Source of the DNA: a virus
Taxonomy: Duplodnaviria; Heunggongvirae; Uroviricota; Caudoviricetes
Reading direction: 5' to 3' (one strand)
IMG/VR virus record: IMGVR_UViG_2713896781_000019
Length of the DNA: 4,820 nt
The notes under the pieces are model-generated. The model was not told where the DNA came from, searched no databases, and saw only the letters and a list, made by a program, of their open reading frames with translations. Made by a program: the position numbers and the translations under genes. Positions within the stretch are counted from its first letter, which is position 1. Each line of letters starts with the position of its first letter. This document shows, piece by piece, positions 1 through 4,820 of this stretch.

Positions 1-62
1 ACGATGATCTGGCAGCCTGAGTTCACAGATAAAACACTCTCCAGGAAAACCGGGGCGGTTCA
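1..62 (+). mobile_element. Right terminus of an IS3-family insertion sequence (IS629/IS1203-like), partial; the element continues beyond the window start
   Basis: Reverse complement of 38..62 reads TGAACCGCCCCGGTTTTCCTGGAGA, matching my recollection of the IS629 terminal inverted repeat (TG...CA ends typical of the IS3 family). Similarity to lambda O ends abruptly at position 63. Not verified by search. Confidence 0.7.
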
Positions 63-66
63 CTAA
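1..66 (+). CDS. C-terminal fragment of an IS3-family transposase (OrfB), 5' partial
   Basis: Frame 1 reads TMIWQPEFTDKTLSRKTGAVH then stop TAA at 64..66, running into the terminal inverted repeat as is common for IS3-family orfB. Assignment is from memory of IS629-like transposase C-termini. Confidence 0.45.
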   Translation, partial: TMIWQPEFTDKTLSRKTGAVH

Positions 67-289
67 GTTGAGAATCGGTGATTCTGTCCATTGGTTTATT
101 CCACCCATAGGTTTTACGCAGAATGGCAAGCAGCACTTTAAACTGTCGCTTGGTCAGATCTGCGCCTGAATAAGCCTCAAGCAGCATATTTGATAGTCTG
201 GCGTAACCATCATCGAGATCTGCCACATTACGCTCCTGTCCGGCAAAGTTACCTCTGCCGAAGTTGAGTATTTTTGCTGTATTTGTCAT
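63..289 (-). pseudogene. O: Lambda-type replication initiator O, truncated after codon 77 by the IS insertion
   Basis: Minus-strand ATG at 287..289. Translation MTNTAKILNFGRGNFAGQERNVADLDDGYARLSNMLLEAYSGADLTKRQFKVLLAILRKTYGWNKPMDRITDSQLSE matches lambda O N-terminus as I recall it. The remaining 11 codons of the 88-aa track ORF are read from IS DNA. The ori iterons and the P-interaction domain are absent. Confidence 0.85.
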
Positions 290-292
290 AAT
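264..292 (+). promoter_or_regulatory. pO promoter for oop RNA (-35 TTGAGT 264..269, 17-nt spacer, -10 CATAAT 287..292)
   Basis: Sigma70-like hexamers with 17-bp spacing on the plus strand, overlapping the O start codon, in the position of lambda pO. Confidence 0.5.
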
Positions 293-298
293 GACTCC

Positions 299-376
299 TG
301 TTGATAGTTCCAGTAATAACCTCAGAATTCCATCTGGATTTGTTCAGAACGCTCGGTTGCCGCCGGGCGTTTTTTA
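299..376 (+). ncRNA. oop: oop-like antisense RNA, complementary to the 3' end of cII mRNA
   Basis: About 77 nt between the pO -10 element and the to terminator, antisense to the cII 3' end, as in lambda. The 5' end is inferred, not mapped. Confidence 0.55.
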
Positions 377-615
377 TTGGTGAGAATCGAAGCAACTTGT
401 CGTGCCAATCGAGCCATGTCGTCGTCGACGACACCCCATTCAAGAACAGCAAGCAGCATTGAGAACTTTGGAATCCAATCCCTCTTCCACCTGCTGATCT
501 GCGACTTATCAACTCCCACAGCTTCCGCTGTCTTCTCAGTTCCAAGCATTGCGATTTTGTTAAGCAACGCACTCTCGATTCGTAGAGCCTCGTTGCGTTT
601 GTTTGCACGAACCAT
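322..615 (-). CDS. cII: Transcriptional activator CII (97 aa)
   Basis: Minus-strand ATG at 613..615, stop at 322..324. Translation MVRANKRNEALRIESALLNKIAMLGTEKTAEAVGVDKSQISRWKRDWIPKFSMLLAVLEWGVVDDDMARLARQVASILTNKKRPAATERSEQIQMEF is essentially lambda CII. The 117-aa track ORF is an upstream in-frame extension. Confidence 0.93.
   Translation of the reverse strand: MVRANKRNEALRIESALLNKIAMLGTEKTAEAVGVDKSQISRWKRDWIPKFSMLLAVLEWGVVDDDMARLARQVASILTNKKRPAATERSEQIQMEF
348..376 (+). terminator. Intrinsic terminator (to of oop)
   Basis: Stem AACGCTCGG (348..356) / CCGGGCGTT (363..371) with one mismatch, loop TTGCCG, followed by a T-run at 372..376. Confidence 0.7.
593..606 (+). promoter_or_regulatory. 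CII-binding site of pRE (TTGC-N6-TTGC flanking the -35 region), directing antisense-cro/cI establishment transcription
   Basis: TTGCGTTTGTTTGC on the plus strand, overlapping the first cII codons on the opposite strand, as in lambda pRE. Confidence 0.65.
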
Positions 616-694
616 ATGTAAGTATTTCCTTAGATAACAATTGATTGAATGTATGCAAATAAATGCATACACCATAGGTGTGGTTTATTTTGAT

Positions 695-726
695 GCCCTT
701 TTTCAGGGCTGGGATGTGTAAGAGCG
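695..726 (-). promoter_or_regulatory. nutR N-utilisation site (boxB 695..709, boxA 718..726)
   Basis: Minus strand reads boxA CGCTCTTAC and boxB hairpin GCCCTGAAAAAGGGC, the lambda nutR motifs, between cro and cII. The tR1/rut region would lie at about 616..694. Confidence 0.85.
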
Positions 727-734
727 GGAATGTC

Positions 735-2087
<1,353 letters not shown>

Positions 2088-2137
2088 TCCCCACCTCAAT
2101 CTCGATAACAAAAAAACAAACTATTTTCCGTTTAAAA

Positions 2138-2206
2138 ACAATGGAGTTTGTTTTTCACGTCCCTTTTTTACAATATTTCTTGTTTACAACATACAATCTT
2201 CCTTGT
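2138..2206. promoter_or_regulatory. Left operator OL3 (2138..2151), OL2 (2170..2183), OL1 (2193..2206)
   Basis: ACAATGGAGTTTGT, ACAATATTTCTTGT, ACAATCTTCCTTGT: three more 14-bp ACAA-N6-TTGT sites matching the 434 operator family. Confidence 0.85.
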
Positions 2207-2219
2207 AATTTTAAGCCAT
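2183..2219 (+). promoter_or_regulatory. pL early leftward promoter (-35 TTTACA 2183..2188, -10 TAATTT 2206..2211, start near 2218)
   Basis: Sigma70-like hexamers with 17-bp spacing overlapping OL1/OL2. The downstream leader ATCAGCAGGACGCACTGACCACC matches the lambda pL transcript start region from memory. Confidence 0.55.
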
Positions 2220-2251
2220 CAGCAGGACGCACTGACCACCATTGAAGGTGA

Positions 2252-2282
2252 GGCTCTTAAAAATTAAGCCCTGAAGAAGGGC
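2252..2282 (+). promoter_or_regulatory. nutL N-utilisation site (boxA-like GGCTCTTAA 2252..2260, boxB GCCCTGAAGAAGGGC 2268..2282)
   Basis: The boxB hairpin is identical to lambda nutL boxB. The boxA-like nonamer differs at its first base from CGCTCTTAA as I recall it. Confidence 0.85.
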
Positions 2283-2439
2283 AGCATTCAAAGCAGAAGG
2301 CTTTGGTGTGTGTGATACGAAACGAAGCATTGGCCGGAAGTGCGAATCCGGATTAGCTGCCAATGTGCCATTGCGGGGTGTTTTCGTTCAGGACTACGAC
2401 TCCCACACACAACCAAAGCTAACTGACAGGAGAATCCAG

Positions 2440-2763
2440 ATGGATGCACAAACACGCCGCCGCGAACGTCGCGCAGAGAAACAGGCTCAATGGAAAGCAG
2501 CAAATCCCCTGTTGGTTGGGGTAAGCGCTAAACCAGTTAACCGCCCTATTCTCTCGCTGAATCGCAAACCGAAATCACGAGTAGAAAGCGCACTGAATCC
2601 GATAGACCTTACGGTGCTGGCTGAATACCACGAACAGATTGAAAGCAACCTGCAACGTATTGAGCGCAAGAATCATCGAGTTTGGTATAGCAAGCCAGGT
2701 GAGTTCGGTATAACTTGTCAAGGAAGACAAAAGGTTAAAGGGGAATCCATTCCATTGGCATGA
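2440..2763 (+). CDS. N: Antitermination protein N (107 aa), lambda type with substitutions in the C-terminal half
   Basis: Translation MDAQTRRRERRAEKQAQWKAANPLLVGVSAKPVNRPILSLNRKPKSRVESALNPIDLTVLAEYHEQIESNLQRIERKNHRVWYSKPGEFGITCQGRQKVKGESIPLA. The arginine-rich boxB-binding motif is identical to lambda N as recalled. The track ORF start at 2308 is an in-frame upstream extension across nutL. Confidence 0.92.
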   Translation: MDAQTRRRERRAEKQAQWKAANPLLVGVSAKPVNRPILSLNRKPKSRVESALNPIDLTVLAEYHEQIESNLQRIERKNHRVWYSKPGEFGITCQGRQKVKGESIPLA

Positions 2764-2771
2764 GGTACGTA

Positions 2772-3641
2772 ATGAAGAAGATTGATTACAAGTCCATACC
2801 AAAACCAATAGACTCAGCATCAGAGCGAAAAAAACACAAAAAAGAGGCTGAAAAATTAGCAAATTATATCAGTTTTATTAGAAACAATGCTCACGGCGAT
2901 GGCGACAAGAAGTTGCTTTCAGATGCTCGGACCCAAGCGTTCGGTATACTTCGTAAGCAGATGCAATATCGTCTTCATCCTGGCTACATAATTGAAATTC
3001 GCCCTACTGAAAGACAATTGTTCTTATTAAACTCTGTCTTTGACTTTGTAAACGTAGTTGGAGATCTTATCGACAGGTCTGTAGATAAGGATCCTGATAC
3101 AAATAGTTTTCTTCTAACAAATAAAGAATACTTATATGGTAAATTCGGTATAAACGGATGGCAAAAATATGTACGCTTCTTACGTGCATTCGTTGATGCG
3201 TATAAAAATTCCGACATGATTTATACATATTTGCCTGGTGGTGATAATTGTACGCTTTCGGCAGACAATAGAATATTCATACCTGTACTTGGTCTTGGGC
3301 TGATTAATGCAGTAAATGAAAAAGATGTTATAATTGTTAAGCAGTGGCGAAAATATGAGGGATATAGATATCTGCCATGCTTTGATATATTAAAAATACA
3401 GAATAAATTCTATGTAAAAATTAAATATAAAGAAGATATTTTCTTCCTCAGAAAAAACAAAGATCTTTTACAAGAACTTTCTGGTACAATAGATGTCATC
3501 TTAGGTTCTAGGTTTATAAAAGAACTGAAAGAAAGCAGGTCTTTCTCTCGTGTAGAGATAAGCGAGTCAGAGTTATGGGGTATATCAAATAATCCTGTAA
3601 ACCACGCTCACCAACGAAACCCAAACAAAAAGTGGTCATAA
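2772..3641 (+). CDS. Hypothetical protein (289 aa from ATG 2772, or 293 aa from ATG 2760), strongly AT-rich, no recognisable domain; candidate accessory (moron) gene
   Basis: Long ORF with GAGG Shine-Dalgarno at 2763..2766 overlapping the N stop codon, ATG at 2772; the alternative ATG at 2760 overlaps the N stop as ATGA. GC is about 22-35% in sampled 60-nt lines versus about 50% in flanking phage DNA. The protein is Lys/Ile/Asn/Tyr/Phe-rich with no transmembrane segment, Walker A, HExxH or other motif I can recognise. Confidence 0.75.
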   Translation: MKKIDYKSIPKPIDSASERKKHKKEAEKLANYISFIRNNAHGDGDKKLLSDARTQAFGILRKQMQYRLHPGYIIEIRPTERQLFLLNSVFDFVNVVGDLIDRSVDKDPDTNSFLLTNKEYLYGKFGINGWQKYVRFLRAFVDAYKNSDMIYTYLPGGDNCTLSADNRIFIPVLGLGLINAVNEKDVIIVKQWRKYEGYRYLPCFDILKIQNKFYVKIKYKEDIFFLRKNKDLLQELSGTIDVILGSRFIKELKESRSFSRVEISESELWGISNNPVNHAHQRNPNKKWS

Positions 3642-3642
3642 C

Positions 3643-3664
3643 CCGCTCAGGCGGATTTCATTTT
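3643..3664 (+). terminator. Possible weak intrinsic terminator just after the AT-rich gene
   Basis: Short GC stem CCGC/GCGG with 4-nt loop followed by ATTTCATTTT. The stem is only 4 bp. Confidence 0.3.
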
Positions 3665-3693
3665 CACGCAAACAACAGAATAAACACAGCGCT

Positions 3694-3721
3694 GTGTATT
3701 CATTCCAACGAGTGAATACAC
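3694..3721. repeat. Perfect 9-bp inverted repeat GTGTATTCA-N10-TGAATACAC
   Basis: Arms at 3694..3702 and 3713..3721 are exact reverse complements, with no following T-run. Candidate protein-binding palindrome or RNA stem-loop. Confidence 0.6.
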
Positions 3722-3783
3722 GGAGCAATGTCGCTCGTAACTAAACAGGAGCCGACTTGTTCTGATTATTGGAAATCTTCTTT

Positions 3784-3809
3784 GCCCTCCAAGATGAGGG
3801 CGATTTTTT
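3784..3809 (+). terminator. Intrinsic terminator (GCCCTC-loop-GAGGGC plus T6)
   Basis: 6-bp GC-rich stem (3784..3789 / 3796..3801), 6-nt loop, then GATTTTTTAT. Lies about 20 nt upstream of the next ORF's ribosome-binding site, positionally like a tL1-type terminator readable by N-modified polymerase. Confidence 0.65.
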
Positions 3810-3829
3810 ATCTGTGAGGATATGAACAG

Positions 3830-4057
3830 ATGTCAAACATCAAAAAATACATCATTGATTACGACTGGAAAGCATCAATAGAAATTGAAATCGACCATGA
3901 CGTAATGACAGAGGAAAAACTTCACCAGATTAATAATTTCTGGTCAGACTCTGAATACCGACTCAATAAACACGGCTCTGTATTAAATGCTGTATTAATC
4001 ATGCTGGCGCAACATGCTCTGCTTATAGCAATTTCAAGCGACTTAAATGCATGGTAA
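3830..4057 (+). pseudogene. Hypothetical gene interrupted by IS1; only the N-terminal 74 codons are native, the last sense codon and the stop are supplied by IS1
   Basis: ATG at 3830 preceded by GAGGA (3816..3820). The ORF runs straight into the IS1 inverted repeat, which begins at 4053; TAA at 4055..4057 lies inside IS1. Low GC (about 36%). No recognisable homology. Confidence 0.55.
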
Positions 4058-4067
4058 TGACTCCAAC

Positions 4068-4571
4068 TTATTGATAGTGTTTTATGTTCAGATAATGCCC
4101 GATGACTTTGTCATGCAGCTCCACCGATTTTGAGAACGACAGCGACTTCCGTCCCAGCCGTGCCAGGTGCTGCCTCAGATTCAGGTTATGCCGCTCAATT
4201 CGCTGCGTATATCGCTTGCTGATTACGTGCAGCTTTCCCTTCAGGCGGGATTCATACAGCGGCCAGCCATCCGTCATCCATATCACCACGTCAAAGGGTG
4301 ACAGCAGGCTCATAAGACGCCCCAGCGTCGCCATAGTGCGTTCACCGAATACGTGCGCAACAACCATCTTCCGGAGCCTGTCATACGCGTAAAACAGCCA
4401 GCGCTGGCGCGATTTAGCCCCGACATAGCCCCACTGTTCGTCCATTTCCGCGCAGACGATGACGTCACTGCCCTGCTGTATGCGCGAGGTTACCGACTGC
4501 GGCCTGAGTTTTTTAAATGGCGGAAAATCGTGTTGAGGCCAACGCCCATAATGCGGGCGGTTGCCCGGCAT
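4068..4571 (-). CDS. insB: IS1 InsB reading frame (expressed as InsAB' transposase by -1 frameshift)
   Basis: 167-aa ORF with ...[21 protein letters not shown]...[15 protein letters not shown]..., typical IS1 InsB. It overlaps the insA 3' end in the -1 frame, with the slippery run TTTAAAAAAC on the minus strand. Confidence 0.88.
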
Positions 4572-4765
4572 CCAACGCCATTCATGGCCATATCAATGAT
4601 TTTCTGGTGCGTACCGGGTTGAGAAGCGGTGTAAGTGAACTGCAGTTGCCATGTTTTACGGCAGTGAGAGCAGAGATAGCGCTGATGTCCGGCAGTGCTT
4701 TTGCCGTTACGCACCACCCCGTCAGTAGCTGAACAGGAGGGACAGCTGATAGAAACAGAAGCCAC
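4490..4765 (-). CDS. insA: IS1 InsA (91 aa)
   Basis: Translation [91 protein letters not shown], with zinc-finger and HTH regions typical of IS1 InsA; GTG start. Confidence 0.92.
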
Positions 4766-4820
4766 TGGAGCACCTCAAAAACACCATCATACACTAAATC
4801 AGTAAGTTGGCAGCATCACC

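Follow-up and report, generated by a model that had tools for sequence, protein, structure and literature searches.

Probable disruption of replication gene O by a simple IS629 insertion in a phage-434-type prophage of Escherichia coli

The window, by which we mean the whole stretch of 4,820 nucleotides analysed here (IMG/VR record IMGVR_UViG_2713896781_000019), represents the early/immunity region of a lambdoid prophage of the phage-434 type and has an insertion sequence at each edge. We consider it very probable that the replication gene O of this prophage was split by a simple IS629 insertion, with replication presumably lost as a result, and that the prophage as a whole has been worn down by insertion sequences. 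In the proposed mechanism, an active-looking IS629/IS1203-type element of 1310 bp would have transposed into O at about codon 75/76 of a phage-434-type lambdoid prophage residing at the lambda attachment site of E. coli, and its insertion would have duplicated TAG and deleted nothing. O would have been divided into an N-terminal stub of 88 aa and a promoterless 3' part, 1.3 kb away, holding the iterons and the P-binding domain. On induction, ori-dependent replication would be predicted to fail, no full-length O being present. The locus would thus represent a large prophage disabled stepwise by insertion sequences and not a remnant pared to an immunity cassette.

Early and immunity region

Between positions 63 and 4052 the window aligns with phage 434 (OL657226) in one uninterrupted block at 99.9% identity. 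Lambda (J02459) matches the conserved parts, and its alignment breaks at window base 63, which corresponds to J02459 position 38912. Feature positions were transferred from the OL657226 annotation, followed by a base-by-base comparison with phage 434 (Table 1). Over the 3990 bases compared, only three differences were found, all non-coding and all in the oL region: an additional T at 2160, between OL3 and OL2; a T/C difference at 2164, in a spacer; and C for A at 2179, which is position 10 of OL2 and leaves ACAA-N6-TTGT intact. Many natural prophages, recovered in a search of complete E. coli genomes, are 100% identical to the window over 63..4052, and the oL differences are therefore a natural allele rather than damage. 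A search of papers for the operator 14-mers, made to settle the published 434 OL2 allele, returned nothing relevant.

The immunity is of the 434 type: the CI and Cro proteins are 100% identical to those of phage 434, and six operators of the ACAA-N6-TTGT type were located, the 14-mers of OR1, OR2 and OR3 reading ACAAACTTTCTTGT, ACAATGTATCTTGT and ACAGTTTTTCTTGT, respectively, in the window. The original prediction that cII, cro, cI, OR1-3, OL1-3, nutL/nutR, N, pRE and oop are all intact is borne out at the level of sequence, the three non-coding differences from phage 434 being the only ones. The 434 repressor/operator system is undamaged, as are N and the nut sites, and immunity and early regulation are therefore predicted to function.

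A prophage in the E. coli strains C7 and C3 shares this 434 immunity region; there, an IS629 copy (L001 3627-4936) lies between cII and cro, adjoining nutR, with a GTT duplication. O is intact in both strains.

Table 1. Features of the 4,820-nucleotide window
Feature	Position	Strand	Basis and remarks
Right end of IS629/IS1203-type IS3-family element	1..62	+	Inverted repeat and end of orfB
O' fragment	23..289	-	O nt 1-227 fused to 11 IS-encoded codons and a stop; 88 aa
Target-site duplication, one copy	63..65		CTA on the + strand, i.e., TAG in the sense of O (O nt 225-227)
pO promoter-like site	264-292		Promoter-like match
oop RNA with terminator	289..375	+	434 annotation; zero sequence difference
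Terminator-like match for oop	346-373		
cII	322..615	-	434 annotation; 100% identical
pRE -35 hexamer and CII binding site	593-606		434 annotation
nutR	695..726	-	boxB 695-709, boxA 719-726; gccctttttcagggc read directly; 434 annotation
cro, 434 type	735..950	-	ORF list, 434 annotation and comparison
OR region, with pR and pRM	964..1022		OR1 964-977, OR2 986-999, OR3 1009-1022; 434 annotation
cI, 434 type	1054..1686	+	HTH and S24 peptidase; 100% identical to 434 cI
hex-like "repressor protection protein" gene, 3' of cI	1683..2087	+	434 annotation
OL region	2138..2206		OL3 2138-2151, OL2 2170-2183, OL1 2193-2206; 434 annotation
nutL boxB	2267..2283	+	Sequence and 434 annotation
N antiterminator	2440..2763	+	434 annotation
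289-aa gene	2772..3641	+	"Nun C-terminal peptide-containing protein" in 434; 434 annotation
ea10 (DUF2528), cut by IS1 after base 4052	3830..4057	+	75-aa product
IS1, complete, 768 bp	4053..4820	-	L003 5470-6237, 100% identical

Junction between O and IS629

The first 62 bases of the window share 98.4% identity with the right ends of annotated IS3-family (IS629/IS1203) copies in two E. coli genomes, and positions 1..130, junction included, are 100% identical to E. coli O157:H7 F8798, in which PGAP annotates an "IS3-like element IS1203 family transposase" beside an incomplete "replication protein". The IS match originally proposed for positions 1..62 is confirmed by this identity of 98-100% to annotated IS3/IS1203 copies. 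Base 62 is the last base of the IS tip (...CGGGGCGGTTCA); the element has terminal inverted repeats beginning TGAACCGCCCCGG, and positions 50-62 are the reverse complement of the tip. The transposase of the element reads on the + strand, opposite to O.

Window positions 63..289 (minus strand) correspond to O nt 1-227, and the junction splits codon 76 between its second and third bases. O' is identical to 434 O up to residue 77, and protein similarity runs through codon 77 because the first IS-encoded residues (S and E) happen to equal O residues 76 and 77. The earlier observation that similarity to lambda O stops after codon 77, at an IS629-like end, agrees with this structure, in which the breakpoint is at 62/63 and the reading frame extends 11 codons into the IS. 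O' holds an incomplete N-terminal origin-binding domain: its residues 22-77 match positions 2-57 of the 95 positions of the Pfam profile Phage_rep_O (PF04492), so that ∼60% of the domain is kept and ∼40% is missing. O with the IS removed in silico matches profile positions 2-95.

The element and O beyond the window

The exact 88-aa O' and the exact 75-aa truncated Ea10 were looked up in public assemblies. Both are encoded on a 1-Mb contig of GCA_900450275.1 (L003 and L006 in the coordinates given here), which differs from the window by one base, and both recur on L004, a 4.4-kb GCA_000948465.1 contig that has one of the two IS copies at each end and is identical to the window over 1..4179. The identity to GCA_000948465.1 and the one-base difference from GCA_900450275.1 imply that several closely related isolates carry the prophage. 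The differing base, at window position 3002 (C in the window and A in GCA_900450275.1), lies inside the 289-aa gene with the Nun-like C-terminus.

In IMG/VR, the exact junction pattern was found on one contig only, which at 4408 bp is like L004 and may be a copy of it; there were no matches to the pattern in GTDB species representatives and none in metagenome contigs. The truncated Ea10 occurs on five public contigs, four of which are short (2-5 kb). When the whole window was compared with complete E. coli genomes, the best coverage was 84%, and none of these genomes therefore has both IS junctions of the window. A plasmid origin of the window was considered and rejected, as plasmids match only the IS parts or a related Sf6-like region.

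Several lines of evidence from the GCA_900450275.1 contig favor a simple insertion. First, the element, of which the window holds 62 bp, is complete on this contig (L003 10228-11537) and has the size and gene content of the IS3 family: it is 1310 bp long and carries orfA (108 aa) and orfB (296 aa), both open and in different frames, with a programmed frameshift marked by PGAP in homologous copies. Its identity to annotated copies in other genomes is 94.4-97.6%. Second, TAG stands at each side of the IS in L003, a target duplication within the 3-4 bp range. The far end of the IS and the 3-bp duplication that the original prediction had anticipated were recovered in this way, as a full 1310-bp copy flanked by TAG/TAG. 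Third, the uninterrupted target site in O of other prophages reads CTCAACTTAGCGAGATT (L001), and removal of the IS together with one TAG gives an open O frame, in which an in-frame linker deletion of 6 aa is the only departure from 434 O. This linker deletion relative to 434 O (18 bp, IQSGSK) lies between the N- and C-terminal parts, within L003 about 11540-12195.

The original prediction also held that O had lost its ori iterons and its P-interacting domain. This part has to be withdrawn, because all four iterons and the C-terminal domain are found directly behind the IS: the iterons are at L003 11662-11746, ∼125 bp behind the element, and the C-terminus of O is identical to that of 434 O. 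The sole start of its own in the 3' part of O is an internal ATG, from which 198 aa are encoded. To the right of O, the contig continues with P, ren, ninB, dam, ninF, ninG, a phosphatase gene, Q and a nanS-p-like gene.

Further insertion sequences and the attachment site

At the other edge of the window, IS1 is a simple insertion in ea10 flanked by a 9-bp duplication, ATGCATTTA; IS1 transposase domains were found with Pfam, and the last base of the window is the outer end of IS1. Past IS1, the order is cIII, kil, gam, bet, exo, small b-region genes, a second IS629, xis, int and attL. The attL core, GCTTTTTTATACTAA, adjoins host genes with pectinesterase and aconitase domains, which we take to be ybhC and ybhJ of the K-12 map, on the gal side of att-lambda. 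The second IS629 (L003 143-1452, equivalent to L006 15009-16318) is 99.85% identical to the copy in O and lies 8.8 kb from it in direct orientation; it has its own ATT duplication and breaks a membrane-protein frame in the b-region.

There are at least four IS copies in ∼24 kb of prophage, namely, two of IS629, IS1 and one of the IS110 family. The prophage was read to ∼10 kb right of O, the late structural half lying beyond that range. Since it retains the genes from P to Q to the right of O and those from cIII to int, with attL, past IS1, its structure is not that of a deleted remnant. The claim that the locus had been reduced to an immunity and early-gene cassette consequently does not stand: the earlier reading treated the window edge as though the phage ended there, whereas both insertion sequences are simple insertions with no deletion at either, and phage genes continue on both sides.

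Two further observations concern these copies. The nanS-p-like late-region gene (DUF1737; L003 19635-20267) runs into the IS110-family transposase, which is the fourth IS. The two IS629 copies flank the whole immunity-red region, and homologous recombination between them could delete it.

Functional consequences and alternative explanations

A replication defect is likely because no intact O can be made, and loss of O and of replication is, as a reasonable inference from the sequence, the likely consequence of the insertion. In lambda genetics, O-defective prophages (Oam or O-) stay immune and cannot replicate from ori lambda after induction. Transcription from pR with N antitermination would be expected to pass through the IS, so that P, the nin genes and Q would still be expressed. 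The defect in O could be reversed by excision of the IS, or bypassed if a second resident lambdoid prophage of matching O/ori specificity provided O in trans. IEE-promoted excision of IS629 restores interrupted genes in some STEC (PMC9397093, PMC9943667).

These possibilities underlie the alternative that survives best, according to which the prophage is disrupted without being functionally dead and phage is still produced, through either rare IS excision or the O of a co-resident prophage. It overlaps the best explanation and does not exclude it. The clean 3-bp duplication and the intact transposase frames argue for it, as do the documented IEE-dependent excision of IS629 restoring lacZ (PMC9397093) and the frequent presence in E. 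coli genomes of several copies of this O type, at up to four places per genome. The prophage has, however, at least three further IS insertions, one of them in the late region, which lower the odds of a viable phage, and we consider continued phage production unlikely.

We think it very improbable that the two direct IS629 copies have turned the immunity-red region into a composite transposon that moves as a unit. A full direct IS629 pair does bracket exo-bet-gam-kil-cIII-ea10::IS1-N-cI-cro-cII-O', but such a unit would have one shared outer duplication, and the duplications found are separate (TAG/TAG and ATT/ATT) and the flanking DNA is collinear with phage 434/lambda. As each IS629 has its own duplication, the two copies are separate in situ insertions, and the pair never transposed as a unit; the composite transposon was rejected on this ground.

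Hardly any credence is left for IS insertion with an adjacent deletion that removed the rest of O, ori and the region beyond, so that a selected immunity cassette remains. Such an event would account for the window, within which O similarity stops at an IS and the other edge is also an IS, and IS-adjacent deletion is real in O145:H28 RM12761, in which only the last 69 bp of O follow IS629. It is refuted for GCA_900450275.1, in which both IS copies have matching duplications and the C-terminus of O, P to Q and cIII to attL are present.

Least credible of all is that the junction arose during assembly, from sequences wrongly joined at a repeated IS; such a misassembly had been named as what would overturn a truncated O. 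Although IS copies are classic misjoin places at which short-read assemblies break, and L004 is bounded by both IS, misassembly is effectively ruled out by the identical junction in the 1-Mb contig and in the independent draft GCA_000948465.1 and by a clean, perfect 3-bp TAG duplication around a full-length IS whose removal restores the open O frame.

Recurrent insertion of IS629 in O

The simple insertion that very probably split O in this prophage has counterparts elsewhere. At O nt 225-227 (TAG; window 63-65), an IS629/IS1203-type element occurs in several unrelated E. coli prophages, amounting to at least six contexts distinguished by immunity region, isoform or orientation. The orientation is that of the window in O157:H7 F8798 and AR-0430, in Z1323HEC0393 and in O80:H26 EC-107, and it is the opposite in O157:H7 F6294 (with TAG on both sides) and in O145:H28 RM12761 and RM13516. 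The prophages with an element at this site vary in their CII, Cro and CI proteins, and the divergence among their IS isoforms is 4-5%. A second site, O nt 349-351, comprises the first three bases of ori iteron 1 (L014 2563, L018 2567); strain 2571 of O157:H7 and strain 2020N21-246 carry the element there in opposed orientations. Additional IS629 insertions were found at O nt 552, at O nt 587 and immediately behind iteron 4; the O/ori segment seems to be a repeated target. Of 5426 genomes, about 1331 have this O segment without an interruption.

The IS isoform tracks the host genome, possibly through gene conversion between IS copies, and the strict minimum is therefore two events per site, one per orientation. 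The different immunity contexts suggest more than two independent events. A rough argument, rather than a formal test, indicates that insertions spread evenly over a 900-bp gene would hardly ever strike one nucleotide several times. When targets at six sites were compared with the IS ends, no resemblance exceeded that of shuffled sequences, and a DNA hairpin at the intact site folded no better than shuffles (z = 0.45). No paper that connects IS629 with "replication protein O" was found in a literature search. Similarities among IS629 targets were reportedly discussed by Ooka et al. in 2009. Rump et al. (2011) reported that they had found no sequence hot spot for IS629 (PMC3271280).

We put the chances at about even that IS629-family elements have nucleotide-precise insertion hot spots in lambdoid O/ori, at TAG 225-227 and at 349-351. 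If the pattern reflects target choice by the transposase (e.g., of DNA structure in the origin region) and not common descent, IS629 would act as a recurrent, semi-specific agent that inactivates prophage replication. This would, if true, constitute a defined route of prophage domestication and contradict the statement that there is no hot spot (PMC3271280). Confirmation would establish a defined target preference of IS629 and a simple way in which hosts repeatedly immobilise lambdoid prophages, including those of the Stx type.

Significance

The O::IS629 insertion is an ordinary, well-known kind of IS insertion in a well-known phage gene. In E. coli, prophage genes are routinely knocked out by IS629 and IS1, and RefSeq genomes already carry annotation of an identical O::IS junction. 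The value of the analysis lies in a correction: neither ori nor the remainder of the phage has been lost, so the locus is not to be taken for a selected "immunity cassette". The possible hot spot for IS629 in O is the sole part that could matter more.

Comparison with known systems

The element resembles the IS629/IS1203 copies of lambdoid prophages in EHEC and other E. coli, with which it shares the TGAACCGCCCCGG termini, the length of 1310 bp, the orfA/orfB organization and a 3-bp duplication. In O157, 62% of IS629 copies lie in prophages, and duplications are of 3-4 bp (PMC3271280); the location of the present copy fits this reported prophage bias. PGAP annotation shows an identical O::IS junction in O157:H7 F8798 and AR-0430, O80:H26 EC-107 and Z1323HEC0393, but the IS629 isoform here is only 94.4-97.6% identical to the copies in that group.

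Compared with phage 434, all proteins of the early region are identical and the operators, nut sites, pRE and oop are all kept. Unlike in phage 434, O is broken by IS629, ea10 is broken by IS1, and there are the three small differences in oL.

Lambda Oam and O- prophages are alike in having lost the initiator while keeping immunity. In contrast to O- mutants and cryptic prophages, the defect here is a clean and potentially reversible IS insertion. DLP12, Rac and Qin are deleted remnants, whereas the prophage described here keeps most of the parts seen so far. The prophage of O145:H28 RM12761 and RM13516 shares this 434 immunity region, and an IS629-type element lies at the identical nucleotide of its O gene; there, however, the IS has the opposite orientation, O beyond it has been deleted to the last 69 bp, and the iterons are truly lost.

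Follow-up and report, generated by a model that had tools for sequence, protein, structure and literature searches.

The Nun protein of phage HK022 has until now been regarded as a one-off: a small disordered protein that joins an RNA tether to a polymerase-jamming tail. The arrest that it causes is suppressed by the rpoC substitutions R322H, D264G or D329G. When over-produced, Nun is toxic and arrests host polymerase non-specifically, without nut sites. In the cryo-EM structure of the elongation complex, the only ordered part of Nun is residues 87-109, which hold all known arrest determinants (PMC5386594; PDB 6ALG). Contacts are made by N97, H98, H100, R102, K106, K107 and W108, with R102 paired with the C-terminal carboxylate and residues 102-109 occupying a pocket that lies between the hybrid and the DNA downstream; N103, whose contacts are not important, serves as a non-contact control (PMC5386594). 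Removal of the last 13 residues leaves Nun inactive and unable to bind polymerase, and H93 and R94 contact the upstream duplex, where the R94A substitution mainly, and strongly, lowers binding affinity (PMC5386594). In a paper describing exaptations of the transposon nuclease TnpB, the RuvC domain is retained, either inactivated or intact. The gene described here appears to have features of both systems. That its product ends in a Nun tail is already known, being annotated in GenBank; what appears to be new, from sequence comparison and structure prediction, is that the tail is selected and modular, that the body is TnpB-like and nuclease-less, that a sister family carries a second tail and that the gene is invariably placed behind an antitermination element.

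We analyzed a window of 4,820 nucleotides (IMG/VR record IMGVR_UViG_2713896781_000019), which is a lambdoid immunity region in reversed orientation relative to the lambda map and which matches phage 434 (OL657226/7) at 100% identity over bases 2300-4052. Coordinates in the pL region were taken over from the phage 434 annotation (434 record coordinate minus 701). The end of O, followed by cII and cro, lies on the minus strand, and cI (1054-1686) and the hex ORF (1683-2087) lie on the plus strand; a terminator is seen in the sequence after hex, upstream of pL. Next on the plus strand are the oL3-oL2-oL1 operators with the pL -10 element and transcript start (2139-2218, transferred from the 434 annotation), a lambda-type nutL boxB stem-loop, GCCCTGAAGAAGGGC (2267-2283; 434 annotation, sequence and hairpin scan), and a lambda-type N antiterminator of 107 aa (2440-2763; Pfam N36, E = 1.8e-26; PHROG 271; 434 annotation). 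The gene under study, gene 48, occupies 2772-3641 on the same strand (434 annotation, PHROG and homologues) and encodes a long Nun-tailed protein, gp48. Further along, an ea10/DUF2528 gene starting at 3830 is interrupted by a complete IS1 (4053-4820).

Gene 48 runs from an ATG at 2772 to a TAA at 3639-3641 and encodes 289 aa. Starting from another in-frame ATG, at 2760, would lengthen the product to 293 aa, and we placed the start at 2772 because the homologues and the 434 annotation agree on it. As in the original prediction, the ORF directly follows N, with its ribosome-binding site (2762-2766, plus strand; sequence and 434 annotation) over the N stop codon: the TGA at 2761-2763 overlaps a GAGG Shine-Dalgarno sequence (2762-2765), and 8 nt separate N from the ATG. 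A stretch of 289 stop-free codons has a chance probability of ~8e-11 at the composition of the gene, and homologues at 38-68% identity are intact; by these sequence criteria the ORF is real. Its GC content is 34.6% (GC3, 30%; 26-41% across 200-nt windows), compared with 48.8% for N, 46.0% for cI and 44.9% for the left flank. The predicted AT-rich contrast with the flanks was therefore correct in kind and overstated in degree, with flanks of 45-49% rather than about 50% and an ORF mean of 35% rather than 22-35%.

The view of this gene as an orphan did not survive database comparison. It is gene 48 of phage 434 (CPT_434_48), already annotated as a "Nun C-terminal peptide-containing protein", and its product matches PHROG 12139 (function unknown) over its full length. 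The gene is present in 117 of 5,426 complete E. coli genomes, chromosomal every time, and all 20 of the E. coli records listed call it a "hypothetical protein". Pfam returned no family at E ≤ 1 for gp48 or ten relatives, NCBIfam returned no match for gp48, and a literature search on gene 48, Nun-like proteins and a TnpB-Nun link found nothing relevant. Its description as accessory cargo fits, as gene 48 occupies the slot of tL1, sieB and ral in lambda. By sequence comparison, the slot holds sieB and ral in both lambda and the laboratory hybrid lambda imm434, and gene 48 has been overlooked for decades because this widely used hybrid carries those two genes there.

A known motif, which the original prediction had not recognized, is present at the C-terminus. 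Residues 276-289 of gp48, VNHAHQRNPNKKWS (3597-3638, plus strand), are a Nun-type RNA-polymerase arrest peptide, identical at 14 of 14 positions from V276 onward to HK022 Nun 96-109, as seen by BLASTP and by aligning the DNA to nun from the HK022-type phage O276, which served as the comparison sequence for the tail. Homology between gene 48 and nun begins sharply at the DNA level with codon V276 and extends beyond the stop codon. The same end of the protein is matched by the C-terminal end of PHROG 5632 (Nun-like; residues 274-293 of the 293-aa frame) and by residues 83-109 of chain N in PDB 6ALG (phmmer, E = 1.8e-5). All Nun arrest determinants mapped within 96-109 are kept in gp48. H93 and R94 are not, gp48 having N273 and N274 at these positions, both of which vary among relatives; since R94A weakens Nun binding and gp48 is without H93 and R94, the 14-residue tail alone may bind poorly. 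Homology to a characterized lambdoid early gene, on the absence of which the novelty of the ORF had been made to depend, was found in the last 14 residues only, and the 275-residue body has no characterized relative.

The gp48 family is small, with four clusters among 5.8 billion indexed proteins and a few further members recovered by exhaustive profile search and a DNA-pattern scan; a peptide-pattern scan of one genome per species gave no confirmed long-family relative. Long members that are 38-68% identical to gp48 overall end in V/I-N-H-A-H-x-R-x-x-x-K-K-W(S), and the Nun contact residues are invariant across them. In five diverged lineages, the 14 codons of the tail differ from those of 434 by 6-8 synonymous and 3-4 non-synonymous changes, with the replacements confined to Nun positions 101, 103, 104 and 105; one extra replacement, V96I, occurs in a 434-type variant (L022). 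Because the contacts are invariant despite 6-8 synonymous changes, the amino-acid sequence of the tail is, on this codon evidence, under purifying selection. In one lineage (L003) the DNA 3' of the stop codon is unrelated to that of 434, so the tail there does not stem from recent exchange. The idea that the tail is a chance mosaic joint at V276 was rejected on the codon evidence.

Beyond the long family, a pattern scan found the same tail on classical Nun and on many proteins of 88-124 aa with differing arginine-rich N-termini, from IMG/VR and from genomes of Escherichia, Shimwellia, Proteus and Photorhabdus. Its occurrence on many short proteins with different arginine-rich motifs marks the tail as a portable module, and the tail codons and a terminator travel together behind many genes.

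The fold of the body was predicted with AF2. A first model, built from a 3-sequence alignment, reached a pLDDT of 43 and was discarded; once sequences of the sister branch described below had been added, pLDDT rose to 80.2 with a pTM of 0.74. In this second model residues 11-258 are folded, residues 259-282 have a pLDDT below 50 and the last ~30 residues are disordered. The model and Foldseek search proposed with the original prediction were both carried out and gave TnpB as the top match for the body: the best matches were ISDra2 TnpB among PDB entries and, in BFVD, a TnpB-type transposase of a mimivirus.

Three parts can be distinguished in the predicted body. Residues ~11-65 (2802-2966, plus strand) would form a basic helical hairpin (H16-38 and H43-65; AF2 model, alignment and charge), which is specific to the Nun-tailed long branch and was modeled at a pLDDT of 85-96; residues 1-70 have a pI of 10. 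The hairpin contains the K/R-rich stretch SERKKHKKEAEK (residues 17-28), which is more Arg-rich in two relatives (L086 and L109), does not follow the ARM consensus and is placed by AF2 inside the packed helices. Residues 71-222 (2982-3437, plus strand) make up a TnpB/Cas12-like WED-REC-WED module, predicted as a beta strand, a helical bundle and five beta strands, in that order. Residues 223-275 (3438-3596, plus strand) comprise a long helix (223-259), a conserved S-x-S-F-S-R-V-E-I motif (255-263) and a disordered linker, according to AF2 and alignments.

Profile-profile comparison with the N-terminal halves of ten genuine TnpBs taken from annotated phage genomes gave a weak hhalign match (P 0.004, probability 8%) that is co-linear over 140 columns (gp48 72-224 versus TnpB 7-173), pairs the hallmark motifs and ends right ahead of the TnpB RuvC-I motif. 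The family profile searched against PDB sequences returned no TnpB match, only noise, and Pfam OrfB_IS605 and HTH_OrfB_IS605 matched neither gp48 nor ten relatives. The RuvC nuclease domain, with its D-E-D triad and GIDxG, is missing, the ~70 residues after WED being one helix and the disordered tail, and so is the zinc-finger/TNB domain, as gp48 has only two cysteines (C160 and C204) and no CxxC pairs. On the predicted fold, the body is best described as a nuclease-less WED-REC module, and its homology to TnpB is probable.

Exhaustive HMMER searches also recovered a sister branch, whose proteins match only residues ~72-225 of gp48 (E 1e-16 to 1e-4), are 213-330 aa long, some of them ~430-450 aa, and come from Burkholderia, Paraburkholderia, Janthinobacterium and metagenomes. 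They share the WED-REC body and the Ser-rich motif with gp48 but not the Nun motif: at the C-terminus, a conserved S-x-S-[FY]-[SA]-R-V-[DE] is followed by a short basic tail ending in GGLPSLGKRR, for which no match was found in the PDB. Unlike in gp48, the N-terminal basic hairpin is missing in most members, and the genes are scattered outside lambdoid early operons. Two of their contexts are defense islands, one inside a BREX-like cluster and the other beside DISARM-like genes, and others lie in IS-rich stretches or in ordinary parts of the chromosome; the sister gene of L126 is separated from its neighbors by gaps of 23 and 35 nt. An association of the branch with defense islands was not upheld in further samples. 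Given these mixed contexts, we claim no function for the sister family, which to our knowledge is wholly uncharacterized.

Coupling of gene 48 to N within the pL early unit, a central claim of the original prediction, was confirmed by the 8-nt spacing, by the 434 annotation and by the survey of homologue neighborhoods that had been suggested as a check, in which N lies 8 nt upstream of the gene 48 homologue in 27 of 29 evaluable viral loci. The pairing is also found in lineages at 68%, 48% and 47% identity (L005, L130 and L086). One lineage at 42% identity (L003/L065) has no N; its leader carries a sequence ~93% identical to HK022-type putL, and the order pL-putL-X-terminator, with X the gene 48 homologue, is exactly that of HK022. 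As judged from these loci, the gene 48 family is always downstream of an antitermination element, either nutL plus N or putL.

All non-434 lineages have a canonical intrinsic terminator a few bases 3' of the stop codon, and the copies in 434 and HK022 are weaker. In the window, flank comparison identified a weak hairpin, CCCGC-TCAG-GCGG (3642-3654), followed by ATTTCATTTT; the element (3642-3664, plus strand) is a degenerate copy of the terminator behind the other lineages' genes and behind nun. The first terminator-like hairpin in our scan is at 3782-3803, with none between N and gene 48, and belongs to a tL2a-type intrinsic terminator (3782-3811, plus strand; annotated in 434 and O276) that closes the N-48 segment upstream of ea10. 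Because of their placement before this terminator, gene 48 and N lie in the N-independent immediate-early segment. pL is the sole promoter detected for the N-gene 48 unit: a consensus scan found no promoter-like site from pL to gene 48, and no candidate with at least 7 of 12 matches within N upstream of the gene 48 ribosome-binding site, although the same scan missed the annotated O276 nun promoter used as a control. Rfam gave no match in the window or in L003, whose leader has an ordinary fold (z = -1.4), and in an all-against-all BLAST of the flanks of six lineages nothing was conserved except N and the leader upstream and the terminator downstream.

We propose, tentatively, that gene 48 may encode a Nun-class protein that inhibits translocation of RNA polymerase, is equipped with a new targeting module and has an action that the phage's own antitermination-modified polymerases would escape. 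gp48 would be made together with N upon infection or induction. Its body would dock near the RNA-exit and upstream-DNA face of the elongation complex by recognizing some feature of RNA or DNA, in place of the arginine-rich motif and boxB on which Nun relies, and the tail would then enter the cleft of a paused polymerase and block translocation. Phage early transcription would escape because the phage's own polymerases are N-modified or put-modified, which would leave unmodified complexes as the targets, whether on host genes, on rival phages and prophages or on both. Steric exclusion between lambdaN and the tail would be expected from published descriptions, in which lambdaN passes next to the upstream DNA into the catalytic cavity and follows the hybrid, and put-modified polymerase transcribes through Nun-dependent arrest (PMC8632103, PMC9378689). 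The role in host takeover first suggested for this gene, or one in competition between phages, is compatible with these findings. Nothing was found in support of the anti-restriction function also suggested, and PADLOC lent nothing to the idea of a defense or abortive-infection effector, with no defense model matched by gp48 or by seven sister-branch proteins. Several points weigh against the arrest model: the folded 30-kDa body might obstruct entry of the tail, a general arrest factor expressed from pL would also endanger Q-dependent late transcription, and neither Rfam nor the six-lineage flank comparison revealed a partner element of RNA or DNA.

An indiscriminate polymerase poison is also hard to square with productive lytic growth, which speaks for an N-linked modulator, in which the tail anchors gp48 to polymerase and the body tunes N or put antitermination or the decision between lysis and lysogeny. 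Near-obligate adjacency and translational coupling to N would fit such a role, as would the immediate-early position ahead of the first terminator. We nevertheless consider it unlikely, given that the tail residues which are conserved are the very ones by which RNAP is cross-linked to nucleic acids and translocation halted, that the L003/L065 lineage has no N and that lambda needs no such factor. We are similarly doubtful of superinfection exclusion in the manner of Nun, whereby low levels of gp48 in 434 lysogens, from a weak promoter or read-through, would arrest particular superinfecting phages. Translation of gene 48 looks N-coupled because its ribosome-binding site overlaps the N stop codon, and N is repressed in lysogens; a terminator stands between hex and pL, and the part of N upstream of the ribosome-binding site holds no promoter candidate with at least 7 of 12 matches. 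Set against this are a tail and genomic slot like those of nun, the HK022-like organization of L003 and the presence of exclusion and anti-restriction genes (sieB and ral) in the lambda slot. As no private promoter is detectable, exclusion by lysogens is unsupported, by a test that is weak in that the real nun promoter falls below what a consensus scan detects and the control was missed.

Alternatively, the tail could be a passenger, with the tail-plus-terminator cassette serving as a reused recombination joint and the function lying wholly in the body, which could, for example, regulate by binding DNA or RNA or act against defenses. Such a cassette would account for the sharp mosaic boundary at V276 between 434 and HK022-type phages and for the joint movement of tail codons and terminator behind many genes, and the sister branch works with another tail. 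However, frame and amino acids have been kept through 6-8 synonymous changes per 14 codons, the replacements avoid every residue that contacts RNAP or nucleic acid and the downstream DNA of L003 is unrelated, and we regard a passenger tail as quite improbable. It is very improbable, in our judgment, that arrest is RNA-guided, with the body holding a guide RNA in the manner of TnpB or TldR and bringing the tail to complementary DNA. The absent RuvC/TNB half provides much of the omega-RNA holding and the heteroduplex channel in TnpB, gene 48 is packed tightly between N and the terminator, the gaps around the L126 sister gene are only 23 and 35 nt and there is neither a conserved non-coding flank across lineages nor an Rfam match; the predicted TnpB/Cas12-like fold of the body and the precedent for exaptation of TnpB into RNA-guided transcription regulators are what speak for it.

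The reading that we prefer, a Nun-class inhibitor with its own targeting module, would change how the Nun tail is viewed. The tail is portable, occurring on many arginine-rich tethers and, in classical phage 434, on a 250-residue predicted domain that resembles the recognition half of TnpB/Cas12. If it acts as in Nun, gp48 would be a natural case of an arrest peptide joined to a targeting domain that is structured and potentially specific; discrimination of self from non-self, in the form of antitermination-modified versus unmodified polymerases, would become a testable idea, and a nuclease-less branch would be added to the known TnpB exaptations. A wider reading of the predicted structures, which we think unlikely, is that gp48 and the sister branch form an unrecognized class of TnpB descendants that have shed the nuclease half and deliver interchangeable C-terminal 'warhead' peptides into a core machine. 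The Nun peptide would then enter RNA polymerase, and GGLPSLGKRR would be a second warhead. Were such a body to read a specific RNA or DNA, possibly by means of a guide, the outcome would be sequence-targeted transcription arrest at the start of infection, from which lambdoid phages would shield their own polymerases by N or put modification.

Compared with HK022 Nun (P18683; PDB 6ALG; PHROG 5632), gp48 has the identical 14-residue C-terminus with all mapped arrest determinants in it, carries this tail at the extreme C-terminus behind a disordered segment and is encoded by a promoter-proximal gene of the pL operon that is followed by the same type of terminator; one gp48 lineage occupies the exact position of nun behind putL. 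The two proteins differ in size and order, gp48 having 289 aa with a predicted folded body of ~250 residues and Nun 109 aa that are mostly disordered, and gp48 is without both the canonical arginine-rich boxB-binding motif of Nun and its H93 and R94. A further difference is that gp48 occurs alongside a lambda-type N to which it is coupled, and the nut sites of this N are ones that Nun would attack. Whereas nun has its own promoter and is expressed from the prophage, no private promoter was detected for gene 48 by a scan that misses the nun promoter too, and gp48 is probably an early lytic rather than a prophage-expressed protein, to judge from its locus. With lambda N, gp48 shares the immediate-early transcript but no sequence similarity, and the expected effects of the two on elongation are opposite.

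With TnpB, Cas12 and Fanzor (IS200/IS605 OrfB), gp48 shares the predicted N-terminal WED-REC-WED architecture and TnpB-like hallmark motifs (strand-P-x-x-x-Q-helix, 'hPxLG' and 'G-x-[YF]-[YF]-h-x-h'). The entire RuvC and zinc-finger/TNB half is missing, whereas known exapted forms keep an inactivated RuvC, and gene 48, unlike TnpB, has no omega-RNA-like flank. Our literature search found no paper linking TnpB and Nun, and we found the combination of a Nun tail with a TnpB/Cas12-like body described nowhere. Like TldR and dCas12f-sigmaE, gp48 would be an exapted, non-cutting derivative that acts on transcription, but it would do so through a polymerase-invading peptide, whereas TldR and dCas12f work through a DNA-bound roadblock or a sigma-factor partner.

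The codons for the Nun-like tail and an intrinsic terminator lying directly after the stop codon form a conserved 3' cassette (window 3597-3664; 3944-4015 in locus L003), in which the terminator consists of a CCCGC-loop-GCGGG hairpin and a T run. This cassette is found behind nun and behind long Nun-tailed genes alike, its terminator also follows the stop codon in L005, L086, L109, L130 and L145-L149, and its 5' edge is the joint of the 434/HK022 mosaic. An intergenic palindrome, ACACAGCGCTGTGT (window 3684-3721), lies between gene 48, the long Nun-tailed gene of the window, and the terminator at 3782-3811, overlapping a 9-bp hairpin (GTGTATTCA...TGAATACAC) in a region that HK022-type phages also have.

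In the phage at L003, which lacks an N gene, the long Nun-tailed gene replaces nun, and the pL leader holds a sequence ~93% identical to HK022-type putL (2934-3008). The order in which N precedes the long Nun-tailed gene is not universal, because in L109 the second gene after the long Nun-tailed one, following an HNH gene, is an N-like gene (2307-2594, minus strand; 95 aa). Its product combines a distinct arginine-rich N-terminus with a lambda-type C-terminus (...KSRGKSIPLI).

Many Nun-tailed proteins are short (88-124 aa) and differ in their N-terminal arginine-rich motifs (loci L034, L036, L045, L046 and L081, and further L008, L009, L010, L018, L027, L032, L085, L095, L108, L110, L146 and L147), with one group carrying a lambda-N-type motif (MDAQARRREKRK...). 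These varied N-termini suggest a diversified family of Nun-like factors whose members target differing nut specificities throughout the Enterobacterales.

A sister family (P0010-P0071; loci L126-L129 and L141-L144), found in Burkholderia, Paraburkholderia, Janthinobacterium and metagenomes, shares the WED-REC-like body of the gene 48 product but ends in another conserved C-terminal tail (...GGLPSLGKRR); searches of Pfam, PADLOC and PDB returned no match for it. One copy is flanked by BrxB with an unannotated, BrxC-sized protein of 1153 aa and by a PglX-like methylase, a second adjoins DISARM-like genes, and other copies are solitary.

Elsewhere in the window, the product of the hex ORF (1683-2087), annotated in 434 as a 'repressor protection protein', has an N-terminus resembling a cleavable signal peptide, which is unexpected given its stated role of shielding repressor from RecA in the cytoplasm.

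At the right end, a complete 768-bp IS1 (4053-4820, with minus-strand ORFs for InsA and InsB) breaks the ea10/DUF2528 gene after approximately codon 74 and terminates exactly at the last base of the window, 4820. Because IS1 is present and identity to phage 434 ends at 4052, the source is an IS1-carrying 434-like element distinct from the sequenced 434 isolate.

Follow-up and report, generated by a model that had tools for sequence, protein, structure and literature searches.

The phage 434 copy of the lambda PreS-tL2a module and a covarying RNA hairpin at the 5′ boundary of its small RNA

The 188-nt spacer at positions 3642–3829 of the window, by which we mean the whole 4,820-nt stretch of phage DNA analysed here, can almost certainly be identified, on the basis of sequence comparison, as the PreS/tL2a locus known from phage lambda. 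The region as a whole is probably best understood as the phage 434 copy of the lambda lpr1/PreS-tL2a module, in which a hairpin preceding the small RNA acts as a processing or stability element of the precursor transcript. In the 434 allele, as in a large family of lambda-like and P22-like loci, the module has a three-part architecture consisting of the hairpin, the sRNA body and the terminator. The locus itself corresponds to the classical terminator tL2a and to the phage sRNA ending there, which boosts the sliding clamp of the host. The original prediction, made from the letters of the sequence, had described a palindrome and a terminator located between two genes, and overlooked the small RNA PreS (LPR1), whose 88 nt lie between these structures and for which the terminator represents the 3′ end and the Hfq-binding module. 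As the 88 nt between the palindrome and the terminator are a known sRNA body, they do not constitute a mere spacer. The terminator and the sRNA were already published, and the element had been recognized earlier as a conserved boundary sequence. A modest new detail is the hairpin at the 5′ boundary of PreS with its support from covariation, which was not found in the accessible literature, including the preprint of the PreS study.

The window covers the immunity and early-left (pL) region of a phage 434-type lambdoid, with the + strand corresponding to the leftward pL transcript. According to the open reading frames and the annotated 434 record OL657226, the − strand carries O′ (part of O, 23–289), cII (322–615) and cro (735–950), and the + strand carries cI(434) (1054–1686), hex (1683–2087), oL/pL (~2140–2220), nutL (2268–2282) and N (2440–2763). 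The same pL transcript then includes an ORF of 289 aa with a Nun-like C-terminal peptide (2772–3641, +), which ends with the TAA stop codon at 3639–3641, and the hairpin begins 47 nt downstream of it. The spacer under study (3642–3829, +) shows 100% identity to OL657226, and it is followed by the 5′ part of ea10 (3816–4052, +; DUF2528), with a ribosome-binding site GAGGA at 3816–3820 and the ATG at 3830. In this window, the downstream gene ea10 is cut at 4053 by an IS1 element (4053–4820), as homology to intact loci ends at 4052. Over 3670–3870, the sequence can be aligned at nearly every base with the lambda ral-ea10 spacer, and likewise with the HK75 region downstream of nun.

In lambda, LPR1, renamed PreS, was described as an Hfq-dependent sRNA located between ral and ea10 (Silverman et al., bioRxiv 10.1101/2024.10.31.621285), and the journal version of this study is cited as Mol Cell 2025;85:4678 in PMC13392384. 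Northern blots of lambda PreS revealed bands of ~88 and ~68 nt together with Hfq enrichment, and the RNA is expressed in the lytic cycle only, being absent in lysogens and seen within 10 min of cI857 inactivation (bioRxiv 10.1101/2024.10.31.621285). It activates dnaN and represses alaS via base pairing, both of which were proven by compensatory mutations, and deletion of PreS leads to less phage DNA replication and a lower yield (bioRxiv 10.1101/2024.10.31.621285). The cloning, T7 and deletion primers used by these authors define the limits of PreS as GAGCAATGTCGCTCGTAACT ... GAGGGCGATTTTTTA, which in the window delimit exactly 88 nt at 3723–3810 on the + strand, the 434 allele of lambda 34011–33924. 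The +1 position, which derives from the cloning primers and the ~88-nt northern band and not from nucleotide-resolution mapping, sits 2 nt past the end of the palindrome (3721), and the authors' full PreS deletion begins immediately 3′ of the palindrome (primer P969). The 434 and lambda sequences share 85 of the 88 bases, and all 3 differences are found in the terminator loop. The seed region (3758–3785, +) could be placed through the primers P970/P971, P838/P839 and P888/P889, with the 18-nt "seed" deletion corresponding to 3758–3775, mutant M1 (dnaN pairing) to CTG at 3762–3764, and mutant M2 (alaS pairing) to GAA at 3772–3774. Within it, TGTTCTGATTA (3758–3768) and AAATCTTCTTTG (3773–3784) are perfectly complementary to the E. 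coli dnaN leader sequence present in primers P825/P1150, and the 434 seed is identical to the lambda seed, including the bases that pair with dnaN and alaS. The shorter processed form, PreS-S, would extend approximately over 3743–3810 (+), if the ~68-nt lambda band is counted back from the terminator, and its 5′ end would then fall in the single-stranded AU-rich GUAACUAAACAGG. PreS is encoded by the strand transcribed from pL and follows an N-proximal accessory gene, with ea10 located downstream. The sRNA body consists of a 5′ stem that is conserved (GAGC with GCUC), a second covarying stem and a covarying terminator.

Several other phage-related sRNAs were considered as the identity of this locus and rejected. 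AgvB and AsxR are located at the PR′ moron site, HnrS in the late genes, and EcOnc22–24 (~85 nt) in the tail-gene region of Sp15. The published text on Pas sRNAs contains no link to this locus, and KilS of Rac has an analogous position with no sequence similarity. The Rfam 15 covariance-model scan of the whole window at E≤1 gave no match in the spacer and only two sub-threshold chance matches elsewhere in the window, and PreS thus appears not to be represented in Rfam 15. In the Hfq-CRAC data from EHEC Sakai, ECs1180, the CDS upstream of the Sp5 copy of the module, ranks 22nd among Hfq-bound CDS, this CDS having no overlap with PreS, and the ECs1179-ECs1180 spacer is absent from the top-100 intergenic list of the same dataset.

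The 3′ end of PreS, including the U-tail, coincides with the intrinsic terminator tL2a (3782–3809, +), detected by the terminator scan and by homology, which is also predicted to be an N-suppressible stop before ea10. Its stem at 3782–3803 contains 8 pairs, 5 of them G-C, and a 6-nt loop, and is followed by TTTTTT at 3804–3809, with a folding energy of −12.9 kcal/mol. The terminator initially proposed at 3784–3809 represents the core of this scanned stem and its T6 tract, and the observation was correct. A terminator is annotated at this site in both the 434 and HK75 records, the Sf6 record labels the homologous site "homology to phage lambda; tL2A", and the 3′ end of LPR1 was assigned to tL2a (bioRxiv 10.1101/2024.10.31.621285). 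Furthermore, the terminator stems covary between lambda-type and P22-type versions. Judged by homology, the site is a genuine copy of lambda tL2a in an N-antiterminated pL operon. In the lambda pL operon, transcription terminates at tL2a in vivo, and N suppresses this termination. The terminator scan revealed no other intrinsic-terminator-like site on the + strand between pL and 3782, which makes tL2a the first such stop after pL in this DNA. If intrinsic-terminator-like sites alone are considered, the immediate-early transcript would comprise N, the 289-aa ORF, the hairpin and PreS. Since tL2a is homologous and is preceded by no other such site, a split between upstream genes expressed independently of N and downstream genes that depend on N, as had been suggested, seems a reasonable reading and agrees with what is established for lambda.

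Upstream of PreS, GTGTATTCA (3694–3702) and TGAATACAC (3713–3721) are exact reverse complements separated by a 10-nt gap. They form the perfect 9-bp inverted repeat GTGTATTCA-N10-TGAATACAC (3694–3721, +), obtained directly from the sequence and by repeat search, which represents the hairpin core. The bases right after it are GGAGCAATG, so that the palindrome without a T-tract was described accurately in the original prediction. The repeat search also detected an imperfect helix reaching beyond the palindrome, in which 3684–3705 pairs with 3710–3731. At the RNA level, a stem of 13–14 bp with a CAAC loop is formed between 3692/3693–3705 and 3710–3722/3723, and the segment 3689–3726 has a predicted folding energy of −21.2 kcal/mol. 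This segment (3689–3726, +) was delimited as the conserved RNA hairpin just upstream of PreS from folding, from 226 related loci and from covariation, and its last four positions are at the same time the first four of PreS. In the window, its upper stem pairs 3693–3705 with 3710–3722 around the CAAC loop at 3706–3709, and its lower stem pairs GCGC-U with G-GAGC, leaving a conserved purine-A mismatch of 3691 with 3724. The expectation that the spacer is structured was borne out by folding of the 188 nt, where the + strand folds far better than shuffled sequences (z = −5.4, 0/200 as good) and the − strand shows a weaker effect (z = −2.8). On the other hand, the 9-bp palindrome by itself is not beyond chance, because perfect 9-bp inverted repeats with a loop of 3–12 nt also arise in 23% of dinucleotide-shuffled versions of the window (mean 0.31 per shuffle). 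Its reality follows from conservation and covariation across related loci. The position of the repeat is kept in 226 loci, with covariation, and these comparative data refute a chance inverted repeat, an explanation to which practically no weight can be given.

The first comparison was an alignment of 12 annotated phages. In the phages P22 and g341c, a PreS-like body was found together with a hairpin of different sequence at the same upstream position. Two pattern scans of viral contigs, together with the phage records, yielded 226 loci with the PreS 5′ motif, each of which has a hairpin at this position. Conservation concerns the position of the hairpin and not the arm sequences, which fall into at least five unrelated stem families. 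The left and right arms are TGTGTATTCATTC and GAGTGAATACACG in family A, TAATGACCATT and AGTGGTCATTG in family B, TATAGCAGATT and AGTCTGCTATG in family C, TAATGCGGA and TCCGCATTG in family D, and TTATCGACTTTC and GAGAGTCGATAG in family E. Family C additionally includes a double compensatory change, from GCAGA/TCTGC to GCTGA/TCAGC. Hairpin variants with one mismatch are few, each of them represented by a single contig (L082, L230, L186 and L240). The scan of genome contigs (596 Gb) with a 17-base pattern revealed no further hairpin types; matches to this pattern were mostly due to chance, as a rough estimate predicts, and also included lambda DNA contaminating unrelated assemblies.

Covariation was evaluated in A3, a MAFFT alignment of 33 distinct sequences that was not fitted to the structure and in which both arms were kept in register. 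This shorter alignment was used for the hairpin instead of the full-length MAFFT alignment analysed with RNAalifold, in which the variable hairpin was misplaced. Paired cells accounted for 94.1% in A3, in comparison with 69.6% in shuffles and 24–49% when the partner column was slid, and both sides were changed in 9 of the 16 pairs. The covariation score of 0.569 was not reached in any of 500 shuffles (0.148 in shuffles); because the search pattern had GAGCAAT fixed, the covariation concerns the upper stem. Pairing amounted to 94.1% of cells when read as + strand RNA, to 82.4% as − strand RNA and to 82.0% as DNA under Watson-Crick rules, and the advantage of the + strand RNA is caused by conserved T·G (U·G) wobbles. 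The flanks of the hairpin are conserved in sequence, as GCAC(N)U and G(N)GAGC, and form the lower stem that has a constant purine-A mismatch and includes the +1 position of PreS. The uppermost pairs of the stem (A-U, U·G, U-A) are almost invariant as well, and the loop length varies among related loci. Covariation together with wobbles that can pair only in the sense orientation indicate that the structure is selected in the sense transcript, and the hairpin very probably acts as a sense-strand RNA.

These comparisons also bear on the proposal that the palindrome could serve a dimeric regulator as an operator. Two perfectly symmetrical 9-bp arms spaced by 10 bp would suit a DNA site of this kind. 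However, related phages have arms of unrelated sequence in which complementarity is retained, and the conserved T·G positions lower Watson-Crick pairing at the DNA level to 82% of cells, against 94% as sense RNA. Moreover, an identical hairpin is present in phages with different repressors (434, lambda, 21, HK97, Sf6 and HK75), hairpin types do not follow those of the sRNA, and the loop length is variable. An operator role is, for these reasons, extremely improbable, and the palindrome is, on comparative evidence, an RNA structure rather than an operator. The other option initially offered, an RNA processing or stability hairpin, fits the covariation.

The distribution of the module shows pronounced mosaicism. 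The upstream neighbours vary between phages and include ral, nun, gp45, orf87, the 434 ORF and an IS element, the downstream neighbours include ea10, cIII, gene 17 and Sf6 gp33, and hairpin types are found in mixed combinations with sRNA-body types. Among 5426 complete E. coli genomes, 2237 (~41%) gave a match to the module, with up to 6 copies, and in all 12 of the sampled E. coli matches the RefSeq features under the match were "none". The mosaicism could also be expected if the element were no more than a conserved sequence marking the boundary of a mosaic junction, either maintained by lambdoid recombination or promoting it, with a hairpin devoid of RNA function. The Sf6 record indeed carries the annotation "bsq4; boundary sequence", homology blocks start at 3670, 3688 or 3692 and end just past 3810 next to many different flanking genes, and the reshuffling of hairpin and sRNA-body types points in the same direction. 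Recombination alone, however, leaves unexplained the self-complementarity of five unrelated arm pairs and the double compensatory change of family C, and the module encodes a functional sRNA, as known from lambda PreS. An exclusively recombinational role is therefore very unlikely.

In regard to the origin of the PreS 5′ end, a processing model can be outlined. Transcription from pL would proceed via N and the 289-aa gene to the spacer, where the nascent RNA would first fold the hairpin of 14–18 positions (3689–3726). The 88-nt PreS (3723–3810) would come next, with its own GC stem and U6 corresponding to tL2a. Polymerases without N modification would stop at tL2a, generating the Hfq-binding 3′ end of PreS, and N-modified polymerases would continue into ea10, cIII and beyond. 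An endonuclease cut at the 3′ base of the hairpin would free the 5′ end of PreS, and the hairpin would be left as a 3′ cap shielding the upstream mRNA. Finally, by pairing through 3758–3785, PreS would activate host dnaN at its leader and repress alaS, and in this way aid phage replication. The chances that the hairpin defines the PreS 5′ end by processing are about even. Stabilisation of the upstream mRNA by the hairpin, which is compatible with a role in processing, can be considered a similarly balanced prospect.

Alternatively, PreS could be a primary transcript of its own promoter overlapping the palindrome, with the hairpin serving the upstream message only, as a 3′ stabiliser or a weak stop. 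Such an origin would agree with a defined 5′ end located 2 nt past the palindrome. A fresh, N-free polymerase would also stop efficiently at tL2a, which neatly explains the U-tailed 3′ end, whereas N-modified, terminator-resistant polymerases leave the U-tail unaccounted for. On the other side, no sigma-70-like −35/−10 was found on the + strand upstream of PreS (~3660–3722) in the window, and none in P22, while the would-be −10 falls in the right arm, the sequence of which differs wholly among families A–E. PreS is absent in lysogens and present within 10 min of cI857 inactivation, in the same way as a pL product. A dedicated promoter is therefore unlikely, and it is not the leading model because any −10/−35 is lacking. 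The absence of a sigma-70-like promoter, the appearance of PreS with pL derepression, and the position of tL2a as the first stop after pL together favour the processing model. The hairpin is also found directly after an upstream stop codon (ORF ≥50 codons) in 70 of 162 distinct contexts, a layout resembling that of a 3′-UTR. No hairpin, stem or promoter for lpr1 is mentioned in the preprint (bioRxiv 10.1101/2024.10.31.621285), the origin of the PreS 5′ end is not described in the accessible literature, this preprint included, and the searches revealed neither older literature on lambda pL RNA processing nor data on an rnc-dependent PreS 5′ end.

Within the processing model, different nucleases may be considered for the two forms of PreS. 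RNase E is favoured for the ~68-nt form, with GUAACUAAACAGG being a plausible site in view of the site preference of this enzyme. For the 88-nt end, RNase III is slightly favoured, because this end is part of a helix rather than of an AU-rich single-stranded stretch. According to the in vivo rule of Altuvia 2018, the two positions between the staggered cuts of RNase III are paired, usually with a G-C pair. For a predicted cut at 3722|3723, staggered against one at 3694|3695, the lambda/434-type stem offers U·G and G-C at these positions, in accordance with the rule, while types B–E have a mismatch and U·G and deviate from it. Likewise, the conserved helix has ~18 positions with 1–2 mismatches, compared with ~22 bp accommodated by RNase III, and reaches 22 positions only with the left flank of the lambda/434 type.

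It is also conceivable, if very doubtful, that the hairpin is an obligatory RNase III-type signal which excises PreS co-transcriptionally. A cut ~90 nt before tL2a would separate the nutL-bound N complex from the polymerase. Antitermination could thereby be weakened locally, and a fixed fraction of the polymerases would terminate and provide PreS with its U-tail. If true, co-transcriptional excision would represent a built-in device for producing a terminator-dependent sRNA within an antiterminated operon, and would set the ratio between PreS and the downstream genes (ea10, cIII, kil, red).

Selection for pairing in the sense RNA exactly at the 5′ end of the sRNA points to a defined biogenesis step. 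If the hairpin is needed for PreS production, it would offer a simple genetic handle for separating sRNA function from terminator function. Related to the function of the sRNA, the P22-type alleles have altered seeds and may therefore have other host targets.

Among the systems known from the literature, Sf6 bsq4 (NC_005344) is the same DNA element, but its annotation as a recombination landmark predates the sRNA and is silent on RNA structure. CpxQ/SroC-type sRNAs are derived from 3′-UTRs, processed by RNase E and bound by Hfq. PreS resembles them in having a terminator in common with the upstream mRNA, in the frequent position of the module right after a stop codon, and in the presence of a shorter processed form. 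It differs from them in the covarying hairpin exactly at the 5′ boundary and in an 88-nt end that does not lie in an AU-rich single strand. In the lambda pL RNA, cleavage of RNase III hairpins, located in the N leader and in sib downstream of int, controls the expression or stability of neighbouring genes. The hairpin described here belongs to the same operon and contains the PreS 5′ end within its helix, as would be expected of an RNase III product, yet it is shorter (~18 positions), and its pairs between the two cuts agree with the RNase III rule in the lambda-type stem only. DicF, from the dicB operon of the Qin prophage, is reportedly cut out of a polycistronic transcript by the endonucleases RNase III and RNase E. 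Like PreS, for which release by cutting is proposed here, it is an Hfq-dependent sRNA embedded in an early operon of a lambdoid prophage, but it shares no sequence similarity with PreS and has different targets (ftsZ and others).

The closest counterparts remain those of lambda itself. In lambda, tL1 precedes tL2a. The GC stem and U-tract of the 434 terminator are homologous to those of lambda tL2a and equally distant from the start of ea10, and the difference lies in the context, as 434 contains no intrinsic-terminator-like site between N and tL2a. LPR1/PreS of lambda is encoded at the same locus and on the same strand of the pL operon, immediately before ea10, and ends at the same terminator. 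The 434 allele differs from it by 3 substitutions in the terminator loop and by its upstream gene, which is the one for the 289-aa Nun-tail protein and not ral, and in this window also by the disruption of ea10 by IS1; expression is known from lambda, and the 434 allele from its sequence.

Among the 226 related loci, all of which carry the conserved RNA hairpin at the 5′ end of the sRNA PreS, the unrelated stem families A–E and the three types of sRNA body (lambda, P22 and g341c) occur in many mixed pairings. Such combinations imply that recombination has been frequent at the conserved G(N)|GAGCAAT junction between hairpin and sRNA body. PreS homologues of the P22 and g341c types, represented by locus L005 (P22, positions 700-800), locus L009 (g341c) and many IMG/VR loci, retain both the 5′ stem and the core sequence GUUCUG(A/G)UUA, while outside the core their seeds are altered (…GGUUAUUGGAG or …GGUUAAUCGAAAAAUC). 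An insertion of 13 nt is also present, the terminator is different and covaries, and these homologues may regulate other targets in Salmonella.

In regard to the sequences upstream of the hairpin, the 289-aa ORF (2772-3641, + strand), located immediately 3′ of N, is without any Pfam domain. Its C-terminal 14 residues (VNHAHQRNPNKKWS) are identical to the C-terminus of the Nun protein of HK75, which is of the HK022 type according to the HK75 annotation. Nun is an exclusion factor that arrests RNA polymerase. On the DNA level, homology to HK75 sets in within the 3′ end of the ORF, at or before position 3600 (the start of the query), and runs on through the hairpin and PreS. The product could be a Nun-like exclusion protein with another RNA- or DNA-targeting domain.

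Directly 3′ of the stop codon of this ORF, a small hairpin, CCGC-tcag-GCGG, is followed by ATTTCATTTTC (3642-3665, + strand). It is also found in HK75, and at the equivalent position Sf6, mEp213 and one Salmonella phage present GGCCG-N6-CGGCC followed by TTTATTTTT. The hairpin at 3642-3665, not called by the terminator scan because its stem is shorter than 5 pairs, may act as a weak terminator or as a stabiliser upstream of the PreS hairpin. The same scan picked up the terminator (stem 346-373) of OOP RNA (289-375, + strand), annotated in the 434 record as antisense to the 3′ end of cII, which is an ordinary feature. In the lambda/434-type flank, the PreS hairpin is adjoined on its 5′ side by a C/A-rich stretch, GCAAACAACAGAATAAACACAG (3668-3690, + strand), which is not present in HK97-type flanks and is reminiscent of GcvB-type target or sponge sequences.

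Downstream of PreS, a complete IS1 of 768 bp (4053-4820), whose terminus is the exact end of the window, splits ea10 (DUF2528) after approximately codon 74. The interruption makes a pseudogene, in this copy, of the downstream gene before which the original prediction placed a strong terminator.

In the genome contig scan, a search with a 17-base pattern, about 20 contigs assigned to unrelated taxa, including Pseudoxanthomonas, Shewanella, Bradyrhizobium, Neobacillus, Kitasatospora, Chromatium and Pseudomonas, were 100% lambda at the PreS locus (loci L133-L175). Several of them are short or of low coverage, and they most likely represent assemblies contaminated by lambda DNA. The other matches of the scan were chance 17-mers.

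A comparable arrangement is found in the Rac prophage of E. coli K-12, where RefSeq annotates the sRNA KilS (locus L280, 7406-7503, − strand) just upstream of kilR. The relative place of KilS within the leftward early operon equals that of PreS in phages of the HK97 type (PreS-cIII-kil), although the two sequences, compared by eye, are without similarity. Phage sRNAs may have come to occupy this site repeatedly.

Follow-up and report, generated by a model that had tools for sequence, protein, structure and literature searches.

IS1 in the early gene ea10 of a 434-type Escherichia coli prophage: very probably a simple insertion and a neutral lesion

Introduction

The window analyzed here, a stretch of 4,820 nucleotides of viral DNA, contains near its end a short ORF of low GC content that runs directly into an insertion sequence. 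The locus raises the question of what gene was interrupted and what the interruption cost. The original prediction, made from the sequence alone, placed the ORF at 3830 second in a cargo module of low GC content, possibly the immunity or regulatory partner of the 289-aa protein encoded upstream, with the pair inactivated by IS1 and the missing part of the module either displaced beyond the element or deleted. The identity of the ORF, the sequence on the far side of IS1 and the distribution of the two genes among phages and E. coli genomes are reported here.

Results

Identification of the ORF at 3830 as ea10

The features of the window are listed in Table 1. The ORF at 3830 matched Pfam family DUF2528 (PF10800) with a score of 83.2 bits (cut-off 22, E = 2.2e-23) over profile positions 1-57 of 104, and its native residues were identical to lambda Ea10 at 74 of 74 positions. 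Because of this match and identity the ORF is judged to be a genuine gene fragment, and a chance ORF is excluded. The full-length ea10 of phage 434 scored 160.6 bits over profile positions 1-104, the native ea10 DNA in the window was 100% identical to that of phage 434, and the intact gene comprises 369 nt encoding 122 aa in both 434 and lambda. The comparisons identify the ORF as ea10, a backbone early-left gene of lambdoid phages including lambda, 434 and the Stx phages. A position directly upstream of cIII-kil-gam-bet-exo in the pL operon was found for ea10 in phages 434, lambda and VT2-Sakai, in three E. coli prophages and in UASG01000011.1, a 1-Mb E. coli contig (hereafter L002) identical to the window at 4819 of 4820 bases.

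Both ends of the ORF were as originally described. The good ribosome-binding site ascribed to it corresponds to a GAGG located 10 nt upstream of the ATG, and its GC content of 35.9% is indeed low like that of the upstream neighbor (34.6%), the remaining phage genes in the window having 42-49%. The predicted run of 74 native codons into the IS1 repeat, which provides the last sense codon and the stop, was likewise read in the sequence. In codon 75, TGG (4052-4054), the T at 4052 is native and the GG is derived from the IS1 repeat, while the TAA (4055-4057) belongs wholly to IS1. A homologue search returned 118 proteins from Escherichia, Salmonella, Klebsiella, Serratia and other genera. Intact homologues do not end near 75 aa, the full-length members having 121-127 aa with a conserved C-terminal block, and the interpretation of the ORF as truncated thus stands. 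Since it ends at residue 75, the window ORF is classified by its sequence as a disrupted member of DUF2528, a pseudogene allele, and not as an intact member.

Table 1. Coordinates of features in and immediately beyond the window, with strand and basis of assignment.
Feature	Position	Strand	Basis or remark
IS629 end	1-62		within replication gene O
O, N-terminal 88-codon remnant	23-289	-	434 annotation
cII	322-615	-	434 annotation
cro	735-950	-	434 annotation
cI of 434	1054-1686	+	434 annotation
hex	1683-2087	+	434 annotation
N	2440-2763	+	434 annotation
289-aa gene of phage 434, "Nun C-terminal peptide-containing protein", variable-slot gene	2772-3641	+	434 annotation, PHROG 12139
Lambda-type leader of ea10 (lambda ral-ea10 intergenic region)	3670-3829	+	three-way alignment with lambda and VT2-Sakai
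Intrinsic terminator separating ea10 from the 289-aa gene, counterpart of lambda tL2a	3782-3811 (hairpin 3782-3803)	+	
Shine-Dalgarno GAGG of ea10	3816-3819	+	sequence reading; ribosome-binding site annotated at the matching phage 434 position
Chimeric 75-codon ORF: ea10 codons 1-74, then Trp and stop from the IS1 inverted repeat	3830-4057	+	ORF list, sequence reading, comparison with intact 434 ea10
Native 5' portion of ea10 (DUF2528): codons 1-74 and the initial base of codon 75, out of 122 codons	3830-4052	+	
Target-site duplication TAAATGCAT, 9 bp, left copy	4044-4052	.	L002 sequence (L002 10215-10223)
Target-site duplication TAAATGCAT, right copy	L002 10992-11000		just outside the window
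Complete IS1, 768 bp	4053-4820	-	inverted repeats; NCBIfam transpos_IS1
IS1 terminal inverted repeats, 23 nt, imperfect, 78% complementary	4053-4075 and 4798-4820		
insB'	4068-4571	-	NCBIfam NF033558 transpos_IS1
insA	4490-4765	-	NCBIfam NF033558 transpos_IS1
A6C frameshift (slippery) motif, GTTTTTT on the plus strand	~4508-4514		sequence reading

The prophage and its other lesions

Positions 60-4052 of the window showed 99.9% identity to phage 434 (OL657226) in BLAST comparison. Within the phage part (63-4052) the window departs from 434 only in the oL region between 2160 and 2179, by a 1-base insertion and two substitutions, one of which (at 2179) falls inside the annotated oL2 CI-binding site. 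The start of hex overlaps the stop codon of cI (ATGA), and the 434 annotation describes hex as protecting the repressor from RecA-dependent cleavage. Hex had no Pfam match and belongs to PHROG 2651, of unknown function.

The IS629 element interrupting O was recovered whole in L002, where it shares 99.5% identity with an annotated IS629 copy and is flanked by a 3-bp CTA duplication. Copies of IS629 in L002 are located at 4924-6233 and 15009-16318, the second between the exo-xis region and int. A closely related prophage is present in E. coli O145:H28 strain RM12761 (NZ_CP007133.1, 788.7-812 kb; locus L009). It occupies the same ybhC site with 99.9% identical flanks, encodes the same 289-aa protein and likewise has an IS629-like element whose junction with O falls on the same nucleotide. 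It differs in having its IS629-like copy in the opposite orientation, at only 95% identity and with a loss of ~0.6 kb of O at the far end, in carrying an extra insert of ~3.4 kb in the nin region, and in its intact ea10.

The gene lpxR, encoding a lipid A deacylase, was observed as a moron between a ninI-like phosphatase gene and ylcG-Q (L002 1-419; L009 21413-22372), and the lpxR-ninG segment was present in 1530 of 5426 E. coli genomes, 431 of which had it at a coverage of 80% or above. The abutment of lpxR and the ninI-like gene in L002 had suggested loss of Q and the late genes. This was rejected on finding lpxR before ylcG-Q within the RM12761 prophage, which retains Q and further genes beyond lpxR.

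The IS1 element and its insertion

The element bears the three hallmarks of the IS1 family, namely a length of ~768 bp with ~23-bp imperfect repeats, the insA/insB' arrangement and a 9-bp target duplication. The IS1 gene called in L002 matched the Pfam families Zn_ribbon_InsA, HTH_Tnp_IS1 and DDE_Tnp_IS1. As the window extends no further than the final base of IS1, the far side was read from L002, which carries a single mismatch to the window and for which the truncated ea10 product has already been deposited (SPX30444.1). In this contig IS1 is flanked on both sides by TAAATGCAT, after which ea10 resumes with codons 75-122 (48 codons), followed without deletion by cIII, kil, gam, bet, exo, xis, int and ybhC. 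Removal in silico of IS1 and one copy of TAAATGCAT from L002 restored the 122-aa ORF. An empty site with a single copy of TAAATGCAT was found in the RM12761 prophage, 99.9% identical and at the same ybhC-int locus. Both copies of TAAATGCAT and the uninterrupted remainder of ea10 in L002 indicate that this is a simple transposition of IS1 with the canonical 9-bp duplication, and that nothing was deleted.

An exact-protein look-up located the 75-aa product on five contigs. A search for the exact junction of ea10 and IS1 in 5426 complete E. coli genomes found no instance, and the GTDB representative genomes likewise gave no exact match. Its absence from the complete E. coli genomes indicates a rare, lineage-specific allele.

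Lambda ea10 was scored as non-essential in a genome-wide CRISPRi screen (PMC10695390), (sieB-ea10) deletions are standard in viable lambda recombineering strains (PMC3961180), and the viable phages lambda 366 and 1390 carry IS10 in ea10 (PMC2327257). Since ea10 is non-essential, the pL operon is repressed in the lysogen and cI is intact here, the consequences of the insertion are probably slight. After induction, polarity of IS1 on cIII-kil-gam-bet-exo-xis-int would be expected. The element might have been fixed by selection because such polarity lowers expression of the toxic kil, and of the other pL genes, in a prophage unable to replicate, a proposal that would add to the simple insertion rather than replace it. 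It is consistent with the location of kil ~1.1 kb downstream of IS1 in L002, with IS629 in O of the same prophage and with the existence of a kil::IS2 lambda prophage, listed as a laboratory strain (PMC3961180). The occurrence of the junction on only five contigs and in none of the complete genomes gives no sign of repeated selection. N antitermination classically suppresses the polarity of insertion sequences in pL transcripts, and the N gene is intact in the window, which further argues against selection. On balance a selected insertion is unlikely.

The ability of IS1 to promote adjacent deletions is well known, and the window ends exactly at the end of the element. In the genome of the window the distal portion of ea10 and the genes behind it might have been deleted or relocated. 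Against such a deletion or rearrangement, L002 is the same as the window bar one base and contains both 9-bp copies and an unbroken continuation. A further contig (L003) is identical to the window over 1-4179 and then simply breaks inside IS1, as draft assemblies do at repeats. An IS1-mediated deletion is accordingly most improbable. The original prediction had left open whether the C-terminus and any further genes lay beyond IS1 or had been deleted; the continuation in L002 supports the first and contradicts the second. The target-site duplication, proposed at the outset as the means of telling the two apart, was present on both sides in L002 as befits a simple insertion, and the sequence past IS1 continued as ea10 codons 75-122 and then cIII onward.

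Relationship of ea10 to the upstream 289-aa gene

The case for a two-gene cargo module draws on the adjacency of ea10 and the 289-aa gene on the same strand, on the low GC content of both, and on the finding that ea10 lies downstream of the 289-aa gene wherever the latter was inspected. This dependence is one-way and positional. Of 5426 complete E. coli genomes, 2244 contained the segment comprising the ea10 leader and gene, as did 325 phage records, whereas the 289-aa gene was present in 117 of the same genomes (83 at a coverage of at least 80%) and in two phage records, both of phage 434. In most of its occurrences ea10 is thus unaccompanied by the 289-aa gene. The slot between N and ea10 is occupied by sieB/orf28/ral in lambda and by a small hypothetical gene (H0090) in VT2-Sakai, the 289-aa gene being found upstream of ea10 only in 434-type phages. 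The genes cIII-kil-gam-bet downstream of ea10 are constant, unlike the upstream neighbor.

The DNA between the two genes also separates them. A mosaic junction with the 289-aa module is located at approximately 3642-3670, homology to lambda and the Stx phages resuming ~28 bp past the stop codon of the 289-aa gene, and most phage matches begin at query position 29, which is window position 3670. The lambda-type leader begins there, differs little from the ral-ea10 intergenic region of lambda and includes an intrinsic terminator, the one observed in a terminator scan with 0.3 expected, which is also annotated in phage 434. The terminator stem is the same in the window, lambda and VT2-Sakai, and the loop is AAGA here, AGTG in lambda and AATG in VT2-Sakai. 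In lambda, tL2a forms the 3' end of LPR1, an Hfq-bound sRNA from the ral-ea10 region (bioRxiv 10.1101/2024.10.31.621285). A search of Rfam at gathering thresholds detected nothing in the window, and Rfam has no model for an LPR1-type leader.

A search with PADLOC (E <= 0.01) gave no match for Ea10, the 289-aa protein or Hex. Co-occurrence with the 289-aa gene, organization as one unit without a terminator, and similarity to defence systems were each looked for and none was found. The distribution of the two genes, the variable slot, the homology junction and the terminator place ea10 and the 289-aa gene in different mosaic modules, and ea10 is on these sequence comparisons no partner of the 289-aa gene. 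The postulated second cargo gene is instead read as backbone ea10, and there is no two-gene module to be inactivated by IS1. Conserved linkage of the two genes in other genomes, on which the original prediction had been made to depend, was absent given the variation of the slot among phages. An immunity or regulatory pair broken by IS1 is, in sum, highly improbable. Shared low GC content and adjacency are no evidence of a shared unit here.

The 289-aa protein had no match in Pfam, NCBIfam or PADLOC. The protein ends in 14 residues, VNHAHQRNPNKKWS, that also form the C-terminus of a Nun-like termination factor (mEp235), and the tail (window 3597-3641 region) matched PHROG 5632 with E = 5e-5. 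Every known determinant of RNA polymerase translocation arrest in Nun lies within its residues 87-109 (PMC5386594); of these residues H98, H100, R102, K106, K107 and W108 are present in the 289-aa protein and H93 and R94 are absent. Over its last 46 nt the 289-aa gene showed 95-100% DNA identity to further prophage genes of E. coli, a pattern suggestive of a recombination junction within the reading frame. The Nun tail is already mentioned in the 434 GenBank annotation. A full-text search found no papers linking Nun and phage 434, and neither Nun nor ea10 is named in the announcement of the 434 genome.

Predicted fold of Ea10 and effect of the truncation

Conserved residues of Ea10 are concentrated at positions 81-116 in the family alignment. 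Of the 28 positions that are invariant or nearly so, 13 lie beyond residue 74 and are lost from the window product (F81, E90, G91, W92, P93, M95, D96, G97, S98, G100, I101, I103 and D116). The most conserved block, EGWPPMDGSEGIKI, spans residues 90-103 (E90-G-W-P-x-M-D-G-S-x-G-I) and is encoded past IS1. An AlphaFold2 model of Ea10 (pLDDT 94.9) shows an N-terminal beta-hairpin and four helices followed by a strand at 101-107. This strand, the third of the predicted fold, completes the sheet and lies beyond the break. Without the conserved block at residues 90-103 and the strand at 101-107, the product consisting of Ea10 residues 1-74 and a Trp is almost certainly inactive. Retained or dominant-negative activity of the 75-aa fragment, which keeps the N-terminal beta-hairpin, three helices, the native ribosome-binding site and the leader, is scarcely to be expected of a protein that lacks the 13 conserved positions, the EGWPPMDG block among them, and the third strand.

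No sequence match to Ea10 was found in the PDB, and the model had no significant Foldseek match there; a search of BFVD with the model returned one unnamed viral relative only. Nothing beyond DUF2528 was found in Pfam and NCBIfam. Many ea10 records carry the label "Ssb". A role as a single-stranded-DNA-binding protein is not supported by the model, which has neither an OB-fold nor another known ssDNA-binding fold and no resemblance to SSB, and no supporting data for the label were found in the searchable literature. The model looks weakly SPFH-like, which is to be taken as a lead and not as a result. The gene invariably adjoins cIII, the gene of an FtsH inhibitor. Ea10 is an abundant early protein (PMC3961180), and its role has been described as "not fully understood" in a 2024 preprint (bioRxiv 10.1101/2024.10.31.621285).

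Discussion

The results are very probably explained by a simple insertion of IS1 into ea10 of a 434-type prophage, a neutral lesion and not a broken cargo module. The window would represent the early region of such a prophage of E. coli, integrated beside ybhC on the int side, with the gene order O'-cII-cro-cI-hex-N-289aa-ea10'. IS1 would have transposed into codon 75 of the 122-codon ea10 with the usual duplication of 9 bp of target and without deletion or rearrangement, the last 48 codons and cIII-kil-gam-bet-exo-xis-int lying directly past the element. A simple insertion predicts that the window's own genome continues past IS1 with TAAATGCAT and then ATGGTGTTGTG... The resulting product, Ea10 residues 1-74 with a terminal Trp, would be inactive. 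The insertion of IS629 into O would disable replication, and the prophage appears to be decaying and gathering insertion-sequence lesions. As ea10 is non-essential and the same prophage has IS629 in O, the insertion is read as one more neutral lesion.

Disruption of ea10 by IS1 is an ordinary event and already known, the allele of this classical phage gene having been deposited. An insertion sequence in a dispensable and long-known lambdoid gene is a textbook event of little importance. What is gained is the removal of a false lead, there being no disrupted cargo pair in the window; low GC content and adjacency did not in this case signal a shared module. Greater interest lies beside the finding, in the 289-aa protein of 434 with a Nun arrest peptide at its end and in the function of Ea10.

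The known counterparts of the interrupted gene are ea10 of lambda (lambdap45, P68658) and of 434 (CPT_434_47, UMO75311.1), assigned to Pfam DUF2528 and PHROG 646. The window shares with them the leader, the terminator, the ribosome-binding site and the slot upstream of cIII-kil-gam-bet, and differs from them in the presence of IS1 after codon 74 and in a product of 75 aa versus 122 aa. The insertion itself resembles ea10::IS10 of lambda 366 and 1390 and kil::IS2 of lambda, in which a transposable element likewise resides in a non-essential gene or operon transcribed from pL. Compared with those lambda insertions, the element is here IS1, the host DNA is a natural E. coli prophage of 434 immunity, and the target is marked by the 9-bp duplication TAAATGCAT.
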